Positions 1 through 64,000 of a stretch of 64,000 nt of DNA are shown piece by piece. How positions within the stretch are numbered: the first letter of the stretch is position 1; the number at the start of each line of letters is the position of its first letter. This DNA comes from Escherichia phage phiEC1: sequence record KY608965.1; one strand, given 5' to 3'. Under the pieces are notes generated by a model that worked only from the letters and a program-made list of their open reading frames with translations, made no database searches and was not told where the DNA came from. Made by a program: the position numbers and the translations under genes.

Positions 1-1084
1 TTGCTTTGCAATTAATAAGGTCGTTAACAGCGTCATCAACTTCTTTAATAGAAGAGATAGCACCTAGTTTATATTTAGTTTCAATTGCATCTCGGAAAGG
101 TTTGTGTTTAAACAAAGGTCCCCAGAATTCTACGCAATCAGTAGCTTTAGCACGCCATGATTTCTCTTCACGAATCATTTCGCCTGTTTCTTCGTCAAGG
201 AATTCGCGAGCATACCACCCGGCTTTAGGCTTAACTACAAAACCAATTTCAGTTGCCATTTCTAGCAAGCCACTGAATGGGTCGATACCGCCATCAAAAT
301 TAACTGTGATCGGGAAAGTAGATTTCTCTTTAACTGTACGAGATTTTTCTGCTTTCAACGTGAAGTCATAACCGGTCAATTCTGTACCTTCTTTAACCTG
401 ACGTTTAGAGATAAAGAATACAGTGTTAGCAGAGTAAAGAATACCTGTACCACCGCCCATAATCTCTTTAGGATATAGTCCGCCGATTTCCATTGCTGTA
501 TGGTTGATTGCAACACATGGAATATCTTTAATAGTCAGATACGGGGTTACAATACGGAAAAGAGATTTAAGTGCCTTAGCACGAGACATATCACCTACGA
601 CTTTCTCGTTCAATGCATCTTCGGTTTCTTTCTTAGATGCAGTATTACCGATTGAATCGATAAAGATAATAACTTTATCACCGCGTTCAATTGCATCAAG
701 CTGATTAGTCATATCAACTTTAAGTTGTTCGACGGACTGAATTGGTGTATGAACTACACGGTCTAAATCAACACCCATTGAACGGAAGTAAGATTCTGAA
801 GCACCGAATTCTGAGTCATAGAACAAACAGATTGCATCTTTATATTTCTTCATATACGCTGCAACCATAGTTAGTCCAAACAATGTTTTAAAATGTTTAG
901 AAGGTGCAGCAAAAATAGTCAAGCCTGATTGCAATCCTGCATTCAGAGCACCACCTAGTGCAATATTCAACATCGGAATACGAGTAGGGACTTCATCACG
1001 ATTATTAAACAGCTTAGACTTAGTCAAGTCTGCAGTCATTTTAGAAGTAGAAGCTTTAATCAGACGAGATTTTAAATCAGACAT
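1..1084 (-). CDS. uvsX: UvsX RecA-like recombinase, N-terminal part (gene runs off window start)
   Basis: Minus-strand ATG at 1082-1084 gives MSDLKSRLIKASTSKMTADLTK..., T4 UvsX-like N-terminus; synteny. Confidence 0.85.
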   Translation of the reverse strand, partial: MSDLKSRLIKASTSKMTADLTKSKLFNNRDEVPTRIPMLNIALGGALNAGLQSGLTIFAAPSKHFKTLFGLTMVAAYMKKYKDAICLFYDSEFGASESYFRSMGVDLDRVVHTPIQSVEQLKVDMTNQLDAIERGDKVIIFIDSIGNTASKKETEDALNEKVVGDMSRAKALKSLFRIVTPYLTIKDIPCVAINHTAMEIGGLYPKEIMGGGTGILYSANTVFFISKRQVKEGTELTGYDFTLKAEKSRTVKEKSTFPITVNFDGGIDPFSGLLEMATEIGFVVKPKAGWYAREFLDEETGEMIREEKSWRAKATDCVEFWGPLFKHKPFRDAIETKYKLGAISSIKEVDDAVNDLINCKA

Positions 1085-1183
1085 TGTATTTTTCCATAGG
1101 CATCATTATATTTTACTCATGTTTAAAAGATAAGATGATTATATACTAAGAGTTATACAGCATTTAAAACTTTAAACAGGCTC

Positions 1184-1732
1184 TTAACGAGCCCATTTGA
1201 TAATTTCTGTAATCAAATTATTACGTTCGCTTGCATTAAATCCTATAACTTTGTTAGCACCATCATGATTAAGTAATTGATACGTTTGGATTTTGTTATG
1301 AATTGCAAACTCTTCAAAATGTGAAATGACTGTATTAAAACCGAATGAAGACAAAGTAATAAGGTCGTCTTCAAAACTTTCAGTCATTTCATTACGTGTT
1401 AAAATAATTGTGAACACATCATGGTTTTGGCAAAGACGAACATAATCCTGTTCATAAACATCAAGAACCGAGTCCGCATCTTGTCGAATACGTCCATAAA
1501 CCCAGTTACTAATATATCCACGGTCTAACAGATAAATCTTAGTAGGGTCTAAATAATTCAACATCGTTTCGAAACAGCCAACTTCATTTCGAGACTTAAC
1601 ATCGAAACGTCCATCAACTGTTCGTTTAGGGAAATCAATCTTTACATATCTTTCACTAATTTCCATTATGTCATTAATGAAAGTTGTTTTACCGGCATTA
1701 TCCGGGCCGTCTACTAAAATAATTTTAGCCAT
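1184..1732 (-). CDS. P-loop small-molecule/nucleotide kinase-like protein
   Basis: 182 aa; Walker A ILVDGPDNAGKTT near N-terminus, shikimate/gluconate/dNMP-kinase-like size; function inferred. Confidence 0.55.
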   Translation of the reverse strand: MAKIILVDGPDNAGKTTFINDIMEISERYVKIDFPKRTVDGRFDVKSRNEVGCFETMLNYLDPTKIYLLDRGYISNWVYGRIRQDADSVLDVYEQDYVRLCQNHDVFTIILTRNEMTESFEDDLITLSSFGFNTVISHFEEFAIHNKIQTYQLLNHDGANKVIGFNASERNNLITEIIKWAR

Positions 1733-1733
1733 T

Positions 1734-2633
1734 TTATTCCTCGATTACGACATCTTCGTATTTAGGTATATTATACGGCGAAGAAATTAAAGCATTAAAG
1801 TAGATGAACTCACCAAGACCTGGATGGAATACTTCTTCAGGATTTTCGAAATATTGAATCTTCGGACGTCCTTTAAGAATTTGATAGTACTCAGTTTTAG
1901 TTGGATTAAAAATTCGAATCAGCGCTTCTTCAGGATACTTATTTCTGTCGAAGCTATTATTTGGATCGGTTATATAAAGCGGTTGACCTAATTGAATTGC
2001 GCATTCAACCACTTGTTCAAAACGATAACACGGGTCACTAATTCGAAATGGATGAAAAATACCATCTAGATGAATAGGAGCCAAATCACCTACAAGACGC
2101 TGCATGACGGAAGGACGTATAACTTTCTGCGTTACGATAATCTTATTACCATCGGCACCTGCGTTAACCAGCACTTCCTTTTGACGTTCATTCAACACAG
2201 TAGTTTGAAGTGAACGATTAACAGACAACATGTCGGTTTTTAAGAATTCATCAATATAAAAACGTGGTTTATTAGGGTCTGCAGTGATATTGAAATTGAA
2301 TTCTACGTCAAAAGCGCCATCATATCCAGTGATATCTGTGATTAGAAAATCACAATCATAATAAGCAATTAATGAATCAACCACAAATTCATTTTCAGAC
2401 CAAAAATATTTACGAGTGTTATATGCGTTATCTTTATACCATAATGGAACAAACTTAAATTCCGGGAAAAGACGTTCACATTCTTTAATATCAGATGCAT
2501 TACGTGGATATGTAATCACATCACCTGGATTAGCACGGTGCAAATGAAGTTGGAAGTTGCCATCCTTAAGGATAGCATACTGTCCAGTTTCATAAGACCG
2601 CATACTCAAGATAGGTACGCGGAAAATAGCCAT
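1734..2633 (-). CDS. hypothetical protein, candidate DNA sugar-transferase of the modification module
   Basis: 299-aa ORF, stop/start coupled to neighbours; no motif I can assign; role inferred from position only. Confidence 0.5.
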   Translation of the reverse strand: MAIFRVPILSMRSYETGQYAILKDGNFQLHLHRANPGDVITYPRNASDIKECERLFPEFKFVPLWYKDNAYNTRKYFWSENEFVVDSLIAYYDCDFLITDITGYDGAFDVEFNFNITADPNKPRFYIDEFLKTDMLSVNRSLQTTVLNERQKEVLVNAGADGNKIIVTQKVIRPSVMQRLVGDLAPIHLDGIFHPFRISDPCYRFEQVVECAIQLGQPLYITDPNNSFDRNKYPEEALIRIFNPTKTEYYQILKGRPKIQYFENPEEVFHPGLGEFIYFNALISSPYNIPKYEDVVIEE

Positions 2634-3349
2634 TAGTCAAGGAATCCTTTAACATAATCAAAATCACGTTCAAACACATGGGCACTTACCATGGTATGAG
2701 TATAATCACCAACTTCTACACCGCATTCGTTAGCGATATAATGAAGTAATTTTCCTTGGAGATAAAAATCCAACTGCATAACAACAGCACAGTTCTGAGA
2801 ACGCATATGGCAGTGGGTATAAAGCTTACCATCACGAATATAATAAGTCACTGAGTCAGTACATGGATATTCAAGTGTTTCGTCCGAATCAAGCAAAGCC
2901 TGATCAGAACTTTCTAGAATTTGGAACACAACTCTTCGAGAGTTAGGTTTCTCTTTAAGTTCTTTTAGAAGAGCTGGTAATTGGGCCACAATGCGAGGAC
3001 CATAGAAAGTGTTGAAGTTCGCAGGCAAAGCATCTGATTTTGGTTTAGAAATGAATTTAGCGACATTAGGATATGCCTTAAACGCTTCTTCTGCATCAGT
3101 ACCACCAGAAATCATAAACTTCCAGAAGTCTTCGGCATATTCATAAGAGATGCGGTTAATACGTGGGTCGGTCATTTTGAACGATGATGGATTGTCAACA
3201 ACTACTGTCATGGACCCGATTTCATTACAACGTCCAATACGAGAATCAGTTACGAATTCCGGGTTTTCTAAAATTTCACGATTGACTGCTTTAAATGCGG
3301 TTTGAAAATCTGCGGCTTTGATATATTTCATTGTGTTATGTTTTCCCAT
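2633..3349 (-). CDS. 42: deoxycytidylate hydroxymethylase-like (thymidylate synthase fold, gene 42 family)
   Basis: 238 aa; motifs KPNSRRVVFQ, YPCTDSVTYYIRDG, HMRSQN...QLDF, HVFERDF parallel T4 gp42 NPDSRRGIMIY, MCTNTVQYLIRD, NMRSND...RNDY, HVYSRHF; Asp at the pyrimidine-specificity position. Confidence 0.75.
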   Translation of the reverse strand: MGKHNTMKYIKAADFQTAFKAVNREILENPEFVTDSRIGRCNEIGSMTVVVDNPSSFKMTDPRINRISYEYAEDFWKFMISGGTDAEEAFKAYPNVAKFISKPKSDALPANFNTFYGPRIVAQLPALLKELKEKPNSRRVVFQILESSDQALLDSDETLEYPCTDSVTYYIRDGKLYTHCHMRSQNCAVVMQLDFYLQGKLLHYIANECGVEVGDYTHTMVSAHVFERDFDYVKGFLD

Positions 3350-3391
3350 GTTTACCTCAATACAATTTATTATATACTCAATTCATAAAGC

Positions 3392-3631
3392 TTATTTGAA
3401 TTTCTTGGCAATGTTGATATAACGTAAAGCTTCAGAATCTATACTTCCAAGAACACTATGAAGAAATGCATCAGCGTAGTATTCCAATTGAACAGGTTCT
3501 TTAATCACTTTAGCCGCTTTGGTTTCAAACAGGCCCATCAGGGCCTTTTTAAGAATTTGTTCATTAGTGTTCAGTTTTATAGTCAAAATCTCTTCATTAA
3601 GTTGGTGGTTAAAAGTTTTTCTAGAAATCAT
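3392..3631 (-). CDS. hypothetical small protein
   Basis: 79-aa ORF; start overlaps upstream stop (ATGA coupling). Confidence 0.45.
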   Translation of the reverse strand: MISRKTFNHQLNEEILTIKLNTNEQILKKALMGLFETKAAKVIKEPVQLEYYADAFLHSVLGSIDSEALRYINIAKKFK

Positions 3632-4797
3632 TCCGGGTACCTCAAAGCGTCATCAGAGTTAGTTATATCAATAATAGATATAGAGTTTTCTGATAACCCA
3701 TTTTTAGATAACTGACGTTTATAATATCTTTCACAATATGTACACGTCGTCCCGCAGATTTCATTAGCACAATCGAAATCTGGATGTCTGAACCACCTTT
3801 TTTCTAAAAAGCCATCTAACAAAGAGGTTTCAATATTTACTGTATGTGAAAACTCAGTTTCGTTTTCAAGAGTGAAAATAGTCTCTAAAGGCTTCCACAG
3901 TTCTAACAAATTACCTTCAAACTTTTCAGAAGCGTATGCTTCAAGAACTTTCAAAATGTAGTCTGTGCTACCTGTACGTCCTGAAACTTTGAATTGAGTG
4001 ATACCAATATCATTATAAAGTTTCAAATCTTGAGGACGAACAAAACGAGTTCTCAACCAGTTAAATGGGTCTGTATCACGAGCTTTAATACAGTGCTGCA
4101 TAGGATATCCGTTTAAGGATTTAGCATCATCAGCTGTAACATCAGTACTATGGAAAATATAGCAAGAGTCACGATAGCTACAATGTGTTGTATACCCTTT
4201 ACCAGCATTAGAACAGAACTCATTTACAAGAACTTCAAATATTATATTGTTCTTATTGCAAAACTCTGCTGCACGCTTCAGGAAAGAAACTGAACGGTTC
4301 TTATGAATTCCGCAACAGACTTTTTTGATGTTATATTGGTCGTGCAAGTATTTGATTTGAGTTACGGCATCAACATGTAGAATTGTTGAAACTTCAATCT
4401 CAATATCTTTATTGACTTCACGAACAATTTCCATAACAACAGGGTTAGCGATAGTAATACGCCATACGCCTATTGACCAAAGATACTGAACATAATCCTG
4501 AATAGCTTTCTTCTTCCACTCAACTAGTTCTCTTTTTGAACCAGGATTTATCGTGTTGAGTGTATAGTTAAAGCAAATACCTAATTCGTTACAACGTTTA
4601 ACGTAGTCTTCTAACATCTTTTTGTCAACGTCAGGAAGCCTAAAATCAGGTCTGGCTGCTACAAAAGCCATTTCTCTTGTAGAGCCATATACTTCGTTTA
4701 TCAAGCTATTAGGATAGGTTTTATTGAGCTCTACGATTTTATCAAGAAGAGCTAAATCAAAATTCGTTCCGATTTTAAAAGTATTCATTTTTTGCAT
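3628..4797 (-). CDS. cysteine-rich hypothetical enzyme (possible TIM-barrel/Fe-S protein)
   Basis: 389 aa; Cys cluster CCGIH...FC...CSNAGKGYTTHCSYRDSC and C-terminal CANEICGTTCTYCERYY; weak resemblance to U32-family proteins, not confirmed. Confidence 0.55.
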   Translation of the reverse strand: MQKMNTFKIGTNFDLALLDKIVELNKTYPNSLINEVYGSTREMAFVAARPDFRLPDVDKKMLEDYVKRCNELGICFNYTLNTINPGSKRELVEWKKKAIQDYVQYLWSIGVWRITIANPVVMEIVREVNKDIEIEVSTILHVDAVTQIKYLHDQYNIKKVCCGIHKNRSVSFLKRAAEFCNKNNIIFEVLVNEFCSNAGKGYTTHCSYRDSCYIFHSTDVTADDAKSLNGYPMQHCIKARDTDPFNWLRTRFVRPQDLKLYNDIGITQFKVSGRTGSTDYILKVLEAYASEKFEGNLLELWKPLETIFTLENETEFSHTVNIETSLLDGFLEKRWFRHPDFDCANEICGTTCTYCERYYKRQLSKNGLSENSISIIDITNSDDALRYPE

Positions 4798-4844
4798 CTC
4801 GCGTTAATTGATGCGATGGTTTTTTGCAGGTCTTACTTAAATTA

Positions 4845-5231
4845 TTATAGATTCGGTTTATATGATTTAAATGTTTCGAATTCGCCTTTATTCATAAGAG
4901 CTTTGAATTCGTCAGGACGCATAGCTTTGTCGTCGATAATCCAATCATATACTGGTTTATGTGTTAGCAAATTATGATACTTCAAACCAATGTTTTCCAA
5001 GTTCTGAATCAGACTTGGGAGAATGTCAATTGCTATACGTCCAGGACCTACTGACTTCATACCGCGTGCAGTATAAAGCGTTATAGTATGCCCTGCATCA
5101 TACAGGGCATTAATGGCGGTCACCATTTCGACGTCTGGTTTGAAGTTCACATAATCACGATTGTTATTCCACTCTGTTATACAATCATCGACATCAAAAC
5201 AAAGATTAAGCATGTTTTCTACACGGTGCAT
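4845..5231 (-). CDS. HAD-superfamily phosphatase
   Basis: Motif I FDVDDCIT, motif II ITLYTAR, motif III HKP, motif IV WIIDDK; ATG at 5229-5231 overlaps upstream TAA. Confidence 0.65.
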   Translation of the reverse strand: MHRVENMLNLCFDVDDCITEWNNNRDYVNFKPDVEMVTAINALYDAGHTITLYTARGMKSVGPGRIAIDILPSLIQNLENIGLKYHNLLTHKPVYDWIIDDKAMRPDEFKALMNKGEFETFKSYKPNL

Positions 5232-6916
5232 TAGATTCGTTCCCATTGATGAGTGATATCGCCACCGATTGGACGATAGGAAACACCAGTTTCTTTATCA
5301 GTTAGTACCCATTTACCAGGATTTTTTGTAATCAGAGTAGCCGTTACAGGTTCTGCTACGTCATAACTAATAGAGCCGTCTTGAAGTACACGGCCCATGT
5401 TACGTAATTGCTTAGTCAGAAGTTCCATACCTTTATAATATGCGGCAACCGCTTTAAGTGGATTATTCTTGAAATAACCACCTAATGCAATCCAAATAAT
5501 TGCTACAGCCAAATGATGATACTCGTTAAACGAACTCATCTTTCCATATTTGTAAACTAATGGATTGATGTTAATAGTCACATTACAAGTTGTTTCATCA
5601 ATAGTAAACTGTCCCCAGGTCGGATTAGCATTGAATTCATCATAACCTGAAACAGCATAAAGCACTTTAGCTTCATCATACAATTTTGGCCCGTAAATCT
5701 TGGTTTCACCAAAATATCCACGAGGGTCGATAAACTTGACTTCGCCGTTATCAGTAATCATAGTATTACTGAAGTTTGGGTCACCGTGAATAACAGAGTA
5801 CTGTCCCTGAGAACGGTTATGATAACGAATAAGATGTTCTAAAGCTTGTTTCAACATTGGCTTCAGACGTCCAATCTTAGTGTAGTTCACGTGTGTGATT
5901 TTACCAAATGAATCAATCAATGGCTGAATGCTTTCACAACGATCAATAACTTTCGTATAGAACTCTTTAGTGAAATCACGGCGAACAGTTTCAGGACTTA
6001 CAAAATAAGTGTCTGTGCTGAATTTCAGTGCATCTAAAATTGCATCAACAATTTGTGGACGAGCAAGACTTGATTTGGATTTAATATATTCAAATGCCGG
6101 CTTACCTTTAATACGTTCCATTTCAAAATTATTTTCATTTACCGAAACTAACTGAGGAACTGAATCTGATTTCACTTTCAAATACCATGAAATCTCATCT
6201 TTTTGAAGAGCTCGACCTTGTTCGGTTAACGCGAATTTAGTTACAGTTTCTTCGCCAATTTCAACTGCATTAAAACTACGATTAAGTTCACGAACTTCAT
6301 GAGCTTTTTCAAGTTTAGGCATATCACCTAAATCAATTAGATTCATAAGCTCTGATTTATTGAATGCACTGCCGTAAAGGAATTCTACGAAATCACGTCC
6401 TTTGCAGTATTCGTGAATTTCCTCGTCAGTAGAACCCATGTAGAATTCCCAGTCTTTGAACTGATAAATTCCTACAACATTACCGCCTGTTGAACCTACG
6501 TTAGTGATATTTTCACCATCGAAATTATATCGACATTCATCACCCTTAACATAGATTGCGTTAACATTCCAAGACCATGAACCAAAATCAGGAATAATAT
6601 CACACCAGTTAACAATTACATTATGGCCATCTAAATCTTTGTATAATTTAGCAAGAGCATAAGCAGAACCATACGCTTCATCAACTGTACGAATAGTCAC
6701 ATTGAACCCTTCTTGCTCACAATAAGCTCGAACAGTTTCAGCAAATTTTGAATGAACTACTACAATAATTTCATCTGCGCCAAGGTCAGAATAAATTGTA
6801 TACAAATTGCTCAGAATAGTGTCTTGCTTATAGTTCACAAGAACTTTTGGAATATGGTGAGTAATTGGATATAAACGAGTTGCCAATCCAGCACCAAGAA
6901 TAACAGCTTTTTTCAT
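5231..6916 (-). CDS. bifunctional sugar-1-phosphate nucleotidyltransferase / APH-like anomeric sugar kinase
   Basis: N-terminus VILGAGLATRLYPIT (RmlA/GlmU-type G-x-G-T-R-L-x-P-x-T); C-terminus VIHGDPNFSN...FIDPRGYFG (aminoglycoside/choline-kinase-type catalytic loop); SD GAGGA upstream. Confidence 0.8.
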   Translation of the reverse strand: MKKAVILGAGLATRLYPITHHIPKVLVNYKQDTILSNLYTIYSDLGADEIIVVVHSKFAETVRAYCEQEGFNVTIRTVDEAYGSAYALAKLYKDLDGHNVIVNWCDIIPDFGSWSWNVNAIYVKGDECRYNFDGENITNVGSTGGNVVGIYQFKDWEFYMGSTDEEIHEYCKGRDFVEFLYGSAFNKSELMNLIDLGDMPKLEKAHEVRELNRSFNAVEIGEETVTKFALTEQGRALQKDEISWYLKVKSDSVPQLVSVNENNFEMERIKGKPAFEYIKSKSSLARPQIVDAILDALKFSTDTYFVSPETVRRDFTKEFYTKVIDRCESIQPLIDSFGKITHVNYTKIGRLKPMLKQALEHLIRYHNRSQGQYSVIHGDPNFSNTMITDNGEVKFIDPRGYFGETKIYGPKLYDEAKVLYAVSGYDEFNANPTWGQFTIDETTCNVTININPLVYKYGKMSSFNEYHHLAVAIIWIALGGYFKNNPLKAVAAYYKGMELLTKQLRNMGRVLQDGSISYDVAEPVTATLITKNPGKWVLTDKETGVSYRPIGGDITHQWERI

Positions 6917-6957
6917 GTTGAAGTCCTCATTGGTAAGTAGGTGTATTGTACACTATT

Positions 6958-7101
6958 CTAGTTAAAGCATTCATACTTTGCTTGTAGTCCAATCATAATC
7001 CATCCAATTACAAGTGTTGGAATCATTACTGGAGCCGTTAAGCTCCAGTAGATAGTCATGACAAGCATCAATAGTAAAAGTCCTATTGTTATTGCTTTCA
7101 T
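6958..7101 (-). CDS. small hydrophobic protein (47 aa), not in ORF track
   Basis: MKAITIGLLLLMLVMTIYWSLTAPVMIPTLVIGWIMIGLQAKYECFN; ATG overlaps the SIS-gene TGA (ATGA). Confidence 0.35.
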   Translation of the reverse strand: MKAITIGLLLLMLVMTIYWSLTAPVMIPTLVIGWIMIGLQAKYECFN

Positions 7102-7733
7102 TGTTCGCCTCGTAACATGGCACCTAGTGCACCGCCTGGATGGAACTTAAGGAAGTCATTAGAGGTAAATCCACGTTCAGACGAAAGGTTGATAGCAAAC
7201 GTATCGATAAGCGCTAACAACAATGTAGTGGACATGGTCGGAGCCAGAGAATTCTCGTCAACCTCTACCGCGATACCGGTACAGAACGTATAATCAAAAA
7301 GAGCTTCGTATTCTTGCGGAATGTCAGGGTTACAATGTAACAGAATCTGTTTAACCTGAGGACGAATCATACGAAGATGTTTAGCAACACCTATCATTTC
7401 TTCAGTCTTACCAGAACGACTGATGTGAACTAATACATCATTGGGTGCAATAAATCCTGCATCCCCATGAGAATAATGCCCAGTGTTCAAGTACATACTC
7501 GGGATACCGAGTGAAGCAAAAGTCTCTGAAGCTTTAGTTGCGATATTAGCGTTCTTACCAACACCTGTAATAATTACACGACTTTCATAATTACTCAGTC
7601 CAGGGCGACGAAGAGTTTCAAGAATAACATTATATCGGGCAGAGTTTTGACTAATTACTTTAGCCATAGTGGCAAGAGATGAAGCTTGTTTTACGATTGC
7701 GTCAATAGCGATAGTGATTGGTGTAGTTTTCAT
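7098..7733 (-). CDS. SIS-domain sugar-phosphate isomerase, KdsD/GutQ-like arabinose-5-phosphate isomerase without CBS domains
   Basis: GVGKNANIATKASETFASLGIPS, HISRSGKTEE, LAPTMSTT, FHPGGALG match the KdsD SIS domain (GMGKSGHIG..., ISNSGES, LAPTSSTT, HPGGALG). Confidence 0.8.
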   Translation of the reverse strand: MKTTPITIAIDAIVKQASSLATMAKVISQNSARYNVILETLRRPGLSNYESRVIITGVGKNANIATKASETFASLGIPSMYLNTGHYSHGDAGFIAPNDVLVHISRSGKTEEMIGVAKHLRMIRPQVKQILLHCNPDIPQEYEALFDYTFCTGIAVEVDENSLAPTMSTTLLLALIDTFAINLSSERGFTSNDFLKFHPGGALGAMLRGEQ

Positions 7734-7773
7734 ATTTCTCTCATTTAATTAGTTGGCCGTCCTTGGCATTATA

Positions 7774-10485
7774 TCAAAAATCGAACATATCGAACAGAGA
7801 TGCTTTCTTCTCGTAATCGAGTTTCGCTGCTGATGTGAATCCTTCAAGTGGTTTAATAAATGTCTTCTCAAGGAGAACAGTGTAGTCCATCCAATGAAGT
7901 ACGTCGTCTTTAATTAAATCTGTGATTTCAGTACCAGAAGGCCATGCGATACATTTATCACCGAACGGGTTTCCATCACGTAAAGGCAGAACGTATACCT
8001 TTTCGCCTTCTACAACTTGTGGAGCATCAATATTACCTTTGATAGCCCGGTTATATGTCAGAATTCCACGAATATGGAACGGACATTTAGGACCAGGGAA
8101 TCCACCAACGTCATATTTAGCAATGTTATTCGCAGAAGATACCGACGCGATGCTAATATAATTCAATTGACGGAATTCTTTTTCAAACTCTTTAAAATAT
8201 TCTTGTAATGATTCTTCACCTTCTTGAAGCATACGACGAATACATTCTTTAAGAGCTTTCTGTACTGCTTTAGGGGTCGAAGATTTCTGAGTCTCTAGAC
8301 CCATGATTTTGAGTTTAGGCTCAGCGTAACGAGTACCTTCCATATCCCACACGTTTAATGCGTAACGTTTCTTACCAGTCCAGAATCCACCAATACCTTT
8401 AGAACCGAGCGGAGGACCAGCGATAGCTTCTCGGTCCATGAACATTAAGTGTTGTTTATTGTTCATGTATTCACACATTTCACGGAAACCTCTATCAATA
8501 GCTGGTTCCATACGTTCACGTGCAAACTTATCTAAGAAGTCTACCCAATGGTTGGTATCACGGAATTTAGATTCACCAACCTTATCAATAATTTTATCTG
8601 CAGATACATAAATGGAGTCTGTATCACCATATAGAACGAAAGCTTCACCTTCTGTACCACAAACTTCATTCAGATATTCATTAACTTTACGTTCAATCCA
8701 CTGTAAAGCCATTTGTCCAAATGTTGTGATTGCAGTAGCATTACGCAAATCATAATAACGGAACCAAACGTTGCCAAGTGCACCATAAAGTGAGTTGATA
8801 AGCAATTTACGGTTAATTTGTGCAGTCATACCTGCAACTTCAGTACGTTGAGCTCTAAACAACATTTCATTAAGAGATTTAGCAGACAACTTTTTAATCT
8901 TTTCTTTAATCTCGTCAGTGAAGTCGAAACGATAATCAACATCTAATGGTTCGTCAACAGAAAGATTAGGATTATGCAATGCCTCTTTAATTATTTCACC
9001 ATTACGTTGAGCCGCAAGCATGTAACCTTTATGTTCTTTACGTTGATTAAAGACCTTAGTGATTTCAGTTGGAACTACACCGTCACGGTCTTTATAATAC
9101 ATCATGCCGTTAGGAGAGCAACTGTACACATCTGAAGGACGTTCAGCGATTGCGTTAATATAATCATGCAGTGGAGCTACTTTAAACGTTCCTGCTATTG
9201 TTTCTGGGCTAATATTCACTTGGCGAATAATACTTGGATACAGAGATGTAAGGTCGAAACTCATTACATATTTGTATCGATTTGGAATAGGTTCCTTAAC
9301 AAAAGCGCCAGGATAAGGTTGAACCGGGTGAGAACGACCTTGTGGAATCACCTTGTTTTGTTCTTTAAGGCTATTAAAAATAATAGCATCCCATGTTTTA
9401 ATTGGGCTAAACACAGATTGAATCTGTATCTTAGCATAATAACCCATGTCCAAACTCAAGTTGATGAACTGACGCTTAGCATCAATTTGCAATACACGAT
9501 ACACGTCGATAATGTTATAAGAAATATATCGTTGGTGATTGCTTTCACGAAGCTTAGAAATAGGACCGTCATATTTCAGTTTACCGACATTCAATTCAAA
9601 TTCTGAAATGTAATCCAGAGAATACGACGGTTGATTGGTAAAAGAGAATTTTTTGTAAAGGTCAATGTAATCAAGAACAGAGATACCGAACAATGTAATG
9701 ATTTCACGAGAACCATACATGTTTTCGATAACTTTAACACGAGTTTTACGATGTGGTGATAAACGTTTCGCAGTAGATTCGCCAAAAATATTCTTGATTC
9801 GGTTATACACATATGGAATATCAAATGACTCAACGTTCCATCCAGTCAAAATGACAGGAGTTTTCTGTTGCCAGAAGTTGAGATATTCCATCAACAATTC
9901 TTTTTCGTTATCGAACGGCATATAAATGATTTTATCAATAATTTCGGATGGAACTTCATCACCACCTTGTTCTTGAAGCTTAGCTGCAATTTCGATAGAC
10001 CATTCTTCTACATTACCATATGGAGAATTCAATAGATCAAATACGTAGAACCTGTCGTCAATTGAGTCATAATGGGTGATAGCATCAATCGGATGTTTTG
10101 CTTGTGACGGCTCAGGAAACCCATCCGGAGATGTTACTTCGATGTCGAAGTTAGCCACACGAATTTTTGTATGGTCGTATTTGATTTCATAGTTATAAGT
10201 GTCAGACAAATACGCTAATTTGAAATCGTCCATGCCAAGTGCTTCAAGACCGATATCTTCCATGCGTTTAATCCATTGAGACGCATCACGCATATTAGCG
10301 AACAACTTACGAGTACACGGCTTACCGTAGATATCGAAATATTTCGTAGCTTGACTTTCCGGACAATGAGCAAACAGTGATGGTTTATATTCTACTTCAC
10401 GAGTACGTTCACGGCCATTAGAATCGATGTAACGTTCAAAAATTGAATCACCAATCTGTTCAACCGTTAAGTAAAATTCTTTCAT
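7774..10485 (-). CDS. 43: DNA polymerase (family B) gp43
   Basis: 903 aa; MKEFYLTVEQIGDSIFERYIDSNGRERTREVEYKPSLFAH...; exo and pol motifs (FDIEV, YGDTDS); T4 synteny. Confidence 0.97.
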   Translation of the reverse strand: MKEFYLTVEQIGDSIFERYIDSNGRERTREVEYKPSLFAHCPESQATKYFDIYGKPCTRKLFANMRDASQWIKRMEDIGLEALGMDDFKLAYLSDTYNYEIKYDHTKIRVANFDIEVTSPDGFPEPSQAKHPIDAITHYDSIDDRFYVFDLLNSPYGNVEEWSIEIAAKLQEQGGDEVPSEIIDKIIYMPFDNEKELLMEYLNFWQQKTPVILTGWNVESFDIPYVYNRIKNIFGESTAKRLSPHRKTRVKVIENMYGSREIITLFGISVLDYIDLYKKFSFTNQPSYSLDYISEFELNVGKLKYDGPISKLRESNHQRYISYNIIDVYRVLQIDAKRQFINLSLDMGYYAKIQIQSVFSPIKTWDAIIFNSLKEQNKVIPQGRSHPVQPYPGAFVKEPIPNRYKYVMSFDLTSLYPSIIRQVNISPETIAGTFKVAPLHDYINAIAERPSDVYSCSPNGMMYYKDRDGVVPTEITKVFNQRKEHKGYMLAAQRNGEIIKEALHNPNLSVDEPLDVDYRFDFTDEIKEKIKKLSAKSLNEMLFRAQRTEVAGMTAQINRKLLINSLYGALGNVWFRYYDLRNATAITTFGQMALQWIERKVNEYLNEVCGTEGEAFVLYGDTDSIYVSADKIIDKVGESKFRDTNHWVDFLDKFARERMEPAIDRGFREMCEYMNNKQHLMFMDREAIAGPPLGSKGIGGFWTGKKRYALNVWDMEGTRYAEPKLKIMGLETQKSSTPKAVQKALKECIRRMLQEGEESLQEYFKEFEKEFRQLNYISIASVSSANNIAKYDVGGFPGPKCPFHIRGILTYNRAIKGNIDAPQVVEGEKVYVLPLRDGNPFGDKCIAWPSGTEITDLIKDDVLHWMDYTVLLEKTFIKPLEGFTSAAKLDYEKKASLFDMFDF

Positions 10486-10546
10486 TTAATTTCCTTTAGA
10501 CGAGTTATTGTCTTTTGTTTGTTGATGAACTTATTATACTCCAAAT

Positions 10547-10560
10547 GGGACCGAAGTCCC
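10547..10560 (-). promoter_or_regulatory. GGGAC-UUCG-GUCCC hairpin between regA stop and gene 43 RBS (attenuator or part of gene 43 translational operator?)
   Basis: Perfect 5-bp stem with UUCG tetraloop on transcribed strand 6 nt after regA stop; not followed by a clean U-run. Confidence 0.4.
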
Positions 10561-10566
10561 ATTGCT

Positions 10567-10935
10567 TTAATTACCAATTGTATATTTTGCTTTCAAAGTC
10601 CAGTCATCTTTCTGTTTAAAAGAGATAACACGGAAGTTATTAGTCAGGCTAAATAGATCTTCACGAGCAGAGTCTTCAATAACAATCAATCCCCAGTCTT
10701 CAAGCAACTGAGCAATCGAATCACGTCGCTGATAGTCTTCACCATCGATATCAACTTGACGTCCGTCCATACGCAGCATTTCTTTAAAGTGGACGATGTA
10801 GTATTTACCTTGCTTTTGGAGGATATGACAGGACTGATAAAGGATTTTATCCTTGTTATTAGCGATGCCCATACGGGTCAAAGTCTCTTTGACTTTCAGA
10901 AAATCTTCAGGGTTCTTCAATTTAATTTCAATCAT
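10567..10935 (-). CDS. regA: translational repressor RegA
   Basis: MIEIKLKNPEDFLKVKETLTRMGIANNKDK... matches T4 RegA; start taken at 4th codon of track ORF. Confidence 0.85.
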   Translation of the reverse strand: MIEIKLKNPEDFLKVKETLTRMGIANNKDKILYQSCHILQKQGKYYIVHFKEMLRMDGRQVDIDGEDYQRRDSIAQLLEDWGLIVIEDSAREDLFSLTNNFRVISFKQKDDWTLKAKYTIGN

Positions 10936-10937
10936 TT

Positions 10938-11501
10938 TTACCATTCCAATGCTAATTTTTTAAATTGTTTTTGTTCTTTTACGTTTTTAGTAACTTCTTT
11001 GAGAAATTCATCAGTGACCATGGCCTTCAGTTCTTTAAGGACTATTGGCAGCTTGTTATTTTTTTCAAGGAGCCGCTTATACTCGGTAGCATCATTCATG
11101 TTGATTGTGTAATGTTTCATCAACAGTTTGATAACTAGTAACTCTGAAGTGTCTTCGACTAGTTTAGCCCATTTAGAGAATCGACGACCACGCGGAATTG
11201 CCGCCATCATATAGTTGAAGTGTGCTTCATCGCTTAATTCAGAACCGACTAAGTTCATCATGTAAACGGCTGGCATACATTCTGGAAACTGGGATAATGA
11301 GTTCTCAACCATAAATTTTGAGTAGTCGACCTGAGCAATTGACATAGATTTCTTTTCATTAATAGCATTAATGATTTTAAAGAATTCATTCTCAGGTTTT
11401 TCTTTAAACATATCAGCACATTTTTGAATCGCATCAGCGTCATTAGACTTCCATGCAATTTGGTGCTCGTTAAGCTGGACGTCATCATCGAATAAGTTCA
11501 T
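10938..11501 (-). CDS. 62: clamp-loader small subunit gp62
   Basis: 187 aa, T4 gp62-like sequence and position. Confidence 0.9.
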
Positions 11502-11502
11502 A

Positions 11503-12465
11503 TTATTTCCAAGTCAGTTCACAGGTCAGTTGAAGAAGCATATACATAACATGTAATTCAATATTACTTGCTAATCCGTGAAACTTATTATTTTCGCCTG
11601 CAATTTCATAAAGCGAAATAATACTTTTACCAGGTGCAACTTGGTCATAACATTCTGAAACTAATTTATCGATGAACCATGAATAATCTGCGGCATATTT
11701 TGGAGCTAATGCACGAAGCTGTTTTATATCTTTGTTCTTCATTGCTTCGATAACGTCAGAGACTGTGCCACGGTCATTAGTTACGATAGACAAAATACCA
11801 GCATCAAGAACACCTTTAGACGAGTACTGGTCTAATTGACCAATTGTACGACGAAAGTCCGGGAAGTTCTTTTTAACCAGAGCTGCAACAACTTTCATAT
11901 CAGCGATTTCGATATTTTCGTTCTTACAGATTTCAACCATACGATGAATCATTTTCTTCATCATCGAGATTTTATCTTCTTCGGTTGGACGTCCGAATTC
12001 GATAACTCGACAACGACTACGTAATGGTTCAATAATTCCATCGATGTTGTTAGCAGTAATAACAATAGAGCAGTTACTAGAGAATTCTTCCATAAACGTA
12101 CGAAGGTGACGTTGTGATTCGGCGAGGCCACTACGGTCAAATTCATCAATAACAATAACTTTCGGCTTGCCTTCCATTGAGACTGAACGAGCGAATGCAG
12201 TTAACGGACCACGCACAAAATCAATCTTACAATCAGAACCATTGACAAACATCATTTCGGCATTGATATCATTACATAATGCTTTTGCTACGGTTGTTTT
12301 ACCTGTACCAGGAGAAGGAGAGTGCAAAATAATATGAGGAAGTTTTCCTTTAGATACTAAAGACTTGAATGTTTCATGGTCATACGCAGGCAGAATACAT
12401 TCGTCAATGGAAGAAGGACGATATTTCTGTTCTAGAATGTGTTCTTTGGAATTGATAGTAATCAT
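11503..12465 (-). CDS. 44: clamp-loader ATPase gp44
   Basis: 320 aa; Walker [22 protein letters not shown] motif. Confidence 0.95.
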
Positions 12466-12540
12466 GTAATTTTCCTCATTATCATTAAACTGGAGGATTT
12501 CTCCTCCATAATCGTACTACATTAAACGTAAAGCTTTGAC

Positions 12541-13227
12541 TTAGAAGTCGTGAGTAGAATCGGCTTCCATTGCAATAACATAACTTACTTGAGAGCTTTC
12601 AAACTTGGCTGCAACTTTATCACCAGCTCCCCACAACATTACTTTATAGTTACCTGGCTGGATTTTCATATTAGCCATATTGATTACAAAGTTAAAGTTA
12701 TTAGAACCATCATAATCGGTAAGAGTCAAAGAATACTTAGGACGAGTTAGTCCAGAATCTTCAACTTTATTATAACCATTGATAACAATTTTACCATCTT
12801 TATTTGTAATAGCAATTGTATCAATCTGGAGACCACGTGAAACTCGAAGCAATTGTTGAAGGTCTTCAGCTTTAATTTCAGTAATCACAGAAGCCACTGG
12901 GAATTGAATTGGCTTATTAGGAAAAACAATGGTGCTCTTGTCGGCAGCAGGCCAATAAACTGTGGAACGTGTATCTGCAATTTTAATATTGCCATCAGTG
13001 TGCATTGAAATTTCAGCATCATCAGACACTAGACTCAAAATGCTTAAGAAGCTATTCAAATCATAAAGTGCTACGTCAAAATCAATTTCATCAGAGATAT
13101 TTGCTTCCGCATAAGTGGTGCCATTAACTGCACGGGTCATAATAAATTTACCTTGACTCAGCAGAATACCGGAGTTAATAGAGGCAAAGTTTTTCAGAAT
13201 AGCGATAGTATCTTTAGACAGTTTCAT
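12541..13227 (-). CDS. 45: sliding clamp gp45
   Basis: MKLSKDTIAILKNF..., 228 aa from ATG at 13227 (track start is an upstream TTG); SD AGGAAA. Confidence 0.95.
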   Translation of the reverse strand: MKLSKDTIAILKNFASINSGILLSQGKFIMTRAVNGTTYAEANISDEIDFDVALYDLNSFLSILSLVSDDAEISMHTDGNIKIADTRSTVYWPAADKSTIVFPNKPIQFPVASVITEIKAEDLQQLLRVSRGLQIDTIAITNKDGKIVINGYNKVEDSGLTRPKYSLTLTDYDGSNNFNFVINMANMKIQPGNYKVMLWGAGDKVAAKFESSQVSYVIAMEADSTHDF

Positions 13228-13267
13228 TTTATTTCCTTTCAAGACAATTCAAAGTTTAACAAATTTA

Positions 13268-13684
13268 TTATGCAGCAACCATCTGCTTTTTAATAGCTTC
13301 AGGCAGTGATTCAATATATTCTGGAATTTTAGAAGCAACAATTTCGCCAGCTGCAATTAATTGTTCGTCGGCATCAACACAGTAGAAATCTTCCAGACGC
13401 TCAGAACCATCTTTATCAAGAACGATTTTTCCACCAGCTTCAATAGAATCTTTATAGTGCTTACGCATCAGATGAATCCACATATCAGATACATCATTAT
13501 CAATAAAACCATAAATCATAAAACGAGTTTCTTGTGGCAAAGATTGAAGCTTTTTAGCACTTGCGTCATCACAATGCAGGACCCATGCTTTACGAACACG
13601 ATTATGGTTATGTGGGTTAGCGTCAGTACGGATAGAAGTAACTTTCAGATCAGCAGCAGTGAAACCTTTAGCAGTAGTAAACAT
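13268..13684 (-). CDS. rpbA: RNA polymerase-binding protein RpbA-like
   Basis: 138-aa ORF in the T4 rpbA position between 46 and 45; assignment by synteny. Confidence 0.55.
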   Translation of the reverse strand: MFTTAKGFTAADLKVTSIRTDANPHNHNRVRKAWVLHCDDASAKKLQSLPQETRFMIYGFIDNDVSDMWIHLMRKHYKDSIEAGGKIVLDKDGSERLEDFYCVDADEQLIAAGEIVASKIPEYIESLPEAIKKQMVAA

Positions 13685-13696
13685 ATTATTTCTCTC

Positions 13697-13897
13697 TTAT
13701 TCGTAGAAGTCAGTAACTGTCCATGCGGAATTGCGATTAGACATTATTTTATTATACTCATCTTTAAAAGCAGATTTGAGCATTTGTTCAGTAACAATAT
13801 GTTCTTCACCTGAAAACGTATTGGTCAAAACATATTTTTTAATTTCAGGGACAACAAGAAGATGTTGTCCGGTTGAATACTCCATGTTGTTCTCCAT
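13697..13897 (-). CDS. hypothetical protein (45.2-like position)
   Basis: 66-aa ORF; SD GGAG upstream. Confidence 0.4.
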   Translation of the reverse strand: MENNMEYSTGQHLLVVPEIKKYVLTNTFSGEEHIVTEQMLKSAFKDEYNKIMSNRNSAWTVTDFYE

Positions 13898-13939
13898 TTA
13901 ATTTGATGTGGTCATTATAACCACATCGTGTTAAAGCGT

Positions 13940-15628
13940 TTATGAAACAGTCATCACAGTAAATCGTCCAACTTTGCTCATTTGAAGATGTTGTCCATAA
14001 GCTTGTGGGTCATGGTCTCTGTGACTAATTATAAACACGTTTGCATCGGTTAGAGAGTTAAGAATTGTTGAAATAGCTTTAATACCTTCAGAATCAGTCG
14101 CGGAATCCATGACTTCGTCCATAATTAATGTATTGATTCTAACACCAGAGATCTTTTCAGCAATATCTCGCCATGTAAACAACAATGCGATATCGATACG
14201 TGCCTTTTCACCTTGACTAAATGAAGCATAACTAAAATCTTCACGACCACGTGATTTTATAGATTCATTGAATTCTTCGTCAATAGAAAACACATAATCA
14301 GCTTCCATGATTTTAAGGTAATGGTTAATCTGCTTGTTGAACAGAGGCACATATTTTTTAATGATAGCACCTTTAATACCAGAATCTTTTAACATATCTG
14401 TTATAATACCACGATGGTATTTTTCAAGAACGATATCTGATTTTGTTTTAATGATTTTATCAAGTTCTTTTTGAAGCAAAGCTATCTCATCGGCATGGTC
14501 GATAAATTCCGCCGAGGCTTGTTCTATTGCAGCTTTAACTTTCTTAGCTTTATCAATAGTGGCAATCATTGCTTGTTTCTTAGTACGAATATCAGATGCA
14601 AGGTCCTGCTTAGTCTTAACATTAGCTCTATATTCGTCCACTAGGACACTCAGATTATCTCTGTGGCAGGTAAGTTGCTCGAATGAGTGATTACATTCAT
14701 GAAGCTTATCGGTAATCTTAGAGACAATAGGATCACCCTGGTGCAACTGTGATGCACAAGTAGGACATGTACCGCCATCATGATACATCTTAATAACTTT
14801 GTTATATGAGTCAATTTTAGATTTAATCAAGAATGCTTCTTGTCCTATCTTGTTGAATGCCTCAGTAGGGTCTTCGTCAAGAACGATATTAAGTAGACGC
14901 TCGTTAGCTTCTTCGATTTCTGCTTTTAATGAACGAGCTTCTTTAGCCAGGTCGTCATACATATTCTGTAGACGCGCTACATTATCACCAGATAATTTCT
15001 TTTGACGTTCGATATTCTCGTTATAAATCTTAATTTGTTGGATAATACCATCTTTCTTGGCATCGAGAACTTGCCCCTGGGAATTAAGTTCTCGAACTTG
15101 AGACTTATTGATTTTATCCATTTCAGCGAGTGTGCCAACTTCTAAAAGGTCTTCGACAAGTTTTCTACGAGCAGGGGTGCTAAGAGCCATGAAAGGGGTA
15201 TACCCTGCCGTCCCAAGCACAACGATTTGTTTAAAAGACGCGTATGACATTCCGATGCTACGTTCAAATTCTTCTTGGAAGTCACGACTGCTGGCAGATT
15301 CATCAAGACGAACACCGTCAACGGAGATTTCGAAAATATTGGGCTTTTGGCCACGTTTAATGAAGTATTTTTTACCATCGAATTCCATCCAAAGCTCAAC
15401 TAAGAGCTCTTTCTTGTTCGTGCTATTAATGATTTGTCCTTTCTTAACATCACGAAATGGTTTACCGAAAAGTCCGAAAGTAATGGCTTCTAACATCGTA
15501 GATTTACCACCGCCATTTTTACCTGTGATTAAGGTCTTTTGGACTTTATCTAATTGGATATCGATAAAATTTTGCCCAACAGACATTATATTTTTATAAC
15601 GAACACGATTTAATTTAAATGTTTTCAC
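13940..15628 (-). CDS. 46: recombination endonuclease subunit gp46 (Rad50/SbcC-like)
   Basis: 562 aa; Walker A GKNGGGKST, coiled-coil middle, C-terminal signature/Walker B. Confidence 0.95.
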   Translation of the reverse strand: MKTFKLNRVRYKNIMSVGQNFIDIQLDKVQKTLITGKNGGGKSTMLEAITFGLFGKPFRDVKKGQIINSTNKKELLVELWMEFDGKKYFIKRGQKPNIFEISVDGVRLDESASSRDFQEEFERSIGMSYASFKQIVVLGTAGYTPFMALSTPARRKLVEDLLEVGTLAEMDKINKSQVRELNSQGQVLDAKKDGIIQQIKIYNENIERQKKLSGDNVARLQNMYDDLAKEARSLKAEIEEANERLLNIVLDEDPTEAFNKIGQEAFLIKSKIDSYNKVIKMYHDGGTCPTCASQLHQGDPIVSKITDKLHECNHSFEQLTCHRDNLSVLVDEYRANVKTKQDLASDIRTKKQAMIATIDKAKKVKAAIEQASAEFIDHADEIALLQKELDKIIKTKSDIVLEKYHRGIITDMLKDSGIKGAIIKKYVPLFNKQINHYLKIMEADYVFSIDEEFNESIKSRGREDFSYASFSQGEKARIDIALLFTWRDIAEKISGVRINTLIMDEVMDSATDSEGIKAISTILNSLTDANVFIISHRDHDPQAYGQHLQMSKVGRFTVMTVS

Positions 15629-16490
15629 TTAAATTTTTCCTCATGAATTCAGAAACTAAAGCCTGTAAAGAACTTTGTATAGGATATCCTAAATTGACTA
15701 AATTTTTAGAAAAAGTCACATATTTAGGTTTGTTCATTTTAACCCATTCAACGTAAAGCATATCAAAATTTTCCCAATGATATCCTTTTCTTCTAGATTT
15801 CAAATGAGTGTCTCTAACTTTAGGATTTTTCCAACTGCGTGAAACTCCAGCCGATAATGATTCTCTATATTCGGCTGTTTTAGATATTTTACGACAAGCA
15901 TCCAAATGTTTTTGTTTATTAATAGGGTCACTAAACCACTTTTGGGTCATAATAGAGACGGTTTCTTTAAATTCCTTTGAACTTGTCATAATTCTGTGTT
16001 TCTTTAAATTTTCCGGATTTTTAAACCATGCTTTTAAAGCTTGACTAATCTTAATTCTATTATCCTGATTGGAATAGTATAATGTCATTTTTATAGAATT
16101 AACTTTACAAACATTTTCGAATTCTAAAGAATACGCCTCGGCTATATTATTTAGTTCATGCGTTGTACAATTTAAATTAAATCGCCCGGTATACATTCTT
16201 TGAAGCGCGTTAATCATCTTGTGGTTGCCAGTTTTTGCCAAAATGCTATGTGCAATAAAATGGTTATAATGACTTAAATGACACAAGTTCCATTTACATG
16301 TTTTAAAATCTGGAAAAATAGATTTTGGTAGTATATGGTGAACCTGAGTCAGTCCTTTTACTTTATTAGTGGAATTAGTTTTTATAAAGTTTAAATACTC
16401 ATCAAGTCCTTCCCACGAAGGGAAGGAGGTTTTAAGAATTTTATAAATTTGAGTTTCATAATCAGTCTTCGTCATTATACGCGTCCTCAA
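15615..16490 (-). CDS. free-standing HNH homing endonuclease
   Basis: 291 aa; VHHILPKS...HLSHYNHFIAH HNH motif; inserted between 46 and 47; overlaps 46 start by 14 nt. Confidence 0.7.
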   Translation of the reverse strand: MRTRIMTKTDYETQIYKILKTSFPSWEGLDEYLNFIKTNSTNKVKGLTQVHHILPKSIFPDFKTCKWNLCHLSHYNHFIAHSILAKTGNHKMINALQRMYTGRFNLNCTTHELNNIAEAYSLEFENVCKVNSIKMTLYYSNQDNRIKISQALKAWFKNPENLKKHRIMTSSKEFKETVSIMTQKWFSDPINKQKHLDACRKISKTAEYRESLSAGVSRSWKNPKVRDTHLKSRRKGYHWENFDMLYVEWVKMNKPKYVTFSKNLVNLGYPIQSSLQALVSEFMRKNLSENI

Positions 16491-16719
16491 TACATGCTTC
16501 AGCCATTTTAAGAATAGAACCAGGAGTATCGTTGTCCATTATATTAAAGCTAAATTCAATAGCCCAGTCTGTGCAGACATGAACTGCTTTAACTTCATTG
16601 CCTTCAACGCGTAATGGCTCGATCCAATACTTGATAGTGTTCTCGAATCCATCATCATCTTTAACGTCCATTTCGACTTCAAGCCTGAGTCCAGCATTGT
16701 TAAATTCATCTAAAGTCAT
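16462..16719 (-). CDS. hypothetical acidic protein
   Basis: 85-aa ORF coupled to gene 47 stop. Confidence 0.45.
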   Translation of the reverse strand: MTLDEFNNAGLRLEVEMDVKDDDGFENTIKYWIEPLRVEGNEVKAVHVCTDWAIEFSFNIMDNDTPGSILKMAEACIEDAYNDED

Positions 16720-17735
16720 TGTGTTGCCTCAATATAAAGTTCGTTGGAATATTTGACCAGCGCTTCTCTGTCTTCATCTGAGATATCTGGAATCGCGTCA
16801 ATATATTCTTTAATGATATCTTGAAGTGATTTAATCTCGATTTCCTGGTCGTCATCAGATTCAACACTGTTATCAACTTTAGAAACCATACGAAGAGAGT
16901 GAACTACTTTTTCAAGTTCAGATTCAAACTTAGTCAACTCTGAATCAATTTCTGATACTATAACACGTAAGGCTAGATTAGTATAATCAGAATAATTGAT
17001 TTTGCCTTTAAACGGATAAGTGATTCGTCGATGCCATGTTGTTTCATTAGGAATAAATTCCATACGTTCAACATCAGTGTCAAATACCCAGAATCCGCGC
17101 GGGTCGTTCTCATCACCTGCAGTAAGTGTCCATGGTGTCCCAATATATTTGACGTTAGCAGCTTCAGAGATTGTGTGGAAGTGGCCGGACCAGACTTGTT
17201 TATAGGTCTTTAAGAAATCAGGTTCAAGCCCATGAGACTTCATTCCTTTATAGAAATAAAAGCCATTCAGTTCCCAGTGCCCAACACAATACGCGGCAGA
17301 AGAAGTCTTGATGTGCTCTAAGATTTCACCTGTATTTTCTTCACACATCCATGGAACGATATCAATTAGACATCCGTCAAAATCTACAGTAGTTGGATGT
17401 TCGTAAATAGTAAAGTTTTCAAATTGAGTTAACAATTCAGAAACAGTGTTAGGTGTTATTGTATTCTTAAACGCCATGTCATGGTTTCCTATCGTGACAT
17501 GAACGTGAATGCCTGCTTTAGAAATCATATCAACTATTTCACGATTGAATTCCATTGTACGATGTGTAATTGCTTTACGGACGTCGAACCAATCACCGTA
17601 CTGAATCCAAGTTTTAATCCCGTGTTTCTTAGAGTATTCAATTGCTTGACGAATACCATCACGTTGAATATCTTGAACCCATGGGTCATCTTGTTTGACT
17701 CCGATATGGAAGTCGCCTAAGTGCAAAATTTTCAT
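16716..17735 (-). CDS. 47: recombination endonuclease subunit gp47 (Mre11/SbcD-like)
   Basis: MKILHLGDFHIG..., phosphoesterase motifs GNHD, GHWE. Confidence 0.95.
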   Translation of the reverse strand: MKILHLGDFHIGVKQDDPWVQDIQRDGIRQAIEYSKKHGIKTWIQYGDWFDVRKAITHRTMEFNREIVDMISKAGIHVHVTIGNHDMAFKNTITPNTVSELLTQFENFTIYEHPTTVDFDGCLIDIVPWMCEENTGEILEHIKTSSAAYCVGHWELNGFYFYKGMKSHGLEPDFLKTYKQVWSGHFHTISEAANVKYIGTPWTLTAGDENDPRGFWVFDTDVERMEFIPNETTWHRRITYPFKGKINYSDYTNLALRVIVSEIDSELTKFESELEKVVHSLRMVSKVDNSVESDDDQEIEIKSLQDIIKEYIDAIPDISDEDREALVKYSNELYIEATQ

Positions 17736-17781
17736 ATTATTTCCTCATTAGTTAATTCATTCTATCATCCGTTTATAAAGC

Positions 17782-17806
17782 AAAAAAAGGAACTCCGAAG
17801 AGTTCC
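17782..17806 (-). terminator. rho-independent terminator
   Basis: GGAACUC-UUCG-GAGUUCC hairpin followed by U7 on transcribed strand. Confidence 0.7.
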
Positions 17807-17979
17807 TATCCACATAGTACACCGTACAGAGGCTCATTTGAACTTTTAAATCGAATGGGCTTGTATGTAATAGTTCCTTCGGCTTTAGCTTTATCATAAG
17901 ACTCTTTAAAACGTCTCATTCTTTCTGCTTTGCCTTTACGGATTTTATCGAAATTTTCAGAAGTCGGGATGTTCGTCAT
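17806..17979 (-). CDS. hypothetical small protein (57 aa), not in ORF track
   Basis: MTNIPTSENFDKIRKGKAERMRRFKESYDKAKAEGTITYKPIRFKSSNEPLYGVLCG; followed directly by terminator. Confidence 0.3.
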   Translation of the reverse strand: MTNIPTSENFDKIRKGKAERMRRFKESYDKAKAEGTITYKPIRFKSSNEPLYGVLCG

Positions 17980-18018
17980 GCATAAGCACCTCTCAGAAAA
18001 TGCCTAAATCAATTTCTC

Positions 18019-18225
18019 TCATCGTTTCCACCATTTCTTAACTTGAAATGAATCGACCCACACGAGTTGTTTTGGGTCTGCCTTTACAATAGGCGGACAA
18101 ATTTCTGTAATAGAACCGTCGTGATATTCCTTTTCGGAAATTTTAACACAAAGAGGACCACCCAATTTAATGGTGAACCCTGCGTTCAGCTTCAGACGTT
18201 TAAACTTTGTTTGAACTAGCGCCAT
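18019..18225 (-). CDS. hypothetical protein
   Basis: ORF track; start uncertain (M1 or M6). Confidence 0.4.
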   Translation of the reverse strand: MALVQTKFKRLKLNAGFTIKLGGPLCVKISEKEYHDGSITEICPPIVKADPKQLVWVDSFQVKKWWKR

Positions 18226-18523
18226 TAATGATGTCCTCAATAGCCTGACGAGTAGTAACCCACTGGATTTTAATTAACTTGTCATTATATGGTTGTCGTA
18301 GAATATCCCGAGATTTCTTAATAGCATATTCGTAAGCTTCGAAGTTGTTTTGAATTGCTGCTTCTTGAGCGTGAGCATAAAGACGGTTTAGTTCAAAACG
18401 ATTCTTTTTAAGAATCTTTTCGGATTTTTTACGTGCTTCAGCTTCATTTTTCTTTTGGATTTCTTGTAGCATTTTAGCTACTGCATCTTCTGCTTCTTTA
18501 TTTTCAATAATCTCGGTAGTCAT
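18200..18523 (-). CDS. hypothetical protein
   Basis: 107-aa ORF, charged/helical. Confidence 0.45.
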   Translation of the reverse strand: MTTEIIENKEAEDAVAKMLQEIQKKNEAEARKKSEKILKKNRFELNRLYAHAQEAAIQNNFEAYEYAIKKSRDILRQPYNDKLIKIQWVTTRQAIEDIINGASSNKV

Positions 18524-18524
18524 A

Positions 18525-18740
18525 TTATCTCATTAAATTAAAATAAAAACGTCCATCCTCTTCAATACAGAACTCATACTCAACCGGAGTCCCATTTATC
18601 GAAAATGACACGTCATGTGGGTTCAAAGGGTCGATGTCAAAATTAATTTTAAATTCACGACCCAACAGTTTTACCAAATAAGGGATTGCTTCGTCAAAAG
18701 GTTCTTCTAAGTAGTTAGAGATGTCAATTGTCATCCTCAT
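18525..18740 (-). CDS. hypothetical protein
   Basis: ORF track; 5' end overlaps gene 55, internal Met start likely. Confidence 0.4.
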
Positions 18741-19281
18741 ATAAAAAATCCAAACTAGGCGAATCGCTAACAACTTCCTTCTTTTCAGCCCCAGGAGCTT
18801 TATAAGCGGATTCTTCATAATGCGTCATTTTATCGTAGATGTCTTGAATAAACGTTTCATCTACCAACGCTACCATATCATCGTCATGACTGTCGTAGAC
18901 GTTATGAACGAAGTAACTATATTTCTTTGCAACTTCCTTACGTTCTTTTTTGATACGTTGGACAAAAGCATTAAAACAAGCTCGAGTTATGTATGCATGT
19001 GGGTTATTGTACTTAGTTTCGTCGAAATTATGAAGTCCCTTAATAGAAGCTTCAATCCCGTCTGCAATCATCTCCTGCTTCCAAGACTGGGTATATCCTG
19101 AAAAGTTGAAACGTTTGGACAGGCCTTCGGCGATAAGCATAATTGCTAAACCGATGGTATCATTCTGACGAATAATTTTGTTTGGGTCTTTATTATTTAA
19201 GAGCTCCTTTTTCCACTCGATTATAGCGGCGAGAAGCTCTTTATTATTCACATAGTTATTTTTAGGTTTTTGTTCAGTCAT
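18724..19281 (-). CDS. 55: late-transcription sigma factor gp55
   Basis: [24 protein letters not shown]... matches T4 gp55; ATG at 19281 (track start is upstream TTG). Confidence 0.95.
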
Positions 19282-19436
19282 AAGTACCTCTTGGCTCAAT
19301 TCATAGGTCTATTATATCATAATATTTAGAGACCTATCTTAAAGCACGAGATACTATCAAAGATACATAACTTTCATAAAGTTGTCGACGTAAAATTCGC
19401 CCAGCTTTTCTTCAGTTATAGCGATTCGAGATAGTT

Positions 19437-19664
19437 TCATTCTAGTTCCTTTGCTGCTTCAAGAGCAGCATCCAGCGAATCAAATTGGTCAACGAAATCA
19501 ATATTCAACGCATCGTCAACCGTAGCATATAACCACCATTGTTTGAATTCATATTCCAAAATAAATCCAGGACCTTCAATCTGAGGAAGACCTAAACTAT
19601 TTGTACCAACTTCGTAACCAGCTAGACGCAGGTCATTAATCAAAGTTTCTGTTAATACGCTCAT
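19437..19664 (-). CDS. hypothetical protein
   Basis: 75-aa ORF. Confidence 0.45.
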   Translation of the reverse strand: MSVLTETLINDLRLAGYEVGTNSLGLPQIEGPGFILEYEFKQWWLYATVDDALNIDFVDQFDSLDAALEAAKELE

Positions 19665-20041
19665 TTTACCGCCTTAACAATTTTCAAGTCAGCGAATTTT
19701 TTCTTACGTTGATTTTTCATACGACGGATAGTTTTTTCAGAGATTTCATGTTTCTGATAAGCTTTAGATTCAACACCAAATGCAGCAACGTCAAATTCAG
19801 AAAGAATATATTGTACTAGAATTTCACGAATAGAATTACGTCCAATTTTCTGGTCGTGTTTTTGCATGATTTCATAAAGACGGAATTCCCAGGCGTCAAG
19901 AACTTGAGGAGTAACAATATTGCCAGATTCCAGAAGAGCAACAACTTTATCGAAAGCGAAAGAATTAACTACGTTTTTGATTTTAGTAGACATATTATTT
20001 TCCTCGGTTATTTTATTATCCAACGAGAGAATTATACTCAT
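19661..20041 (-). CDS. hypothetical protein
   Basis: 126-aa ORF. Confidence 0.5.
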   Translation of the reverse strand: MSIILSLDNKITEENNMSTKIKNVVNSFAFDKVVALLESGNIVTPQVLDAWEFRLYEIMQKHDQKIGRNSIREILVQYILSEFDVAAFGVESKAYQKHEISEKTIRRMKNQRKKKFADLKIVKAVK

Positions 20042-20059
20042 CTCTCAAGAGTTTGTATA

Positions 20060-20299
20060 CTATTTTTTAAGCATGAAAAGTAAGTAATTTGTATCACGCG
20101 GAGTAATATCAACACCCATATCAAAGATGCCTTTATAGATTGGGTATTTGTTTTCGGTTGTATCGAAGCTGAAACTATTTCCATCACAACTAACAGTAAT
20201 AGCATCTGTTAAAATGTCATACTCAATCCTAACGGTTGAATCGCCAATTTTAACGTCGAGGTGTTTTTTGAATTTGATAAAATCTAATTCTTGGGCCAC
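20060..20299 (-). CDS. hypothetical protein
   Basis: 79-aa ORF. Confidence 0.45.
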   Translation of the reverse strand: MAQELDFIKFKKHLDVKIGDSTVRIEYDILTDAITVSCDGNSFSFDTTENKYPIYKGIFDMGVDITPRDTNYLLFMLKK

Positions 20300-20362
20300 G
20301 ATATTTTCCTCATTTTAAGACGATAGGAAGACATGTTATTATCTTCCTACCATTGTAAACTA

Positions 20363-20575
20363 TTAACCGAACTTTTTAGCGCCTTTCCAGCCTTCGTACA
20401 TAGCTGCACAAGTCAATAGCACAGCATGTTGACATTCTTTGTATTTGTAAATCCAGAACCAGCGTAAAAAGTCTTCATCCTCAACACCGTTGAGTTTCAT
20501 ATTGGCAAAGAATTCGGCACGTTCTTCACGAAGTTGCCATGACACAATATTTTCAGGATTCATTTTGTGTTCCAC
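20363..20575 (-). CDS. hypothetical protein
   Basis: 70-aa ORF. Confidence 0.4.
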   Translation of the reverse strand: MEHKMNPENIVSWQLREERAEFFANMKLNGVEDEDFLRWFWIYKYKECQHAVLLTCAAMYEGWKGAKKFG

Positions 20576-20694
20576 GCCCCATTTTCATCGATGAACTTAA
20601 TCCAGTCATTTACAGACCATTTAGTTGTATCACCCTTTGGATTAACATTTAAAGTATATAATCCCTGCTTAAAAAGCATTCGTTTGATATTCAT
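20560..20694 (-). CDS. hypothetical small protein
   Basis: Track ORF trimmed to internal Met to avoid 86-nt overlap. Confidence 0.3.
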   Translation of the reverse strand: MNIKRMLFKQGLYTLNVNPKGDTTKWSVNDWIKFIDENGAWNTK

Positions 20695-20701
20695 AATTTC
20701 C

Positions 20702-21025
20702 TCAACTGTAACGATAACATTCGTTAGCTTTACGTTTGGCTTCAGTATGAGAAGTATTATAATCATACTCTTCTTTACTGTAAACATCTTTTTTCAACTT
20801 ACGAACTTCTTTGCGGAGTTGTCGATTCATTTCGTTCTTGACTTCAGAATCAACACCTTTCATACGTTTCCATTTATCTGAGCGGAAGATGTTTTCAACC
20901 ATGTCTTTGTGGCTAACACCATCAGGAGCTTTACGCTTACCAAAATAGTCGTAATCGCGAACTTTCAAATCTTTACGACGATATGTTTTACCCATAAGTA
21001 CCTCAGAGGTTGATTGATACGACAC
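20702..21025 (-). CDS. hypothetical basic protein
   Basis: 107-aa ORF, Lys/Arg-rich. Confidence 0.5.
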   Translation of the reverse strand: MSYQSTSEVLMGKTYRRKDLKVRDYDYFGKRKAPDGVSHKDMVENIFRSDKWKRMKGVDSEVKNEMNRQLRKEVRKLKKDVYSKEEYDYNTSHTEAKRKANECYRYS

Positions 21026-21251
21026 GTTTGATAAAATTCACTTCACTTACTGAAAGGTCTTTAAGACCGATTGATTCTAAACGCTGAGTAAGCGTCAACA
21101 TCGGGATATAATCCCATTGTGTTTTAGTCGTTTGATAAGTACGGACGCCATTAGCAATTTCAACATGTAAATCGGAAATGGTAATGAATACCAGTCGCTC
21201 GTCATTAACTTTAAGGGTTAGAACAACTTTCTTTGAGTCTAAACTAATCAT
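21003..21251 (-). CDS. hypothetical protein
   Basis: 82-aa ORF. Confidence 0.45.
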   Translation of the reverse strand: MISLDSKKVVLTLKVNDERLVFITISDLHVEIANGVRTYQTTKTQWDYIPMLTLTQRLESIGLKDLSVSEVNFIKRVVSINL

Positions 21252-21430
21252 GGCTTAATTTCCTTCGCAATTGAACAGAAGATACCACGGTCACAAAGCA
21301 TTTCACCAATTTCTGGATATTTGATTGAACGGTACCAAACATCCAGGCTTGAAACTCTGGTTATCTGTACTGCATTACCGTTGACAGAATAGTACTGGTC
21401 GACCTTAATTTCTTTATCTTCAATTGTCAT
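21248..21430 (-). CDS. hypothetical protein
   Basis: Track ORF trimmed to MTIEDKEIK... Confidence 0.4.
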   Translation of the reverse strand: MTIEDKEIKVDQYYSVNGNAVQITRVSSLDVWYRSIKYPEIGEMLCDRGIFCSIAKEIKP

Positions 21431-21564
21431 TTTATTTTCCTCTATAGTAGATGGTTTAATCTTAACACATCTATTGAGGATGTAAACTGTTTTATGAAAA
21501 TATTTTTGATTTGAGAGGGGCACAAGGAGATAGTGAAGTGAGGGTTCCAATAGATTATATTAGA

Positions 21565-21597
21565 AATGGGATAAAGAAGACCAGGCGGCACCTGGTC
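21565..21597 (-). terminator. putative rho-independent terminator
   Basis: GACCAGG-ugccg-CCUGGUC hairpin then U-rich UUCUUUAUCCCAUUU. Confidence 0.5.
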
Positions 21598-21919
21598 AAT
21601 CTTCTATGATATCAGAGTCGTATCCTAATGAAATCAAGGACTTTTTAAACTCTGCAATATTCTTTTGTTTCTTACCATTTAAAAATATGACAGGATAACG
21701 AATATTAAGTGAAGTGAATCCTGCACGTTTAGCAAGAGATACGATTAAAGGACGGTCATATTCAATCTTACCATTATTAGTGAGGACTTTATAAAATGTA
21801 TAAGGAGCATTGAGCTCCTTTAAAAGTTTTGTAACAGTATAACATCCTGGACAACGTCCAACTTCTTCAGGGATGCCATAGATTTCAATCTTGTTCTTTA
21901 AGTTCGAGTTTTGTTCCAC
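21596..21919 (-). CDS. glutaredoxin-like protein (NrdH-like), start uncertain
   Basis: IEIYGIPEEVGRCPGCY... redox CxxC; track ORF 21596-22048 overlaps upstream ORF by 164 nt; possible GTG start at 21919. Confidence 0.5.
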   Translation of the reverse strand: MEQNSNLKNKIEIYGIPEEVGRCPGCYTVTKLLKELNAPYTFYKVLTNNGKIEYDRPLIVSLAKRAGFTSLNIRYPVIFLNGKKQKNIAEFKKSLISLGYDSDIIED

Positions 21920-22202
21920 GAGAAATAATTCCTTGATAAGCCCAATAAGGAGGATTAACAGAATCCTCACCAGAGTTTTCTTCAGGAAAATAAACCTGGA
22001 TAACAAATCCAGATGCATCAAAGGTAAAATAAACCATAGGCAGTTCACCTAACAATTCGGCACGAGCATTAATTACTTCGAGATCTCGTTCACGTCCAGC
22101 CCAAAAACTAGGATTTAGACTACATTCGTAAAAATAATAGTCATTACCGAACATATCAAACCCCTTCCAACTCTCTACCACATACCGCTCAAAACTAATC
22201 AT
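21885..22202 (-). CDS. hypothetical protein
   Basis: 105-aa ORF. Confidence 0.45.
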   Translation of the reverse strand: MISFERYVVESWKGFDMFGNDYYFYECSLNPSFWAGRERDLEVINARAELLGELPMVYFTFDASGFVIQVYFPEENSGEDSVNPPYWAYQGIISRGTKLELKEQD

Positions 22203-22204
22203 AA

Positions 22205-22444
22205 TTAAGCCTTTTTATCAAGAACAGAATTCAGTTTATTAGTAATTTTGTCCAAACGTTCATTGAATTCGCTGGAGGATAAACCCTTTTCCGGAGAAAT
22301 TAAACTAATCAAGAAAAATACAACAGTAAAAGGAATAAGAAAAATAGCTCCAACTGCCATAAACAAAAAGAACGTTACAGTTGTAAGAAAATCAGCTAAA
22401 CCTTTACGAAATTTATACATATTTACCCTTAATTGGTTAACCAA
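22205..22444 (-). CDS. hypothetical membrane protein
   Basis: 79 aa with hydrophobic segment. Confidence 0.4.
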   Translation of the reverse strand: MVNQLRVNMYKFRKGLADFLTTVTFFLFMAVGAIFLIPFTVVFFLISLISPEKGLSSSEFNERLDKITNKLNSVLDKKA

Positions 22445-22534
22445 GCATTGATAAGCACTAAACTACACTGTGAATAAAATTCTGGACCAAAATGAAAAAT
22501 CATATCATTTATAGTATCCATAATATAATTCAAT

Positions 22535-23005
22535 TTAATCATGTTTCCACACCCCGTTGGTATTTGACCAAAGTCGCTGATTATCTGATCCTCGCCACAA
22601 CTTTTTGGTCGGAAGATTTTTCTCATACTTACCATCAATAATAACATCAACATATTTAAGCATTTCTAGTTGTTTAATATCTTCAAACTTATATCCTGTC
22701 CACAACCAAATGCTTTTATTGGGATAAAGATTTTTAATAGTTTGTACCACAGAGTGAATCACGTCTCTGTTATCAGGATAAAGAGGGTCACCTCCAGTTA
22801 TAGTTAATCCTTCTATATAATCATTATTCAAACATTCAATTAATTGTTCTAGTGTTTCACCAGTGAATTGAATACCATTTCTAGCATTCCATGTTGATTT
22901 ATTATAACACCCTTCGCATTTATGCAAACAACCTGTAACGAAAAGAACGACCCTGCAACCAGGGCCATTCACAAAATCGCAAGGATAAAATCTATCATAA
23001 TTCAT
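22535..23005 (-). CDS. nrdG: anaerobic ribonucleotide reductase activating protein NrdG (radical SAM)
   Basis: CLHKCEGC cluster motif, 156 aa. Confidence 0.95.
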   Translation of the reverse strand: MNYDRFYPCDFVNGPGCRVVLFVTGCLHKCEGCYNKSTWNARNGIQFTGETLEQLIECLNNDYIEGLTITGGDPLYPDNRDVIHSVVQTIKNLYPNKSIWLWTGYKFEDIKQLEMLKYVDVIIDGKYEKNLPTKKLWRGSDNQRLWSNTNGVWKHD

Positions 23006-24819
23006 TGGTGTTTAACCCTATGCATTATTTCTTTATTTTTACCGAGATTAAATCCGCGTTCGTTCGGATTTCCCAGGTAGCCGCATGTTCTTCTTATTGT
23101 GTTCATCTTTTTAGGATCAGTTTCTCCACAAACTGAACAAACAAATCCGTTTTCAGTCGGAGTCATTTCATGGGTACTTCCACATGTAAAACATTTATCT
23201 ACTGGCATATTAACACCAAAATAATCTAAATGTTGTGCAGCATAATCCCATACAGCCTCAAGACCTTTTAGGTTATTTTTCATATCAGGAAGTTCAACAT
23301 AAGAAATGTGACCACCTGTCGCAATGAAATGATACGGCGCTTCACGAGAAATCTTTTCAAACGGAGTAATATTTTCTTCTACTGAAACATGGAAACTATT
23401 AGTGTACCAGCCTTTATCGGTAACATCTTTTACGCTTCCATATTTTTCAGTATCAAGTTTACAGAAGCGATAACAAAGGTTTTCAGCAGGAGTAGAATAT
23501 AAACTAAAAGCAAATCCAGTTCTTTCGGTCCACTGTTTAAGATGAGCATTCATTTTAGTTAAAATTTCTTGTCCAATATCACGACCAACAAGAATATTCA
23601 ATTCATGAATACCAATGTATCCTAAAGACACTGAACTTCTACCGTTTTTAAATAACTCAATTATATCGTCGTCAGGTTTAAGACGAACCCCGAATGCACC
23701 TTCTTGGTAAAGAATAGGAGCTACAGTTGCTTTAACACCCTTTAAAGAACTAATTCTACACATCAAGGCTTCAAAACACAGATCCATTCGTTCATTAAAT
23801 AGCTCAACAAATTTCTGTTCATTGAACTGTGTTCCAATATAAGAATCTAATGCAATGCGAGGAAGATTCAATGTTACAACACCGAGATTATTACGTCCAT
23901 CAAGAATTTCATTACCAGTCGAATCTTTCCATACGCTCAAGAAACTACGGCAACCCATTGGAGAAACTGGAACTGAAGAACCGGTAATAGCTTTATTATT
24001 CTTAACAGAAATAATGTCAGGATACATTCTTTTGCTTGCACACTCTAGAGCGAGTTGCTTAATATCATAGTTCGGATCGTCTTTATAAAGATTAACACCC
24101 TCTTCAACAAACATAACAAGTTTAGGAAAAATAGGAGTTATTCCATCACGACCAAGTCCTTTAATGCGGTTTTTAAGAATTGCCTTCTGAATCATTCGTT
24201 CGGTCCAATCGGTTCCTGTTCCAAATGTTATAGTAACAAAAGGAGTTTGACCGTTTGAACTAAAAAGAGTATTTACTTCATATTCATAAGCTTGGAATGC
24301 ATCGTATACGTCTTTTTCTGTTTTAGATTGAGCATAATTCAACGCATCAGCGATTTGCCATTTTTCTGCATCCTCAATATGTTTTGCATAGGTGCGTTTA
24401 ACATAAGGAGAAAGAACTTTATCGACATTAGCAAATGTAGTTCCGCCGTATTGATGGGAAGCAACTTGTGCAGTAATTTGTGCCATAATTGCAGTAGCAA
24501 CACCAATCGATTTAGGCGTTTCGATTTGAGCATTGCCTAATTTAAAACCATTCTCAAGCATCCCCTTTAAATCGACTAAACAGCAATTAGTAAATGGAAG
24601 AGCAGGAGAATAATCAATATCATGCATGTGAATGATTCCACTTTCATGCGCATTCATAATAAAAGACGGGACCATATTTTTGGCAATGTGCTTAGACACA
24701 ATACCAGCCATAAGGTCCCGTTGAGTTGGAAAAACACGAGAATCTTTATTAGCATTCTCGTTCAAAAGATCTTTATTAGTTTTATAAATTAATCCTTCAA
24801 TTTCTTTTTCAATTTTCAT
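23002..24819 (-). CDS. nrdD: anaerobic ribonucleoside-triphosphate reductase NrdD
   Basis: 605 aa; C-terminal glycyl-radical RRTCGYLG and Zn-ribbon CxxC...CxxC; uninterrupted. Confidence 0.97.
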   Translation of the reverse strand: MKIEKEIEGLIYKTNKDLLNENANKDSRVFPTQRDLMAGIVSKHIAKNMVPSFIMNAHESGIIHMHDIDYSPALPFTNCCLVDLKGMLENGFKLGNAQIETPKSIGVATAIMAQITAQVASHQYGGTTFANVDKVLSPYVKRTYAKHIEDAEKWQIADALNYAQSKTEKDVYDAFQAYEYEVNTLFSSNGQTPFVTITFGTGTDWTERMIQKAILKNRIKGLGRDGITPIFPKLVMFVEEGVNLYKDDPNYDIKQLALECASKRMYPDIISVKNNKAITGSSVPVSPMGCRSFLSVWKDSTGNEILDGRNNLGVVTLNLPRIALDSYIGTQFNEQKFVELFNERMDLCFEALMCRISSLKGVKATVAPILYQEGAFGVRLKPDDDIIELFKNGRSSVSLGYIGIHELNILVGRDIGQEILTKMNAHLKQWTERTGFAFSLYSTPAENLCYRFCKLDTEKYGSVKDVTDKGWYTNSFHVSVEENITPFEKISREAPYHFIATGGHISYVELPDMKNNLKGLEAVWDYAAQHLDYFGVNMPVDKCFTCGSTHEMTPTENGFVCSVCGETDPKKMNTIRRTCGYLGNPNERGFNLGKNKEIMHRVKHQ

Positions 24820-25289
24820 TTTAAACTCTTTCTAAGCTGCTTTTTGAATGAAGCTATTAATTGTGTTTTAGTATCAGATTCATTATATTCAAATCCTCTT
24901 TGAAGCATCTCGGTCATCATTTCCTCTTTACCTAGTCTTGAGAACTCTTTAGTTTTGTCTGGAACAAAATTAGGATGGATATTATTATCAGAATAATCTT
25001 GTTTCAAATAAGCAAGAAGAGCTTCAAGCCATTCGAGGTAATCAACGTTTTGACCTTTAAGACCAGAACGGTTGAACTTATGCTTCATTTGACCTTCTGC
25101 TGCATTGCACAGGTTACATAGTAAACCACGAACCTTACCAGCTTTTGGCCCGTTTAATTCGTGGTCGTGGTCAAGATGGTTACCTTGAACATCAGGGTCT
25201 AATTCACGGTGGCAAATAGGACACTTACCATTCTGTGCGTCATAAAATTTTTGTTTTTCTTCTTTGTATTTTGCGCCTGATAATAACAT
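24816..25289 (-). CDS. 49: endonuclease VII (Holliday junction resolvase) gp49
   Basis: 157 aa; CPICHREL...HLDHDHEL HNH/Zn motif; matches T4 gp49. Confidence 0.95.
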   Translation of the reverse strand: MLLSGAKYKEEKQKFYDAQNGKCPICHRELDPDVQGNHLDHDHELNGPKAGKVRGLLCNLCNAAEGQMKHKFNRSGLKGQNVDYLEWLEALLAYLKQDYSDNNIHPNFVPDKTKEFSRLGKEEMMTEMLQRGFEYNESDTKTQLIASFKKQLRKSLK

Positions 25290-25324
25290 GATATACCCTT
25301 ACCTTAAATAGATAAGGGTATTTA

Positions 25325-25738
25325 TTAACTTAAACGTCTTTCTAAATATTCAATGTATTCTGCGGCTGCTTGCATCAGATTACCTTCATAGCCGTCGTTA
25401 TTTTCTTGTCCGGCTAATTTAGCTAATGCATAAGAAATTCGTTCACCTTCGAATTCGCCAAGTCCACCATCACAAACTACTTGGTCAATTTCTTCGAGTT
25501 CATCTATTGAATGGGATTCCCAGAAGCACCAAAGACAAGTATCACGGTCATAGATGCAAAGTTTCTCACCTGTGTTCAACATCACTTCGATAATGCCATG
25601 GTCGCCATAACCATCTTCGGTAGTAGTACCAATTACCTTGATGATTGTTCCTTTCTTTAATTCAGGAAACTTGTCTTGTAGTTCTTCGTCTTCTTTAACA
25701 ATCTTGAACCATTTACCGCGAGTTTCAGAAATATTCAT
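25325..25738 (-). CDS. hypothetical protein
   Basis: Track ORF trimmed to MNISETRGKW... Confidence 0.5.
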   Translation of the reverse strand: MNISETRGKWFKIVKEDEELQDKFPELKKGTIIKVIGTTTEDGYGDHGIIEVMLNTGEKLCIYDRDTCLWCFWESHSIDELEEIDQVVCDGGLGEFEGERISYALAKLAGQENNDGYEGNLMQAAAEYIEYLERRLS

Positions 25739-25739
25739 A

Positions 25740-25937
25740 TCAATATTCTCTATAAAAGTTACGATGAGAACGTTTAGCTTTGCGAAGCTGACGTTTAGTA
25801 GGACGAACTGTAAATGGTTGTCCAGAGAAAAAATTCGGATCGGTTTTAATAAGCAAATACCAATCATGCTTGCCATTTTTTAATAAACGGTACAATAATT
25901 TAACTTGCATAATAATCTCTTCCCATTTCCATATCAA
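25740..25937 (-). CDS. hypothetical small basic protein
   Basis: 65-aa ORF. Confidence 0.3.
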   Translation of the reverse strand: MIWKWEEIIMQVKLLYRLLKNGKHDWYLLIKTDPNFFSGQPFTVRPTKRQLRKAKRSHRNFYREY

Positions 25938-26038
25938 TTAATTCATTTATTGAAGGTTCATCATAACATGGTTCTTCGTCGTTGTAAACAGTTTCGACGT
26001 CTGGCTCGACAGTCTCCCATCGAGCAGAATACCACGGT

Positions 26039-26395
26039 TTAACCCCGGAGTTTATTGAGCTCTTCATAATCAATCCAGGATTCTAGTCCGGATGGCAGGT
26101 CACATTCAATGTTCCACAGAAGCTCTTCAATGGCTTGCAGGCGATTATATTCTTCAACGGTAATGGTAACCATTGGTGCAACCGGTTCTGCCTTTTTAAC
26201 CATTATATCGTTCATCAGGACGTAAAGGTCATCACGAACGACGGTGTCGTTCCAACCCCATGATTTGGCTTCGTAAGCTAATGATGAAGGGAGCACATTT
26301 AAAACTTCAATAATAGTTGGAGCATCAGGACCAAGTTCATTGGCACAAACTTCGTATACATCTTGGAAATCTTTAAGATTTAATGAATATGTCAT
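26039..26395 (-). CDS. hypothetical protein
   Basis: 118-aa ORF. Confidence 0.5.
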   Translation of the reverse strand: MTYSLNLKDFQDVYEVCANELGPDAPTIIEVLNVLPSSLAYEAKSWGWNDTVVRDDLYVLMNDIMVKKAEPVAPMVTITVEEYNRLQAIEELLWNIECDLPSGLESWIDYEELNKLRG

Positions 26396-26655
26396 TTAAA
26401 ATATTCTCGTAGTTGGTCAAAGCCACCAATCGAAGTTCCATCAGGAGCAAACACTTGGGGCATAGTCAATCCGACTTGTGATTCACGTCCAAGCTTAACC
26501 AGAAGCTCAGCAATTTTCTCATCATCAAAAACACCTTTTTCTGGCATAACATTAATGAATTCAAATGGCTGTTTCTTAACAGTCAGCAATCGTTTCGCAT
26601 TATCACAATAAATGCATTTATGAATAGTAGAGTCGTACCCGTACACTTTAAACAT
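26392..26655 (-). CDS. nrdC: thioredoxin/glutaredoxin NrdC
   Basis: MFKVYGYDSTIHKCIYCDNAKRLL... matches T4 NrdC; SD AAGGAAA before ATG at 26655. Confidence 0.9.
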   Translation of the reverse strand: MFKVYGYDSTIHKCIYCDNAKRLLTVKKQPFEFINVMPEKGVFDDEKIAELLVKLGRESQVGLTMPQVFAPDGTSIGGFDQLREYFK

Positions 26656-27061
26656 TATTTTTCCTTTCATCGATTAAATATGCAATGCCAAATACAATAC
26701 ATGTAATAAAACCTGTGATACAGATAGAAACCAACAACACTGTACCAAAGAACCAAATCAAGTTATCTTTAGTAGTTTGTTTGATATCCATCTCACGAAT
26801 TTCTATAGCTATCGTATCACCTTTATTCAGAAGCGTATAAAACGATGGTGATACATGCCTGTCAAAAACTCGTCCTTGCTCATCTTTATAGACTGCAATA
26901 AATTCTAATTTAGAATATTTTCCTGTAGATTGACCTGAAATTAATTCCACTACCTCCACAGGAATTACTTTAGTTTCCATGTAAGTATTCTGGCTGTTCC
27001 AAATGAATGGAATAATAGCAAAAACTAAAGCTGCGATAAAACAACGAAGGCTATATCTCAT
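26648..27061 (-). CDS. hypothetical membrane protein
   Basis: 137 aa, N- and C-terminal TM segments. Confidence 0.5.
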   Translation of the reverse strand: MRYSLRCFIAALVFAIIPFIWNSQNTYMETKVIPVEVVELISGQSTGKYSKLEFIAVYKDEQGRVFDRHVSPSFYTLLNKGDTIAIEIREMDIKQTTKDNLIWFFGTVLLVSICITGFITCIVFGIAYLIDERKNNV

Positions 27062-27366
27062 TATAATGTTCTCTCAAATTTGTGGAAGCATTTACGGCAT
27101 TTCAATTTCAAGTTATCAGTGGTCCAGTTAACCAGTTGGACTTGGATAGTTCCACATTCCGGGCATGGATGTTTTGCTGCCGATTTGGCAGCATTTTCAC
27201 GTCGTTCAACCATTTTCATTATTTCGTTCCATGCCGGAGGAACGAACTCTTCTTCACCATGAATTTTATCTCGCTGAACAAATTCAATCTTTGAACTATC
27301 ATCAATAAACTTAACTAAGCCATGATTAGTGCTCATATCAATATCCTCTAGAAGACGTAGGTTCAT
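27061..27366 (-). CDS. hypothetical Zn-ribbon protein
   Basis: 101 aa; CPECG...CRKC. Confidence 0.5.
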   Translation of the reverse strand: MNLRLLEDIDMSTNHGLVKFIDDSSKIEFVQRDKIHGEEEFVPPAWNEIMKMVERRENAAKSAAKHPCPECGTIQVQLVNWTTDNLKLKCRKCFHKFERTL

Positions 27367-28316
27367 TATAACACCTCAATGGCATTTCGTAAACCGTCCG
27401 CTTTCGCATTCAGAGCTTTTAACGATTTAGTTTGTTCTGCAATCTGGGCTTCGACTTCTTTCAGACGAGATTTGAGGTACTCACGTTCTTCGCTCAAGTT
27501 GTCAACTTTTTCTACTTTAGGTTCTTTAATAGTCTTAAGTTTATACTCGTTAGGGTTCTTCAACTTAATTCGGGTACGAGAACTATATAACATTGATCCG
27601 TTATCTTCGGATTCGTCGAACGTTTCAACAACATCCATAGTCTCTAACAATGTAATAAGTTTATAAGACAACGAACGAATAGTTTTGTTGTGCTTATTAA
27701 TTTCTTCGGCTTTCATGGTACCGAGATTACGTGAGTAGTAATAAGGAACCTGGATATCAATTGATAATGATGCGTTACCATTACCAGTTGGTTTGAATAC
27801 TGCAGTAACCCAATCTTTAACATGAACTTTATTTGTACGGCCATCACCGCCAGTGAATAATTTACGAGAATGTTTAAAAAGCATATTCACTTGTTTATTG
27901 AATTCACAAGCAAATTTATCAGCAAATTTAGTTTCAGGAATGGTAGATAACCAATCAGCCAAATGAGTCTTTTTAACATCATTAACAATAGTGAATTCAA
28001 CCAAATCGGTTTTAGATGTCACAGATTTAATAAAGCTCGGCTTCATAAAGTTTTTGATGTTATCACGAGCTACAGTAGAAGATAATAAACGAGAACGTTT
28101 GAACCATTGAAGCAGGGTCCCTAATGAATGAGAATACGCATTCTGAGTATCTTTACAGATATGATTTTCTTGGCCTGTGTATGTACCAAAATCGCGAAGA
28201 ATACCACTTACTACATCTCGGTGTGGAACATCAAATCCTAGTGCACCAACAGCGCGCTGGGCATGAACGTTAGCGATAAGACCGGCAAAGTATTCAATGT
28301 AATGTGAACGTGTCAT
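27366..28316 (-). CDS. hypothetical protein with C-terminal coiled coil
   Basis: 316 aa; own early promoter and SD. Confidence 0.6.
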   Translation of the reverse strand: MTRSHYIEYFAGLIANVHAQRAVGALGFDVPHRDVVSGILRDFGTYTGQENHICKDTQNAYSHSLGTLLQWFKRSRLLSSTVARDNIKNFMKPSFIKSVTSKTDLVEFTIVNDVKKTHLADWLSTIPETKFADKFACEFNKQVNMLFKHSRKLFTGGDGRTNKVHVKDWVTAVFKPTGNGNASLSIDIQVPYYYSRNLGTMKAEEINKHNKTIRSLSYKLITLLETMDVVETFDESEDNGSMLYSSRTRIKLKNPNEYKLKTIKEPKVEKVDNLSEEREYLKSRLKEVEAQIAEQTKSLKALNAKADGLRNAIEVL

Positions 28317-28344
28317 AATATTTTCCTCTCGTTAAGATAGATTC

Positions 28345-28373
28345 ATTATACTCAAACCATCCTTGGTTGTAAA
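28345..28373 (-). promoter_or_regulatory. T4-type early promoter (TTTACA-17-TATAAT)
   Basis: Transcribed strand GTTTACAACCAAGGATGGTTTGAGTATAAT upstream of 27366-28316. Confidence 0.55.
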
Positions 28374-28378
28374 CTGAT

Positions 28379-29335
28379 TTATGATTTTAATGCATTCATT
28401 GCGTTAAAAAGTTTAGAGTACTGCAACTGGAGATTGGTCACCACCTGTTGAGCATCACGAAGCTTAGCTTGTGCCTTATCAAGTTCAGCAGACAGTTGGT
28501 CTACAGTAGCCTTGATTTGATTGTAATGATAATCTTCAGCCGGAAGAAGGTCATTAGAAACATTTAGTTTTACTGCCGACAGTTTGCACACATTTGGCGA
28601 ACCTTTAAACATACCAGATTGTGCTGGAGAATATGCGCCTAGAACCTCTGCATTACCGACTGGTGTTGCTGTAATATTGCCTTCAAACAATGCATTTTCC
28701 TTTTTAAGATTTTGATAGTATTCAGAGTCTTTGTGCCACCATGGTGCAGGAACCTTTTTACCAATAGATACACGAGCCTGGATAGCGATATGGCCCTTAT
28801 TCTTGATAACGTCGATAATATTAAGCTCACGAGAATAAATTGCTTTAATCTCGTGGATATTATCACCTAAAACTTCCAACGCTTGATGGAATACACGAGC
28901 AACGTTATCATTCTTAGGTTTATACGTAAGAGTAAACTCATTCTCACTGATAACCATGATTTCTAACTTATCGTAAGTATATTTCAAATGTTTCATGTTA
29001 ATTGCTTGAGGACGAATACGAGAAGCAATGGCCATCAAATTGTTAAGGTTATTTCTGAACTGTTTAGCAAAATATTGTCCATAACCGCCAATACAAAAAT
29101 TACGAAGTTTCTGTTTGGCCAGTAAACGGCTGAACTCACCATTTTTAATGAACTCTTTAACGGGTGTGTTAGTAACACATTCAAATTGAGTAAACTTACG
29201 AGAATTAATCCCATAATACGAACAGATTTCCTCAATCTCTTCAGGAGTCTTTACAGGCATACGGATAGGATTAGGTCCTGGAGTATATGCGTTCGAGGTA
29301 AATTCTTTGATAAGTTCTCTACGTGTAATAGCCAT
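28379..29335 (-). CDS. hypothetical protein with C-terminal coiled coil
   Basis: 318 aa. Confidence 0.6.
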   Translation of the reverse strand: MAITRRELIKEFTSNAYTPGPNPIRMPVKTPEEIEEICSYYGINSRKFTQFECVTNTPVKEFIKNGEFSRLLAKQKLRNFCIGGYGQYFAKQFRNNLNNLMAIASRIRPQAINMKHLKYTYDKLEIMVISENEFTLTYKPKNDNVARVFHQALEVLGDNIHEIKAIYSRELNIIDVIKNKGHIAIQARVSIGKKVPAPWWHKDSEYYQNLKKENALFEGNITATPVGNAEVLGAYSPAQSGMFKGSPNVCKLSAVKLNVSNDLLPAEDYHYNQIKATVDQLSAELDKAQAKLRDAQQVVTNLQLQYSKLFNAMNALKS

Positions 29336-29361
29336 TTTATATTCCTCATGTTGAAAAATTT

Positions 29362-29390
29362 ATTATACTCCAACCATCCTTGGTTGTACA
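29362..29390 (-). promoter_or_regulatory. T4-type early promoter, near-copy of the 28345 cassette
   Basis: TGTACAACCAAGGATGGTTGGAGTATAAT. Confidence 0.5.
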
Positions 29391-30386
29391 TCATTCCTTA
29401 AGAAGTTTTACTACTTGAATAAGATTAGCTCGTTCTGTTTTATTTTTACCGTTTAAGCCTGCTAATCGTGAGATTTCATCGTCAGTCTGTTGAATAGTTA
29501 CATTAAGTTCGTTAATCAAAGCTTCAAAGTATTTGATTTGCTCAGCATGTTTTGATTCAAATTTCTGAACCGGAATAACGTCTTGGTTTAGTTCGTCAAT
29601 AAGGTCTTTAAGAGCATCTTCTTGGTTGATATCGTATTCAACTTCTTTTATTTCTTCAACGAGCTCGTCTTTATATCTAACGTCTTTTAGTCCTGGAGCT
29701 GGTCCTGAAATCTCTTCTTTAAGAGTACAAACATACCCAATACGGTATCCAATGCCGTCTCGCTTGATATCAACTTCGTCGATAAATCCACAATGTTTAA
29801 GACCAGAGCCGATTATGTCAAAATATCCTTGACGTCGTCCTTCAAACGTTACACGAACTACTAAGACAGTTTTGCCACCGACCTTTTGAAGCTCACATTT
29901 ATAAAAGTTTGTTGAACCTGAATAACGTGGATGAGTTTTAAAGTTCATCTGACGATCTAAGCCCATTTGTAAACGTGCTGTTACAGCCATAAAACGTGTT
30001 TGGTTCTCGTTAAGATGAGCAACGATCCATTTCAAAGGCATTTTACACTGTTCACGTCCGAACAAATCAGTACGTCCTAGATTACGCAGGATGTTGTTAG
30101 AGTTAATCATCGACAGAACGTTAAGTTTATTCAGCGCGCTGAAGATTCCATCAGCCATTGATTTTCCATAACCTTTACACGCTTTAATAAGCGCTCGCGG
30201 CAGATTAGTATAGATTTCAGACGGCATATGAAAATCAAATTTACTAGTCAGTAATTGATGAACTTGGATAGCAATTTGCTCATAATTAAGTGCTCTGCGA
30301 TCGTTATGGTCTTTAAACCACACTTTAATCTGTGAAGCACATAAACCGTTAATTTCATGTTTTACCGCATCAGATGTAATGCTCAT
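29391..30386 (-). CDS. hypothetical protein with C-terminal coiled coil
   Basis: 331 aa. Confidence 0.6.
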   Translation of the reverse strand: MSITSDAVKHEINGLCASQIKVWFKDHNDRRALNYEQIAIQVHQLLTSKFDFHMPSEIYTNLPRALIKACKGYGKSMADGIFSALNKLNVLSMINSNNILRNLGRTDLFGREQCKMPLKWIVAHLNENQTRFMAVTARLQMGLDRQMNFKTHPRYSGSTNFYKCELQKVGGKTVLVVRVTFEGRRQGYFDIIGSGLKHCGFIDEVDIKRDGIGYRIGYVCTLKEEISGPAPGLKDVRYKDELVEEIKEVEYDINQEDALKDLIDELNQDVIPVQKFESKHAEQIKYFEALINELNVTIQQTDDEISRLAGLNGKNKTERANLIQVVKLLKE

Positions 30387-30448
30387 AACTATTTCCTCAG
30401 ATTGAATTGGAACTCAAAACCATTATAACCCGTCCTTGGGTAAAGCGT

Positions 30449-30976
30449 TTATGCGTGAACCGTCTTTAAACGTTCTTCAAATTTCCTAAGAGTACTAATA
30501 CGTTCTGCTTTCTGTTTTGTGTAGTTTGCAATACGTTCTGAAGTGAGAGCGTATCGTTCGTTTACTGTTTCTTTCATGAAGTCAGGGATTTCACGAGAAG
30601 CTTTAATTTCATCAAACTTATCAAGTACTGCCTGATCTTCAGCGATTAAATTTTCGTACATCTCGATATCTTTCTTGATGAAGTCGATATCTTCCTGGGT
30701 TACTTTGGATAAACGAGATGCTTTATCCTTTTTGTACTGCTCGTTAGTTTCACGAGACCAGAATAATGTACGTTTTTTGTTAGTGTTTTTGTAGACTTCC
30801 ACAATTCCAACTGAATCGATGATAACAATCCAATTCCAGCGAGATTTGAAAATCTGACCTCCATCCACGGTAATCTCGTTACCATAAGCAACATCGTTAA
30901 AGAACTTGCTTTGTGCTTCAGATTTAAATTTACCGTCGTTATAATTTACCAGGTTGAAAATATCTTTAGCGTTCAT
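30449..30976 (-). CDS. hypothetical protein
   Basis: 175 aa; SD GGAGG. Confidence 0.55.
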   Translation of the reverse strand: MNAKDIFNLVNYNDGKFKSEAQSKFFNDVAYGNEITVDGGQIFKSRWNWIVIIDSVGIVEVYKNTNKKRTLFWSRETNEQYKKDKASRLSKVTQEDIDFIKKDIEMYENLIAEDQAVLDKFDEIKASREIPDFMKETVNERYALTSERIANYTKQKAERISTLRKFEERLKTVHA

Positions 30977-30994
30977 GTTTTACCTCCAGTAGTT

Positions 30995-31031
30995 GATAGG
31001 TCTATAATAACATAACCATAGACCTTGTAAA
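30995..31031 (-). promoter_or_regulatory. early promoter cassette with inverted repeat (PeSL-like)
   Basis: GTTTACA-17-TATTAT with GGTCTAT/ATAGACC inverted repeat around -10. Confidence 0.5.
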
Positions 31032-31034
31032 CAA

Positions 31035-31322
31035 CTAAAAGAAACTTTTTTCGGTATTTTTTCCACTGAACCAAACAGACTTCGGGATTTTTTGTAATTT
31101 TTCAGATTTAAGTTTCTCTTCCTGTTCTTTCTTATATACACTCTTGTCGTACTGGAGCATCTCTATGGCATTCTTTTGCAAACGATCTAAGGTAATTAAG
31201 GCTTTAGTTTTTCCTTTCAAGGAAGAGTCCTGGCGAACCTCCTCGCTATATTGCATTGTAGAACTAACCATACGATGAGCATAGAGTTCGACTGCAGCTT
31301 TAATTTTTTGCATAAAATCCAT
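31035..31322 (-). CDS. hypothetical protein
   Basis: 95-aa ORF. Confidence 0.45.
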   Translation of the reverse strand: MDFMQKIKAAVELYAHRMVSSTMQYSEEVRQDSSLKGKTKALITLDRLQKNAIEMLQYDKSVYKKEQEEKLKSEKLQKIPKSVWFSGKNTEKSFF

Positions 31323-31460
31323 AACATATCCTCTTTGATTTGTACATCATTATTTTTAAATATTTCTATGCCCTCAGTAGGTTCCTGGTGTCCTTCTTTG
31401 AGGTAAGCCATATGATTATTCATCTTTATGGCTTTTGTTACCTCAGAACTTCCTATAAGC

Positions 31461-32441
31461 TTATTTCAGTAAAGTTACTTCGGAGATTTCCTCCCAACCA
31501 TCTTTATCAGTTGAAATAAAATCTGCTACATAAAGAGCCGTACGTAATGATACATTGCGAAGACGAGATACGTTAGCCTTCATCCAGGACAATGCTTTGT
31601 ACGTTTCAGCATCAGTCAGACCACGTTTCTGCATCATGTCAGTAGATAATATTACGTCTTCAACTCGAACCATAATCTCTTCATTAGAGTGTACTCCAAG
31701 GTCGAGATACACTGAACGAGATACTAAAGCTTGAAGGTGTGGGGCAAGTTTCGAACCACGTTCTAACTCTTTATCGATATCAACGTTTGTAATGAAAACG
31801 ATAGTACCTTCAAACTCAAATTCTTTATCGATACCCTTATCATCAAGATAAGATGATGCAGTGCTCCAGCAAACTTTGCGTTTATCACCGGTATCTAATG
31901 CTGCTTTAAGAAGGTTCAAGATGTCCATATCCGAGAATACGTCAACGTCGTCGATTAAGAGAACGCTGTCTGCATCACGGTTGAGCCAAAGTTGTTCGTA
32001 AAGACCTATACCAGAGATTTTACCATTAATGCTTTTGTATTTGATGAAACCATTATCATTAGCATTACTAAGTGCTTTATCCAGAGAATACGTCTTACCA
32101 ATACCAGCTGCACCTGAAATAATGAGTGAACGAATTTTGCCATCGATAATGCCATTCGTCATCATGTTCATTACTTTAAAGCGTTTGTTGATACGAGTTT
32201 TCATATCTTCAGTGCTTTCAACAACTGCAACTGGTGATGTCTCAACTCCTTCCATTACGATGTCTGATTTGAAGACCCATACTCCACGTTCAGAACCATC
32301 AATCATAACGAAAATTTTACCATCACCTAAGTGGGAACATTCAGGATTAAGCTTTGCCGGGAACCATGTCTTTGTGGCAACATAAGAACCAGAGATTTCG
32401 TTATTACGATAGATACCTTTTTTGATTTGAACGTTGAACAT
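31461..32441 (-). CDS. P-loop ATPase
   Basis: Walker A IISGAAGIGKTYS, Walker B VLLIDDVD; start at MFNVQIKKG with SD GAGGAG. Confidence 0.65.
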   Translation of the reverse strand: MFNVQIKKGIYRNNEISGSYVATKTWFPAKLNPECSHLGDGKIFVMIDGSERGVWVFKSDIVMEGVETSPVAVVESTEDMKTRINKRFKVMNMMTNGIIDGKIRSLIISGAAGIGKTYSLDKALSNANDNGFIKYKSINGKISGIGLYEQLWLNRDADSVLLIDDVDVFSDMDILNLLKAALDTGDKRKVCWSTASSYLDDKGIDKEFEFEGTIVFITNVDIDKELERGSKLAPHLQALVSRSVYLDLGVHSNEEIMVRVEDVILSTDMMQKRGLTDAETYKALSWMKANVSRLRNVSLRTALYVADFISTDKDGWEEISEVTLLK

Positions 32442-32460
32442 TTTATTCTCCTCTTGTTTT

Positions 32461-32497
32461 GATAGGTCTATAATAACATATCCTAAAAGCATGTACA
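32461..32497 (-). promoter_or_regulatory. early promoter cassette (PeSL-like)
   Basis: GTGTACA-17-ATTATAGACCTATC. Confidence 0.45.
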
Positions 32498-32514
32498 CTA
32501 CTTTTTAAAAATAT

Positions 32515-32544
32515 TTTGACCCCCTAAAGGGACCCGAAGGTCCC
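32515..32544 (-). terminator. putative terminator hairpin
   Basis: GGGACC-UUCG-GGUCCC 5 nt after stop of 32550-32816; weak U tract. Confidence 0.5.
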
Positions 32545-32549
32545 CACAT

Positions 32550-32816
32550 TTACTTATCGCACTTAGCAACATAATTAGGCATATCACAGAATACGGAGCG
32601 TGTAACTACTCGACCCTTTGACCATGCTTCAGTTGCTTGTCCGGCTGTGCTATTAATATAGCTTGATTTAATGTTCTCAATACCCTGAGAATGTGATGCA
32701 TTTACCGAACCGTTGGAAGGTGCAGAAGACTGGTTACCACCAGCTCCTGTACCTATGGTAGCACCAACAGAGAATGCCATCATTACTGCGAATAAACCAA
32801 TTGCTAATTTTTTCAT
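32550..32816 (-). CDS. small secreted protein (signal peptide)
   Basis: MKKLAIGLFAVMMAFSVGA... then Gly/Ser-rich. Confidence 0.55.
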   Translation of the reverse strand: MKKLAIGLFAVMMAFSVGATIGTGAGGNQSSAPSNGSVNASHSQGIENIKSSYINSTAGQATEAWSKGRVVTRSVFCDMPNYVAKCDK

Positions 32817-32843
32817 ATTTACCTCAAGTTAAGGGTTATTTAT

Positions 32844-33830
32844 CTATTTATAGTAAGAATTATGATTTTCGAGATAGACTTGCTCAAGGAAGTCATCCCA
32901 GAAACTCATATCTACTTTTTGCTGCATACCGTTCTTAGCGGCTTGTTCTGATGCTTGTTCAACTTGGTCAACAATATCTTCTAGGAATTCTTGTACAGTT
33001 TTAAACGTATGTTTACCAAGCTTAACATCGAGAATAAATGGAGCATCCTGAAGTGGGTAAACCAGGTCGCCGGTTTTGTAAATTTCCAATAATTGAAGTC
33101 CACCACGACATGCATGACTCAATGCTTTCCAGTCAATACCTTCGTTGGCTTCTGCCTTACGAGCACGTTCGCCATAGTTCTCTTCAAGTTTAACCAGGAT
33201 GGCATTGAACTCTTTATTGGTTAACGTGTCTTGGAATTTACGGTCTAACAGACTATAGAATGTTTGCTTACCTGTTTTCTCGTTTTCGGTTTCAACCCAT
33301 GAAGCAAATTCACCTACAGGCAGAACATTCTTCATATGTGATAAACGAATTACTGCACCGTTATCAAAGTATTGTCCCCATTCATTAGAACGTTTAAGGG
33401 CTTGACGAAGAACAGCCAGTCGAGAACCCTTGACACCGTATTTAGAAGCTTGCTTACGGACATACCCTAAATAAGATTTCATGTTAGTGGTATAGAAACG
33501 AGACCTGTTATCTTGAATATACTTCCATACATCAGGCAAATCAGATTTAACTACTAGACTTGGTGGAGTGTGAAGCATATCTAATGCGACGGTTTCACCA
33601 TCCGCAGCTAGTTTAAAGAAATATTTGAGACTATATAACTCATGGTCCACGTCGTCTTTTGTGTTCTTAGAAGATGTGTTATTCGTGTTCTTGCTCATAT
33701 GTTCTTTAACGTTACCGGTCAAAATATCACGAGCATGAGGGACATAAATTTCTTTAAAATCGACGTCAGATTCAGGAGTAGACGTTCCATAAAGGTGGCT
33801 ACCAAAGTAAGCCTTAACAATCGTTTTCAT
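32844..33830 (-). CDS. Pol-beta-superfamily nucleotidyltransferase-fold protein
   Basis: 328 aa; YFGSHLYGTSTPESDVDF matches GS...DxD minimal NTase motif. Confidence 0.55.
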   Translation of the reverse strand: MKTIVKAYFGSHLYGTSTPESDVDFKEIYVPHARDILTGNVKEHMSKNTNNTSSKNTKDDVDHELYSLKYFFKLAADGETVALDMLHTPPSLVVKSDLPDVWKYIQDNRSRFYTTNMKSYLGYVRKQASKYGVKGSRLAVLRQALKRSNEWGQYFDNGAVIRLSHMKNVLPVGEFASWVETENEKTGKQTFYSLLDRKFQDTLTNKEFNAILVKLEENYGERARKAEANEGIDWKALSHACRGGLQLLEIYKTGDLVYPLQDAPFILDVKLGKHTFKTVQEFLEDIVDQVEQASEQAAKNGMQQKVDMSFWDDFLEQVYLENHNSYYK

Positions 33831-34303
33831 TATTTAGCCTTATATTCAAGAGTAGGACAGATTTTTTCTTTACGAGCTTTAAGGTATTCACCTATTAATG
33901 ATTTCTTACGTTCAATAGGCTCAAGTCCATTTTTAATTCGTTCTTGGTTTTGTGCAATGAGCTCAATTTCTTTATAATATTTTCTGTCGTTATATTTGTC
34001 TAACAACCAAGACGGACCAATTATCAACCCAACAGAAATAAGAGCCATGACTGCTACAATTAAAATGCCTACGCCAATTGAGGCTGGAACTAATGTCCAT
34101 AGACTGCTAAAAACAAAGAATTTAGTTAAAATTTCATGGCCGATGATTATGACTGCTGCTAAAATCGCAAATCCAATAATTGAAACAGCCAATGCCGGGA
34201 TTAACGTTTTCCAAAAATAAGCACACAACGTTTTCGGACGATTCCATGTACTATTAAACGCGGCATAAATTTTAAAGTGCCAAGAGTTTTCATTGATAAT
34301 CAT
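33830..34303 (-). CDS. hypothetical membrane protein
   Basis: 157 aa, 2-3 TM segments. Confidence 0.5.
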   Translation of the reverse strand: MIINENSWHFKIYAAFNSTWNRPKTLCAYFWKTLIPALAVSIIGFAILAAVIIIGHEILTKFFVFSSLWTLVPASIGVGILIVAVMALISVGLIIGPSWLLDKYNDRKYYKEIELIAQNQERIKNGLEPIERKKSLIGEYLKARKEKICPTLEYKAK

Positions 34304-34312
34304 AATAATTCC

Positions 34313-34843
34313 TTATTTCAAAGTTGGGATAATAGAATCGAGATAAGCTTTAAGAGCAACTGCTTCATCTTTGTCTAATGTAACGATATGTTGACGAAGG
34401 TCATCAATTTGGCGAATAACTACAACATCGCCATCTTCATAAGAAGGATTAACGCCTAGGACTGTTGTATAGTCAGGGCGGTCCTGATTTGTAATAAAAG
34501 CATTACGGCATTTAGCCCATTGAAGTTTGGCCTTTTTGGCTGTTTCAGATTCAATGAATTCTTTCACCTTAGTGACGAATGTTTTCCAATTATTAATAGA
34601 AAAACATTCGTCTTCAGTTTCGATATTAACCCCACTATAAAGTCCGTGATAAAAACGAACTTGAAGGTCTTCATTAATGTTAATTACAGATGCATGGCCT
34701 GGTGGATTGAGTTTCAAAATCTTGTCCAGTTCCATAGGAAGAATAGTAGCAGCATCATCTTCTTGTGTCAGAACATACACATAACCACGTTTTTCGATAC
34801 ATAAATCACCAAACAACTCGGTTGTTTCAATTACAGTTTTCAT
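34313..34843 (-). CDS. hypothetical protein
   Basis: 176 aa from ATG at 34843 (track start is TTG). Confidence 0.55.
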   Translation of the reverse strand: MKTVIETTELFGDLCIEKRGYVYVLTQEDDAATILPMELDKILKLNPPGHASVININEDLQVRFYHGLYSGVNIETEDECFSINNWKTFVTKVKEFIESETAKKAKLQWAKCRNAFITNQDRPDYTTVLGVNPSYEDGDVVVIRQIDDLRQHIVTLDKDEAVALKAYLDSIIPTLK

Positions 34844-34844
34844 A

Positions 34845-35023
34845 TTATTCACCAATTAAAGTTTCAACAAAATTCACCAAATCATTCAGACAAGCATCAA
34901 CCTGATTTTCATAAAAGTCTTCGTTATCATTTACTGCATGATAAGCTACATCATTCAAATCTGAATCGGCTTCACGTAAGTCACTGATAAGGTCCATCAA
35001 TTTATTAGCTTGTTCACGGGTCA
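34845..35023 (-). CDS. hypothetical acidic small protein (58 aa), not in ORF track
   Basis: MTREQANKLMDLISDLREADSDLNDV...; stop abuts next start. Confidence 0.3.
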
Positions 35024-35150
35024 TTTTACCATACTCGTTTCAATAAGATTCACTATGCCGTTTACCATGTTATAAGTAAACATCGGATAATTGTATTGTA
35101 CTACAACATAAGCGATAAGCAAAAGTTTCATTTTGTTCTCCGTTCGTTTT

Positions 35151-35177
35151 GATAGGACTACTATAACATAGTCCTAC
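35151..35177 (-). repeat. palindromic early-promoter element GATAGGACTACTATAACATAGTCCTA(T/C), copy 1
   Basis: Inverted repeat centred on -10 TATAGT; GTAAAC (-35) at 35183-35188 on + strand. Confidence 0.55.
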
Positions 35178-35188
35178 CAAGATGTAAA

Positions 35189-35425
35189 CTACCGATTGTG
35201 TTTTAAATGTTGATAAAGTTCTTCAACTTGTTTAGGGTCCAAAACAATTAAGTCATTTTCTTGGCGAAGATAAATCCATCCCTTATCCCCAGGGCCATTT
35301 TTACAAAACATCACCGTCGTCATATCATCATCTTCAGCGCTTTCAGGTAAAAGTTCAAGTACACCGTCTTCAGATTTTCCAGTATAATCGTAAAGCATAA
35401 TGTCCTCACATAATCTCGTTAACAT
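35189..35425 (-). CDS. hypothetical protein
   Basis: 78-aa ORF. Confidence 0.45.
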   Translation of the reverse strand: MLTRLCEDIMLYDYTGKSEDGVLELLPESAEDDDMTTVMFCKNGPGDKGWIYLRQENDLIVLDPKQVEELYQHLKHNR

Positions 35426-35585
35426 ACATTTGCAATTCGGTGTGGGCGTCGGCCATCTTTTTCATAGCTCTGTTAATGTCGATGTCTCCATCTTCGCAAC
35501 CATGAGCATTTTCCCAATCAGATACCGCATTAGCGTACTCTTCAATCAAAAACATCAACTTAGAAATCTTTTCTTTACGTGTCAT
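35406..35585 (-). CDS. hypothetical protein
   Basis: Start MTRKEKISKLM with SD AGAGGAG. Confidence 0.4.
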   Translation of the reverse strand: MTRKEKISKLMFLIEEYANAVSDWENAHGCEDGDIDINRAMKKMADAHTELQMYVNEIM

Positions 35586-35652
35586 AACGTTCTCCTCTAG
35601 TAAGTAAGGACTACTATAACACAACCTGAGGAAAAGTAAACTGCTAAATGCC

Positions 35653-35680
35653 AAAAAGCCCCAACCATAAGGAAGGGGCT
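35653..35680 (-). terminator. rho-independent terminator
   Basis: GCCCC...GGGGC hairpin followed by U5; same architecture as 51445. Confidence 0.6.
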
Positions 35681-35686
35681 AGTAAA

Positions 35687-35989
35687 TTAGATAGATGTAG
35701 GCTCTAATTTTATTTTCATGAACTCGGCAAATTGTCTGGCAGTTTTTATGCCTTGTTCATGACATTCAAATGCATCATCACAGGGGCTATTTTTGTAATG
35801 CTTTGCCATATACTTATAGAATTTTTCAGAATTCTCGACATTTTGAATTTCAAACAAAGTATATACGTTTTTAATCCCTGATTCCATAAAGTTATCAAAA
35901 TATGGGTCAATATGTGCAGTACCAACGATAGGAGTTGTTGCTGCAAAAAACCCCAGCATCGCCATGACAGCTATCGCTCTTAAGGCCAT
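35687..35989 (-). CDS. secreted protein (signal peptide)
   Basis: MALRAIAVMAMLGFFAATTPIVGTA... Confidence 0.5.
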   Translation of the reverse strand: MALRAIAVMAMLGFFAATTPIVGTAHIDPYFDNFMESGIKNVYTLFEIQNVENSEKFYKYMAKHYKNSPCDDAFECHEQGIKTARQFAEFMKIKLEPTSI

Positions 35990-36001
35990 ATAGGCCTCCT
36001 G

Positions 36002-36214
36002 TTAATTTTGGCCAGTATTTATTTTTCGCCTTTGGACGGCCTTAACATCTGTGAGGTATTTTTCCAGCTTGCGCTTGCGTGTATAATCAGCTTTAGAACC
36101 AGTTTGACGGATATCCTCGTTTAAATGAGAAATAGAATGTCCTAATTCTCTTCGGATTTCATCCAATTGGGTTACAGTAAGATTACGAAGTTGTCTTTCG
36201 TTTAATTGCTGCAT
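36002..36214 (-). CDS. hypothetical protein
   Basis: 70-aa ORF. Confidence 0.45.
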
Positions 36215-36241
36215 ATATACCTCTTGGTTAGATATTAGTAT

Positions 36242-36823
36242 TTATAACAACCCTGTCAAATCATTCCAATGCTTCCGGCATAATGACACGTATCTATCGG
36301 TATCACCAATTTCAATTTGACTGCCATCTGTAATTGGAAGTCCATCTTCCGTGACTCTAGCTACCATTGTGGCCTTTTTACCGCAATGACAGACACCTTT
36401 AAGTTCAACAAGCTTATCGGCAATAGCCATTAATGCTTGAGAACCTTCAAATAGATTACCTTTAAAATCTGTTCGTAGTCCATATGCCATTACCGGCACA
36501 TTGTATACGTCAACAATACGACTAAGTTGATACACCTTTTCAGTAGTTAAGAACTGAGCTTCGTCAACAAATACACAGTGAATATCCTTTTGTGCTGCAG
36601 CCCATTTATAGAATTCAAAGATATCCATGTCTTTTGTAATTATATTGGCATCTTGACGAATACCAATACGAGAGACTATTTCACCTTTTGAATCACGAGT
36701 ATCAATAGCCGGTTTAAGAACTAATACACCCATGCCACGTTCTTTATAGTTATGTGCGGCAGTAAGTAATGAAGCAGACTTACCAGCGTTCATAGCGGCA
36801 TAGGTAAAAATTAAACTAGCCAT
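36242..36823 (-). CDS. tk: thymidine kinase
   Basis: MASLIFTYAAMNAGKSASLL..., matches T4 Tk; Zn-site CHCGKKA. Confidence 0.95.
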   Translation of the reverse strand: MASLIFTYAAMNAGKSASLLTAAHNYKERGMGVLVLKPAIDTRDSKGEIVSRIGIRQDANIITKDMDIFEFYKWAAAQKDIHCVFVDEAQFLTTEKVYQLSRIVDVYNVPVMAYGLRTDFKGNLFEGSQALMAIADKLVELKGVCHCGKKATMVARVTEDGLPITDGSQIEIGDTDRYVSLCRKHWNDLTGLL

Positions 36824-36831
36824 AAGAGTCC

Positions 36832-37017
36832 TTATTCGGTAATTCGTTCTAGATAATCATCTAATGCCCTTTGAGCATCTTCCAGTTCTTGTGTTGCGAG
36901 CTGTTTTGCCAGTTTAGACGAGAAATACGATGAATGTTCCCATTCATAAGCTTGTTCAGCCAAACGTATTTCATTAGACAAATAAATTATCTCTTCTTTC
37001 TGTTGACGAGTAATCAT
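36832..37017 (-). CDS. hypothetical protein
   Basis: 61-aa ORF. Confidence 0.4.
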   Translation of the reverse strand: MITRQQKEEIIYLSNEIRLAEQAYEWEHSSYFSSKLAKQLATQELEDAQRALDDYLERITE

Positions 37018-37196
37018 AATGAGTTCACATAATTAATGAGTTCTTGTTCTTTCCTGTCAAATGATTCCAACAATGCTTGATATTCTTCATCTGTTAAAGG
37101 AGCATATTCATCGTACGCATTGGTGGCTGCTTGCTCATCCAATAGGTCATGGATAAGTTCGAACAGTTTAGCTTTCTCTTCTTTAGTCAATTTCAT
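37014..37196 (-). CDS. hypothetical acidic protein
   Basis: 60-aa ORF. Confidence 0.4.
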   Translation of the reverse strand: MKLTKEEKAKLFELIHDLLDEQAATNAYDEYAPLTDEEYQALLESFDRKEQELINYVNSL

Positions 37197-37224
37197 TTAG
37201 CACCTGTAAGAATTTTTGTTTGAC

Positions 37225-37437
37225 TCATAACCATGTCACCTTTAAGCAATATTCTTCTACATGTTGTTTACGACCTTTCTTATCAATAAAGGTATATTCA
37301 ACGAATGTTCCGATGTAGTCTTTATCTACGTCATGTGGACTATTAATTGGACATTTAGTACGACAAATGCGTTCCCATTGACGAATAATTACTGCTTTAT
37401 TTTTAGGATCAAACGGATGTGGGTAATGTACTTTCAT
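37225..37437 (-). CDS. hypothetical protein
   Basis: Start MKVHYPHP overlapping macro-gene stop (ATGA). Confidence 0.4.
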   Translation of the reverse strand: MKVHYPHPFDPKNKAVIIRQWERICRTKCPINSPHDVDKDYIGTFVEYTFIDKKGRKQHVEEYCLKVTWL

Positions 37438-37931
37438 AGCAATGGTTCCCAATCAACAATCACAATTTCTAGTTTAGTGGAATACGTATCTAAAATTTCT
37501 TCGATGACATCCCAGTTTCCACCACCAATACCTGCACCAATTCTTGGCATATAAATTACAGGCTTTGTTATCTTATTCTTTCCGAATTTATTTAATTCTA
37601 TTATACAATTCATTAAAGCAGAGTACTCAAAATTAGGTCCCGGCTCAAACTGTGTATAAAGATTAAAGCAATAAGCTTTATGGGTCTTAAAATATTTTTC
37701 ATAAACCGAATAAGTCCCGAGTTTAGACTCGTCTCCGAATTCGGTTTGAAGTTTATCGGCTTCCAGAATTTTTGGATAAGCCTTTGCTAATTGACCTGCT
37801 ACACCAGCGCCCATTGTATGAAAACAATTACACCCATGAGCAATATTATTACCTTTAGAAAACAGGGCGACAATATCGCCCTTGATATAGTTTTTAATCA
37901 CTTGCTGCAAGTCCTCTAGTATAAGAGTCAA
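37434..37931 (-). CDS. macro-domain protein (ADP-ribose binding/processing)
   Basis: NIAHGCNCFHTMGAGVAGQ and PRIGAGIGGGNW macrodomain signatures. Confidence 0.7.
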   Translation of the reverse strand: MTLILEDLQQVIKNYIKGDIVALFSKGNNIAHGCNCFHTMGAGVAGQLAKAYPKILEADKLQTEFGDESKLGTYSVYEKYFKTHKAYCFNLYTQFEPGPNFEYSALMNCIIELNKFGKNKITKPVIYMPRIGAGIGGGNWDVIEEILDTYSTKLEIVIVDWEPLL

Positions 37932-38241
37932 CTAGACGGTCCACCATAGAATTGCATGCTGCCTTATCTTTAGGTTCCGCCACCGAGCATTCTAATATTT
38001 GCCATTTTTTATAGTATCTTTTAATTAAAGTAGACGCCTTGAACCTACTAGACGCCCCATCTTTTTCTCCGTCTTTATACGCGTATAACAATTTTTGTGA
38101 AAAATCTACTTTACACTCTTGACTTTTACCACAGTAATCAGACGCCGTTCTGTTTGTATACTCCGTTACATCAGTATATGTAGTATTAGCAAGAGCGTTA
38201 AATGAAACCAAGCCAACTATTAAAGCCAACATTTTGGTCAT
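37894..38241 (-). CDS. secreted protein (vs-like position)
   Basis: 115 aa, signal peptide, 4 Cys. Confidence 0.5.
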   Translation of the reverse strand: MTKMLALIVGLVSFNALANTTYTDVTEYTNRTASDYCGKSQECKVDFSQKLLYAYKDGEKDGASSRFKASTLIKRYYKKWQILECSVAEPKDKAACNSMVDRLVDSYTRGLAASD

Positions 38242-38780
38242 TCTTTTATTTCCAGTAGTTTATTTGATTTAAGGTAATTAGCCTTTTCTAGGACTTCAGA
38301 AGCATATTTACTTCCAGCACTTGTCTTCCATCCCGCATTATATGAGGATATAGCTTTTCTTATATCCCCGTTATGTATATTTAACCAATAAGAAAATTCG
38401 ATATAAGCCCATCTGGCTGAATTAGACCGCTTAGATAGCATTTTCTTAATTTGGGCATCAGTCATATTATAACCAAGCTGGTTAATTCTTGCCCTCATTG
38501 TTGGTAGATAATTTTGGAACATTCCATACGCATGGTGACCTTTCTTATCTTTAAGATTAATACCGGCAGATGATTCCTGCCATAGTATTGCGGCCATTAT
38601 GTATCCAAGTCCTTTCTTATGCATATTTTCATGCGTTTTAAATTTTCCATCCTTAGAAAACTGTTCCCCAAACTGATAAGCATAATTCAAGTTATCGAGT
38701 TGGACATTACTAAAAGTATGCTCGGAGCTATGTGCTGATAACGAAAGAGCAAATAGACCAGCGAGTAGTGCTTTTCTCAT
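38238..38780 (-). CDS. secreted lytic transglycosylase-like protein
   Basis: Signal peptide; WQESSAG...GMFQ SLT-type motif. Confidence 0.6.
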   Translation of the reverse strand: MRKALLAGLFALSLSAHSSEHTFSNVQLDNLNYAYQFGEQFSKDGKFKTHENMHKKGLGYIMAAILWQESSAGINLKDKKGHHAYGMFQNYLPTMRARINQLGYNMTDAQIKKMLSKRSNSARWAYIEFSYWLNIHNGDIRKAISSYNAGWKTSAGSKYASEVLEKANYLKSNKLLEIKE

Positions 38781-38788
38781 GTTTACCT

Positions 38789-39247
38789 CTAGATTTTAAT
38801 CACTGCTTTAGAAGCTTTTCCTGGTAGTCGTTTACTGTTAATAATAGCCATTCTACATTGAAGAGTCTTCATTTTGAATGCTGGATTTTCGCGACAAACT
38901 GTAAGTCCTAACCAAAGATTTCCGTCAGTTATTTCTAAACGGCCTGGGCGATATTCGACACCTTCGACAAAATCTTCATCAACATCTGGACGTGCCGGCA
39001 TTGATAAAAATTCTGCAACTTCTTTAACATGATTTTTTACTTTATGAAATAATTCAAAAACGTAATTCTCATCTATTTCTCTCTGGATGGCACGATCTAA
39101 GAGATGTTGAGAATACTTGATATGAAAGCCTGGTAGCCCAAGAGACTTTGCAGCATCTTTTATACCGGCATTTATTTTGCGGAACTCCGTTTCAAAGATT
39201 CGACGAAGTTTATTACGGCGGATAAAAACGTCTGAATTGATAGTCAT
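38789..39247 (-). CDS. regB: endoribonuclease RegB
   Basis: MTINSDVFIRRNKLRRIFETEFRKIN... matches T4 RegB. Confidence 0.9.
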   Translation of the reverse strand: MTINSDVFIRRNKLRRIFETEFRKINAGIKDAAKSLGLPGFHIKYSQHLLDRAIQREIDENYVFELFHKVKNHVKEVAEFLSMPARPDVDEDFVEGVEYRPGRLEITDGNLWLGLTVCRENPAFKMKTLQCRMAIINSKRLPGKASKAVIKI

Positions 39248-39270
39248 TTTGATTTCTCCTCTAGCTGACA

Positions 39271-39304
39271 GGTCTATAGTAACACAACTAGAGGAGAAGT
39301 AAAC
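39271..39304 (-). promoter_or_regulatory. early promoter cassette
   Basis: GTTTACTTCTCCTCTAGTTGTGTTACTATAGACC. Confidence 0.4.
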
Positions 39305-39308
39305 TACT

Positions 39309-39524
39309 TTATTGATAAAATGGAGTTAAAGCCCAAGATTCTTTAGATACCATATCGGCGAAACGCCTCATCTCTTCGATTTGGCGACGACGCTGGTCAG
39401 CATAGTCTTCTTCGCCTTCTTCCTTACAATCTTCAAGGTCTTCTTCAAGATACTTTAAGTATTCACTACAAATTTTGTTGACCTTTTCTTGGAAGTCCAA
39501 TAACCCAGTAATAGTAGAAGCCAT
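39309..39524 (-). CDS. hypothetical acidic protein
   Basis: 71-aa ORF. Confidence 0.45.
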   Translation of the reverse strand: MASTITGLLDFQEKVNKICSEYLKYLEEDLEDCKEEGEEDYADQRRRQIEEMRRFADMVSKESWALTPFYQ

Positions 39525-39790
39525 TAGTATTTTTCCTCAGGTCGAAATACTGCACGACAGGCCCACATGCTGGCTTCTTTTAGATGTTGCTTAGCATACT
39601 TAAGAGCCTGCACTGCATCCATATCTTCTTTGGTTTGTTGCTCTGTTTCATTTTCTTTCAAGATATATGCTTCTTCAATCAGAGCATCAAACAGCAATCC
39701 AAGACGGACTTCTGCATCTTTAATAGCGTTCACTTTACCGATTTTATCGTCGGTATGCGGCTTGTAGCCTTTGATGTCTTCAATCGACAT
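39524..39790 (-). CDS. hypothetical protein
   Basis: Track ORF trimmed to MSIEDIKGYK... Confidence 0.4.
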   Translation of the reverse strand: MSIEDIKGYKPHTDDKIGKVNAIKDAEVRLGLLFDALIEEAYILKENETEQQTKEDMDAVQALKYAKQHLKEASMWACRAVFRPEEKY

Positions 39791-40004
39791 AAGGAATTTC
39801 CTCATCGGTGGCAAGGTCATATTCGACCAATTGGATAGGCTCATTAATACCATATCCACGTACAGTGATATCAGTTGTCGGATAGCTTCCAGTAATATCA
39901 CCCATTCTAAATGCTTCAATGAATGATTGCTCGCCTGAGCAACTAAACCAGGCGGCAAAACATTTTAAAACATCTTCAGAACCTTCAATAATTATTTTAG
40001 CCAT
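39780..40004 (-). CDS. hypothetical protein
   Basis: 74-aa ORF. Confidence 0.45.
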   Translation of the reverse strand: MAKIIIEGSEDVLKCFAAWFSCSGEQSFIEAFRMGDITGSYPTTDITVRGYGINEPIQLVEYDLATDEEIPYVD

Positions 40005-40366
40005 TATAGACTCTCAGTAAAGGTACGAGCGATAACGTCGCGCTGCTGTTCCGGAGTCAGAGAGTTAAAGCGAACTGCATAACCGGATACACGGACGGTC
40101 AGCTGTGGATATTTTTCCGGATGCTTAACTGCATCTTCCAGAGTTTCGCGACGCAGAACGTTAACGTTCAGGTGTTGACCACCTTCAATTTTAACTTTAG
40201 GTTGATGTTCAATTTCAATTTCACGGGCATTCAAACCGTAGAAAATTTCCGGGTCTACAATAGCGTCTTCTTTAAAAGTCTTAGAGACAATAATCCGGGC
40301 TTGAGTACCATCTTCAAAATAAATAGTGCCTTTATGTGCACCTTCAAGAATTTGATATGCTTTCAT
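40004..40366 (-). CDS. autonomous glycyl-radical cofactor (GrcA/YfiD-like)
   Basis: C-terminus [62 protein letters not shown] carries the RVSGYAV glycyl-radical signature. Confidence 0.85.
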
Positions 40367-40372
40367 ATAACC

Positions 40373-40681
40373 TCAATTAGAAAATAAATTTATCCAAGTT
40401 TTTTCTTTAATCAAAAATGGGTCGGAATTAAACGCCATTAAACTTTGAGTGATTAATCCCTTAAATGGCCCATCAATAAATTCCATTTTGAAATGTGGAA
40501 TACTAGTCATCAACCGCGCATTAGGAGCAGTACAAAGAACCTGCTGCCCTGAGAACGGACCTTTAGTCAAACGATATCGTTTAGGTTTAAAATGGTAAAT
40601 CTCGTAATTTTCTACAAGAGCCCTTTTATTGCATACTGGGCTGTTATAACAATATTCAAAAACTTCAATAGTGGTCATCAT
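40373..40681 (-). CDS. hypothetical protein
   Basis: 102-aa ORF. Confidence 0.45.
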   Translation of the reverse strand: MMTTIEVFEYCYNSPVCNKRALVENYEIYHFKPKRYRLTKGPFSGQQVLCTAPNARLMTSIPHFKMEFIDGPFKGLITQSLMAFNSDPFLIKEKTWINLFSN

Positions 40682-41217
40682 TGCATTCCAATCACAAAAA
40701 ATTGAGGACGAGCGTTACCGCCGATGCAATATTTGCTTTTGCAGCAGGGCTGTACTGTTTTAATGTGGACATTGTAAATCTTATCCATATCAGGAGCTTT
40801 AATAGGCTCGTCAATTATATACAGAATACGAGAAAGCGTTAATCCACGGAATTTAGAACCTTCATTGCCAATAAAACTACGAACAGAATCGGTAAATAAA
40901 CGGAATCGAATATCGTCGCTAGAATAACGCGAAAATTCTTTTTCAATGTTGCCAGCAGAAATTTTAGCATAAGCTGAAGTATTAGAAAGAACAATAACTG
41001 TTCCACCATCATACAGCCAATTAGCAGCAAAGTTAGTCACAGCAATTGATTTACCTGATTGTCGGCCGCCATCTAAACGAAGTGTACAGTACTGCTTGAG
41101 TACGTCTTCAAATGGTGGGACATAACCGTTCTTACAAATTTCTTCTACTCTAGCATCAGAATGGTGTGTAAAAGCATTCATCAGGGATAGATAAGGTCCA
41201 GTTAAAAATGTTCTCAT
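40678..41217 (-). CDS. P-loop NTPase-like protein
   Basis: Walker A-like DGGRQSGKS, Walker B-like LYIIDEP. Confidence 0.5.
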   Translation of the reverse strand: MRTFLTGPYLSLMNAFTHHSDARVEEICKNGYVPPFEDVLKQYCTLRLDGGRQSGKSIAVTNFAANWLYDGGTVIVLSNTSAYAKISAGNIEKEFSRYSSDDIRFRLFTDSVRSFIGNEGSKFRGLTLSRILYIIDEPIKAPDMDKIYNVHIKTVQPCCKSKYCIGGNARPQFFVIGMQ

Positions 41218-41360
41218 TTAGTTTCTCTTAAGGTTGGGCCATTCCATGGCGCATGAATTGTCCGTTTCTGTATTTACCCATTACCGCACTTGGGCTCGAC
41301 CTTATTACAGGTTGGCGGGAATCCCTCATAGAATAATGAGGTCCAGGTTGTTCCCATTTT

Positions 41361-41392
41361 ATTTAAATGTAAATAGGCCTATACTTAGGCCT
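41361..41392 (-). terminator. putative terminator
   Basis: AGGCCU-n6-AGGCCU hairpin after ipIII-like stop, U-rich tail. Confidence 0.45.
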
Positions 41393-41394
41393 TA

Positions 41395-41973
41395 TTAATT
41401 ACCACGGGCTGCATTAGCAACGGCGTAAGCGTACTGAACATTAGCGTCTTTAAACGTACCTTTAGAGGTATCTATTTCTGCCTTAAAGCCGCCTTTAGCC
41501 ATAACATCAGCAAATTCTTTACGGAAAGCCATTGCGTCAAGACCTTTCCATGATGATTTATGCTTGGCAAATTCAAGACCTGCGAAGTTGACAGCTTTAG
41601 CCAATTTATTATCAATGACCCATTTACCTGCTTTAGGCACAAACTTCGGGCCTTTTTGTTTAGAGAACAGTTTTAAATTCCAGCGACGAAGGTCACTGTC
41701 GGCTTTAACAAAAGCTGCGTCTAAGTTACTAGCAACAACATCTTCAATATGAGCAAATTTAAGACCATCAACTTCAATATTTAGATCGTTACGCCAGCGA
41801 AGTCCTTCCCAAGCGAAGGCTTTAAAGTCGGAAGCCTTTGTAGCTAAGTACCGTTCAATAGGAGCAGTTTTAGGGTCAAAGCCGTTTCCGCCACGATAAT
41901 TCCACTCGTCCTTATTAATGCCTTGAGCTTTTCCTGCAAAGGCCTCGGCGATAAATTCTTTATATGTTTTCAT
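41395..41973 (-). CDS. ipIII: internal protein III-like (capsid-targeted)
   Basis: N-terminal MKTYKEFIAEA capsid-targeting leader; 192 aa. Confidence 0.7.
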   Translation of the reverse strand: MKTYKEFIAEAFAGKAQGINKDEWNYRGGNGFDPKTAPIERYLATKASDFKAFAWEGLRWRNDLNIEVDGLKFAHIEDVVASNLDAAFVKADSDLRRWNLKLFSKQKGPKFVPKAGKWVIDNKLAKAVNFAGLEFAKHKSSWKGLDAMAFRKEFADVMAKGGFKAEIDTSKGTFKDANVQYAYAVANAARGN

Positions 41974-41999
41974 TTTTGTTCCTATTCTTTTAATTTATG

Positions 42000-42314
42000 T
42001 TATTCTTTAGGGAAGTTTTTAGAGTATGCGTCATAAAGTTTATTACCGATGCGACGGAAGACTTTAGCTGCAAAACGGTTTTCAGGGTTTTTAATCATGA
42101 TTTGCATCATGTAAGTTCCTGCATCCGAAAGAGCTTCTTCATAGTACCCATTAATTTCTTTAAGAGTCCTACGTTTACCACCAGGACCATCAACAGTAAT
42201 TTTCCATTTACCTGTAGAAGTGCGGCTCGGTGGCTCAACTTGTTCAATCCAAATATAACCACCTTCAACGCGTTGGTTGGCGGATTCTGCAATAAATTCT
42301 TTATACGTTTTCAT
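42000..42314 (-). CDS. ipII: internal protein II-like (capsid-targeted)
   Basis: MKTYKEFIAES leader; 104 aa. Confidence 0.65.
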   Translation of the reverse strand: MKTYKEFIAESANQRVEGGYIWIEQVEPPSRTSTGKWKITVDGPGGKRRTLKEINGYYEEALSDAGTYMMQIMIKNPENRFAAKVFRRIGNKLYDAYSKNFPKE

Positions 42315-42340
42315 TTTTGTTTCCTTGTTTGTTTTGATAG

Positions 42341-42374
42341 AGTAATTATACCATATTAATACTTAAGCGTAAAC
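42341..42374 (-). promoter_or_regulatory. early promoter (TTTACG-17-TATAAT)
   Basis: Transcribed strand TTTACGCTTAAGTATTAATATGGTATAAT upstream of ipII-like gene. Confidence 0.5.
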
Positions 42375-42377
42375 AAT

Positions 42378-42494
42378 TTAAGCTTTACCGCCAGAAATAA
42401 TTCCGAAGTTGTTAAAATCGTATCCAATATCGTCAACATCTACTTTAGGACCTTTGGCATCTGCTTCAATGATAAATTCTTGATACATTTTCAT
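42378..42494 (-). CDS. mini internal-protein-like ORF (38 aa), not in ORF track
   Basis: MKMYQEFIIEADAKGPKVDVDDIGYDFNNFGIISGGKA; SD AAGGA. Confidence 0.4.
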   Translation of the reverse strand: MKMYQEFIIEADAKGPKVDVDDIGYDFNNFGIISGGKA

Positions 42495-42500
42495 TTTTCC

Positions 42501-42914
42501 TTAGTAAATTGATTTACCATAGTATTTGTACCAAGTCGGACGTTGAGCAATTTTTTCATCTAAGCGTGCTTGACTTATCGCAATGGACGCTTCGGACGGG
42601 ACATAATTATTACGAAATTCGGCAGGAATGTCGGAAATATCCTGGACAGTCGTGTCCTTGATTTTGAAACCACGTTTCAAGCATTCAGCTATTAGCTCGA
42701 TTTGACGTAAACGTAAAAATTCGAGTTTGTCATAAAAGAATGTTACGTGACCTGTGCCTAAGATAAATGTTGGAGAGATTTTAAAATCCTTTACACGTTT
42801 ACCATTTTGAACATGTTTACGGACTGCACCAAATACGCGTGGTAATTCACGATACTCAGCCATAAGATGTTGGTCGGTCAGTTCAGAAACAAGTGTTAAA
42901 TTGATACGAGTCAT
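42501..42914 (-). CDS. denV: endonuclease V (pyrimidine-dimer DNA glycosylase) DenV
   Basis: [29 protein letters not shown]... matches T4 DenV; SD GGAGG. Confidence 0.92.
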
Positions 42915-42940
42915 AATTTCCTCCAAGTAGTTGATAGATG

Positions 42941-42971
42941 TATAGTATCAAAACCCTTGGAGGAAGTAAAC
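42941..42971 (-). promoter_or_regulatory. early promoter cassette
   Basis: GTTTACTTCCTCCAAGGGTTTTGATACTATACATCTATC. Confidence 0.4.
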
Positions 42972-42972
42972 A

Positions 42973-43254
42973 CTATTTTTCTGAAGCGCCTGAAATATAT
43001 TTTTCAAGACGTTGTTTCATCAGCGAGCCGTTCTTAGCGATTTCTTCCGGTTTATCGCACATACGCAACAGTGCTTCAAGCTTAGCGATATCGCTGGTAC
43101 GTTCAAATTTGCGAGTATCTATCTTACTGGCAAGTTCAGAAATACGTGCTAATAGACTTTCAGCTTCAACCAAAGCTGCACCTAGCTTAGTTGCAAATGT
43201 GTCAGTAGCTTCGTTAAGAATAGATTCTGATAAAAATTCACTATATGTTTTCAT
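42973..43254 (-). CDS. internal-protein-like protein with CTS leader
   Basis: [11 protein letters not shown] leader; ATGA overlap with gene e stop. Confidence 0.6.
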
Positions 43255-43739
43255 ATATACGCTTTCCAAGTTCCTGTTTTAAATGTTGAGATTACGCGTT
43301 TTGCGCGATTAGGTGTCTGACGATACCATTTAGATTGGGCGAGATTTACTGCCGCTTCATCCCAACGTTTCTGTTGAAGCATACGAAGAGAATTAGTAAA
43401 ACCGGCGACGCCTGATACGCCCATTTGGAAGACCATATTGACTAATGCACATCGACGAACCGCGTCTAAAGAATCATACACCGGTTTAAGTTTAGCATTA
43501 CCCAAGATTCCGCGAACGGCTTTATCGACGTCTTCATTAAATAGCTTTTCAGCCTCATCAAGGGTAATTGTACCGTTGCATTTACGACCGATCATTCTGT
43601 CAAGTTCAGCTTTAGCTACGGCTAAAGACGGGTTCTTTGTTACTAAATGGCCTATGCCAATCGTCCAAAAGCCTTCAGTGTCTTTATATAAAGTCAGTCT
43701 AAGACCTTCATCATTACGAAGCATTTCAAATATATTCAT
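43251..43739 (-). CDS. e: lysozyme (endolysin) gene e
   Basis: [32 protein letters not shown]... matches T4 lysozyme; SD GGAGG. Confidence 0.95.
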
Positions 43740-43773
43740 AATACCTCCCACGTTTATAGGAGGTATTTATTAC

Positions 43774-44232
43774 TTATAGGAGGGTAGTGAGCACCTTATA
43801 TAATGATTTGCCCATTACATATTCCCATTGAGAAGGTTTAATTAAAGCGAATGCATCAAATTCAGGAATTTGTCGTCCGTCTGGGAATGTATGATAGGAA
43901 TTACAAACACTGTTTCTGAATTGCTCGTGCTCTACAGGGATGGTATATAGGAACAGATGAATATTCTTATTGTCTGAGTAATGATGTTCACCTAGGTCTT
44001 TCAGGAAGGCAGGGTCATATTGTGTAAACCCAGTTTCTTCTTCGCATTCACGAATAGCGGCTTCAATAGGAGATTCGCCAGGTTCGACACGGCCTTTAGG
44101 AATATCCCACCGATGAGCTAATGCACCTTTAGAACGAGAACCAGTTACACGACCCATGAATAATTCTTTATCTTCGGTAAGGAAAATAATACCGGCTGAT
44201 AGTTCTTTCACTTTATTTTTCTTACTCATCAT
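43774..44232 (-). CDS. nudE: Nudix hydrolase NudE
   Basis: Nudix box GRVEPGESPIEAAIRECEEETG. Confidence 0.85.
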   Translation of the reverse strand: MMSKKNKVKELSAGIIFLTEDKELFMGRVTGSRSKGALAHRWDIPKGRVEPGESPIEAAIRECEEETGFTQYDPAFLKDLGEHHYSDNKNIHLFLYTIPVEHEQFRNSVCNSYHTFPDGRQIPEFDAFALIKPSQWEYVMGKSLYKVLTTLL

Positions 44233-44473
44233 CTCGGTCCCATGATTTGGCCATTAATTCGGACATAAATTCTTCAATGCGTGTTTCTTTAGATGGACTT
44301 TCACTATTAGAGACCGCAAGTTTGTAATCTGCAATAGGACGGAACAAATCAAGGTCCATATTAAGATCGTCTTTGATTTTTTCTTCTGACACATCTTTAT
44401 CGTATGTGTATAGATAACTATCACATGATTCCGATTTAATGTAAATTGCTATACTCATCTCAAATTCCTGCAT
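44222..44473 (-). CDS. hypothetical acidic protein
   Basis: 83-aa ORF. Confidence 0.45.
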   Translation of the reverse strand: MQEFEMSIAIYIKSESCDSYLYTYDKDVSEEKIKDDLNMDLDLFRPIADYKLAVSNSESPSKETRIEEFMSELMAKSWDRDDE

Positions 44474-44946
44474 TCGGTAATAAAACGTTCAACTTCGTTA
44501 TTCTTGGCCTTTATCTTGTCTTTACGTTCCTGTAAACTACTTTTAACAAGATTAATAATGATGCCTATAGTACCTCCACCAATTATACCACCAATTATAC
44601 TTACGATAGTAGATGCCAATAAGATAGCGATAATATCTGGTATGGCAAAGGCACTTACTTTAGTACTAAAAAACCATACCGACGGTACAAATATAATCCA
44701 TCCTGTTATCCATTGGCACTTATTGAAAAACTTTTCAAGATCAGCTTGAGTTGTTCGTATTACTTCATCGATAGGTTGATATCCATTAATGTATCTGTTC
44801 ACGATAATACCTGCTGGCTGGTCGATTTTAAATTCTTGGCAAATACGTTTCACTAAGTAGGATGGACATCCTGTCCAATCCACCGAATAGTACGAAATAC
44901 CTTCATTGCCGTCGTCAATATTAGACCAATATGTTTTGTTAATCAT
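44455..44946 (-). CDS. membrane protein, FI(K/T)ECR C-terminal family
   Basis: TM segments then C-terminal ...EVERFITECRNLR. Confidence 0.5.
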   Translation of the reverse strand: MINKTYWSNIDDGNEGISYYSVDWTGCPSYLVKRICQEFKIDQPAGIIVNRYINGYQPIDEVIRTTQADLEKFFNKCQWITGWIIFVPSVWFFSTKVSAFAIPDIIAILLASTIVSIIGGIIGGGTIGIIINLVKSSLQERKDKIKAKNNEVERFITECRNLR

Positions 44947-45632
44947 TACCAGCCTTCCATAGGGAATTCCAGATAAACTTGGGCATTGACACGAATTTCA
45001 TTGGTAATCTTTTTAACTCGGTCTGTATTACGAGATACACGTCCGAACCAACGCCATCCATTACTAATTGCACGAGAACCAGTGTGCCATGTTTGCCAAT
45101 CAAACTGAAGAAGAGTACGGTCCGGAGCTTCCCATTTCTCTAGTTCACCTTTTTCAATTTTTTCGAGGACTTCTTTGTGCCACTGGCGATAGATAAGTTC
45201 GCCATCAGGAATCTGACTGAACTCTGCAGTTCCTGTTGCAAAATGAGTAGGACACACGTCAGCGTTAACAAGACCAAGAATATGTTCAGAATGGTAACGA
45301 GGGTTGTCATAATCAGGTTGTCCTGCAGTAATAAAATGTTGACCAACCGGAATATCCGGGCGTGGTACATCATCATGGTGATAACCTGGGATAGCAGGAT
45401 ACCAACCAGGCATCAGCATGTGGACTCGTGAATCAAATACAACCTGGTCTGTGTTCCAATCATCTGGCAAGTTCATGATGAAGCTGCGAGTAATAGGACC
45501 GCCGTTATTATAAGCAAATTCTAAACTACAGTTGAAGAACATAGGCTCGTTCTTGATTTTATCATTAGAAATACCGCCGGCAAAACCACCTACTGCACGA
45601 GCTTGACTATTAAACACTTTAGAACTATTCAT
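44946..45632 (-). CDS. hypothetical protein
   Basis: 228-aa ORF, His/Asp-rich. Confidence 0.55.
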   Translation of the reverse strand: MNSSKVFNSQARAVGGFAGGISNDKIKNEPMFFNCSLEFAYNNGGPITRSFIMNLPDDWNTDQVVFDSRVHMLMPGWYPAIPGYHHDDVPRPDIPVGQHFITAGQPDYDNPRYHSEHILGLVNADVCPTHFATGTAEFSQIPDGELIYRQWHKEVLEKIEKGELEKWEAPDRTLLQFDWQTWHTGSRAISNGWRWFGRVSRNTDRVKKITNEIRVNAQVYLEFPMEGW

Positions 45633-45633
45633 A

Positions 45634-45939
45634 TTATTTTCCTCGACATTCTTTAATGAAATTTTCTAGATTGGTAGATTCAATAGCTTTTTTACGAGCT
45701 TCTGCGTGTTCTTCTTCAGACAATTTACATTTATAATTAACCCAGACGTTATGGTCAAAACTAGTCGTGGCATATAATAACAAAGCCCCGACGAATAATA
45801 AAAATGGTGATAAGAATACAAAACCAGGAACACCATCCATATCGTAAGCCTTTTGTAATACTGCAACAGAAAGAGCTGCGTAAAAAGGTGATGCAAATAT
45901 TGTTAAAAGACCAATTCGGTTGGTTTCGCCTAATTTCAT
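45634..45939 (-). CDS. membrane protein, FI(K/T)ECR C-terminal family
   Basis: TM hairpin then ...LENFIKECRGK. Confidence 0.5.
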   Translation of the reverse strand: MKLGETNRIGLLTIFASPFYAALSVAVLQKAYDMDGVPGFVFLSPFLLFVGALLLYATTSFDHNVWVNYKCKLSEEEHAEARKKAIESTNLENFIKECRGK

Positions 45940-45959
45940 AATATTCTCCTCATGTTTTA

Positions 45960-45985
45960 ATAGGACTACTATAACATAGTCCTAT
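45960..45985 (-). repeat. palindromic early-promoter element, copy 2
   Basis: ATAGGACTACTATAACATAGTCCTAT; GTAAAC at 45992-45997. Confidence 0.55.
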
Positions 45986-46009
45986 AATTGGGTAAACAGT
46001 TTTGTGAAG

Positions 46010-46966
46010 TTATTTGAAAGGTTTCACCATATGAAAATTTTCTTTAAACCGTTTGATGTAATCATTTTTGCCGAGCTTATGATACATAGCCACTACTTCA
46101 TAATAGTTCTCGTATGCGTACTCACGGAACCATCCTGACGTGATTGAAGTACAGACTTTTTCTAATGCCATCATGAAACTGGCTTCAGGGTTAATTTCAA
46201 AGTTATTAGGAATCTGAGAACGTTCTAATGCTAGTACACATGATTCTTCGTATACACCGGCCAATTTGACCATTTCCGGTAATGATTCGAACTTCTCGCG
46301 TGAGGTCATGACTTCAGAACCATCTTTCATGTAAAATGTATACGCTGGACGGTCTGTTAGTGCAATGGCTTCGTGAATAGTATCATGGTCATACGTATAG
46401 ATGTCATCTTTAAAGAATGCGCTTTTAGAAGTGTCAAGAACTGGGTGAGCATAGTTCAAGGTTTCTTTCTGGCGTTTCAGCATAATTTCAGTAAGTTCAT
46501 CGTTCAGTGTAACACCTTTACCACGAAGATACTGAATATGGTTCATAGTCTTTAAAAAGAATGGATTATTTTTCTTGAAACGATGGGACATCTTAATTGC
46601 AAGGCACATCTCAGGAGTTGCCCAGTAAAACCCGTTCAAACGGTCTTTAGTCAAATTTTTCTTGGCGTATTTTAAAAGGTCATAAGAAGACGTGAAATCT
46701 TCAGGAGTGAGTTCACCGACTAATTCACGGACATTAGTGATTGCCGGAACAATATATGCTTCAAAATGAGTTTCGCGTCCGTTATGAAAACATTTGAAAA
46801 CCTGGACGTCAGGGTTATCTTGGTGAACATATACACCCATCATTTGATTTTTGAATGCATTCCAAGAACCTTGGTCCGCAATAAAGTCCCAATCGCTATT
46901 TTTGATAGCGCTAGAATCAATAAGGCCGTGATAGTGAAGTGCACGAGAACCAATAACTAACATCAT
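46010..46966 (-). CDS. hypothetical protein
   Basis: 318-aa ORF. Confidence 0.6.
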   Translation of the reverse strand: MMLVIGSRALHYHGLIDSSAIKNSDWDFIADQGSWNAFKNQMMGVYVHQDNPDVQVFKCFHNGRETHFEAYIVPAITNVRELVGELTPEDFTSSYDLLKYAKKNLTKDRLNGFYWATPEMCLAIKMSHRFKKNNPFFLKTMNHIQYLRGKGVTLNDELTEIMLKRQKETLNYAHPVLDTSKSAFFKDDIYTYDHDTIHEAIALTDRPAYTFYMKDGSEVMTSREKFESLPEMVKLAGVYEESCVLALERSQIPNNFEINPEASFMMALEKVCTSITSGWFREYAYENYYEVVAMYHKLGKNDYIKRFKENFHMVKPFK

Positions 46967-46991
46967 AATATTTTCCTCGAATTTAGATTAC

Positions 46992-47243
46992 TTAAATTTC
47001 ACGACATGCGATATTATATTCATCCCAGAGGTCGTCATGTGAAGCCTCTACCAAAGGAACGATTGTACCGTTTATGTCTTCATTATAAGGACAAATTGTA
47101 CAGTGCGCATCTTCGAATCGGATGCCTTTGTGTTCAGATTTTTTATAACGCATATCGAATATCTTTGCAAACTTTTCACGACTAATAGTTTTAGCAACTA
47201 CTTCGGTTCCGATACTTTCGTAATAAATCATTGTAGACTCCAT
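46992..47243 (-). CDS. hypothetical protein
   Basis: 83 aa; Cys/His pairs. Confidence 0.5.
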   Translation of the reverse strand: MESTMIYYESIGTEVVAKTISREKFAKIFDMRYKKSEHKGIRFEDAHCTICPYNEDINGTIVPLVEASHDDLWDEYNIACREI

Positions 47244-47250
47244 TTAATTT

Positions 47251-47277
47251 GATAGGACTACTATAACATAGCCCTAT
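47251..47277 (-). repeat. palindromic early-promoter element, copy 3 (one mismatch)
   Basis: GATAGGACTACTATAACATAGCCCTATC; GTAAAC at 47285-47290. Confidence 0.5.
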
Positions 47278-47293
47278 CTTGTTGTAAACTGTT

Positions 47294-47491
47294 TTAGCAA
47301 GAATAACTAGATGATACCCAGCCTTGAACAGTAATACTATTATTTGATAACGAGATTGCGTCCTGGAGATTCAGACCTGCGTTATCTTCAATCCACAATG
47401 TAACTTCTTCACGTTCTTCGGTTGCAATTTGGAACAGGTTTTCCAGGGCAGCTACTGCCGTACGTACAGCACAATCTAATTCACGAGACAT
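47294..47491 (-). CDS. hypothetical protein
   Basis: 65-aa ORF. Confidence 0.4.
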   Translation of the reverse strand: MSRELDCAVRTAVAALENLFQIATEEREEVTLWIEDNAGLNLQDAISLSNNSITVQGWVSSSYSC

Positions 47492-47500
47492 ATTATTTCC

Positions 47501-47773
47501 TTAACAAGTGTGAGAAGATGCAACCCAACCGCCATCTTCAAGGCTCAGGTTGTAGTCGTATTGGTAAACGTCGGCCCATTCAGCATAGCCGTTTTTTGTA
47601 CAACGTTCAAGATCGGCTTTAAGCTGTCCGGGTGAATGATAGGTTCCACCCATACCATAAGCTGGATACAAGTCGAATGTTGTGTTTTGTTTATCAGCAA
47701 TTTCTTTGGCAGCCTCAATAGCTGCATAGATTTTTGCTACAGCTTCAGCCAGCTCGGTTTGTTCTTTAGACAT
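47501..47773 (-). CDS. hypothetical protein, tandem paralog A
   Basis: 90 aa; C-terminus GGWVASSHTC. Confidence 0.5.
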   Translation of the reverse strand: MSKEQTELAEAVAKIYAAIEAAKEIADKQNTTFDLYPAYGMGGTYHSPGQLKADLERCTKNGYAEWADVYQYDYNLSLEDGGWVASSHTC

Positions 47774-47782
47774 AATGATTCC

Positions 47783-48088
47783 TTAGCACAACGCAGAAGA
47801 CGAAACCCAAGCACCTTCAGTAATAACGTAACCATTACCTTCACGCTTAACATCGCCACCATTATTTTCAATTTCATTTTTCATCCACTGAGATACGATT
47901 TCACCCTTAGGATAATAAGTACGACCGCTACCATAATCACCTACAGAAAATGATACGGCATATTGGTCTGCGATCTTTGTTGCTTCTTCTTCGATACGTT
48001 CAGCTTGATTTAGAAGTTTATAAATTGCATCTGAAGCGGATTTGGCATCATTAAACTCTGGTACTTTAATTTCAATAATCTTACTCAT
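47783..48088 (-). CDS. hypothetical protein, tandem paralog B
   Basis: 101 aa; C-terminus GAWVSSSALC; shared MSK...A.A..KI N-terminus. Confidence 0.5.
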   Translation of the reverse strand: MSKIIEIKVPEFNDAKSASDAIYKLLNQAERIEEEATKIADQYAVSFSVGDYGSGRTYYPKGEIVSQWMKNEIENNGGDVKREGNGYVITEGAWVSSSALC

Positions 48089-48444
48089 TTTCTACATTCC
48101 TTAATAAAGTTTTCGATTGTTTCATTTTCACGTCTAGCTAGGAGTTCATTATAACTAATCATTTGAGAAGCGTAAACCTTTTTATTTTTCTTGTTATGGT
48201 TTATAAAATCGTAGTAAAAATAGACTACAGTACAAAAGGATGCTATTGATGCAAAGGCTTGGGTATACCGTAAGTCCTGCCATTGGTCTGTGAATCCACC
48301 AGTGTTACCTATAAATCCTAACACAACGCCGTCAATAAGAAATCCAACTAATCCAAAGGCAAATCCCATGCCGGCGCTCATGATAAAAATTAAAATATTC
48401 TCACCAAGAGAAGGCCATACGGTTAAGAGTTGAGGCTTTTGCAT
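48085..48444 (-). CDS. membrane protein, FI(K/T)ECR C-terminal family
   Basis: TM segments then ...IENFIKECRK. Confidence 0.5.
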   Translation of the reverse strand: MQKPQLLTVWPSLGENILIFIMSAGMGFAFGLVGFLIDGVVLGFIGNTGGFTDQWQDLRYTQAFASIASFCTVVYFYYDFINHNKKNKKVYASQMISYNELLARRENETIENFIKECRK

Positions 48445-48848
48445 CTTATTTCCTTAACGAATTCCATAGCTTCTTCATATTCATACTTTTTAACAGCTTC
48501 ATCATACTGAGCTTGGGCTTTTGCGCACTGAACTTTCCACTCGCGAACTCGAGCTCTGTGATGACGGCCTTGGTGCCAATATCCTGCCCAATTAATAGGC
48601 ATTAATAAAAACGGTACAATAAGTGGTGCGACGAACATTAATGAAAACGCTGCATCAGACGATATAACTTTATTGGAATCTAAAATAGCTCCTATAATCA
48701 TAAAGATTAAAAATGCTAAAGCTAAAATAGGGCCAAATAGTACTTCGTTTGGGATTAATTTACGTTTGTATTCGTATGCCCAGGGCTTAATTGGCATGTA
48801 CAGGGTTGGCTTTGACATATTCTCTACATTCCATAATAAATTGCTCAA
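48423..48848 (-). CDS. membrane protein (related C-terminal EFVKEIRCK)
   Basis: 141 aa, 2 TM segments. Confidence 0.5.
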   Translation of the reverse strand: MSNLLWNVENMSKPTLYMPIKPWAYEYKRKLIPNEVLFGPILALAFLIFMIIGAILDSNKVISSDAAFSLMFVAPLIVPFLLMPINWAGYWHQGRHHRARVREWKVQCAKAQAQYDEAVKKYEYEEAMEFVKEIRCKSLNS

Positions 48849-49389
48849 GGATTAAATTGTTAGTGAAATTAGGACTAACAACCATAGTTTCATAAAGCGC
48901 ATCAATAGCACTTAAAGCATCAACTCTTTTAAGCAAAGGCTCGCCTTCATACATAGTTTCAGAATCGACGATTAACGTAAAGTAATATTTTTTATTATCG
49001 ACTAGAACTTCAGTATCGATATAAAACATATTAGACCTCAGAAGCTTATCTCTAAAACCATAATAATCTTCAGAGCGTTCGCTGATATATTCCCATTCAG
49101 TGTTTAAACAACAAACAGACCATGTAGGAGCAACAAAATCGGTGAATCTAATATCATGGTCTGCAACTAGTTTAGCAATAGCTCCGATATCATGAATCAT
49201 AATACCTGGGGCTAATAAAGATTTTCTGCTATGGCCAGCCGTTTTCTCAGTGGTCTCATAAGAAGCTGACCAGTACCATTTACGTCCAGTTGCAACATAT
49301 CGTAATGAATCAACTAAAGACGTAGGTGGATTTACCTTATTTCGGAACTCTTCGAACATTGAGTCAATATCATTATTTTGGTTTCGCAT
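48787..49389 (-). CDS. hypothetical protein
   Basis: Start MRNQNNDIDSM with SD AAGGAG. Confidence 0.5.
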   Translation of the reverse strand: MRNQNNDIDSMFEEFRNKVNPPTSLVDSLRYVATGRKWYWSASYETTEKTAGHSRKSLLAPGIMIHDIGAIAKLVADHDIRFTDFVAPTWSVCCLNTEWEYISERSEDYYGFRDKLLRSNMFYIDTEVLVDNKKYYFTLIVDSETMYEGEPLLKRVDALSAIDALYETMVVSPNFTNNLILEQFIMECREYVKANPVHAN

Positions 49390-49404
49390 GTTAACTCCTT
49401 TATT

Positions 49405-49430
49405 ATCCAAAAGGAGGACAAAAGTCCTCC
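49405..49430 (-). terminator. rho-independent terminator
   Basis: GGAGGAC-UUUU-GUCCUCC hairpin followed by UUUUGG. Confidence 0.6.
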
Positions 49431-49438
49431 GTATTATT

Positions 49439-50047
49439 TTATTTCAAAGAGTTAATATATTCTTGTACATCAGCAGAAGTGGTTTCGACACCAGCTGGAG
49501 TGCCATTGAACGTTTCAACACGAGTCAGAGTGTCTTCGATATCAACCTTAGTCAGTGCAGCGATTTCAATTACATCATCGGCCGTAGAGATACCAAGGGC
49601 ATTAGCTGCTCGAGTTTCACGAATGTATTCGAGTTTGATTGCCAGATTCTGACGAGCATCGTCAAGTTCAACAACCTTACGAGCAATTTCAATTCGCATA
49701 GCGGCATACCCGTCAGCTTTTGTATTAAGTTGTTCGGCCGTTCGACGATACAGAAGACCAAGCTTAGCATGCATGGTAACATCTTGTCCTTCAGCCAGGA
49801 GCTTACGAATTTCACGTTCCTTAGAAGCGGCTTGCTTGTTCTTTTCATTAACAAGTTCGCGAATACGTTTTTCTTCATTAATAGATTTAACAGAAGCCGT
49901 TTTTAGTTCTTTGATTTGGGTAATCAACTTATCTGCAGCTGCGTTATACTGTTCTTCGACAGTCAGATTTTTAGCCATAGCAGTACTCAGTTTAGTGCGG
50001 ATGAATTCAACAAGTTTCTTCAGTGTGTTCATATTATTACCTTTCAA
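49439..50047 (-). CDS. coiled-coil protein
   Basis: 202 aa, long helical heptad-like sequence. Confidence 0.55.
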
Positions 50048-50102
50048 TTGGTGGTTTATTATCCAATGAGAGCATTATACTCTGCTCTCAAGAGTTTGTA
50101 AA

Positions 50103-50330
50103 TTATTTTTTAATCAAATTGACATAAAACTCGGCGTCTTCCGGGTGCATGCCTTCACAGTATTCTTCAACCATGAACTTCTTAACGGCTTCATAAGGAC
50201 CACTCAGATTAAGCTCAGTTGTCCAGAACTTGGAATCTTGGACTGAATCGATACGAACTTCAGGGTGACGGTTGCGAATAACTTCTTCGGTGTATTCATA
50301 ATCAACAACATCAATACTAACTGTAGCCAT
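50103..50330 (-). CDS. hypothetical acidic protein
   Basis: 75-aa ORF. Confidence 0.45.
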   Translation of the reverse strand: MATVSIDVVDYEYTEEVIRNRHPEVRIDSVQDSKFWTTELNLSGPYEAVKKFMVEEYCEGMHPEDAEFYVNLIKK

Positions 50331-50350
50331 TTTGTTTCTCCTCTTGATTT

Positions 50351-50389
50351 GATGTGATTACTATAACATAAACTTACTTAGATGTAAAT
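50351..50389 (-). promoter_or_regulatory. early promoter cassette
   Basis: ATTTACATC...TTATAGTAATC. Confidence 0.4.
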
Positions 50390-50542
50390 TATTTCAACGT
50401 CACCTTTAGCGGCTTTATAACCTTCAGCCCAAGATACAACAGAGTTTTTATCTGAGGATTCAAATTCAGGCATTGGACTTTCACCAATATTCACACAATA
50501 TGTTTCTTCATTTTCATCGAACCAAATAATTAAAGTAGTCAT
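50378..50542 (-). CDS. hypothetical small protein (54 aa), not in ORF track
   Basis: MTTLIIWFDENEETYCVNIGESPMPEFESSDKNSVVSWAEGYKAAKGDVEIIYI. Confidence 0.3.
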   Translation of the reverse strand: MTTLIIWFDENEETYCVNIGESPMPEFESSDKNSVVSWAEGYKAAKGDVEIIYI

Positions 50543-50560
50543 TTTGTTTACTCCTCTGTA

Positions 50561-50593
50561 GTTGATAAGTTTATAGTATCACCGTCCTTGGTG
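50561..50593 (-). promoter_or_regulatory. early promoter cassette
   Basis: ATGTACAAGCACCAAGGACGGTGATACTATAAACTTATC. Confidence 0.4.
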
Positions 50594-50610
50594 CTTGTAC
50601 ATCATTATTT

Positions 50611-50943
50611 TTAATTTTTCCAACTTAACAACTTGTAGTGTCCTTCATTAACACGTGGTTTATCCCAAGAAATACTAATATATGATTCACTGTCAATAGA
50701 AGTCGCCGGGTTTTTCTCTACCGTAAGACCTTCACTTTCCAGCCATTCAATAGTATTTGCGCATAAATCAGAAGAACACCTCATTGGAAACCGGCAAGAT
50801 TTTTCACCTTTAGCTGCAGTGTTATACATCTTTTCTAAAATACGCTTTTGCACGTTTTTAAAAATAGTTTCAGCAGATTCTTCAGATTTTTTATTCAGTT
50901 CGGTATAAAGACTCATAACATTCTTCTCATTAATAGTGCTCAT
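50611..50943 (-). CDS. hypothetical protein
   Basis: 110-aa ORF. Confidence 0.5.
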   Translation of the reverse strand: MSTINEKNVMSLYTELNKKSEESAETIFKNVQKRILEKMYNTAAKGEKSCRFPMRCSSDLCANTIEWLESEGLTVEKNPATSIDSESYISISWDKPRVNEGHYKLLSWKN

Positions 50944-50973
50944 AATATCTCAATCATAAGCCCGTGTAAACAA

Positions 50974-51249
50974 TTATTTCATATTATTGAAATAATCTTC
51001 CGCATCAAAATCGTTATCATGGTAAACTTTGGTAGACGATTTGGCGTAGCCTTCAGCAGAGAACATATTAATCACAACTTTAATTGTATACCACTGTCCA
51101 TCTTCATTACCCATTACTGCATAGGTTTCATACACCGGGTGTTCAGGTCCAATAACTTTAATATCATTCACTGTACGTCCGAAATCTTCTGGAACGCATT
51201 TCATAAAGAAGTTGAACAGTTCACCGTAATTATCCATTTCATTCTCCAA
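50974..51249 (-). CDS. hypothetical protein
   Basis: 91-aa ORF. Confidence 0.5.
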   Translation of the reverse strand: MENEMDNYGELFNFFMKCVPEDFGRTVNDIKVIGPEHPVYETYAVMGNEDGQWYTIKVVINMFSAEGYAKSSTKVYHDNDFDAEDYFNNMK

Positions 51250-51270
51250 GTTTTTTCTGTATCGGTAGTT

Positions 51271-51309
51271 GATAGTTGTATAGTACCACGGAAGAACAGG
51301 GATGTAAAC
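51271..51309 (-). promoter_or_regulatory. early promoter cassette
   Basis: GTTTACA-17-TACTATACAACTATC. Confidence 0.45.
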
Positions 51310-51444
51310 AGTTTTGTGAAAAAATTTTTAAAAAGTTTTGTGGAATTCTAGGGCAGGGAGAGGAAATTAAAAAGTAGGATAATATATTATAAAGGGTATA
51401 AACTAAATGATGTGCCTAGAGAGGCCCTGAAAGGCCTAGATACC

Positions 51445-51472
51445 AAAAAGCCCCAACCTTTCGGAAGGGGCT
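51445..51472 (-). terminator. rho-independent terminator
   Basis: AGCCCC-UUCCGAAAGGUU-GGGGCU followed by U5. Confidence 0.7.
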
Positions 51473-51480
51473 ATACCTTG

Positions 51481-51770
51481 TCGGGGTTCCACCTGCAAGG
51501 CAAGTGTTTGTACGAAACGCCGGGATTCGAACCCGGTTATTGAGTAGTTGACGCTACTCAATATTTTTAAAAGGCCATATCTCGACCATATCCGAACATT
51601 CCGTCAAAAACGCTACTCGGCTTACGGCAAAGATATTTCCTCGAATCGATAATTCGGTGCGCCGTTTCTGCTGTGATGTAAGGGGATATTAACGAATCAT
51701 AAAGATTTATTAAGACCAGTCCTTAATCAGGGAACATCAGTCCGACGACTTGCCGGTAGCGACCCGGCTT
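51481..51770 (-). other. non-coding region with tRNA-like 3' module (possible stable small RNA or tRNA remnant)
   Basis: No ORF; canonical T-arm CCGGG-TTCGAAT-CCCGG near 51520-51536 preceded by 9-bp hairpin, but no acceptor-stem partner. Confidence 0.3.
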
Positions 51771-51771
51771 C

Positions 51772-52116
51772 TTATTTTGACATATCATCAATTTGTTCTC
51801 TACGTCTACGCCATAGATTAATTACTTCATCAACACATTCGGCGTTTGATATATGACGGCAATAATATAATGATTCGCGTTTCTGGAACCGATGTTGCAA
51901 TGGGATTTCGTTTAAAAGGTCTTTACGGTCAAAGTATTCAAAACTAGTTAACCCAGAACGGTTTTTAAGGAACTTCCAATGACCAAATTCATTTTGAACA
52001 TAGACGTAATCGGCATGCTGATACAGCGAATTAATTAACCTATTGGAAATAACTGTTTCACGTTCGTTAAAATAAAACGTTAAATCATGAACTACCAGAT
52101 AAACATTGCCTTTCAT
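51772..52116 (-). CDS. hypothetical protein
   Basis: Start MKGNVYLVVHD with SD GAGGAAAA; track ORF N-terminus would overlap tRNA. Confidence 0.5.
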   Translation of the reverse strand: MKGNVYLVVHDLTFYFNERETVISNRLINSLYQHADYVYVQNEFGHWKFLKNRSGLTSFEYFDRKDLLNEIPLQHRFQKRESLYYCRHISNAECVDEVINLWRRRREQIDDMSK

Positions 52117-52134
52117 ATTTTCCTCACTTAAAGT

Positions 52135-52211
<77 letters not shown>

Positions 52212-52217
52212 AATATA

Positions 52218-52291
52218 TGACCCAGACCAGATTCGAACTGGTAACCTTTCCCTTATGAGGGGACTGCTGCTAACCATTGAGCTACAGGGCC
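52218..52291 (-). tRNA. tRNA with CAT anticodon (Met or lysidine-type Ile)
   Basis: Hand-folded: T arm ACCAG-TTCGAAT-CTGGT, anticodon loop CTCATAA, D-loop with GG; one acceptor-stem mismatch; 74 nt. Confidence 0.65.
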
Positions 52292-52370
52292 TAAATAACT
52301 TTCTATTATGAAAGGCACTTTAGAGCACCTTTGGTAATAGAGGGTATGAATTAATAATAACACATAATTC

Positions 52371-52886
52371 TTAAAGCAAATCAACCATTTTAACGGTCGG
52401 CAAAACGATTTCTTCTTCAATATAAGCAAATTCGACACGTTCAACTACACGCAAGAAATCGTAATCATAGTATTCAGAAGCATAGCCAAGAATATCAATA
52501 AGACCTTGAGATATCTCATCGCCTTTCACAAAGAACAGGTCGAATACACGTGATTCATCTTCTTCAGATTTATTACCGAGGTCGACTTCGATACCAAAGA
52601 CCTTTTTAATGAATTCCGGATAAAGCTGGTCTGAGAACAGTCCTTCAACCAAGTATTCATAGATTAAAAGCGAGCAATCACTGAATGGTGTATTACCACA
52701 ATAACGTTCGGCTTTGGTGCTAGAATGACGGCTCTTAAATTTCTTCAAGAGATATTTAAACTGTTGGAGCTCATGCTCTTCCACTTCAAACAATGTTTTG
52801 GTTTTATAGTTGTCACCATCATTTTCATAGGTAGTGACATCAATTACGTAACCCTTAGGAATTGTACTGCCTAAACAAATATTCAT
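52371..52886 (-). CDS. hypothetical protein
   Basis: 171-aa ORF. Confidence 0.55.
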   Translation of the reverse strand: MNICLGSTIPKGYVIDVTTYENDGDNYKTKTLFEVEEHELQQFKYLLKKFKSRHSSTKAERYCGNTPFSDCSLLIYEYLVEGLFSDQLYPEFIKKVFGIEVDLGNKSEEDESRVFDLFFVKGDEISQGLIDILGYASEYYDYDFLRVVERVEFAYIEEEIVLPTVKMVDLL

Positions 52887-52890
52887 TTAC

Positions 52891-53181
52891 TCACCGTACC
52901 ATATTAATGTAATTATATTCAATGCAACGTAATTTCAAAGGATTCTTGAAAATATCATATTCAAGAGGACCTTTTTCTGTTTCAATAAAGAAATCAAAGT
53001 TCACACTATTAAATTTGCGGTCTTCCCAAAGTAATTTAACCTGTGAAGATGAACGGTCGATGTAAACCTTTTCAACTTCAAAGTGGGTCAAAATACCATA
53101 GTAATCGACTAGTGCTTTAGCTGCAGCTCGGTCGCTTTCATATCCATTCTCAACGGATTTTACCTTAGCATAAAGAATCAT
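52891..53181 (-). CDS. hypothetical protein
   Basis: 96-aa ORF. Confidence 0.5.
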   Translation of the reverse strand: MILYAKVKSVENGYESDRAAAKALVDYYGILTHFEVEKVYIDRSSSQVKLLWEDRKFNSVNFDFFIETEKGPLEYDIFKNPLKLRCIEYNYINMVR

Positions 53182-53558
53182 GAATGTTCCACCATTTCAA
53201 AGGTATGAGCATCAACAATATGATACCAGTCAAAATTTTCTTCTGCGTTTTTATAAATTTCGCGAAGAGCCTCAACAGTTTTTCCTGTAGCAACAAGGTC
53301 GTCAATACCACCAAGAGGATAACAGTCATAACCAGCAAACAGAAGGAAATTAATAGTTTCTGTAGGTTCTGGATACAGAACTCCGTTATCGTCTACCACT
53401 TCAAAGAAAGTGTAAGAAGGAGTACAAGTTTTAATCCAGGCCCATGCTTGAGCTGCTGAATCAAACGGATTACGGAATAAACGACAATCCGGGTCTTTAG
53501 AAGGATTTGCTTCAAAATCAGCATATACATGATATTTCATTTTACTCACCTTTTGCAA
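53178..53558 (-). CDS. hypothetical protein
   Basis: 126-aa ORF. Confidence 0.5.
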   Translation of the reverse strand: MQKVSKMKYHVYADFEANPSKDPDCRLFRNPFDSAAQAWAWIKTCTPSYTFFEVVDDNGVLYPEPTETINFLLFAGYDCYPLGGIDDLVATGKTVEALREIYKNAEENFDWYHIVDAHTFEMVEHS

Positions 53559-53748
53559 TTTTATCCATAACGATAGCGATTAAGCCGATTAGAAATGCTA
53601 CTACCAATGAGATAGAATTTTCTGTTGTTGTCAGTAGTCCACAAATGAATCCTACAAACATCGAAAAACTAAAAGCCATTGAAGCAATTACTACAGCAAC
53701 ATTACGAATCAGTTCAGCGCGTTTCATTTTATTTCTCCATTTACTCAT
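53542..53748 (-). CDS. small membrane protein
   Basis: 68 aa, two hydrophobic helices. Confidence 0.45.
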   Translation of the reverse strand: MSKWRNKMKRAELIRNVAVVIASMAFSFSMFVGFICGLLTTTENSISLVVAFLIGLIAIVMDKIAKGE

Positions 53749-53755
53749 TTGATTT

Positions 53756-53783
53756 GATAGGACTACTATAACATAGTCCTATC
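53756..53783 (-). repeat. palindromic early-promoter element, copy 4
   Basis: GATAGGACTACTATAACATAGTCCTATC; GTAAAC at 53789-53794. Confidence 0.55.
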
Positions 53784-53797
53784 AGCATGTAAACTAC

Positions 53798-54085
53798 TTA
53801 TAGAAGAGTTTTTGCAATAATTTTAAGCTGAGCTACAGAAATATGCTTAGCTTTAAACAGTGCAGTCTCTTCAGCCGGAGAGATAACAATAGTAGCGCCA
53901 TCTTTCTTAGCAGACCATCCATCCCCTAAGTAAACAGTACCTTTTACTTCTTCACCATCAACCAGACTAATCATTGGTTTACCCTCACGTCCTTTATTTG
54001 TTTTAATAACTTCAGAAGTAAGGGATGCTTCGGTCAGAGTAGAAACGTTAGCAACAGGTGATATAAATTCTTTATAGGTTTTCAT
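53798..54085 (-). CDS. internal protein I-like (capsid-targeted), ipI locus
   Basis: MKTYKEFISPVANV... CTS-like leader; position next to 57B as T4 ipI. Confidence 0.65.
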   Translation of the reverse strand: MKTYKEFISPVANVSTLTEASLTSEVIKTNKGREGKPMISLVDGEEVKGTVYLGDGWSAKKDGATIVISPAEETALFKAKHISVAQLKIIAKTLL

Positions 54086-54110
54086 TTTATTTCCTTGAGG
54101 CTGTTTATTT

Positions 54111-54150
54111 GATAGGATGATAGTAACACACCATCATCCTTATGTAAACT
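54111..54150 (-). promoter_or_regulatory. early promoter cassette with inverted repeat
   Basis: GTTTACATAAGGATGATGGTGTGTTACTATCATCCTATC. Confidence 0.45.
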
Positions 54151-54162
54151 GTTTTGTAAAAA

Positions 54163-54848
<686 letters not shown>

Positions 54849-54852
54849 TTTA

Positions 54853-55587
54853 TTACCTTAAGATTGTTTCAATTTTAGAATAAAGCTCTTCTAAAGAGCT
54901 GTCGTTTGTAATAACTAAATCGCCTTCTTCAATAGGCAACCCAGCTTCTGTAATATGTTTATCGGTGGATTCCGTACCAGAGCGAACCACATGAATAACT
55001 GTAGCACCCATCGCTCTAGCGGTTTCCATTTCATGGACTTGACGTGTATCGGTTACGACATAGTAATCGAAATCACTTCCAATATAATCCATATAGTTTA
55101 ATGCAAAAAGTTTAACCCAATACATACGGTCAAATAAATTAACGACAACATCCGTACCGAGGGCTTGCATAAGACGGCGGATTGACCATGTGTCGTTGAT
55201 ATTATTTATAGCTTCACGCAGGGCTTCATATGGTTTAATATCTAGATACGAATATCCACCTTCTAACGATGATAATACTTTAACATTATTAATTGGTAAA
55301 TATTGACTTTGCAAATAAATTAGCGCTTCTTCCAATAATTCAATAACATCCAACTTATTGAGATTTAATGGTGTTTCACGGTCATATCCAACGCCTTCAA
55401 AGTATTCATATTTCAACTCTGTGAATACATCAGGATTTTCAGCATGCCTACGTCCCCAGGCTATTGCTAGAGCGTCTTTAATCGGATATGCCAATTGATA
55501 TTTTACGGATTTAAAGTTTGAATTGATGTAATCAGCAGTGGTGTCTTTACCACTACGTTTGATGCCGCTTAAAAAGATTAGCTCCAT
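54853..55587 (-). CDS. 1: deoxynucleoside monophosphate kinase gp1
   Basis: MELIFLSGIKRSGKDTTADYI... matches T4 gp1. Confidence 0.92.
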   Translation of the reverse strand: MELIFLSGIKRSGKDTTADYINSNFKSVKYQLAYPIKDALAIAWGRRHAENPDVFTELKYEYFEGVGYDRETPLNLNKLDVIELLEEALIYLQSQYLPINNVKVLSSLEGGYSYLDIKPYEALREAINNINDTWSIRRLMQALGTDVVVNLFDRMYWVKLFALNYMDYIGSDFDYYVVTDTRQVHEMETARAMGATVIHVVRSGTESTDKHITEAGLPIEEGDLVITNDSSLEELYSKIETILR

Positions 55588-55640
55588 AGGTTTTCCTCAT
55601 ATAATTTATGAGTGATTATAACATACGGAGCTAGAAGCGA

Positions 55641-56225
55641 TTAACGCAAAGAAGGGTGTCTAGAAATGGATTTAGATTCGACCGCTTGACGTGGTTGTTG
55701 AGATACAATGACTTCACCATCTTTTTCTATCGTCATATACGCGTAATGAATAGTTGCTACGCAAGTAACGGCAGGGTCAGAGTCTTCAGTGTAACTAAAT
55801 TCAATTTCACTCAAATCAGAAATCCATGGTTTATAGAAATTTGCTGTCAAAACTACTTCTGTTTTATTGTTGTTTAAAATGTGCAAAGTAACAAACTCAG
55901 GACCATCAGAGTGGGCCGTATTATGGCCGGTTATATAGTTATTAGTGCTGAGCATCCATTTATACATGTTCATCCAGGACGTCATGTCTTCATCAACTAT
56001 AAATCGTACAATAAAAGGGTCATATTCAAATGTGGTGCCTGCACGCATTGCACGTCCTAAACCCATTGTGCCTGTCACAGTTTCAACAACAGGAATTCTC
56101 ACACCTGGCAATGGTGCCGTTTGGGCATTGAGCACAAAACCTGAAGTTCGTGTACTATCCGGGATATCCACAACAAAGTTTGTTATATTTGTTTGGTTAA
56201 AAATCTGTCTCGCTGGACGAGTCAT
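55641..56225 (-). CDS. 3: tail completion / sheath stabilizer gp3
   Basis: T4 synteny; ATG at 56225 (track start is GTG two codons upstream). Confidence 0.75.
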   Translation of the reverse strand: MTRPARQIFNQTNITNFVVDIPDSTRTSGFVLNAQTAPLPGVRIPVVETVTGTMGLGRAMRAGTTFEYDPFIVRFIVDEDMTSWMNMYKWMLSTNNYITGHNTAHSDGPEFVTLHILNNNKTEVVLTANFYKPWISDLSEIEFSYTEDSDPAVTCVATIHYAYMTIEKDGEVIVSQQPRQAVESKSISRHPSLR

Positions 56226-56327
56226 AAGCACCTCAAAAACGCTTTAATAAAAATGCAGTATAATGGTTTTAGGTCTCTTCCATTAATCCGGTTCAACAGA
56301 ATATCAGACGAACGGAAGAGAATAGAA

Positions 56328-57149
56328 TTAAGATTTCCAAACAGTATTTGCAGAGAAACGTTTTCCTTTTGACATAAACTGTTGAGTAGGTAACATGATT
56401 ATGTTAGCCCAGTCTTTAGGAGCTATTTCTGTTATTGTTCCTCTAATGTGACCTGGCAGGTATGCTTTAATCATTTTGTCAGCACCTTGAAATCCTTTCA
56501 CCTTACTCCAGTCTATTTTCAACTTTGTGTTATTAGTAATAGTAGTTGTGCTAGCATATTGCTTCAGCAATTCTTCAAGAAACTGTTGACGTGCTTTAGG
56601 TGGGATATAGTGCAAGTTTAACCCATACATCAAATTATGTTTACCTAATCCTAAATAAATAATCAAAGGATATCGGTCCCAGTATGGCAGAGTATCTTTA
56701 TGTTTAGCATCATAAACGTAAGTATAAATTTTGCCTGGCGTAGGCTTGACTACTTTATGGCCTTTTACACTTTTCTTAATTGTTTCAACAAACCACTTAG
56801 ATGATTTGTTGTTTACTGCTGCGCCTTCATTTCTAATCTTTTCTCGTATTGAACTGCGAAACGAGTTTATCATCAGAAGTTGACGTTCTTGCTTATTGAG
56901 TTTATTTTTAGGTTTAGATTCAAGCGTTTCAATTTTCTGTGCAGTCTTAATAGATGATGCATATCTAGACATTGCAGATGTAAACGACGAGTATTTTATT
57001 CCTTTTGATTCTGCAAATGCTTTTGCAGTGATTCCTTTCTCTTTAGCTTTCTTGTATTCTAATCCTATCTCAATCCATTTTCTTTCATTCATAGACTGAG
57101 CAATCTTAGGGGCTTGTACGCCTTCAGATATAATTTGGAATATGCTCAT
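56328..57149 (-). CDS. 2: DNA end protector gp2
   Basis: 273 aa, T4 gp2-like. Confidence 0.88.
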
Positions 57150-57151
57150 AA

Positions 57152-57601
57152 TTACCCCTTGTATCCGAGTTTTCTAAGTCCGTCTTCGGTTAGAACTCGA
57201 AATTTTATATTTCTCTTTTCAGCAACAGCTGAGGCAGCTTTCCATTTGTCACAGTTCACAGACCACGTGTAGATTTCATTCATATAACGTTTCTTAGCCG
57301 CAGTTGTAAGATTCACCGGTTTAATAGGTGGCTGAGTTTCTTTCTTTGGTTTTATTTCTACAAAGAACTCTTGACCTGATGCATCTTTCATCCATATGTC
57401 CATATAGTATCGACGTTTCTTACCTTCAGCATTACAAAAATATGGAATTACTGCTGTTTCACTACCCCATGCAATAATTTCTGGATTTTTATCCAACCAT
57501 TCGAAAAAGAATTTTTCCCAGTTTGAACGATACGTTATTTTGGTATGGTCTCCACGGTATTTTTTTAAATTTTTTGGGACCCATTTACCAGAGTAGGCCA
57601 T
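57152..57601 (-). CDS. 4: head completion protein gp4
   Basis: [36 protein letters not shown]... T4 gp4-like; SD AGGAGG. Confidence 0.9.
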
Positions 57602-57612
57602 GTTGTCCTCCT

Positions 57613-57620
57613 TATAAATA
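57613..57620 (+). promoter_or_regulatory. T4 late promoter TATAAATA (gene 53 operon)
   Basis: Exact TATAAATA about 40 nt upstream of gene 53 start. Confidence 0.6.
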
Positions 57621-57627
57621 GTATTAT

Positions 57628-57635
57628 TATTTATA
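57628..57635 (-). promoter_or_regulatory. T4 late promoter TATAAATA (gene 4 operon)
   Basis: Exact TATAAATA on minus strand about 24 nt upstream of SD AGGAGG of gene 4. Confidence 0.6.
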
Positions 57636-57662
57636 CCAATTTCATATTGGAAGGAGACTATC

Positions 57663-58238
57663 TTGTTATTTACATTCTTCGACCCAATAGGATATAGTGC
57701 TAAAACAGTTGATAAGAATGCACCTACTATTCCTATGACAGATATATTTCGTAACTATAAAGAGTACTTTAAGCGTGTTGCTGCCAATTATAGATTACGT
57801 TCTTATTACATTAAAGGCTCTCCACGTCCTGAAGAACTAGCAAACATAATTTATGGAAACCCTCAATTATACTGGGTCCTTTTGATGTGCAACGATAACT
57901 ATGACCCGTATTATGGTTGGATTACATCTCAGGAAGCAGCGTATCAAGCTTCTATTCAGAAATATGCAAATGCCGGCGGAGACCAAATTCTTTATCATAT
58001 TAACGAGAACCGTGAGAAATTTTACAATTTGGTTTCATATCCGGACGAGCCTTTAGTGTGGTACGATAAAGGTGATGAAGCTCGTAAGTATCCGCAATAT
58101 AAAGGACCTTTAGCTGCAGTAGATACTTATGAAGCGGCAGTATTAGATAATGAAAAACTTCGTAAAATAAAAATTGTTGCAAAAGAAGATATAAACTCGT
58201 TTATCACAGATTTGATTCGAGAGATGGAGATTGCATAA
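57663..58238 (+). CDS. 53: baseplate wedge protein gp53
   Basis: MLFTFFDPIGYSAKTVDKNAPTIPMTDIF... matches T4 gp53; TTG start after SD AAGGAG, no in-frame ATG upstream. Confidence 0.9.
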   Translation: MLFTFFDPIGYSAKTVDKNAPTIPMTDIFRNYKEYFKRVAANYRLRSYYIKGSPRPEELANIIYGNPQLYWVLLMCNDNYDPYYGWITSQEAAYQASIQKYANAGGDQILYHINENREKFYNLVSYPDEPLVWYDKGDEARKYPQYKGPLAAVDTYEAAVLDNEKLRKIKIVAKEDINSFITDLIREMEIA

Positions 58239-59971
58239 TGGAAATGATTAGCAGTAGCCTTAATTGGTTCGTGGGTGTTGTCGAGGACAGAATGGACCCA
58301 TTAAAACAAGGGCGAGTTCGAGTTCGAGTCGTTGGTCTTCATCCGGCACAGAGGGCACAAGGTGATGTACAAGGTATTCCTACAGAAAAACTTCCATGGA
58401 TGACTGTTATTCAACCTATTACGTCTGCGTCAATGTCAGGTATTGGTGGTTCTGTTACAGGTCCTGTTGAAGGAACTCGAGTATATGGTCATTTCTTAGA
58501 CAAATGGAAAACAAACGGGATTGTACTTGGTACATACGGTGGAATCGTACGTGAAAAGCCTAATAGACTCGAAGGTTTTTCCGACCCTACAGGTCAATAT
58601 CCACGACGTTTAGGTAATGATACGAACGTATTAAACCAAGGTGGTGAAGCTGGTTATTATTCGAACTCTAACGTAATTCAAGATAACAACTTGGATTATG
58701 GTATAAACCCAGATGATACAGATTTAGCAAATATTCCAGAAGATGATGACCCTAATTTTACAATAACAGAAATGTTACGTCGTGACGAAGGTCTTCGTGA
58801 TAAAGTGTATTGGGACCATCTCGGATATCCTACGGTAGGTATTGGACACCTTATCGTAATGGAAAAGACCCGAGATATGTCTCGAATTAATAAATTGTTA
58901 TCTGATCAAGTAGGGCGTGAAGTAACAGGAAATCCCGGGACTATTACATTAGAAGAAGCAACAGCGTTATTTGAGAAAGACCTTGCTAAGATGCAGAAAG
59001 ACATTCGTTCTAATTCTAAAGTGGGTCCTGTTTATGCTAAAATGAACAGATCTCGCCAAATGGCATTAGAAAACATGTGCTTCCAAATGGGCGTTGGTGG
59101 TGTAGCAAAATTCAATACTATGCTTAAAGCAATGGCCGAAGGTGATTGGAAAACTGCATACAAATCTGGGCGCGATTCATTATGGTTCCAACAGACTAAA
59201 GGACGCGCTTCACGTGTAACAACAATTATTTTAACAGGTAATATGGAATCATACGGTGTTCCTGTTAAAACACCTCCTTCACCAGGAGTTGGTGCCGATT
59301 TAGTTACTAGAAATACCGATTCAGAAGACCCGGCTGGTCCTCCTGTTCCATTAGATTCACGCATCCTTTTTAAAGAACCGGAATCAAGTTATCGTGGTGA
59401 GTATCCATACGTTCATGCTATGGAAACAGAAAGTGGTCATATTCAAGAATTTGACGATACTCCAGGTAATGAACGTTATCGCTTAGTTCATCCAACAGGG
59501 TCATATGAGGAAGTTTCTCCGTCCGGGCGTCGTACTCGTAAAACTGTAGAAGACCTTTATGACATCACTAATGGTGATGGGAACTTCTTGATTTCTGGCG
59601 ATAAGCTTGTTAACGTTGGTGCTAATGAAATATATTATAACATGGCAGACCGCCTCCATCAAATAGACGGCAATGACACAATCTTTATTCGTGGTAACCA
59701 AACTAAAACTGTTGAAGGCGATGGAACTCTTTACGTTAAGGGGAATATCAAAATAGTTGTTGACGGAAATGCAGATATTCTTGTTAAAGGTGATGCTAAA
59801 ACTCAGGTCGAAGGGAATCATGATTACACCGTCAACGGAAACGTTAAATGGACCGTTAATGGTAATGTTGATATGACTGTTGCCGGGGATTGGGCAGAAA
59901 CAATGTCTACAATGAGCTCAGTAGCTTCAGGACAATACACTGTTGACGGATCTCGTATTGATATTGGGTAA
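58238..59971 (+). CDS. 5: baseplate hub + tail lysozyme gp5
   Basis: 577 aa; OB-fold N-terminus, lysozyme domain, C-terminal VxGxxxxx beta-helix repeats. Confidence 0.97.
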   Translation: MEMISSSLNWFVGVVEDRMDPLKQGRVRVRVVGLHPAQRAQGDVQGIPTEKLPWMTVIQPITSASMSGIGGSVTGPVEGTRVYGHFLDKWKTNGIVLGTYGGIVREKPNRLEGFSDPTGQYPRRLGNDTNVLNQGGEAGYYSNSNVIQDNNLDYGINPDDTDLANIPEDDDPNFTITEMLRRDEGLRDKVYWDHLGYPTVGIGHLIVMEKTRDMSRINKLLSDQVGREVTGNPGTITLEEATALFEKDLAKMQKDIRSNSKVGPVYAKMNRSRQMALENMCFQMGVGGVAKFNTMLKAMAEGDWKTAYKSGRDSLWFQQTKGRASRVTTIILTGNMESYGVPVKTPPSPGVGADLVTRNTDSEDPAGPPVPLDSRILFKEPESSYRGEYPYVHAMETESGHIQEFDDTPGNERYRLVHPTGSYEEVSPSGRRTRKTVEDLYDITNGDGNFLISGDKLVNVGANEIYYNMADRLHQIDGNDTIFIRGNQTKTVEGDGTLYVKGNIKIVVDGNADILVKGDAKTQVEGNHDYTVNGNVKWTVNGNVDMTVAGDWAETMSTMSSVASGQYTVDGSRIDIG

Positions 59972-59974
59972 CAT

Positions 59975-60490
59975 ATGGCACAAATACTTCCTTTAAATAC
60001 CGACTTAGGAGAAGACATGGAAGGGGCGTCTATTGACGTCCTTTTTACTCCACAGTTAGAAACAACCGAAACTTTAGTGTCAATAAATATAACAGATTAT
60101 GAACCGACACAAGGCATTACGGTAGATGGTAATCGTTTATACGGAACATATGAAAGTGTGTTTAGCTTTTCTTCGGATGCATTGAAATACCGATTAAATG
60201 ATGATTTTGAAACCGCATCTTCATGGGATGATTTACCAAAAGATGAATCCACGCAGTTATATTTGTGGAGAGCTCCTCAGAATCTTCGTAAAGTGTTTAG
60301 TTATACGGTTGAAATGATTTATAACTACCAAGAAGAAAGTTCATCAGGCGGTTCTAGAAATGACTCTGGTACAGAACCTCCACCGGCTCCAGTACAAAAA
60401 ACTCTTACTAAGGTTTATACAAAAACTATAGTAGGAAATTGGAGCAAATGGGCTCATCAATTACGAAACTACGTTTATGTGAGGCCGTGA
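59975..60490 (+). CDS. 5.1: gp5.1-like protein
   Basis: 171-aa ORF in T4 5.1 position. Confidence 0.75.
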
Positions 60491-60492
60491 AA

Positions 60493-60786
60493 ATGTCTGG
60501 CTTAAGTTACGACAAGTGCGTTACATCAGGTCATGAAGCATGGCCTCCTACTGTAATAAATGCTTCCCAATCTAAAGTGTTCACCGGCGGTATTCCTGTT
60601 CTTGTGGCAGGAGACCAAATAACACCTCATACAGAAATTAAAAAACCATACGAGACTCATGGAGGTGTTACTGAACCTCGTACATCTAAAGTATACGTCA
60701 CTGGTAAAAAGGCCGTTCAAATGGCTGACCCAATTTCATGCGGGGATACTGTTTCTCAGGCCTCGTCAAAAGTCTTTATAAAATAG
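60493..60786 (+). CDS. 5.4: baseplate spike tip PAAR-repeat protein gp5.4
   Basis: [21 protein letters not shown]..., 97 aa; SD GAGG. Confidence 0.85.
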
Positions 60787-60794
60787 GAATTAAA

Positions 60795-62768
60795 ATGGCA
60801 AACACTCCTGTAAATTATCAATTAGCCCGAACAGCGAATGCTATTCCCGAGATTTTTATCGGGGGCACATTTGCCGAAATCAAACAAAACATTATCGAAT
60901 GGCTCCATGGACAGAATGAATTTCTTGATTATGATTTTGAAGGTTCACGCTTAAACGTATTGTGCGACCTTTTAGCATATAACACTCTTTACATCCAACA
61001 GTTCAGTAATAGTGCAGTGTATGAAAGTTTTATGCGTACTGCAAACTTGCGTAGTTCTGTTGTACAAGCGGCTCAAGATAATGGATATCTGCCTTCATCT
61101 AAATCCGCAGCACAAACAGAAATTATGCTCACATGTACGGATGCATTAAATAGAAACTATATCACCATTCCACGTGGCACTCGTTTCTTAGCATACGCTA
61201 AAGATACTTCTGTTAACCCATATAACTTTGTTTCTACTGAAGATGTCATTGTAGTTAAAGACAAAAATAACCAATATTTTCCACGTCTTCGATTAGCTCA
61301 AGGACGTATTGTTCGCACTGAATTAACCTTTGATAAATTAAAACCTATCATTATTCGTGATAAGAATATTGACCGTAATTTGGTTAAGTTATACGTTGAC
61401 GGAGCAGAATGGATTAACTGGACTCGTAAGTCTATGGTTCACGCTGGTTCTACGTCAACAATCTATTATATGCGTGAAACAGTTGACGGGAACACCGAAT
61501 TTTATTTTGGTGAGGGCGAAATCTCTATTAACACATCAGAAGGTGCGTTAACATCTAACTATATTGGCGGCCTTAAACCTGTTCAGGGTTCTAAAATCGT
61601 AATTGAGTATATTTCTACTAATGGTGCAGATGCTAACGGAGCTGTAGGATTTTCTTATGCTGATACATTAGCTAATATCACGGTAATCGATATTAACGAG
61701 AACCCTAGCAATAACCCAGACTTTGTTGGGGCTGACGGTGGTGGTGACCCTGAAGATATTGAACGTATCCGCGAATTAGGCACAATTAAACGCGAAACTC
61801 AACAACGTTGTGTAACCGCTTCCGATTATGACACATTCGTCTCTGAGCGGTTTGGTTCTATTATTCAAGCCGTTCAAACATTCACAGATTCATCTAAACC
61901 AGGGTACGCATATATTGCTGCTAAGCCTAAATCTGGATTGTATTTGACTTCTGTCCAACGTGATGATATCAAAAACTATTTGAATGATTATAACTTAGGA
62001 ACTATTACTCCTGTTGTTATTTCGCCTGATTATTTGTTTATCAAAATGAATATCAAAGTTACATATGCTTTGAATAAGCTTCAAGAATCAGAACAATACC
62101 TTGAAGGGCAAATTATTAATAAAATTGACCGATATTATATTGAAGATGTAGAAATTTTTAACTCATCGTTTGCAAAATCTAAAATGCTAACTTATGTCGA
62201 TGATGCAGATATTTCTATTATTGGTTCTTCGGCTACTATTCAAATGGTTCGCGAAGTACAGAACTTTTATAAAACGCCTGAGGCCGGTATTAAATACAAT
62301 AATCAGATTAAAGATAGATCGATGGAATCTAATATATTCTCGTTTGATTCGCACAGACCTAATCCAGAAAATGCAAACGAAACTATTAAATACGGTGTTC
62401 GCATAGTATCTTCTGACCGTAATGACCGTGGCATAGGTCAAGTTATTATTGGTCCATTCGCAGACGGTGATGTTGTTGAAAACGAAAATATACAACCTTA
62501 TACAGGTAATGATTTTAATAAACTTGCTGTTACTGACGGACGAAACAAATACTATTCAATTGGTGAAGTGAATTATCCTGCCGATTCGATTTATTGGAAC
62601 ATTGCTAAAATTGACCTCACTTCAGACCGTTTTGAAGTTCAAACAATTGAACTTTATTCCGACCCTGCAGATGATATTATTTTTACAAAGGACGGTTCTT
62701 TAATCGTATTTGAAAATGACTTACGTCCCCAGTACTTAACTATAGATTTGGAGCCTATTTCACAATGA
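60795..62768 (+). CDS. 6: baseplate wedge protein gp6
   Basis: Start MANTPVNYQLARTANAIPEIFIGG; T4 gp6-like. Confidence 0.95.
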   Translation: MANTPVNYQLARTANAIPEIFIGGTFAEIKQNIIEWLHGQNEFLDYDFEGSRLNVLCDLLAYNTLYIQQFSNSAVYESFMRTANLRSSVVQAAQDNGYLPSSKSAAQTEIMLTCTDALNRNYITIPRGTRFLAYAKDTSVNPYNFVSTEDVIVVKDKNNQYFPRLRLAQGRIVRTELTFDKLKPIIIRDKNIDRNLVKLYVDGAEWINWTRKSMVHAGSTSTIYYMRETVDGNTEFYFGEGEISINTSEGALTSNYIGGLKPVQGSKIVIEYISTNGADANGAVGFSYADTLANITVIDINENPSNNPDFVGADGGGDPEDIERIRELGTIKRETQQRCVTASDYDTFVSERFGSIIQAVQTFTDSSKPGYAYIAAKPKSGLYLTSVQRDDIKNYLNDYNLGTITPVVISPDYLFIKMNIKVTYALNKLQESEQYLEGQIINKIDRYYIEDVEIFNSSFAKSKMLTYVDDADISIIGSSATIQMVREVQNFYKTPEAGIKYNNQIKDRSMESNIFSFDSHRPNPENANETIKYGVRIVSSDRNDRGIGQVIIGPFADGDVVENENIQPYTGNDFNKLAVTDGRNKYYSIGEVNYPADSIYWNIAKIDLTSDRFEVQTIELYSDPADDIIFTKDGSLIVFENDLRPQYLTIDLEPISQ

Positions 62769-64000
62769 CAGTAAAAGCGCCAGCAGTCACAAGTCTCAGA
62801 ATATCCAAGTTGTCCGCTAACCAAGTTCAAATACGCTGGGATGACGTTGGTGCTAATTTCTACTATTTCGTAGAAATCGCTGAGACTAAAACGGCAGACG
62901 GGGAAATAATTCCCCCTGCCAGCTACAGATGGATAAATTTAGGATATACTCCTAATAGCAACTGGTTCGAAAGTAGCTTAGACCCATTAACTTCTTATAT
63001 TATTCGTGTATCAACTGCCGCTGAAGGCTTCGAGAGATCCGATTGGGTATATACCGAAATATTTGAATCATTTCAGACTAACGCGTATACATTTCAACAT
63101 ATGATTGAAATGCAATTGGCTAACACTTTTATTAGAGAAAAATTTACAAATAACAACATGGCTTATGTCGATTTTAATAACGACACTATAATGGCAGCTC
63201 TAATGAATGAATCGTTCCAATTTAGCCCTGCTTATGCGGATATTTCATCTATTAAAAATTTCATTATTGGTGAAAATGAGTATCACGAAATTCAAGGTTC
63301 GATTCAACAGGTGTGCCATGATATAAACCGTGTTTATTTGATGGAATCTGAAGGAATTCTTTATTTGTTTGAACGGTATCAGCCTGTAGTTAAAGTCTCT
63401 AATGATAAGGGACAAACCTGGAAATCGGTTAAATTGTTTAATGACCGTGTAGGATACCCTGTATCAAGAACAGTGTATTACCAGACAGATTACACCACGT
63501 ATGTTCTTGGGTATGATAAATTATTTTACGGCCGTAAATCAACAGATGTTCGTTGGTCTGCTGATGATGTGAGATTTAGTTCTCAAGATATAACATTTGC
63601 TAAAATTGGTGACCAGTTAAATTTAGGATTTGATGTAGAAATATTTGGTAACTACGCATCATTACCTGCTAACGTATCACGTATTGCAGAAGCTATCGTT
63701 TGCAATGACGATTATGTATATGTTGCTGCTCGAGATAAAGTTCGTTTTATTAAAACTAGTAATGCCCCTATTGATTCAGACCCGTTATCTCCGACATATT
63801 CCGAACGTTTGTTTGAACAAGAAACATTTAACATCACAGGTAACCCTAAGGCAGTTTGCTATAAAATGGATTCTGTCGGTGGTAAAATATTTGCACTGAT
63901 TATCGGTGAAGTTGTTAATCTTAATGACGACCCAAGGACCACTCCTATTGTTGATTCTGCTGATAAGGGTGTTTACGTTCTAGACCATGATGCTGGCACA
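62765..64000 (+). CDS. 7: baseplate wedge protein gp7, N-terminal part (runs off window end)
   Basis: ATGA overlap with gp6 stop; open frame to window end. Confidence 0.88.
   Translation, partial: MTVKAPAVTSLRISKLSANQVQIRWDDVGANFYYFVEIAETKTADGEIIPPASYRWINLGYTPNSNWFESSLDPLTSYIIRVSTAAEGFERSDWVYTEIFESFQTNAYTFQHMIEMQLANTFIREKFTNNNMAYVDFNNDTIMAALMNESFQFSPAYADISSIKNFIIGENEYHEIQGSIQQVCHDINRVYLMESEGILYLFERYQPVVKVSNDKGQTWKSVKLFNDRVGYPVSRTVYYQTDYTTYVLGYDKLFYGRKSTDVRWSADDVRFSSQDITFAKIGDQLNLGFDVEIFGNYASLPANVSRIAEAIVCNDDYVYVAARDKVRFIKTSNAPIDSDPLSPTYSERLFEQETFNITGNPKAVCYKMDSVGGKIFALIIGEVVNLNDDPRTTPIVDSADKGVYVLDHDAGT

What the first reader, a model, noticed from the sequence alone, without database searches (positions are those of the whole stretch)
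7098..7733. CBS-less KdsD-type arabinose-5-phosphate isomerase in a phage
The 211-aa protein aligns motif by motif with the SIS domain of KdsD/GutQ (GxGKS-type loop, ISxSG, LAPT(S/M)STT, HPGGALG) but lacks the tandem CBS domains of cellular enzymes. A phage has no obvious need for Kdo/LPS synthesis, so the likely role is supplying a pentose phosphate for DNA sugar modification.
Basis: partly seen in the sequence, partly recalled or inferred. Interest (0 to 1): 0.7.

Follow-up and report, generated by a model that had tools for sequence, protein, structure and literature searches.

The report
Known phage arabinose-5-phosphate isomerase gene
This is the well-known RB69-type phage gene for a short arabinose-5-phosphate isomerase, which feeds the published pathway that decorates the phage's DNA cytosines with arabinose; it is real but ordinary and already described.

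Summary
The ORF is real: 7098-7733 on the minus strand, 211 aa, one SIS domain and no CBS domains. It matches PHROG 5670 'arabinose 5-phosphate isomerase' end to end (5e-116). It is 96% identical to RB69 gp55 (ORF055c). The window comes from a Mosigvirus, 98% identical to phage p000v.

The five residues I recall as catalytic in E. coli KdsD are invariant across 38 homologues. An AlphaFold model (pLDDT 96) hits only arabinose-5-phosphate isomerases first, including two CBS-less ones. GmhA ranks 27th.

The gene heads a conserved minus-strand cluster: nucleotidyltransferase/kinase, phosphatase, U32 protein, 5-hydroxy-dCMP synthase (99% identical to the tested RB69 gp48), glycosyltransferase and kinase. 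Published work shows RB69-type DNA carries D-arabinofuranosyl-5-hydroxycytosine. That work assigns gp55 the step ribulose-5-P to arabinose-5-P.

CBS-less isomerases are also known in bacteria. I found no direct enzyme assay of the phage protein in the papers I could open. Verdict: already known, low interest.

The parts
7098..7733 (-). Single-SIS-domain arabinose-5-phosphate isomerase, 211 aa; orthologue of RB69 gp55 / ORF055c
   Evidence: PHROG 5670 5e-116. KpsF/GutQ 8.5e-32. 96% identical to RB69p055. K60/H89/E112/E157/H198 invariant. Fold hits 2xhz, 3etn, 5uqi.
6958..7101 (-). 47-aa hydrophobic small ORF whose ATG overlaps the isomerase stop codon (ATGA). Function unknown; membership of the pathway is unproven.
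   Evidence: Annotated as a hypothetical protein in Bas46 (bas46_0147).
5231..6916 (-). Bifunctional sugar-1-P nucleotidyltransferase (N-terminal) plus kinase-like domain (C-terminal), 561 aa. Orthologue of RB69 gp52:53 and analogue of HY126 AfhE.
   Evidence: Pfam NTP_transferase 1.3e-9 plus weak kinase matches. PHROG 4098 1e-294. Role taken from PMC13326640.
4845..5246 (-). Small phosphatase, 133 aa. Orthologue of RB69 gp51 and analogue of AfhF: Ara-1,5-P2 to Ara-1-P.
   Evidence: NCBIfam EcbF-BcbF capsule biosynthesis phosphatase 2e-13. PHROG 1238. Role taken.
3628..4797 (-). Peptidase_U32-family protein, 389 aa; orthologue of RB69 gp50. Its role in the pathway is unknown.
   Evidence: Pfam U32 7.4e-11. 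PHROG 5757. Distribution.
3392..3631 (-). 79-aa conserved hypothetical protein (RB69 gp49 position)
   Evidence: PHROG 8601 4.6e-51. Position.
2633..3349 (-). Thymidylate-synthase homologue: 5-hydroxy-dCMP synthase
   Evidence: 236/238 identical to RB69 gp48, which is marked as experimentally confirmed in PMC13326640 Table 1. Pfam Thymidylat_synt 1.2e-15.
1734..2633 (-). Putative DNA arabinosyltransferase 1, 299 aa. An intact version of the split RB69 ORFs 46 and 47.
   Evidence: PHROG 3891 1e-155. Position. Role taken.
1184..1732 (-). Thymidylate-kinase-like nucleotide kinase, 182 aa (RB69 gp45)
   Evidence: PHROG 761 2e-45..
7774..10485 (-). Landmark only: gp43 family-B DNA polymerase, immediately upstream in the same direction
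   Evidence: Pfam DNA_pol_B and exonuclease domain. Annotation.

Best explanation
The gene encodes a single-domain (SIS-only) D-arabinose-5-phosphate isomerase, the orthologue of RB69 gp55.

During infection it would convert host pentose-phosphate-pathway D-ribulose-5-phosphate into D-arabinose-5-phosphate. The genes downstream would then process this:
- The bifunctional kinase/nucleotidyltransferase (5231-6916) would phosphorylate it to arabinose-1,5-bisphosphate.
- The small phosphatase (4845-5246) would remove the 5-phosphate.
- The nucleotidyltransferase domain would make UDP-D-arabinofuranose.
- Phage glycosyltransferases (1734-2633, plus a second one outside the window) would transfer arabinose onto 5-hydroxycytosine in DNA. 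The base is made as 5-hydroxy-dCMP by the thymidylate-synthase homologue at 2633-3349.

The arabinosylated DNA resists restriction enzymes.

Shown here: homology, conserved key residues, fold, synteny and purifying selection. Taken from the literature: the DNA chemistry, gp48 activity and AfhE/AfhF activities. Inferred: the isomerase activity of this protein. Also inferred: it acts as an unregulated booster of arabinose-5-P supply on top of host KdsD/GutQ.
For: Sequence:
- PHROG 5670 'arabinose 5-phosphate isomerase' 5e-116 over the full length.
- KpsF/GutQ 8.5e-32 and KdsD 3.7e-30.
- PDB sequence hits are 3etn, 5uqi, 2xhz and 3fxa, in that order; all carry isomerase-type depositor names.

Key residues: the KdsD positions K59, H88, E111, E152 and H193 correspond to K60, H89, E112, E157 and H198. 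These are invariant in 38 sequences that reach down to 32% identity. That these five are the catalytic residues is from my memory.

Fold: the AlphaFold2 model has pLDDT 96.2. Foldseek ranks 1-9 are all arabinose-5-P isomerase-type structures:
- the KdsD SIS domain;
- the B. fragilis enzyme;
- CFT073 c3406 with A5P bound;
- the Listeria protein.
These have TM 0.72-0.79 and 21-31% identity.

Orthology:
- 96% identical to RB69 gp55.
- The window is 98.1% identical to phage p000v and 97.5% to Bas46. The Bas46 gene is annotated 'phosphosugar isomerase involved in UDP-arabinose biosynthesis'.

Context:
- The order isomerase, nucleotidyltransferase/kinase, phosphatase, ThyA homologue, glycosyltransferase, kinase is conserved in Mosigvirus, Acinetobacter Lazarusvirus and Pseudomonas Jiangsuvirus.
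- In Sphingomonas phage PAU an isomerase lies two genes from a homologue of the 561-aa enzyme (26% identity, E 1e-37).
- The ThyA homologue is 99% identical to the tested RB69 gp48.

Literature:
- RB69 and DLP3 DNA carry D-arabinofuranose on 5-hydroxycytosine. D-configuration is what an A5P origin predicts.
- The pathway assignment is in PMC13326640, and the earlier proposal in PMC6024577.

Selection: dN/dS is about 0.05-0.065.

Demand estimate (inference):
- 37% G+C over 168 kb gives about 62,000 cytosines per genome.
- That means roughly 1e7 or more arabinose units per burst of 100-200.
- This makes an own isomerase plausible.
Against: - No enzyme assay of this phage protein, or of any orthologue, was found in the papers I could open. 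As cited, the biochemistry starts from Araf5P.
- The isomerase is not universal in the module. The nucleotidyltransferase/kinase occurs in 373 phage records and the ThyA homologue in 345, but the isomerase in only 275. It is missing from the otherwise similar clusters inspected in one Dhakavirus phage (C6) and one Klebsiella phage (HMGUkp2). It is therefore dispensable in some lineages, or those phages use another sugar.
- The protein scores below the NCBIfam family cut-offs because it lacks the CBS half.
Confidence: 0.9

Rival explanations
1. It is an auxiliary metabolic gene for the host cell surface. The isomerase would raise arabinose-5-P for Kdo, LPS or KpsF-type capsule synthesis during infection, and would have nothing to do with DNA.
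For: - The closest cellular families, KdsD, GutQ and KpsF, serve Kdo and capsule pathways.
- The RB69 record notes similarity to a capsule-expression protein.
- PHROGs files the gene under 'moron, auxiliary metabolic gene and host takeover'.
Against: - No Kdo-8-P synthase, Kdo phosphatase or CMP-Kdo synthetase gene lies nearby in the window or in related phages.
- Instead the gene is syntenic with the 5-hydroxy-dCMP synthase, glycosyltransferase and UDP-sugar genes across distant Straboviridae.
- The DNA of RB69-type phages contains D-arabinose.
- A lytic T4-like phage gains nothing obvious from new LPS within a 25-minute cycle (inference).
Confidence: 0.04
2. It is a SIS-family isomerase with another substrate: GmhA-like phosphoheptose isomerase, 6-phospho-3-hexuloisomerase, or an isomerase of another pentose phosphate.
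For: - The SIS fold is shared by many sugar-phosphate isomerases.
- There are weak matches to HxlB (E 0.023) and AgaS (E 0.003).
- The phage clade is well separated from cellular enzymes: scores drop from at least 132 bits to about 117 bits.
Against: - No GmhA family match at E<=0.1, and Pfam SIS_2 only at E 0.068.
- GmhA structures appear only at Foldseek rank 27, with TM 0.54 and 14% identity. The isomerases score TM 0.72-0.79 with 21-31% identity.
- All five KdsD key residues and the Ser/Thr-rich phosphate loops are invariant.
- The sugar found on the DNA is arabinose.
Confidence: 0.04
3. It is a non-catalytic sugar-phosphate-binding SIS protein, acting as a sensor or regulator like the SIS domains of RpiR/MurR regulators.
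For: RpiR/MurR/HexR-type regulators appear as weak sequence and fold matches.
Against: - There is no DNA-binding domain, and the protein is only 211 aa.
- The KdsD key residues (K, 2 H, 2 E) are strictly conserved, which ligand binding alone would not require.
- Regulator hits are far weaker: E 1e-7 and TM about 0.65, against 1e-13 for the isomerases.
Confidence: 0.02

Closest known systems
RB69 gp55 (RB69ORF055c, NP_861745) and its orthologues in Mosigvirus, including Bas46 bas46_0148 and DLP3 gp83
   Same: 96% amino-acid identity, the same length, and the same position directly downstream of gene 43. It has the same neighbours and the same proposed role, Ru5P to Araf5P for UDP-arabinofuranose.
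   Different: Nine amino-acid substitutions, none at conserved positions.
Single-domain (CBS-less) bacterial arabinose-5-P isomerases: E. coli CFT073 c3406 (PDB 5uqi), Bacteroides fragilis enzyme (3etn), Listeria protein (3fxa)
   Same: About 200 aa, SIS domain only, and the same fold (TM 0.72-0.79). 3etn and 5uqi are the best PDB sequence matches (9.5e-25 and 2.6e-22). The 5uqi entry has A5P bound.
   Different: Only 21-31% identity. The phage clade has GVGKN instead of GxGKS and short insertions (RRPGLSNY before strand 1; RP near residue 124). The bacterial enzymes sit in capsule, Kdo or pathogenicity-island contexts, not DNA-modification clusters.
E. coli KdsD / GutQ / KpsF (TIGR00393 family)
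   Same: 35% identity over the SIS domain. All five key residues and the motif loops are conserved. The same reaction is expected.
   Different: The C-terminal tandem CBS pair is absent. The product is routed to UDP-arabinofuranose and DNA rather than to Kdo.
Phage T4 hydroxymethylcytosine glucosylation
   Same: The logic is the same: a thymidylate-synthase homologue makes a hydroxylated dCMP, and glycosyltransferases add sugar on DNA. The genomic neighbourhood between gene 43 and uvsX is also the same.
   Different: T4 uses host UDP-glucose and needs no sugar-nucleotide pathway. RB69-type phages must build UDP-arabinofuranose themselves, hence the isomerase, kinase/nucleotidyltransferase and phosphatase.

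Membership tests
KpsF/GutQ/KdsD arabinose-5-P isomerase family (NCBIfam TIGR00393, NF008141) | N-terminal SIS domain with the isomerase-type loops (GxGK, SxSG, APTxSTT, HPGG) | tested here: met
KpsF/GutQ/KdsD arabinose-5-P isomerase family (NCBIfam TIGR00393, NF008141) | Key residues equivalent to KdsD K59, H88, E111, E152, H193. That these are the catalytic residues is from my own knowledge of the KdsD literature. | tested here: met
   K60, H89, E112, E157 and H198 are invariant in 38 aligned sequences.
KpsF/GutQ/KdsD arabinose-5-P isomerase family (NCBIfam TIGR00393, NF008141) | C-terminal tandem CBS domains | tested here: not met
   No CBS hit. The protein ends at the SIS/CBS boundary of KdsD.
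KpsF/GutQ/KdsD arabinose-5-P isomerase family (NCBIfam TIGR00393, NF008141) | Score above the curated family cut-off | tested here: not met
   110.8 bits against a cut-off of 203.7, and 105.3 against 505. Only model positions 2-153 of 268 are matched.
Single-domain arabinose-5-P isomerases (c3406 / B. fragilis type) | SIS-only protein of about 200 aa with the isomerase fold | tested here: met
   211 aa. Model pLDDT 96.2. 5uqi TM 0.79, 3etn TM 0.77, E about 1e-12.
Single-domain arabinose-5-P isomerases (c3406 / B. fragilis type) | Ru5P/A5P isomerase activity; tetramer with the active site shared between subunits | not testable with these tools
   Needs an enzyme assay and a structure of the oligomer.
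PHROG 5670 (phage arabinose 5-phosphate isomerase) | Full-length match to the family profile | tested here: met
   5.4e-116, residues 3-211 against profile positions 2-210 of 210.
Phage arabinosyl-5-hydroxycytosine DNA modification cluster (RB69 / DLP3 / HY126 type) | Co-location with a 5-hydroxy-dCMP synthase, an AfhE-like kinase/nucleotidyltransferase, an AfhF-like phosphatase and a DNA glycosyltransferase | tested here: met
   All are present at 1184-6916 on the same strand. The ThyA homologue is 99% identical to the tested RB69 gp48. Synteny holds in other genera.
Phage arabinosyl-5-hydroxycytosine DNA modification cluster (RB69 / DLP3 / HY126 type) | Virion DNA actually carries arabinosyl-5-hydroxycytosine | not testable with these tools
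   Shown for RB69, DLP3 and NP in the literature, not for this isolate.
GmhA phosphoheptose isomerase | Match to GmhA / SIS_2 profiles and the GmhA fold as best hit | tested here: not met
   No NCBIfam GmhA hit. SIS_2 E 0.068. GmhA at Foldseek rank 27, TM 0.54.

The most novel reading that the evidence does not exclude
The phage isomerase is an optional, feedback-insensitive flux booster, not an obligate pathway step. Having lost the CBS pair, it would flood the cell with arabinose-5-P beyond what regulated host KdsD/GutQ deliver. It is absent from about 100 phages that carry the rest of the module, including Klebsiella, Proteus and Vibrio phages and one Dhakavirus cluster I inspected. That absence would mark lineages that either live off host KdsD or attach a different sugar. 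This would make presence or absence of the isomerase a predictor of arabinosylation level or sugar identity.
Probability: 0.3. Interest if true: 0.25.

Novelty: already known. Interest (0 to 1): 0.1.

Why it matters
The finding adds little. It re-derives from raw sequence a link proposed in 2018 and developed in 2025-26: RB69-type phages build their own UDP-arabinofuranose, starting with a phage isomerase, to arabinosylate 5-hydroxycytosine and evade restriction. What remains is modest. Direct enzymology of the phage isomerase may still be missing. The patchy distribution of the isomerase across phages that share the rest of the module is also unexplained.

Tried and rejected
- Promoter and terminator scan of 1000-11000 found 32 promoter-like sites against 36.6 expected. 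No signal, so operon structure is not resolved.
- I looked for 'Rosetta stone' fusions of the isomerase SIS domain to a nucleotidyltransferase or kinase among long homologues. P0158, P0239, P0225, P0206 and P0260 carry ROK, aldolase, CBS or double-SIS domains, but no such fusion. Thomas 2018 reports such a fusion in Butyrivibrio.
- I scanned one genome per bacterial species for cellular relatives of the 561-aa enzyme. This returned only a 167-kb phage-like contig and a 385-bp fragment. Nothing can be said about a cellular origin, and the pattern method has limited reach.
- PAU gp214 shows no similarity to the window's phosphatase.
- He et al. 2026 and Mahler et al. 2025 are not held. The DOIs I guessed for the papers that characterised the CBS-less bacterial isomerases returned nothing. 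Statements about those enzymes therefore rest on PDB entry titles and my own knowledge.
- A literature check of the KdsD catalytic residues in PMC10448790 found no mention of them. The residue list is from memory.

Full report
**Observation.** The coordinates 7098-7733 hold one ORF of 211 codons on the minus strand, with an ATG start and a TGA stop.
- Pfam finds one SIS domain (8e-10) and no CBS domain.
- NCBIfam gives KpsF/GutQ 8.5e-32 and KdsD 3.7e-30. Only the SIS half of those models is matched, so the scores fall below the family cut-offs.
- BLASTP to E. coli K-12 KdsD gives 35% identity over 192 residues (E 6e-33). The alignment ends exactly where the KdsD CBS pair starts.

The only addition is that the gene lies on the minus strand.

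**What it is.**
- The protein matches PHROG 5670, named 'arabinose 5-phosphate isomerase', end to end at 5e-116.
- DNA of 5000-11000 is 98.1% identical to Escherichia phage p000v and 97.5% to BASEL phage Bas46. About 150 Mosigvirus genomes carry the same stretch.
- The protein is 96% identical (202/211) to RB69 gp55 (RB69p055 / ORF055c). The RB69 reference record already names that gene arabinose 5-phosphate isomerase.
- In Bas46 the orthologue is annotated 'putative phosphosugar isomerase involved in UDP-arabinose biosynthesis'.

**Enzyme-level tests.**
- I aligned 38 sequences: the window protein, phage homologues down to about 40% identity, three cellular homologues and KdsD.
- The positions equivalent to KdsD K59, H88, E111, E152 and H193 are invariant. 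They correspond to K60, H89, E112, E157 and H198.
- That these five are the catalytic residues is from my memory of the KdsD literature. I could not confirm it in the library.
- An AlphaFold2 model built on a 37-sequence alignment is very confident: pLDDT 96.2, pTM 0.91.
- Foldseek against the PDB returns only arabinose-5-P isomerase-type structures in ranks 1-9. They are the KdsD SIS domain 2xhz, B. fragilis 3etn, E. coli CFT073 c3406 with A5P bound (5uqi), and Listeria 3fxa.
- Those hits have TM 0.72-0.79 and 21-31% identity.
- Regulators of the RpiR/MurR type follow at E about 1e-7. GmhA appears only at rank 27, with TM 0.54 and 14% identity.
- The gene is under strong purifying selection: dN/dS 0.065 against RB69 and 0.047 against Bas46.

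**Is 'CBS-less' unusual?** No.
- The 3etn, 5uqi and 3fxa chains are about 200 residues long, too short for a CBS pair.
- A full HMMER scan of 1.84 billion cluster representatives shows a compact phage-type clade. It has 14 representatives at E<=1e-30, mostly 200-235 aa.
- Below that is a continuum of cellular relatives. Of the next 136, 30 are 240 aa or shorter and 75 have the canonical 300-360 aa size. Some of the short ones may be fragments.

**Context.** All genes from 1184 to 10485 run on the minus strand.

| Window position | Product | Evidence |
|---|---|---|
| 7774-10485 | gp43 DNA polymerase | |
| 7098-7733 | arabinose-5-P isomerase | above |
| 6958-7101 | 47-aa hydrophobic ORF; start overlaps the isomerase stop (ATGA) | |
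| 5231-6916 | 561-aa nucleotidyltransferase plus kinase-like protein | |
| 4845-5246 | 133-aa phosphatase; best match is a capsule biosynthesis phosphatase, 2e-13 | |
| 3628-4797 | U32-family protein | |
| 3392-3631 | 79-aa ORF | |
| 2633-3349 | thymidylate-synthase homologue, 236/238 identical to RB69 gp48 | |
| 1734-2633 | 299-aa putative glycosyltransferase | |
| 1184-1732 | thymidylate-kinase-like protein | |

The same core order is found in Acinetobacter phage Abraxas and Pseudomonas phage PspYZU05. That order is isomerase, nucleotidyltransferase/kinase, phosphatase, ThyA homologue, glycosyltransferase, kinase. In the unrelated jumbo phage PAU an isomerase lies two genes from a homologue of the 561-aa enzyme (E 1e-37).

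**Literature.**
- Thomas et al. 2018 found arabinose on RB69 DNA. They proposed ORF055c and ORF53_52c as UDP-arabinose synthesis genes (PMC6024577).
- A 2021 survey lists RB69p055 with that role (PMC8056088).
- Lee et al. 2026 (PMC13326640) showed that RB69 and DLP3 DNA carry mono- to tri-D-arabinofuranosyl 5-hydroxycytosine. They showed that gp48 makes 5-hydroxy-dCMP.
- On computational grounds they proposed that gp55 converts Ru5P to Araf5P. The product is then processed by gp52:53 and gp51 by analogy with the biochemically characterised AfhE and AfhF of phage HY126.
- The D configuration of the DNA sugar fits an origin from D-arabinose-5-phosphate.
- A 2026 study of the Durham phage collection reports the same cluster in Mosigvirus NP (PMC13390438).

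**Mechanism.**
- Shown here: homology, conserved key residues, fold, synteny and purifying selection.
- From the literature: the DNA chemistry and the activities of gp48, AfhE and AfhF.
- Inferred: that this protein itself isomerises Ru5P to A5P, and that it adds capacity to host KdsD/GutQ.
- A rough demand estimate makes an own isomerase plausible. With 37% G+C, a 168-kb genome has about 62,000 cytosines. A burst of 100-200 then needs about 1e7 or more arabinose units.

**A caveat and a small open point.** The isomerase is not universal in the module.
- tblastn finds the 561-aa enzyme in 373 phage records and the ThyA homologue in 345 (E<=1e-30). The isomerase is found in only 275.
- Klebsiella phages have 25-26 records with the other genes but none listed among the isomerase hits. 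The same pattern holds for Proteus and Vibrio phages.
- Among Escherichia-named phages, 176 records carry the enzyme and 136 the isomerase.
- The clusters I inspected in Dhakavirus phage C6 and Klebsiella phage HMGUkp2 have no isomerase gene.
- Either host KdsD suffices there, or those phages use another sugar.

**Rivals.**
- A role in host Kdo or capsule supply is unlikely. No Kdo-pathway genes are nearby, and the gene travels with DNA-modification genes.
- A different SIS substrate or a non-catalytic sensor role is unlikely given the residue conservation and the ranking of fold hits.

**Verdict.** The feature is already known and named in public annotation and in several papers. I score interest at 0.1.

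Noticed in passing
window 3628-4797 (-): A U32-family protein (389 aa, RB69 gp50 orthologue) sits inside the arabinosylation cluster.
- It has a C-terminal Cys cluster CX4CX3CX2C at residues 343-355.
- It occurs in 221 phage records, all at least 80% identical.
- The host genera listed (about 209 of the 221 records) are facultative anaerobes: Escherichia, Klebsiella, Shigella, Serratia, Proteus, Yersinia, Enterobacter, Providencia, Edwardsiella, and Shewanella among the rows shown; seven smaller groups were not shown.
- Acinetobacter is not among them, although 57 Acinetobacter phage records carry the ThyA homologue and isomerase.
- The Abraxas and PspYZU05 clusters lack it.

From my own knowledge, U32 members RlhA, TrhP and UbiU/V are oxygen-independent hydroxylases. 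The ThyA-type 5-hydroxy-dCMP synthase is reported to use O2. An anaerobic route to 5-hydroxycytosine is therefore a testable idea. Lee et al. label gp50 'sugar or heterocycle reductase', and I found no mention of U32 in their text.
   Followed up: partly
window 6958-7101 (-): A 47-aa strongly hydrophobic ORF (MKAITIGLLLLMLVMTIYWSLTAPVMIPTLVIGWIMIGLQAKYECFN). Its ATG overlaps the isomerase stop codon (ATGA), which suggests translational coupling. It is annotated as hypothetical in Bas46. Why a small membrane-type peptide lies inside a sugar-nucleotide cluster is unexplained.
   Followed up: partly
phage collection; loci L007 (Escherichia phage C6) and L008 (Klebsiella phage HMGUkp2): About 100 phages carry the nucleotidyltransferase/kinase, phosphatase, ThyA homologue and glycosyltransferase module but no isomerase: 373 and 345 records against 275. 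Their sugar donor or DNA sugar may differ, or they may rely on host KdsD.
   Followed up: partly
window 4845-5246 (-): The 133-aa protein is called 'phosphoheptose isomerase' in PHROG 1238 and in RefSeq annotation of RB69-like phages. No SIS or other Pfam domain was found at E<=0.01. Its best curated match is a capsule biosynthesis phosphatase (EcbF-BcbF, 2e-13). The public name looks like a mis-annotation, and the literature treats the protein as the AfhF-like phosphatase.
   Followed up: yes
window 1734-2633 (-) and 5231-6916 (-): Both genes are single intact ORFs here (299 and 561 aa). The RB69 reference record splits each in two (ORFs 46/47 and 52/53). This agrees with the published statement that the RB69 splits are sequencing errors.
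   Followed up: yes
protein P0127 (metagenomic homologue, 369 aa): An isomerase SIS domain (46% identical to the window protein) is followed in the same predicted protein by a SegE-type GIY-YIG domain and a NUMOD3 motif. This is either a homing endonuclease inserted next to or fused with the isomerase gene in some phage, or a gene-calling artefact.
   Followed up: no
window 7768-7776 (-): TGATATAAT, an extended -10-like element, lies in the 40-bp gap between gene 43 and the isomerase; its TGA is the gene 43 stop codon. There is no convincing -35 element, and the promoter scan of the region is not above chance.
   Followed up: partly

Follow-up and report, generated by a model that had tools for sequence, protein, structure and literature searches.

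A predicted Mob-type HNH homing endonuclease gene beside gene 46 of an RB69-type phage, and its candidate target in the 5′-end of gene 46

The window, by which we mean the whole 64,000-nt stretch of Escherichia phage phiEC1 that was analyzed (KY608965.1), belongs to an RB69-type (Mosigvirus) T-even phage. The recombination genes of the region are read in the order 47, 46.2, homing endonuclease gene (HEG), 46 (Table 1), and gene 46 is 97.6% identical to its RB69 counterpart. An earlier note, made from the sequence alone, had described a 291-aa ORF at 15615–16490 containing the motif VHHILPKS...HLSHYNHFIAH. The ORF, on the minus strand from a TTG at 16490 to a stop at 15615, and the motif are indeed present, but we reject the TTG as the start codon. 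The ATG at 16475, which gives a product of 286 aa, is the likely start, since it is preceded by a GAGGA Shine-Dalgarno sequence at 16484–16488 and since the same 861-nt CDS is annotated in phages F2, AV112, pEK20 and PNJ-9. The ORF was also said to be rich in AT and in lysine. The former is correct, as the ORF body has a GC content of 30.0% vs. 37–39% in genes 46, 46.2 and 47, whereas the lysine content (11.9%, in a protein with a pI of 9.7) is not a distinguishing mark because gp46 itself contains 10.3% lysine.

Table 1. Features of the HEG locus, with positions in the 64,000-nt window.
Feature	Position	Strand	Details and basis
Gene 46, Rad50/SbcC-like recombination nuclease subunit	13940..15628	-	562 aa, GTG start; Pfam AAA_23, SMC_N
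"Gln19" patch of gene 46 that accompanies the HEG, nt 34–66	15563..15595	-	AAAAATATAATGTCTGTTGGGCAAAATTTTATC; differences from RB69
Homing endonuclease gene (HEG)	15615..16475	-	286 codons + TAA stop; ORF, PHROG, T4 MobD match
HEG 3′-end (..SENI-stop)/gene 46 GTG overlap	15615..15628	-	14 nt
Three tandem ~32-aa repeats (S..W..NP....KH), residues 137–232	15780..16067	-	visible in sequence
N-terminal catalytic domain, residues 1–125	16101..16475	-	
HNH/beta-beta-alpha-metal core, residues 43–80	16236..16349	-	H46, H47, N63, H72, H76
Left recombination junction, kept 5′-end of 46.1	16454..16475	-	22 nt; RB69 homology stops there
Gene 46.2	16462..16719	-	85 aa; Pfam T4_Y03C 5.6e-44; matches RB69 46.2
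GAGGA ribosome-binding site of HEG, formerly that of 46.1	16484..16488	-	inside 46.2 3′-end; sequence
Gene 47, Mre11/SbcD-like subunit	16716..17735	-	first of gene string; Pfam Metallophos

The ORF is not a product of chance, as it has homologues down to E = 1e-93 and matches PHROG 655 ("homing endonuclease") at 4.5e-31. It also matches PHROG 12434 ("HNH endonuclease") at 2.4e-12, and identical or near-identical proteins carry the GenBank label "MobD-like homing endonuclease." Its sequence places the product among the Mob-type HNH homing endonucleases of the free-standing kind, with a predicted nuclease activity. By tblastn, T4 MobD is 29% identical over 82% of the query (E 6e-13), mobC-annotated proteins are 36% identical over the N-terminal 59% (E about 1e-18), and mobE-annotated proteins are 36–41% identical over the N-terminal ~90 residues (E about 1e-8). 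Given the low identity to MobD, we consider the HEG to represent a separate lineage, with an insertion site of its own beside gene 46. Searching phage genomes by tblastn was more useful than a k-mer-based search of a large protein collection, which returned 15 matches, with the T6-type relatives absent.

Residues H46, H47, N63, H72 and H76 are invariant in an alignment of 16 family members sharing only 21–56% identity, and AlphaFold2 models predict strands at 43–47 and 64–68 followed by a helix at 69–80, with pLDDT above 90. The C-terminal half is basic and contains the three ~32-aa repeats, which are presumed to be DNA-binding modules and are modeled as helical hairpins (pLDDT 60–76), and model quality is poor for residues 228–286. 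Pfam NUMOD3 motifs were found in the repeat region of three aligned relatives, while the HEG protein itself falls below the Pfam threshold. Neither the HEG protein nor any member of the 16-sequence alignment hit an HNH model in the Pfam scan, and no match to the HEG protein was obtained by the NCBIfam scan or, with the single protein and the family profile, by the PDB sequence search. Weak matches to GerD and DUF1543 in the Pfam/NCBIfam scans were taken as spurious.

In RB69 and other HEG-free relatives, 46.2 and 46.1 lie between genes 47 and 46. The earlier note had placed the ORF between genes 46 and 47, as an interruption of an otherwise tightly coupled pair. This description has to be corrected, since the 85-aa gene 46.2 (16462–16719) was overlooked and since 47 and 46 are already separated by 46.2 and 46.1 in HEG-free RB69. 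We thus reject a simple insertion into a coupled pair: comparison with RB69 indicates that the HEG has taken the place of 46.1, and that 46.2 has been retained. Homology to RB69 extends past the stop codon of 46.2, a gene that shares its last 14 nt with the beginning of the HEG, and is lost after the initial 22 nt of 46.1; the HEG is fused in frame to these 22 nt and has the residues MTKTDYE in common with RB69 gp46.1. At the other end, the HEG stop codon (15615–15617) lies inside gene 46, which starts with the GTG at 15628, and the 14-nt overlap noticed earlier is therefore real. The same overlap is found in Melville (..NENF-stop/ATG) and in the Logan contig L022 (..NENI-stop/ATG), for which reason the HEG and the start of gene 46 appear to move as one unit.

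The HEG borrows the ribosome-binding site, the start codon and the first seven codons of the displaced 46.1. Within the ORF we found no excess of sigma-70-like promoters over chance, no late promoter (TATAAATA) and no internal terminator above chance, and the HEG is predicted to be without a promoter of its own. We detected no significant RNA structure that would hide the ribosome-binding site of the HEG in the way known from the regulation of I-TevI or MobE (z = +0.9). A hairpin rich in AU that would cover the GTG start codon of gene 46 is marginal (z −1.7) and is not claimed. A terminator scan located a terminator-like hairpin at 17788–17807, just upstream of gene 47, a terminator that the annotation of G2285 also contains.

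When the 46–47 junction is compared among T-even phages, the ORF turns out to be far from universal at this site, being present in 9 of ~155 Mosigvirus records (about 6%), a result that leaves the homing interpretation of the earlier note standing. Homologues occur in 71 of 504 Tequatrovirus records (about 14%) and 5 of 16 Gelderlandvirus records, and in the four T-even lineages where they are found they always adjoin the 5′-end of gene 46. The copy in the Gelderlandvirus Melville is 56% identical and has the order 47-HEG-46, the T6/Aplg8-type copy of Tequatrovirus is 45% identical and has the order 46.1-HEG-46, and that of the unclassified contig L022 is 54% identical; the T2 homologue is a pseudogene split into two ORFs. 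Among five carriers of the ORF described here, the DNA of the HEG diverges by 0.1–0.7%, against maxima of 14% for gene 47 and 5.9% for gene 46. The presence of a near-identical HEG in such diverged backgrounds points to recent horizontal movement, not clonal descent. The ORF is intact in all five, with at most one amino-acid change per genome and all catalytic residues conserved. The proposal that a free-standing HNH homing endonuclease has invaded the locus is thus upheld as far as family membership, sporadic distribution and signs of mobility are concerned, while nuclease activity and homing themselves are what we infer.

A second difference between carriers and HEG-free genomes lies in the first bases of gene 46. 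Out of 40 differences between gene 46 of this phage and that of RB69, 12 fall inside the 33 nt of nt 34–66. When a carrier is compared with an HEG-free relative of its own genus, the differences cluster in the first 60 nt of gene 46, which hold 11 of 40 differences for this phage vs. RB69, 15 of 87 for Aplg8 vs. RB14 and 23 of 99 for Melville vs. STML-198. Across carriers the patch spans about nt 18–66. Two allele classes can be distinguished at codons 17–19, GTR GGY GGN (Gly19) vs. GTT GGN CAA (Gln19), with fixed differences at nt 51 and nt 55–57 (window 15572–15578). The same two classes are found in Tequatrovirus and Gelderlandvirus, and contig L022 fits this pattern. None of the carriers (9 records of Mosigvirus, 5 of Gelderlandvirus and 71 of Tequatrovirus, and contig L022) was seen to have a Gly19 allele. 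For about ten carrier genomes the allele was taken from the sequence itself, and for the remainder it was deduced from the coverage and identity of blast matches. In Tequatrovirus, only six genomes (Aplg8, T2, T4, RB14, RB5 and ime09) were read for their allele class, and the others were assigned from identity bands. Records within one genus are not independent, and Fisher P values overstate the association between allele and HEG. Most HEG-free genomes have the Gly19 allele, and a minority that includes T4 has Gln19 without the HEG.

In Melville, nt 1–33 of gene 46 have 94% identity to the Tequatrovirus carrier and no more than 73% to the genus of Melville itself, and L022 has the Melville patch despite a whole-gene identity of only 77%. 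The ends of the tract vary, on the right in AV112 and on the left in G2285 vs. PTE-Eco05 and in CGG4-1. As gene 46 is mosaic elsewhere, with a block of ~50 differences near nt 1490–1610, it is possible that the substitution cluster is ordinary gene 46 mosaicism; the cluster recurs, however, at the same place in gene 46 in four lineages. We regard the Gln19 patch as a candidate immunity or co-conversion patch that would mark the target region. The T6-type genome has direct repeats (TTTAAACTT) at the HEG site.

We suggest that the gene is a Mob-type HNH HEG that homes to the 5′-end of gene 46, within the first ~60 bases, with Gly19 as the target and Gln19 as the immune or co-converted allele, and we hold this to be probable. 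In a mixed infection, the enzyme would nick or cut the HEG-free Gly19 allele at about nt 43–63 of gene 46 (core GTRGGYGGN), and the break would be repaired by the phage recombination machinery with the carrier genome as template. Repair would copy in the HEG together with a short 5′ stretch of the donor gene 46, the Gln19 allele (GTTGGNCAA), and as this allele would be resistant, the carrier would be safe from the enzyme that it encodes. Conversion tracts ending before the HEG, or a later deletion of the HEG, would give HEG-free genomes with a resistant allele, for which the G2285-type Mosigviruses, CGG4-1 and T4 are candidates. In T4, which has no HEG, a carrier-type patch covers nt 18–63 of gene 46 and begins exactly at the T6-type insertion point. 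The chances seem to us about even that, more broadly, one Mob-like HNH family has specialized on the 5′-end of gene 46 and has crossed at least four T-even lineages, that Gly19/Gln19 is its target/immunity polymorphism and that T4 carries its footprint. The three HEG lineages are only 45–56% identical and may have different targets.

As fewer than 60 bp separate the HEG from the Gln19 patch, their association could reflect linkage to donor DNA and not immunity. The element would then be a true HNH HEG whose recognition site lies elsewhere, for example deeper in gene 46 or at a junction that is disrupted by the insertion itself (46.1/46 or 47/46), and the Gly19/Gln19 patch would be hitch-hiking donor DNA. 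At such a distance linkage is expected anyway, other mosaic blocks in gene 46 have no association with the HEG, and free-standing endonucleases such as SegG can cut hundreds of bp away from their own gene (PMC2988022). We nevertheless find this rather unlikely. A common junction target is hard to reconcile with the sequences upstream of gene 46, which are unrelated among HEG-free genomes of the three genera. Furthermore, the divergent patch is over by nt 63–66 in the three named genera and L022, HEG-free genomes with the short patch alone are present in all three genera, and the flanks recombine freely, yet no Gly19 carrier was seen.

It could also be imagined that the gene was once mobile and is now an inactive relic, passively inherited in a small Mosigvirus clade, as many T-even HEGs are defunct and the T2 homologue is split. 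The intact ORF and conserved catalytic residues in all five carriers examined, and the near-identical copies in genomes whose gene 47 sequences are up to 14% apart, make this improbable in our view. We give equally little credence to a domesticated nuclease, not purely selfish, that is kept for the advantage it brings to the phage, such as the exclusion of Gly19 relatives in a co-infection. The idea has precedents, as it is established that T4 partially excludes T2 by way of HEGs (PMC2993671) and as interference competition between phages has been reported to be mediated by an intron endonuclease (PMC11620839), and the enzyme would strike at a recombination gene that is essential. Against it, carriers are scarce in both Mosigvirus and Tequatrovirus, and decay in T2 together with apparent loss fits the cycle of a selfish element; the mechanism would moreover be the same as in homing and is compatible with it.

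Homing to the 5′-end of gene 46 would have its best functional precedent in MobE. The T4 mobE gene is promoterless, its product nicks the 5′ region of the downstream nrdB gene, and recombination points map there, with co-conversion of flanking polymorphisms (PMC2790892). Both genes are promoterless cassettes directly upstream of a conserved essential gene, but the target is nrdB for MobE and, by inference, gene 46 here, the C-terminal regions are unrelated, and the activity of MobE has been demonstrated whereas that of the present enzyme is predicted from sequence. Mob proteins are described as consisting of an HNH domain and a distinct C-terminal region (PMC2988022), and MobD resembles our protein in having an N-terminal HNH domain with a C-terminal half of a different kind behind it and in being free-standing and embedded in an operon. 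It differs in its location at nrdC.11/mobD.1 (PMC2988022), while the HEG described here is beside gene 46. The T6/T2/Aplg8- and Melville-type HEGs are of the same family, abut the start of gene 46 and are linked to the Gln19 allele, but their left junctions differ: in Tequatrovirus the HEG is joined to the initial 18 nt of the resident copy of gene 46, with 46.1 kept, and the Melville HEG follows directly after gene 47, whereas the one described here replaces 46.1 and keeps seven of its codons. In intronless homing by T4 SegF and SegG, which are likewise free-standing, a neighboring conserved gene of an HEG-free phage is cut, with local exclusion or co-conversion of nearby markers (PMC2988022; PMC2993671), although SegF and SegG are GIY-YIG and not HNH enzymes and their targets are genes 56 and 32.

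In conclusion, the gene is an ordinary selfish endonuclease of a T-even phage and is already so annotated in near-identical GenBank genomes. The reference phage RB69 is predicted to be without HEGs (PMC2993671), and an RB69-type genome invaded by one represents a clean natural experiment, from which comparison yields a base-level prediction of the target and the immunity substitutions in codons 17–19 of gene 46. Full-text literature searches, in an incomplete library, found no paper on an endonuclease targeting gene 46. If our suggestion is true, it would assign a target to an uncharacterized branch of the Mob family, explain a recurrent N-terminal amino-acid dimorphism of gp46 and identify an HEG footprint in T4. 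The target, the Rad50 homologue gene 46, would itself be part of the very repair pathway that homing exploits. A review from 2010 considered cross-genus movement of free-standing HEGs to be without convincing evidence (PMC2993671); HEG transfer between T-even genera would, if the proposal holds, be documented here and would constitute direct evidence of such movement.

The putative homing endonuclease gene (HEG) of phiEC1 lies between 46.2 and gene 46, in a stretch (13940-17735) that RB69-type (Mosigvirus) T-even phages match at 94-98% identity by megablast. The 291-aa ORF described in the earlier note is real, but the TTG start of that mechanical call gives way to an ATG at 16475, five codons inside it, which has GAGGA upstream (16484-16488) and opens the same 861-nt CDS that is annotated in F2, AV112, pEK20 and PNJ-9. 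We confirm that the ORF overlaps the start of gene 46 by 14 nt, its stop codon falling inside that gene, and that it is AT-rich (30.0% GC in the ORF body vs 37-39% in neighbouring genes) and lysine-rich (11.9% lysine, pI 9.7). At its other end the HEG ATG lies 14 nt within the 3′ end of 46.2, an 85-aa ORF that had been overlooked.

Features of the gene 44-47 region in the window
Feature	Coordinates	Strand	Remarks
gene 44	11503-12465	minus	
gene 45	12541-13242	minus	
rpbA	13268-13684	minus	
gene 45.2	13697-13897	minus	
gene 46	13940-15628	minus	GTG start at 15628; gp46 = Pfam AAA_23/SMC_N
HEG ORF	15615-16490 (from TTG); from ATG 16475	minus	291 aa from TTG
gene 46.2	16462-16719	minus	85-aa ORF; Pfam T4_Y03C, 5.6e-44
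gene 47	16716-17735	minus	gp47 = Pfam Metallophos

In RB69 and the majority of Mosigviruses, 46.2 and 46 are separated by gene 46.1 (79 aa, DUF5487). Homology between the window and RB69 covers 46.2, continues for 22 nt into 46.1 (common peptide MTKTDYE), is lost there and is regained at base 2 of gene 46, from which it follows that the HEG replaced 46.1 and captured its translation start. The proposal that it interrupts a tightly coupled 47-46 pair therefore does not hold, since 46.1 was replaced and 46.2 stands between the ORF and 47. Neither a promoter-like excess nor a T4 late promoter was found within or before the ORF, and a terminator-like hairpin precedes gene 47, so the HEG looks like a promoterless cassette in a 47-46.2-HEG-46 message, an arrangement also described for mobA, mobC, mobD and mobE (PMC2988022, PMC2790892). 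The GTG of gene 46 falls within a 10-bp, AU-rich hairpin (AAUUUAAGUG AAAA CAUUUAAAUU; window 15600-15645, minus strand) formed with the HEG 3′ end; its fold surpasses shuffled sequence by a marginal amount only (z -1.7), and it might link translation of gene 46 to that of the HEG.

Searches of the HEG protein against curated HNH profiles (Pfam, NCBIfam) and PDB sequences gave no match. It is matched by PHROG 655 'homing endonuclease' (4.5e-31) and PHROG 12434 'HNH endonuclease' (2.4e-12), and tblastn against phage genomes aligned it with T4 MobD (29% identity, E 6e-13), with mobC-annotated genes (36% across the N-terminal 59%) and, over its first ~90 residues, with mobE-annotated genes. H46, H47, N63, H72 and H76, the H-N-H signature, are among the invariant residues of a 16-sequence alignment (21-56% identity). 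AlphaFold2 models the N-terminal 125 residues at pLDDT 93 and places the signature on strands 43-47 and 64-68 and helix 69-80, a beta-beta-alpha-metal arrangement. Together, profile, alignment and model support an HNH endonuclease assignment. The C-terminal half has three ~32-aa repeats (S..W..NP....KH), a region in which three relatives carry NUMOD3 motifs; the layout is that of Mob proteins, in which a distinct region, presumably for DNA binding, comes after the HNH domain (PMC2988022). As identical or near-identical database proteins are already labelled 'MobD-like homing endonuclease' or 'HNH endonuclease', the HEG belongs to a known kind.

The HEG is found at ≥99% protein identity in nine phage records, and ~146 other Mosigvirus records are without it. 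Among five carriers compared, its DNA diverges by 0.1-0.7%, and divergence reaches 14% in gene 47 and 5.9% in gene 46; such a near-identical gene in diverged flanks is the signature of an element that has spread recently. Homologues directly adjoin the gene 46 start in three further lineages: in Gelderlandviruses (Melville and three others; 56% identity, order 47-HEG-46), in T6/Aplg8-type Tequatroviruses (45%, order 46.1-HEG-46, 71 of 504 records) and in L022, an unclassified Logan metagenome contig (54%, order 47-HEG-46) whose gene 46 is just 72-77% identical to that of the other lineages. The lineages have just one neighbour of the HEG in common, the 5′ end of gene 46. The Tequatrovirus HEG opens with the first 18 nt of the resident gene 46 (GTGAAGAATTTTAAACTT, MKNFKL) and, at its own 3′ side, provides gene 46 with a new start (ATGAAATCATTTAAACTT), so that a TTTAAACTT direct repeat flanks the insertion. 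In T2 the homologue (locus L004:2932-3784) is split into ORFs of 615 and 258 nt and is a decaying pseudogene, yet T2 and the intact carriers have identical gene 46 5′ ends.

Within each genus, differences in gene 46 between genomes with and without the HEG cluster in its first 60 nt: 11 of 40 between the window and RB69, 15 of 87 between Aplg8 and RB14, and 23 of 99 between Melville and STML-198, where the next 240 nt are free of differences. Two allele classes result. Gly19 (..YQNIMSVGG[NS]P..; codons 17-19 GTR GGY GGN) is found in RB69, RB14, RB5, ime09, S16 and STML-198, and Gln19 (..Y[KS]NIMSVGQ..; GTT GGN CAA) in all carriers examined. No carrier had Gly19 among 9 Mosigvirus, 5 Gelderlandvirus and 71 Tequatrovirus records and L022, ~10 carrier genomes having been read directly and the remainder assigned by blast coverage and identity; for Tequatrovirus alleles, only six genomes were read directly and the rest classed by identity bands. 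The divergent patch is over by nt 63-66 in all lineages compared, and only nt 51 and nt 55-57 are fixed differences between the classes. Melville nt 1-33 are 94% identical to a Tequatrovirus carrier vs 73% to its own genus, and L022 and Melville have the same patch in genes that are 77% identical overall; by these comparisons, the patch is one that travels with the HEG. Its ends vary, AV112 being back to RB69-type bases by nt 96 and G2285 and PTE-Eco05 differing at nt 7. Each of the three named genera also has HEG-free genomes with the patch: five Mosigviruses that keep an intact 46.1 (G2285, WFL6982, WFK, PTE-Eco05, ESCO47), CGG4-1, which is Melville-like at nt 43-63 only, and the T4 type (~70 records). 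T4 and RB5 differ at 10 nt in the first 60 of gene 46 and 32 across the whole gene.

What the sequences themselves show is the family, the position, the distribution, the low divergence and the association with the allele. Of the possible readings, intronless homing in the manner of MobE has the best support. We infer that the enzyme would nick or cut the Gly19 allele near codons 15-21, and that repair templated by the carrier genome would bring in the HEG with the adjoining Gln19 patch, itself presumably resistant. With a Gly19 site regained, a carrier would be cut by its own enzyme; genomes of this sort were not seen. Short conversion tracts would yield HEG-free genomes with a resistant allele, as would deletion between the repeats in Tequatrovirus. 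A caveat is that the association might reflect plain physical linkage: patch and HEG are tightly linked, and gene 46 is mosaic at other places too. Fisher tests serve here as description, because genomes of one genus are non-independent. T4 itself is without the HEG yet has the Gln19 patch at nt 18-63 of an otherwise RB5-like gene 46 (locus L007:2501-2570, nt 1-70, vs loci L020 and L019), and the patch starts at the exact insertion point of the T6-type HEG; this is consistent with either past HEG loss by TTTAAACTT-repeat deletion or co-conversion without the gene.

Mosigviruses recombine heavily over the 46-47 locus. AV112, PNJ-9 and PTE-Eco05 have in common ~50 substitutions at gene 46 nt ~1490-1610 (window ~14020-14140), and the 5′ two-thirds of gene 47 (window ~17000-17735) is mosaic, pEK20 and PNJ-9 diverging by 13.7% in gene 47; neither block is linked to the HEG. 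A second, unrelated HEG on the opposite strand (717 nt, annotated 'similar to mobB') lies at or overlaps the gene 46 3′ end in F2, G2285, ESCO47 and Aplg8 (L002:777-1493, L008:4185-4901, L014:4185-4901, L005:5483-6199 in the relatives' loci), where in the window just 42 nt (13898-13939) separate 46 from 45.2. The three Mosigviruses with this second HEG have a distinct substitution cluster in common in the final ~20 nt of gene 46, so that gene 46 can have HEGs on both sides. In HEG-free Gelderlandviruses the content of the 47-46 interval varies (loci L016:1256-1462, L018:1319-1441, L009:2501): 47 and 46 overlap directly in STML-198, CGG4-1 has a 68-aa 46.1-like ORF, and S16 a 40-aa remnant of one.

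We found no paper on this lineage or on any gene-46-directed endonuclease in a literature search of incomplete coverage. RB69 was predicted to have zero HEGs, and a 2010 review considered convincing evidence of HEGs crossing T4-type clusters to be absent (PMC2993671). The comparisons presented here suggest that a HEG has invaded RB69-type genomes and that its family has moved repeatedly across lineages. For specialists, some interest lies in this invasion and movement, in a target predicted at base level and in a possible footprint of the element in T4.

Follow-up and report, generated by a model that had tools for sequence, protein, structure and literature searches.

Three consecutive genes in the genome of Escherichia phage phiEC1 encode members of an accessory protein superfamily of T-even phages that, as judged from profile comparisons, unites NrdC.3, NrdC.4, NrdC.5 and NrdC.6. 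These genes lie in a 64,000-nt stretch of record KY608965.1 (hereafter "the window"). We favor the interpretation, which we regard as reasonably probable, that members of this superfamily are expressed early and serve as inhibitors of host immune proteins, and that one of the three genes (ORF2) is exchanged among phages by recombination between repeated promoters. Among lytic phages the T-even group has been studied best and is employed in therapy, but about half of its genes are without known function. Since NrdC.3–NrdC.6 form one superfamily and one of its members has a proven counter-defence activity, several "hypothetical" genes across hundreds of coliphage genomes become candidate determinants of host range.

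Gene identities and the NrdC.3–NrdC.6 superfamily

The phage is a Mosigvirus, ~97% identical to PhAPEC2 and AV111. A preliminary description of this DNA pointed to three consecutive early genes of about 320 aa, and as regards their sizes it was right: the minus strand carries ORFs of 316 aa (ORF1, 27366–28316), 318 aa (ORF2, 28379–29335) and 331 aa (ORF3, 29391–30386), with gaps of 62 nt between ORF1 and ORF2 and 55 nt between ORF2 and ORF3. They are not a new set but the long-annotated T-even genes nrdC.3, nrdC.5 and nrdC.6, known but barely studied. ORF1 is the NrdC.3 orthologue: it shows 56% identity to T4 NrdC.3 over 316 residues (E 2e-118), lies directly upstream of nrdC.2, in synteny with other NrdC.3 orthologues, and is assigned to phrog_1435 (function unknown), while its homologs bear a precomputed Pfam hit to PF26897. 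ORF2 is a member of DUF7235 (PF23882) and a diverged homolog of T4 NrdC.5 (26% identity, E 5e-12); its residues 14–317 match the whole profile (positions 1–307 of 307) with 393.2 bits, compared to 420.6 bits for T4 NrdC.5 itself and a gathering cut-off of 30 bits. The same Pfam HMM scan reported no DUF7235 match for ORF1 or ORF3. ORF3 is a homolog of NrdC.6 (29% identity to the T4 protein over 270 residues, E 4e-19), assigned to phrog_2257, with PF26899 as the precomputed Pfam hit on its homologs; it adjoins the nrdC.8 side of the block, again in a syntenic position. NrdC.6-type matches below 60% identity come from 587 phage records, and those listed are mostly 29–33% identical. The order of the T4 genes is kept in phiEC1, but T4 possesses four paralogues and phiEC1 only three, NrdC.4 being the missing one. 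Alleles of the ORF2 type are restricted to Mosigvirus-like phages (132 of 144 records that match at an identity of at least 80%), and a search of 1.84 billion representative proteins with the ORF2 alignment recruited only two clusters and no bridging sequences, which indicates that this type is very narrowly distributed.

Pairwise BLASTP comparisons among ORF1, ORF2 and ORF3 revealed nothing significant. At this level the claim that their N-terminal domains differ is justified; profile methods, on the other hand, identify them as remote homologs. We carried out profile-profile comparisons and iterative HMM searches over ~40 T4-like loci. NrdC.3 and NrdC.4 are linked directly (hhalign probability 97.6%, E 3e-12), while NrdC.6 and NrdC.5 both match a cluster (k83) of ~310–340-aa genes that occupy the equivalent position in other T4-like loci (94.7% for NrdC.6; 87% with E 4e-6 over 227 columns for NrdC.5). 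The merged NrdC.3/NrdC.4 profile matches the merged NrdC.5/NrdC.6 profile with a probability of 97.7% (E 2.1e-12), and still does so when the last 60 residues are removed (96.3%, E 1.6e-9), whereas control profiles (seven unrelated neighbor families and reversed profiles) all scored below 2%. Iterative HMM searches without the coiled coil recruited only genes of this locus. In an alignment with bridging sequences two conserved motifs of the helical N-terminal part, FKxSRLLSx7(I/L)xNF and FxxNxxxLLxxAxRLxxGDxR, both line up; one MAFFT alignment, in which the first motif was misaligned, was left out of the structure prediction. Based on these profiles, NrdC.3, NrdC.4, NrdC.5 and NrdC.6 form one superfamily, and ORF1–ORF3 are remote tandem paralogues. 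The proposal that they constitute a family is thereby upheld at the level of deep paralogy, also with the coiled coil excluded. We found no earlier statement of the NrdC.3–NrdC.6 paralogy in the literature searched.

Promoter cassettes and the natural gain or loss of ORF2

ORF1 and ORF2 are each preceded by a 29-bp early promoter on the minus strand, TTTACAACCAAGGATGGTTTGAGTATAAT at 28373–28345 (cassette 1) and TGTACAACCAAGGATGGTTGGAGTATAAT at 29390–29362 (cassette 2). They had been described as almost identical, and indeed agree at 27 of 29 positions, with 17-nt spacers and TATAAT boxes in both. In the intergenic region 28317–28378, the hexamers of cassette 1 (-35 TTTACA, 28373–28368; -10 TATAAT, 28350–28345) precede the start codon (ATG) of ORF1 and its ribosome-binding site, GAGAGGA. 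The region 29336–29390 has the same layout, with the hexamers of cassette 2 (-35 TGTACA, 29390–29385; -10 TATAAT, 29367–29362), GAGGA as the ribosome-binding site and the start codon (ATG) of ORF2, and here the -35 box directly adjoins the stop codon of ORF3. The spacer of cassette 1 contains an inverted repeat, AACCA-AGGA-TGGTT, with CCAAGGATGG at 28366–28357, and CCAAGGATGG recurs in the spacer of cassette 2 (29383–29374, minus strand). The 26-nt promoter core occurs in exactly two copies in the window (0.00 expected from 100 shuffles), and the two spacers, identical at 16 of 17 positions, rank at the top of the 190 pairs (mean 5.3) that can be drawn from 20 T4-type promoter-like sites in the window. 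Repeated early-promoter subtypes are nevertheless common in this genome, and the ORF1/ORF2 promoter is one of several, so the repeat need not be special to the NrdC family.

A deleted version of the promoter had been noted in front of the third gene, and such a degenerate cassette is found at 30444–30422 on the minus strand (TTTACCCAAGGACGGGTTATAAT): it retains the CCAAGGACGG core, with TTTACC and TATAAT separated by 11 nt (CAAGGACGGGT). NrdC.6-type genes in three loci of a different T4-like lineage are preceded by this short form too. Because its hexamers are only 11 nt apart, cassette 3 probably does not function as a sigma-70 promoter. ORF1 and ORF2 would be transcribed right after infection by the host sigma-70 RNA polymerase from T4-type early promoters of the form TTTACA/TGTACA, 17 nt, TATAAT; given the spacer of its own cassette, transcripts of ORF3 probably arise by read-through from the nrdC.8 promoter (31004–31031, minus strand; TTTACA, 16 nt, TATTAT). 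A strong inverted repeat, whose hairpin has an energy of -18.7 kcal/mol (z -3.3), overlaps that promoter, and from the promoter to ORF3 a scan of the minus strand returned no terminator-like site. The suggestion that the genes are transcribed individually is therefore consistent with the spacing in ORF1 and ORF2, but not in ORF3.

The cassettes resemble the promoter-early stem-loop (PeSL) cassettes of T4-type phages (Arbiol et al. 2010, PMC2839356; Comeau et al. 2014, PMC4122927) in being short units of early promoter, Shine-Dalgarno sequence and ATG, situated between non-essential ORFs of a hyperplastic region, in conforming to the T4/PST-type consensus TTTACW-N17-TAYWAT, and in flanking an ORF that some close relatives carry and others lack. 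The full PeSL combination of promoter, Shine-Dalgarno sequence and start codon is found at ORF1 and ORF2; ORF3, with its 11-nt spacer, lacks it. The cassettes differ from PeSLs in that the inverted repeat (xCCA-AGGA-TGGx) is located inside the promoter spacer and not upstream of the promoter. We found no terminator stem-loop at the cassettes, only a 5–6-bp stem in the spacer without a U-tract, nor did the terminator scan report any terminator-like site there. The folding energies of the cassettes are indistinguishable from those of shuffled sequences (z 0.21, -1.91 and +1.22), and together with the missing U-tract this rules out the spacer repeat as a terminator or an unusually stable hairpin. 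Being weak and without a U-tract, it is not a classical PeSL terminator.

Comparison with related phages, which had been proposed as a check, revealed a variable presence of these genes. ORF2 is absent from 21 phage records with an exact ORF2-less junction, in which the crossover lies inside the shared GAGTATAAT; in phage p000v the junction consists of the left half of cassette 2 and the right half of cassette 1. These natural junctions display the outcome of cassette recombination directly. The crossover falls within the cassette, in the stretch from the spacer to the end of the -10 box, close to the position of published PeSL mini-circle junctions (after the -10 box and before the ATG or Shine-Dalgarno sequence). 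Judging from the junction sequences, the presence or absence of ORF2 is a PeSL-type indel: the promoter cassettes on either side of ORF2 would act as direct repeats, and homologous recombination between them would remove or install the gene as a unit, in the manner of PeSL-type modular shuffling. Such clean promoter-repeat junctions provide a clear natural case of cassette-mediated gain and loss beyond the phages in which PeSLs were first described. A further deletion, in phage ACG-C40, has left a fusion gene to which nrdC.5 contributes the start and nrdC.3 the end, and the set of genes lying between nrdC.10 and nrdC differs widely among the T4-like loci compared.

Sequence divergence and predicted architecture

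ORF1–ORF3 are 26–56% identical to their T4 counterparts, compared to 77–90% for NrdC.11, NrdC.10, NrdC.8, NrdC and gp49. The description of a "diversifying" family is apt insofar as these genes are far more diverged than their neighbors, but within close relatives dN/dS is 0.02–0.22, i.e. they evolve under purifying selection, and gene-wide positive selection was not found in this comparison. Values this low mark the ORFs as genuine, constrained genes. In all three proteins, conservation is higher over the last 50 residues than over the remainder (66, 44 and 60% vs 55, 24 and 27% for ORF1, ORF2 and ORF3, respectively).

The same segments are rich in heptads, as had been observed for all three C-termini (~50 residues). 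According to a crude heptad score of our own (not COILS or MARCOIL), the peaks fall at residues ~270–316 of ORF1, 266–318 of ORF2 and 278–311 of ORF3, at values that no more than 1 in 200 shuffles attained. AlphaFold2 predicts a single long helix at 275–315 in ORF1 (pLDDT 79–90) and at 265–317 in ORF2 (pLDDT 62–78). We accordingly delimit the coiled coils (minus strand) to residues ~270–316 of ORF1 (nt 27369–27509) and ~266–318 of ORF2 (nt 28382–28540), each from the heptad peak and the predicted helix, and to residues ~278–330 of ORF3 (nt 29394–29555), from the heptad peak, with a break at GLNGKNK. By forming a coiled coil, the C-terminal helix most likely makes the proteins self-associate. 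The superfamily profile matched only coiled-coil chains in the PDB (GCN4, Lpp, BST2), via the C-terminal segment, and PDB sequence searches with each family, T4 NrdC.5 and the superfamily profile revealed no relative beyond such generic coiled coils.

Pairwise alignment and structure prediction had been suggested as a check of relatedness; BLASTP was blank and profiles linked the ORFs, whereas the AlphaFold2 models are poor (mean pLDDT 49 for ORF1, from 30 sequences 54–93% identical, and 43 for ORF2, from 19 sequences all at least 82% identical). At this low pLDDT both models show a similar order of elements, namely helices, three strands, a helix, two strands and the long C-terminal helix, with one extra helix (205–220) after the last strand in ORF2. 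In each protein, a helical N-terminal part and a small alpha/beta region may be joined by a variable linker to an amphipathic helix of ~45–50 residues at the C-terminus. Foldseek searches of BFVD found each model's own orthologue via the sequence term (TM <0.3); weak matches to other T4-like proteins of 320–370 aa were treated as uninformative. An NCBIfam search of the ORFs gave no match, and the single PADLOC match, a weak one of ORF1 (residues 203–298) to a Type I methyltransferase model (E 0.0029, 14 bits), was treated as noise.

Candidate role in counter-defence

T4 nrdC.5 counteracts the SIR2-domain defence protein Dsr1 and restores infection (Srikant, Guegler and Laub 2022, PMC9391042), nrdC.1 from the same gene block inhibits Septu (preprint 10.1101/2025.11.20.689424), and T4 deleted for nrdC.1–6 is viable (PMC9825161). 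None of the literature that we searched dealt with how NrdC.5 works or with NrdC.3, NrdC.4 or NrdC.6. ORF2 shares with T4 NrdC.5 a full-length match to the same Pfam model, a similar size, the C-terminal coiled coil and a place in the same, likewise dispensable, genome block; on the other hand it is only 26% identical and of a restricted allele type, and at this identity it may not target Dsr1. By analogy, ORF1–ORF3 are a plausible counter-defence family. Following the precedent of NrdC.5 against Dsr1, which has been demonstrated in T4, we infer for phiEC1 that the proteins probably inhibit host immune proteins stoichiometrically or serve as decoys of them, each paralogue or allele being tuned to a different target. 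A functional analogy for the way in which NrdC.5-type proteins might act is offered by DSAD1, which Garb et al. (in 2022) are said to have described: this Bacillus phage protein reportedly binds and neutralises the defence-associated sirtuin DSR2, and differs from NrdC.5 in its much smaller size, its source in Bacillus phages and its target. Near-identical natural phages with and without ORF2 constitute ready-made pairs for target finding.

The preliminary description read the locus as typical of host-takeover or anti-defence genes, and the activity of T4 NrdC.5, to whose Pfam family ORF2 belongs, favors the latter half of that reading, as do variable presence and the dispensability of nrdC.1–6 in T4. 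It is nonetheless conceivable, if rather unlikely, that the proteins play a host-takeover or physiological role (e.g. directed at the nucleoid, RNA polymerase, proteases or metabolic proteins, or allowing better growth in particular hosts) and do not oppose dedicated immune systems. Early, dispensable and variable genes located beside pin (a Lon protease inhibitor; Inhibitor_I24) and adjoining the nucleotide-metabolism genes nrdC and nrdD would agree with this, all the more so as a defence target is documented for one superfamily member only; but the only experimental data, from the superfamily and the adjacent nrdC.1, point to counter-defence, and two patterns seen here, presence or absence among near-identical phages and the exchange of entire alleles, are characteristic of genes in an arms race.

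It is quite improbable that the ORFs are neutral or selfish passengers on promoter cassettes, spread by PeSL-type recombination at no benefit to the phage. The ~19 otherwise near-identical phages without ORF2, the deletable nrdC.1–6 block of T4 (PMC9825161) and the two clusters among 1.84 billion representative proteins are what one would expect of passengers, but these have to be set against purifying selection, the conservation of the motifs and the coiled coil across very divergent phages, and the demonstrated host-range benefit of T4 nrdC.5 (PMC9391042). Several phage records name these gene products "thioredoxin", yet the chance that they are thioredoxin-like or nucleotide-metabolism housekeeping proteins is very slight: ORF1–ORF3 match no thioredoxin or glutaredoxin model in Pfam, in contrast to the true NrdC (26392–26670), which does match Glutaredoxin, and the genes are dispensable and missing from many relatives. 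AV111 labels every nrdC.x gene "thioredoxin", which suggests that the label spread from the positional gene name; this pattern and the Pfam results effectively refute the annotation.

Beyond immune inhibition by individual members, we tentatively entertain a bolder possibility, to which we give distinctly less credence: NrdC.3–NrdC.6 could be a modular inhibitor scaffold with a conserved helical core, a conserved coiled-coil helix for oligomerisation and variable surfaces, duplicated in tandem by T-even phages and directed in each paralogue and allele against a different host immune protein, in which case Dsr1 would be merely the first known target, and CCAAGGAYGG could be a site dedicated to recombination or regulation, through which the genes stay exchangeable as cassettes. 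This spacer element occurs in five copies in the window (0.04 expected), all of them on the coding strand, and is found upstream of family members in several lineages.

Gene identities and remote relationships in the nrdC region

The window comes from the genome of a Mosigvirus, a genus of T4-like phages. Its region 27000-30500, in which all genes are on the minus strand, is matched by 512 records in the phage collection and shows 97% identity to PhAPEC2 and AV111. The three consecutive genes lie exactly where the preliminary description placed them: ORF1 at 27366-28316 (minus strand, 316 aa), ORF2 at 28379-29335 (minus, 318 aa) and ORF3 at 29391-30386 (minus, 331 aa). The T4 genes run in the order nrdC, nrdC.1,.2,.3,.4,.5,.6,.7,.8,.9,.10,.11. 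ORF1 is the orthologue of T4 NrdC.3 (56% identity, E 2e-118) and ORF3 a homologue of NrdC.6 (29%, E 4e-19). ORF2 showed no detectable similarity to T4 NrdC.4, which is absent from this phage; its T4 homologue is NrdC.5, from which it has diverged (26% identity, E 5e-12). Both match Pfam DUF7235 over their full length (393 bits for ORF2, 420 bits for T4 NrdC.5; cut-off 30), and the RB69 record likewise calls its ORF2 copy NrdC.5. The PHROGs families of all three proteins are of unknown function, and no resembling solved structure or annotated family was found for the N-terminal part of proteins of these types. Many GenBank records label such genes "thioredoxin", which we reject, as none of the three ORFs matched a thioredoxin-fold model; a Glutaredoxin match is seen in the true NrdC (26392-26670). 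In AV111 (OR352941) every gene from nrdC.2 through nrdC.11 bears this label, and many T-even records are affected; the blanket labelling looks like an annotation error that has spread from positional gene names.

The N-terminal domains had been described as different, which holds at BLAST sensitivity only: BLASTP found no similarity among ORF1, ORF2 and ORF3, but profile methods join them even without their last 60 residues. By eye, all three share an N-terminal TRxxYI motif, an FKxSRLLSx7IxNF-like motif near residue 70 and, ~50 residues after it, an FxxNxxxLLxxAxRLxxGDxR-like motif. Using the conserved NrdC.10 as anchor, we assembled 37 T4-like loci, added T4 and clustered all ORFs between nrdC.10 and nrdC at the BLAST level (clusters are labeled k). 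Every lineage carries one to four genes of ~290-390 aa just before nrdC.2, which fall into many clusters. Profile-profile comparisons linked NrdC.3 with NrdC.4 (probability 97.6%, E 3e-12), NrdC.6 with k83 (94.7%), NrdC.5 with k83 (87%, E 4e-6, 227 columns), and k210/k246, k246/k137 and k137/k214 (87-94%). The merged NrdC.3/.4 and NrdC.5/.6 profiles matched each other with a probability of 97.7% (E 2.1e-12, 218 columns); to guard against bias from the coiled coil we trimmed 60 C-terminal residues off each sequence, and the match persisted (96.3%, E 1.6e-9, 148 columns), anchored on the two longer motifs. The controls, seven unrelated families from the same loci and reversed profiles, all remained below 2% probability with E >0.02. 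Iterative HMM searches, with the C-terminal 60 residues dropped from all proteins >200 aa, recruited the other families and nothing unrelated when started from the NrdC.6 or NrdC.3 family; started from the NrdC.5/ORF2 family, they found nothing outside that family at E 1e-3. In an alignment with bridging sequences both motifs and a C-terminal QRxKLxxALxxLK line up. Together with the clean controls, these profile, HMM and alignment links show that ORF1, ORF2 and ORF3 are remote paralogues. To judge from the literature searched, the uniting of NrdC.3-.6 and their counterparts in one superfamily is new, as is the conserved coiled-coil end of proteins of this type.

Many T4-like lineages (loci L007, L015, L017, L018, L026 and L031 among them) also carry a conserved gene of 256-284 aa, cluster k21, between nrdC.9 and the superfamily gene. 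It adjoins the single superfamily member that those phages have and is split into two ORFs in some phages; profile comparison detected no relation between k21 and the superfamily.

The heptad-rich C-termini were confirmed in all three proteins: a crude heptad score peaks there, at a value that no more than 1 in 200 shuffles attains. In the AlphaFold2 predictions this end forms one long helix, at residues 275-315 of ORF1 (pLDDT 79-90) and 265-317 of ORF2. The two models are poor (mean pLDDT 49 for ORF1 and 43 for ORF2); both run broadly alike from helices through three strands, one helix and two further strands to the long C-terminal helix, with one additional helix past the last strand in ORF2, which is consistent with homology, though not proof of it. 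Conservation in the last 50 residues is 66/44/60% for ORF1/ORF2/ORF3, against 55/24/27% in the rest. The reference T4 nrdC.6 (275 aa; NC_000866, our locus L001) is frameshifted near its 3' end relative to its 295-aa relatives, and the conserved C-terminus ISIQQYDDEIFRLSGLSSKAKSEREKLIKIVDLLKS persists in another frame through the 70-nt "intergenic" gap before nrdC.5; this 3' end and the gap occupy 9997-10100 (minus strand). The coiled-coil end is thus missing from T4 NrdC.6, or else the reference is in error.

Promoter cassettes and the presence or absence of ORF2

The early promoters preceding ORF1 (TTTACAACCAAGGATGGTTTGAGTATAAT, 28373-28345, minus strand) and ORF2 (TGTACAACCAAGGATGGTTGGAGTATAAT, 29390-29362, minus) both have 17-nt spacers and are indeed nearly identical, agreeing at 27 of 29 positions. 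Their common 26-nt core occurs twice in the window and in none of 100 shuffles, and their spacers (16/17 alike) form the closest pair among 20 T4-type promoter-like sites (mean 5.3/17). The cassette 5' of ORF3 (TTTACC-CAAGGACGGGT-TATAAT, 30444-30422, minus) is, as previously described, a deleted version that retains the core; with its hexamers only 11 nt apart, it probably does not function as a sigma-70 promoter. The view that the genes are individually transcribed is thus sustained for ORF1 and ORF2, but for ORF3 read-through from the nrdC.8 promoter (31031-31004) seems more likely, because a scan found no terminator-like site between the two. A GAGG-type ribosome-binding site precedes each of the three genes.

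The spacer between the -35 and -10 boxes holds the element CCAAGGATGG and an inverted repeat, AACCA-AGGA-TGGTT. We rejected this repeat as a terminator, given its place within the spacer and a stability no greater than that of shuffled sequence. The CCAAGGAYGG core has five copies in the window, all on the minus (coding) strand, compared with 0.04 expected. Close variants of the AAGGAYG-centred inverted repeat are found in the promoters upstream of T4 nrdC.3 (GCCAAGGATGGC) and nrdC.4 (CCACAAGGATGTGG, which departs from the strict motif at one position); a further lineage has the repeat 5' of its NrdC.4-type and NrdC.6-type genes. Further CCAAGGACGG copies are present at 7757-7766 and 50582-50591 (minus strand), one just past a TATAAT that follows the stop of gene 43 (DNA polymerase) and precedes a SIS-domain gene, the other inside a promoter spacer (TGTACA-N17-TACTAT).

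Repeated promoter cassettes are a general, genome-wide habit of this phage, since the window contains other repeated early-promoter subtypes. Early-promoter-like sites at 20031-20059 and 50074-50102 (minus strand), 30 kb apart, share 15/17 spacer positions (...AAACTCTTGAGAG..GAGTATAAT), and those at 35160-35188, 45968-45996, 47260-47288 and 53765-53793 (minus) share 12-14/17 (...TAGGACTATGTTATAGT); spacers in these subfamilies are near-identical and partly palindromic. A second repeated cassette, atgttattatagacctatcaa, lies upstream of nrdC.8 (30977-31040) and nrdC.10 (32442-32500) on the minus strand, with variants in T4 and other lineages. Its nrdC.8 copy is placed within a strong inverted repeat (AGGTCTATGG...ATAGACCT; -18.7 kcal/mol, z -3.3) overlapping the -10 box.

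If cassettes 1 and 2, 5' of ORF1 and ORF2, behave as direct repeats, a crossover from one to the other would be expected to excise precisely ORF2. We fused window positions 28100-28373 to 29391-29660 as the expected junction and searched the phage collection with it; it was matched in one piece by 21 records (~19 distinct phages, including p000v, PTE-Eco05, G2285, AV109, AV114, FL18, WFL6982 and F2); 20 matched the whole query at 96-97.6% identity, and ESCO47 matched it at 84% coverage and 90% identity. In p000v the NrdC.6-type gene adjoins the NrdC.3-type gene, and the single cassette combines the left half of the ORF2 cassette (TGTACA...TTGGAG) with the right half of the ORF1 cassette, a hybrid that sequence comparison traces to a crossover within the shared GAGTATAAT. 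The promoter repeats thus mark a real indel. In this outcome they resemble the promoter-early stem-loop (PeSL) cassettes of T4-type phages (PMC2839356, PMC4122927), but differ in that their inverted repeat, which is no terminator, falls between the -35 and -10 boxes. The genes themselves and the PeSL idea were already known; the exact cassette-bounded presence or absence of an NrdC.5-type gene in Mosigviruses appears new in the searched literature.

A different natural deletion is seen in ACG-C40 (NC_019399, locus L040, 4305-4713), where the first ~70 codons of nrdC.5 are joined to the last ~70 of nrdC.3, so that nrdC.4 is lost entirely and both nrdC.5 and nrdC.3 for the most part.

Divergence and a possible counter-defence role

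The preliminary description proposed a diversifying family. ORF1, ORF2 and ORF3 are indeed far more diverged from T4 (56/26/29% identity) than their neighbours (77-90%; NrdC.11 79, NrdC.10 77, NrdC.8 83, NrdC 90, gp49 90), but dN/dS among close relatives is 0.02-0.22, which marks clear purifying selection on functional genes, even if ORF1 and ORF2 exceed the majority of neighbours (as a rule 0.02-0.10, with occasional values up to 0.14). In the phage collection as a whole, each of the three genes occurs in discrete allele classes: at least 90%, ~75% and ~55% identity for ORF1; at least 95% or ~32% for ORF3; and, for ORF2, at least 80% in 132 records and otherwise scarcely significant similarity. 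A search of 1.84 billion representative proteins yields just two clusters of the ORF2 type. The diversity looks less like the product of fast point mutation than like the swapping of alleles that are old and deeply diverged.

The functional evidence comes from the literature and homology. T4 nrdC.5 is an uncharacterised early gene that, expressed from a plasmid, enabled a T4 deletion mutant to infect E. coli carrying ECOR17 dsr1, a SIR2-domain defence gene, once more (PMC9391042), so that the anti-Dsr1 role of T4 NrdC.5 is already known. From the same block, T4 nrdC.1 reportedly inhibits Septu (2025 preprint, 10.1101/2025.11.20.689424), and a genome-reduced T4 without nrdC.1-6 is viable (PMC9825161). 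DSR1 was still termed poorly characterised in a 2026 paper, and our literature searches turned up nothing on how NrdC.5 works, nor on NrdC.3,.4 or.6. The anti-defence pattern suggested earlier agrees with the T4 nrdC.5 precedent and the presence/absence of ORF2; for ORF1-3 themselves, targets are inferred. We lean towards the view that ORF1-3 are early-expressed, self-associating inhibitors or decoys of immune proteins: a conserved core and coiled coil, through which they might oligomerise, would carry a variable body that could directly bind a different host immune protein in each case, and the flanking promoter repeats would make ORF2 an exchangeable module. The main value of these results lies in testable counter-defence candidates and in the natural pairing of phages that carry ORF2 (PhAPEC2, AV111) with others that lack it (p000v, AV109, F2).

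Two other loci of the window deserve mention. An 88-aa ORF with a signal-peptide-like N-terminus (MKKLAIGLFAVMMAFSVGA) lies between nrdC.11 and nrdC.10 (32550-32816, minus strand), an interval in which T4 has no counterpart; it has no detectable Pfam match. Directly downstream of the DNA polymerase gene (5231-7733, minus) are two genes, one for a SIS-domain protein of 211 aa and one for a protein of 561 aa that begins with a nucleotidyl-transferase domain. An unusual DNA sugar modification is reported for RB69-like phages, and these may be sugar-nucleotide genes for it.
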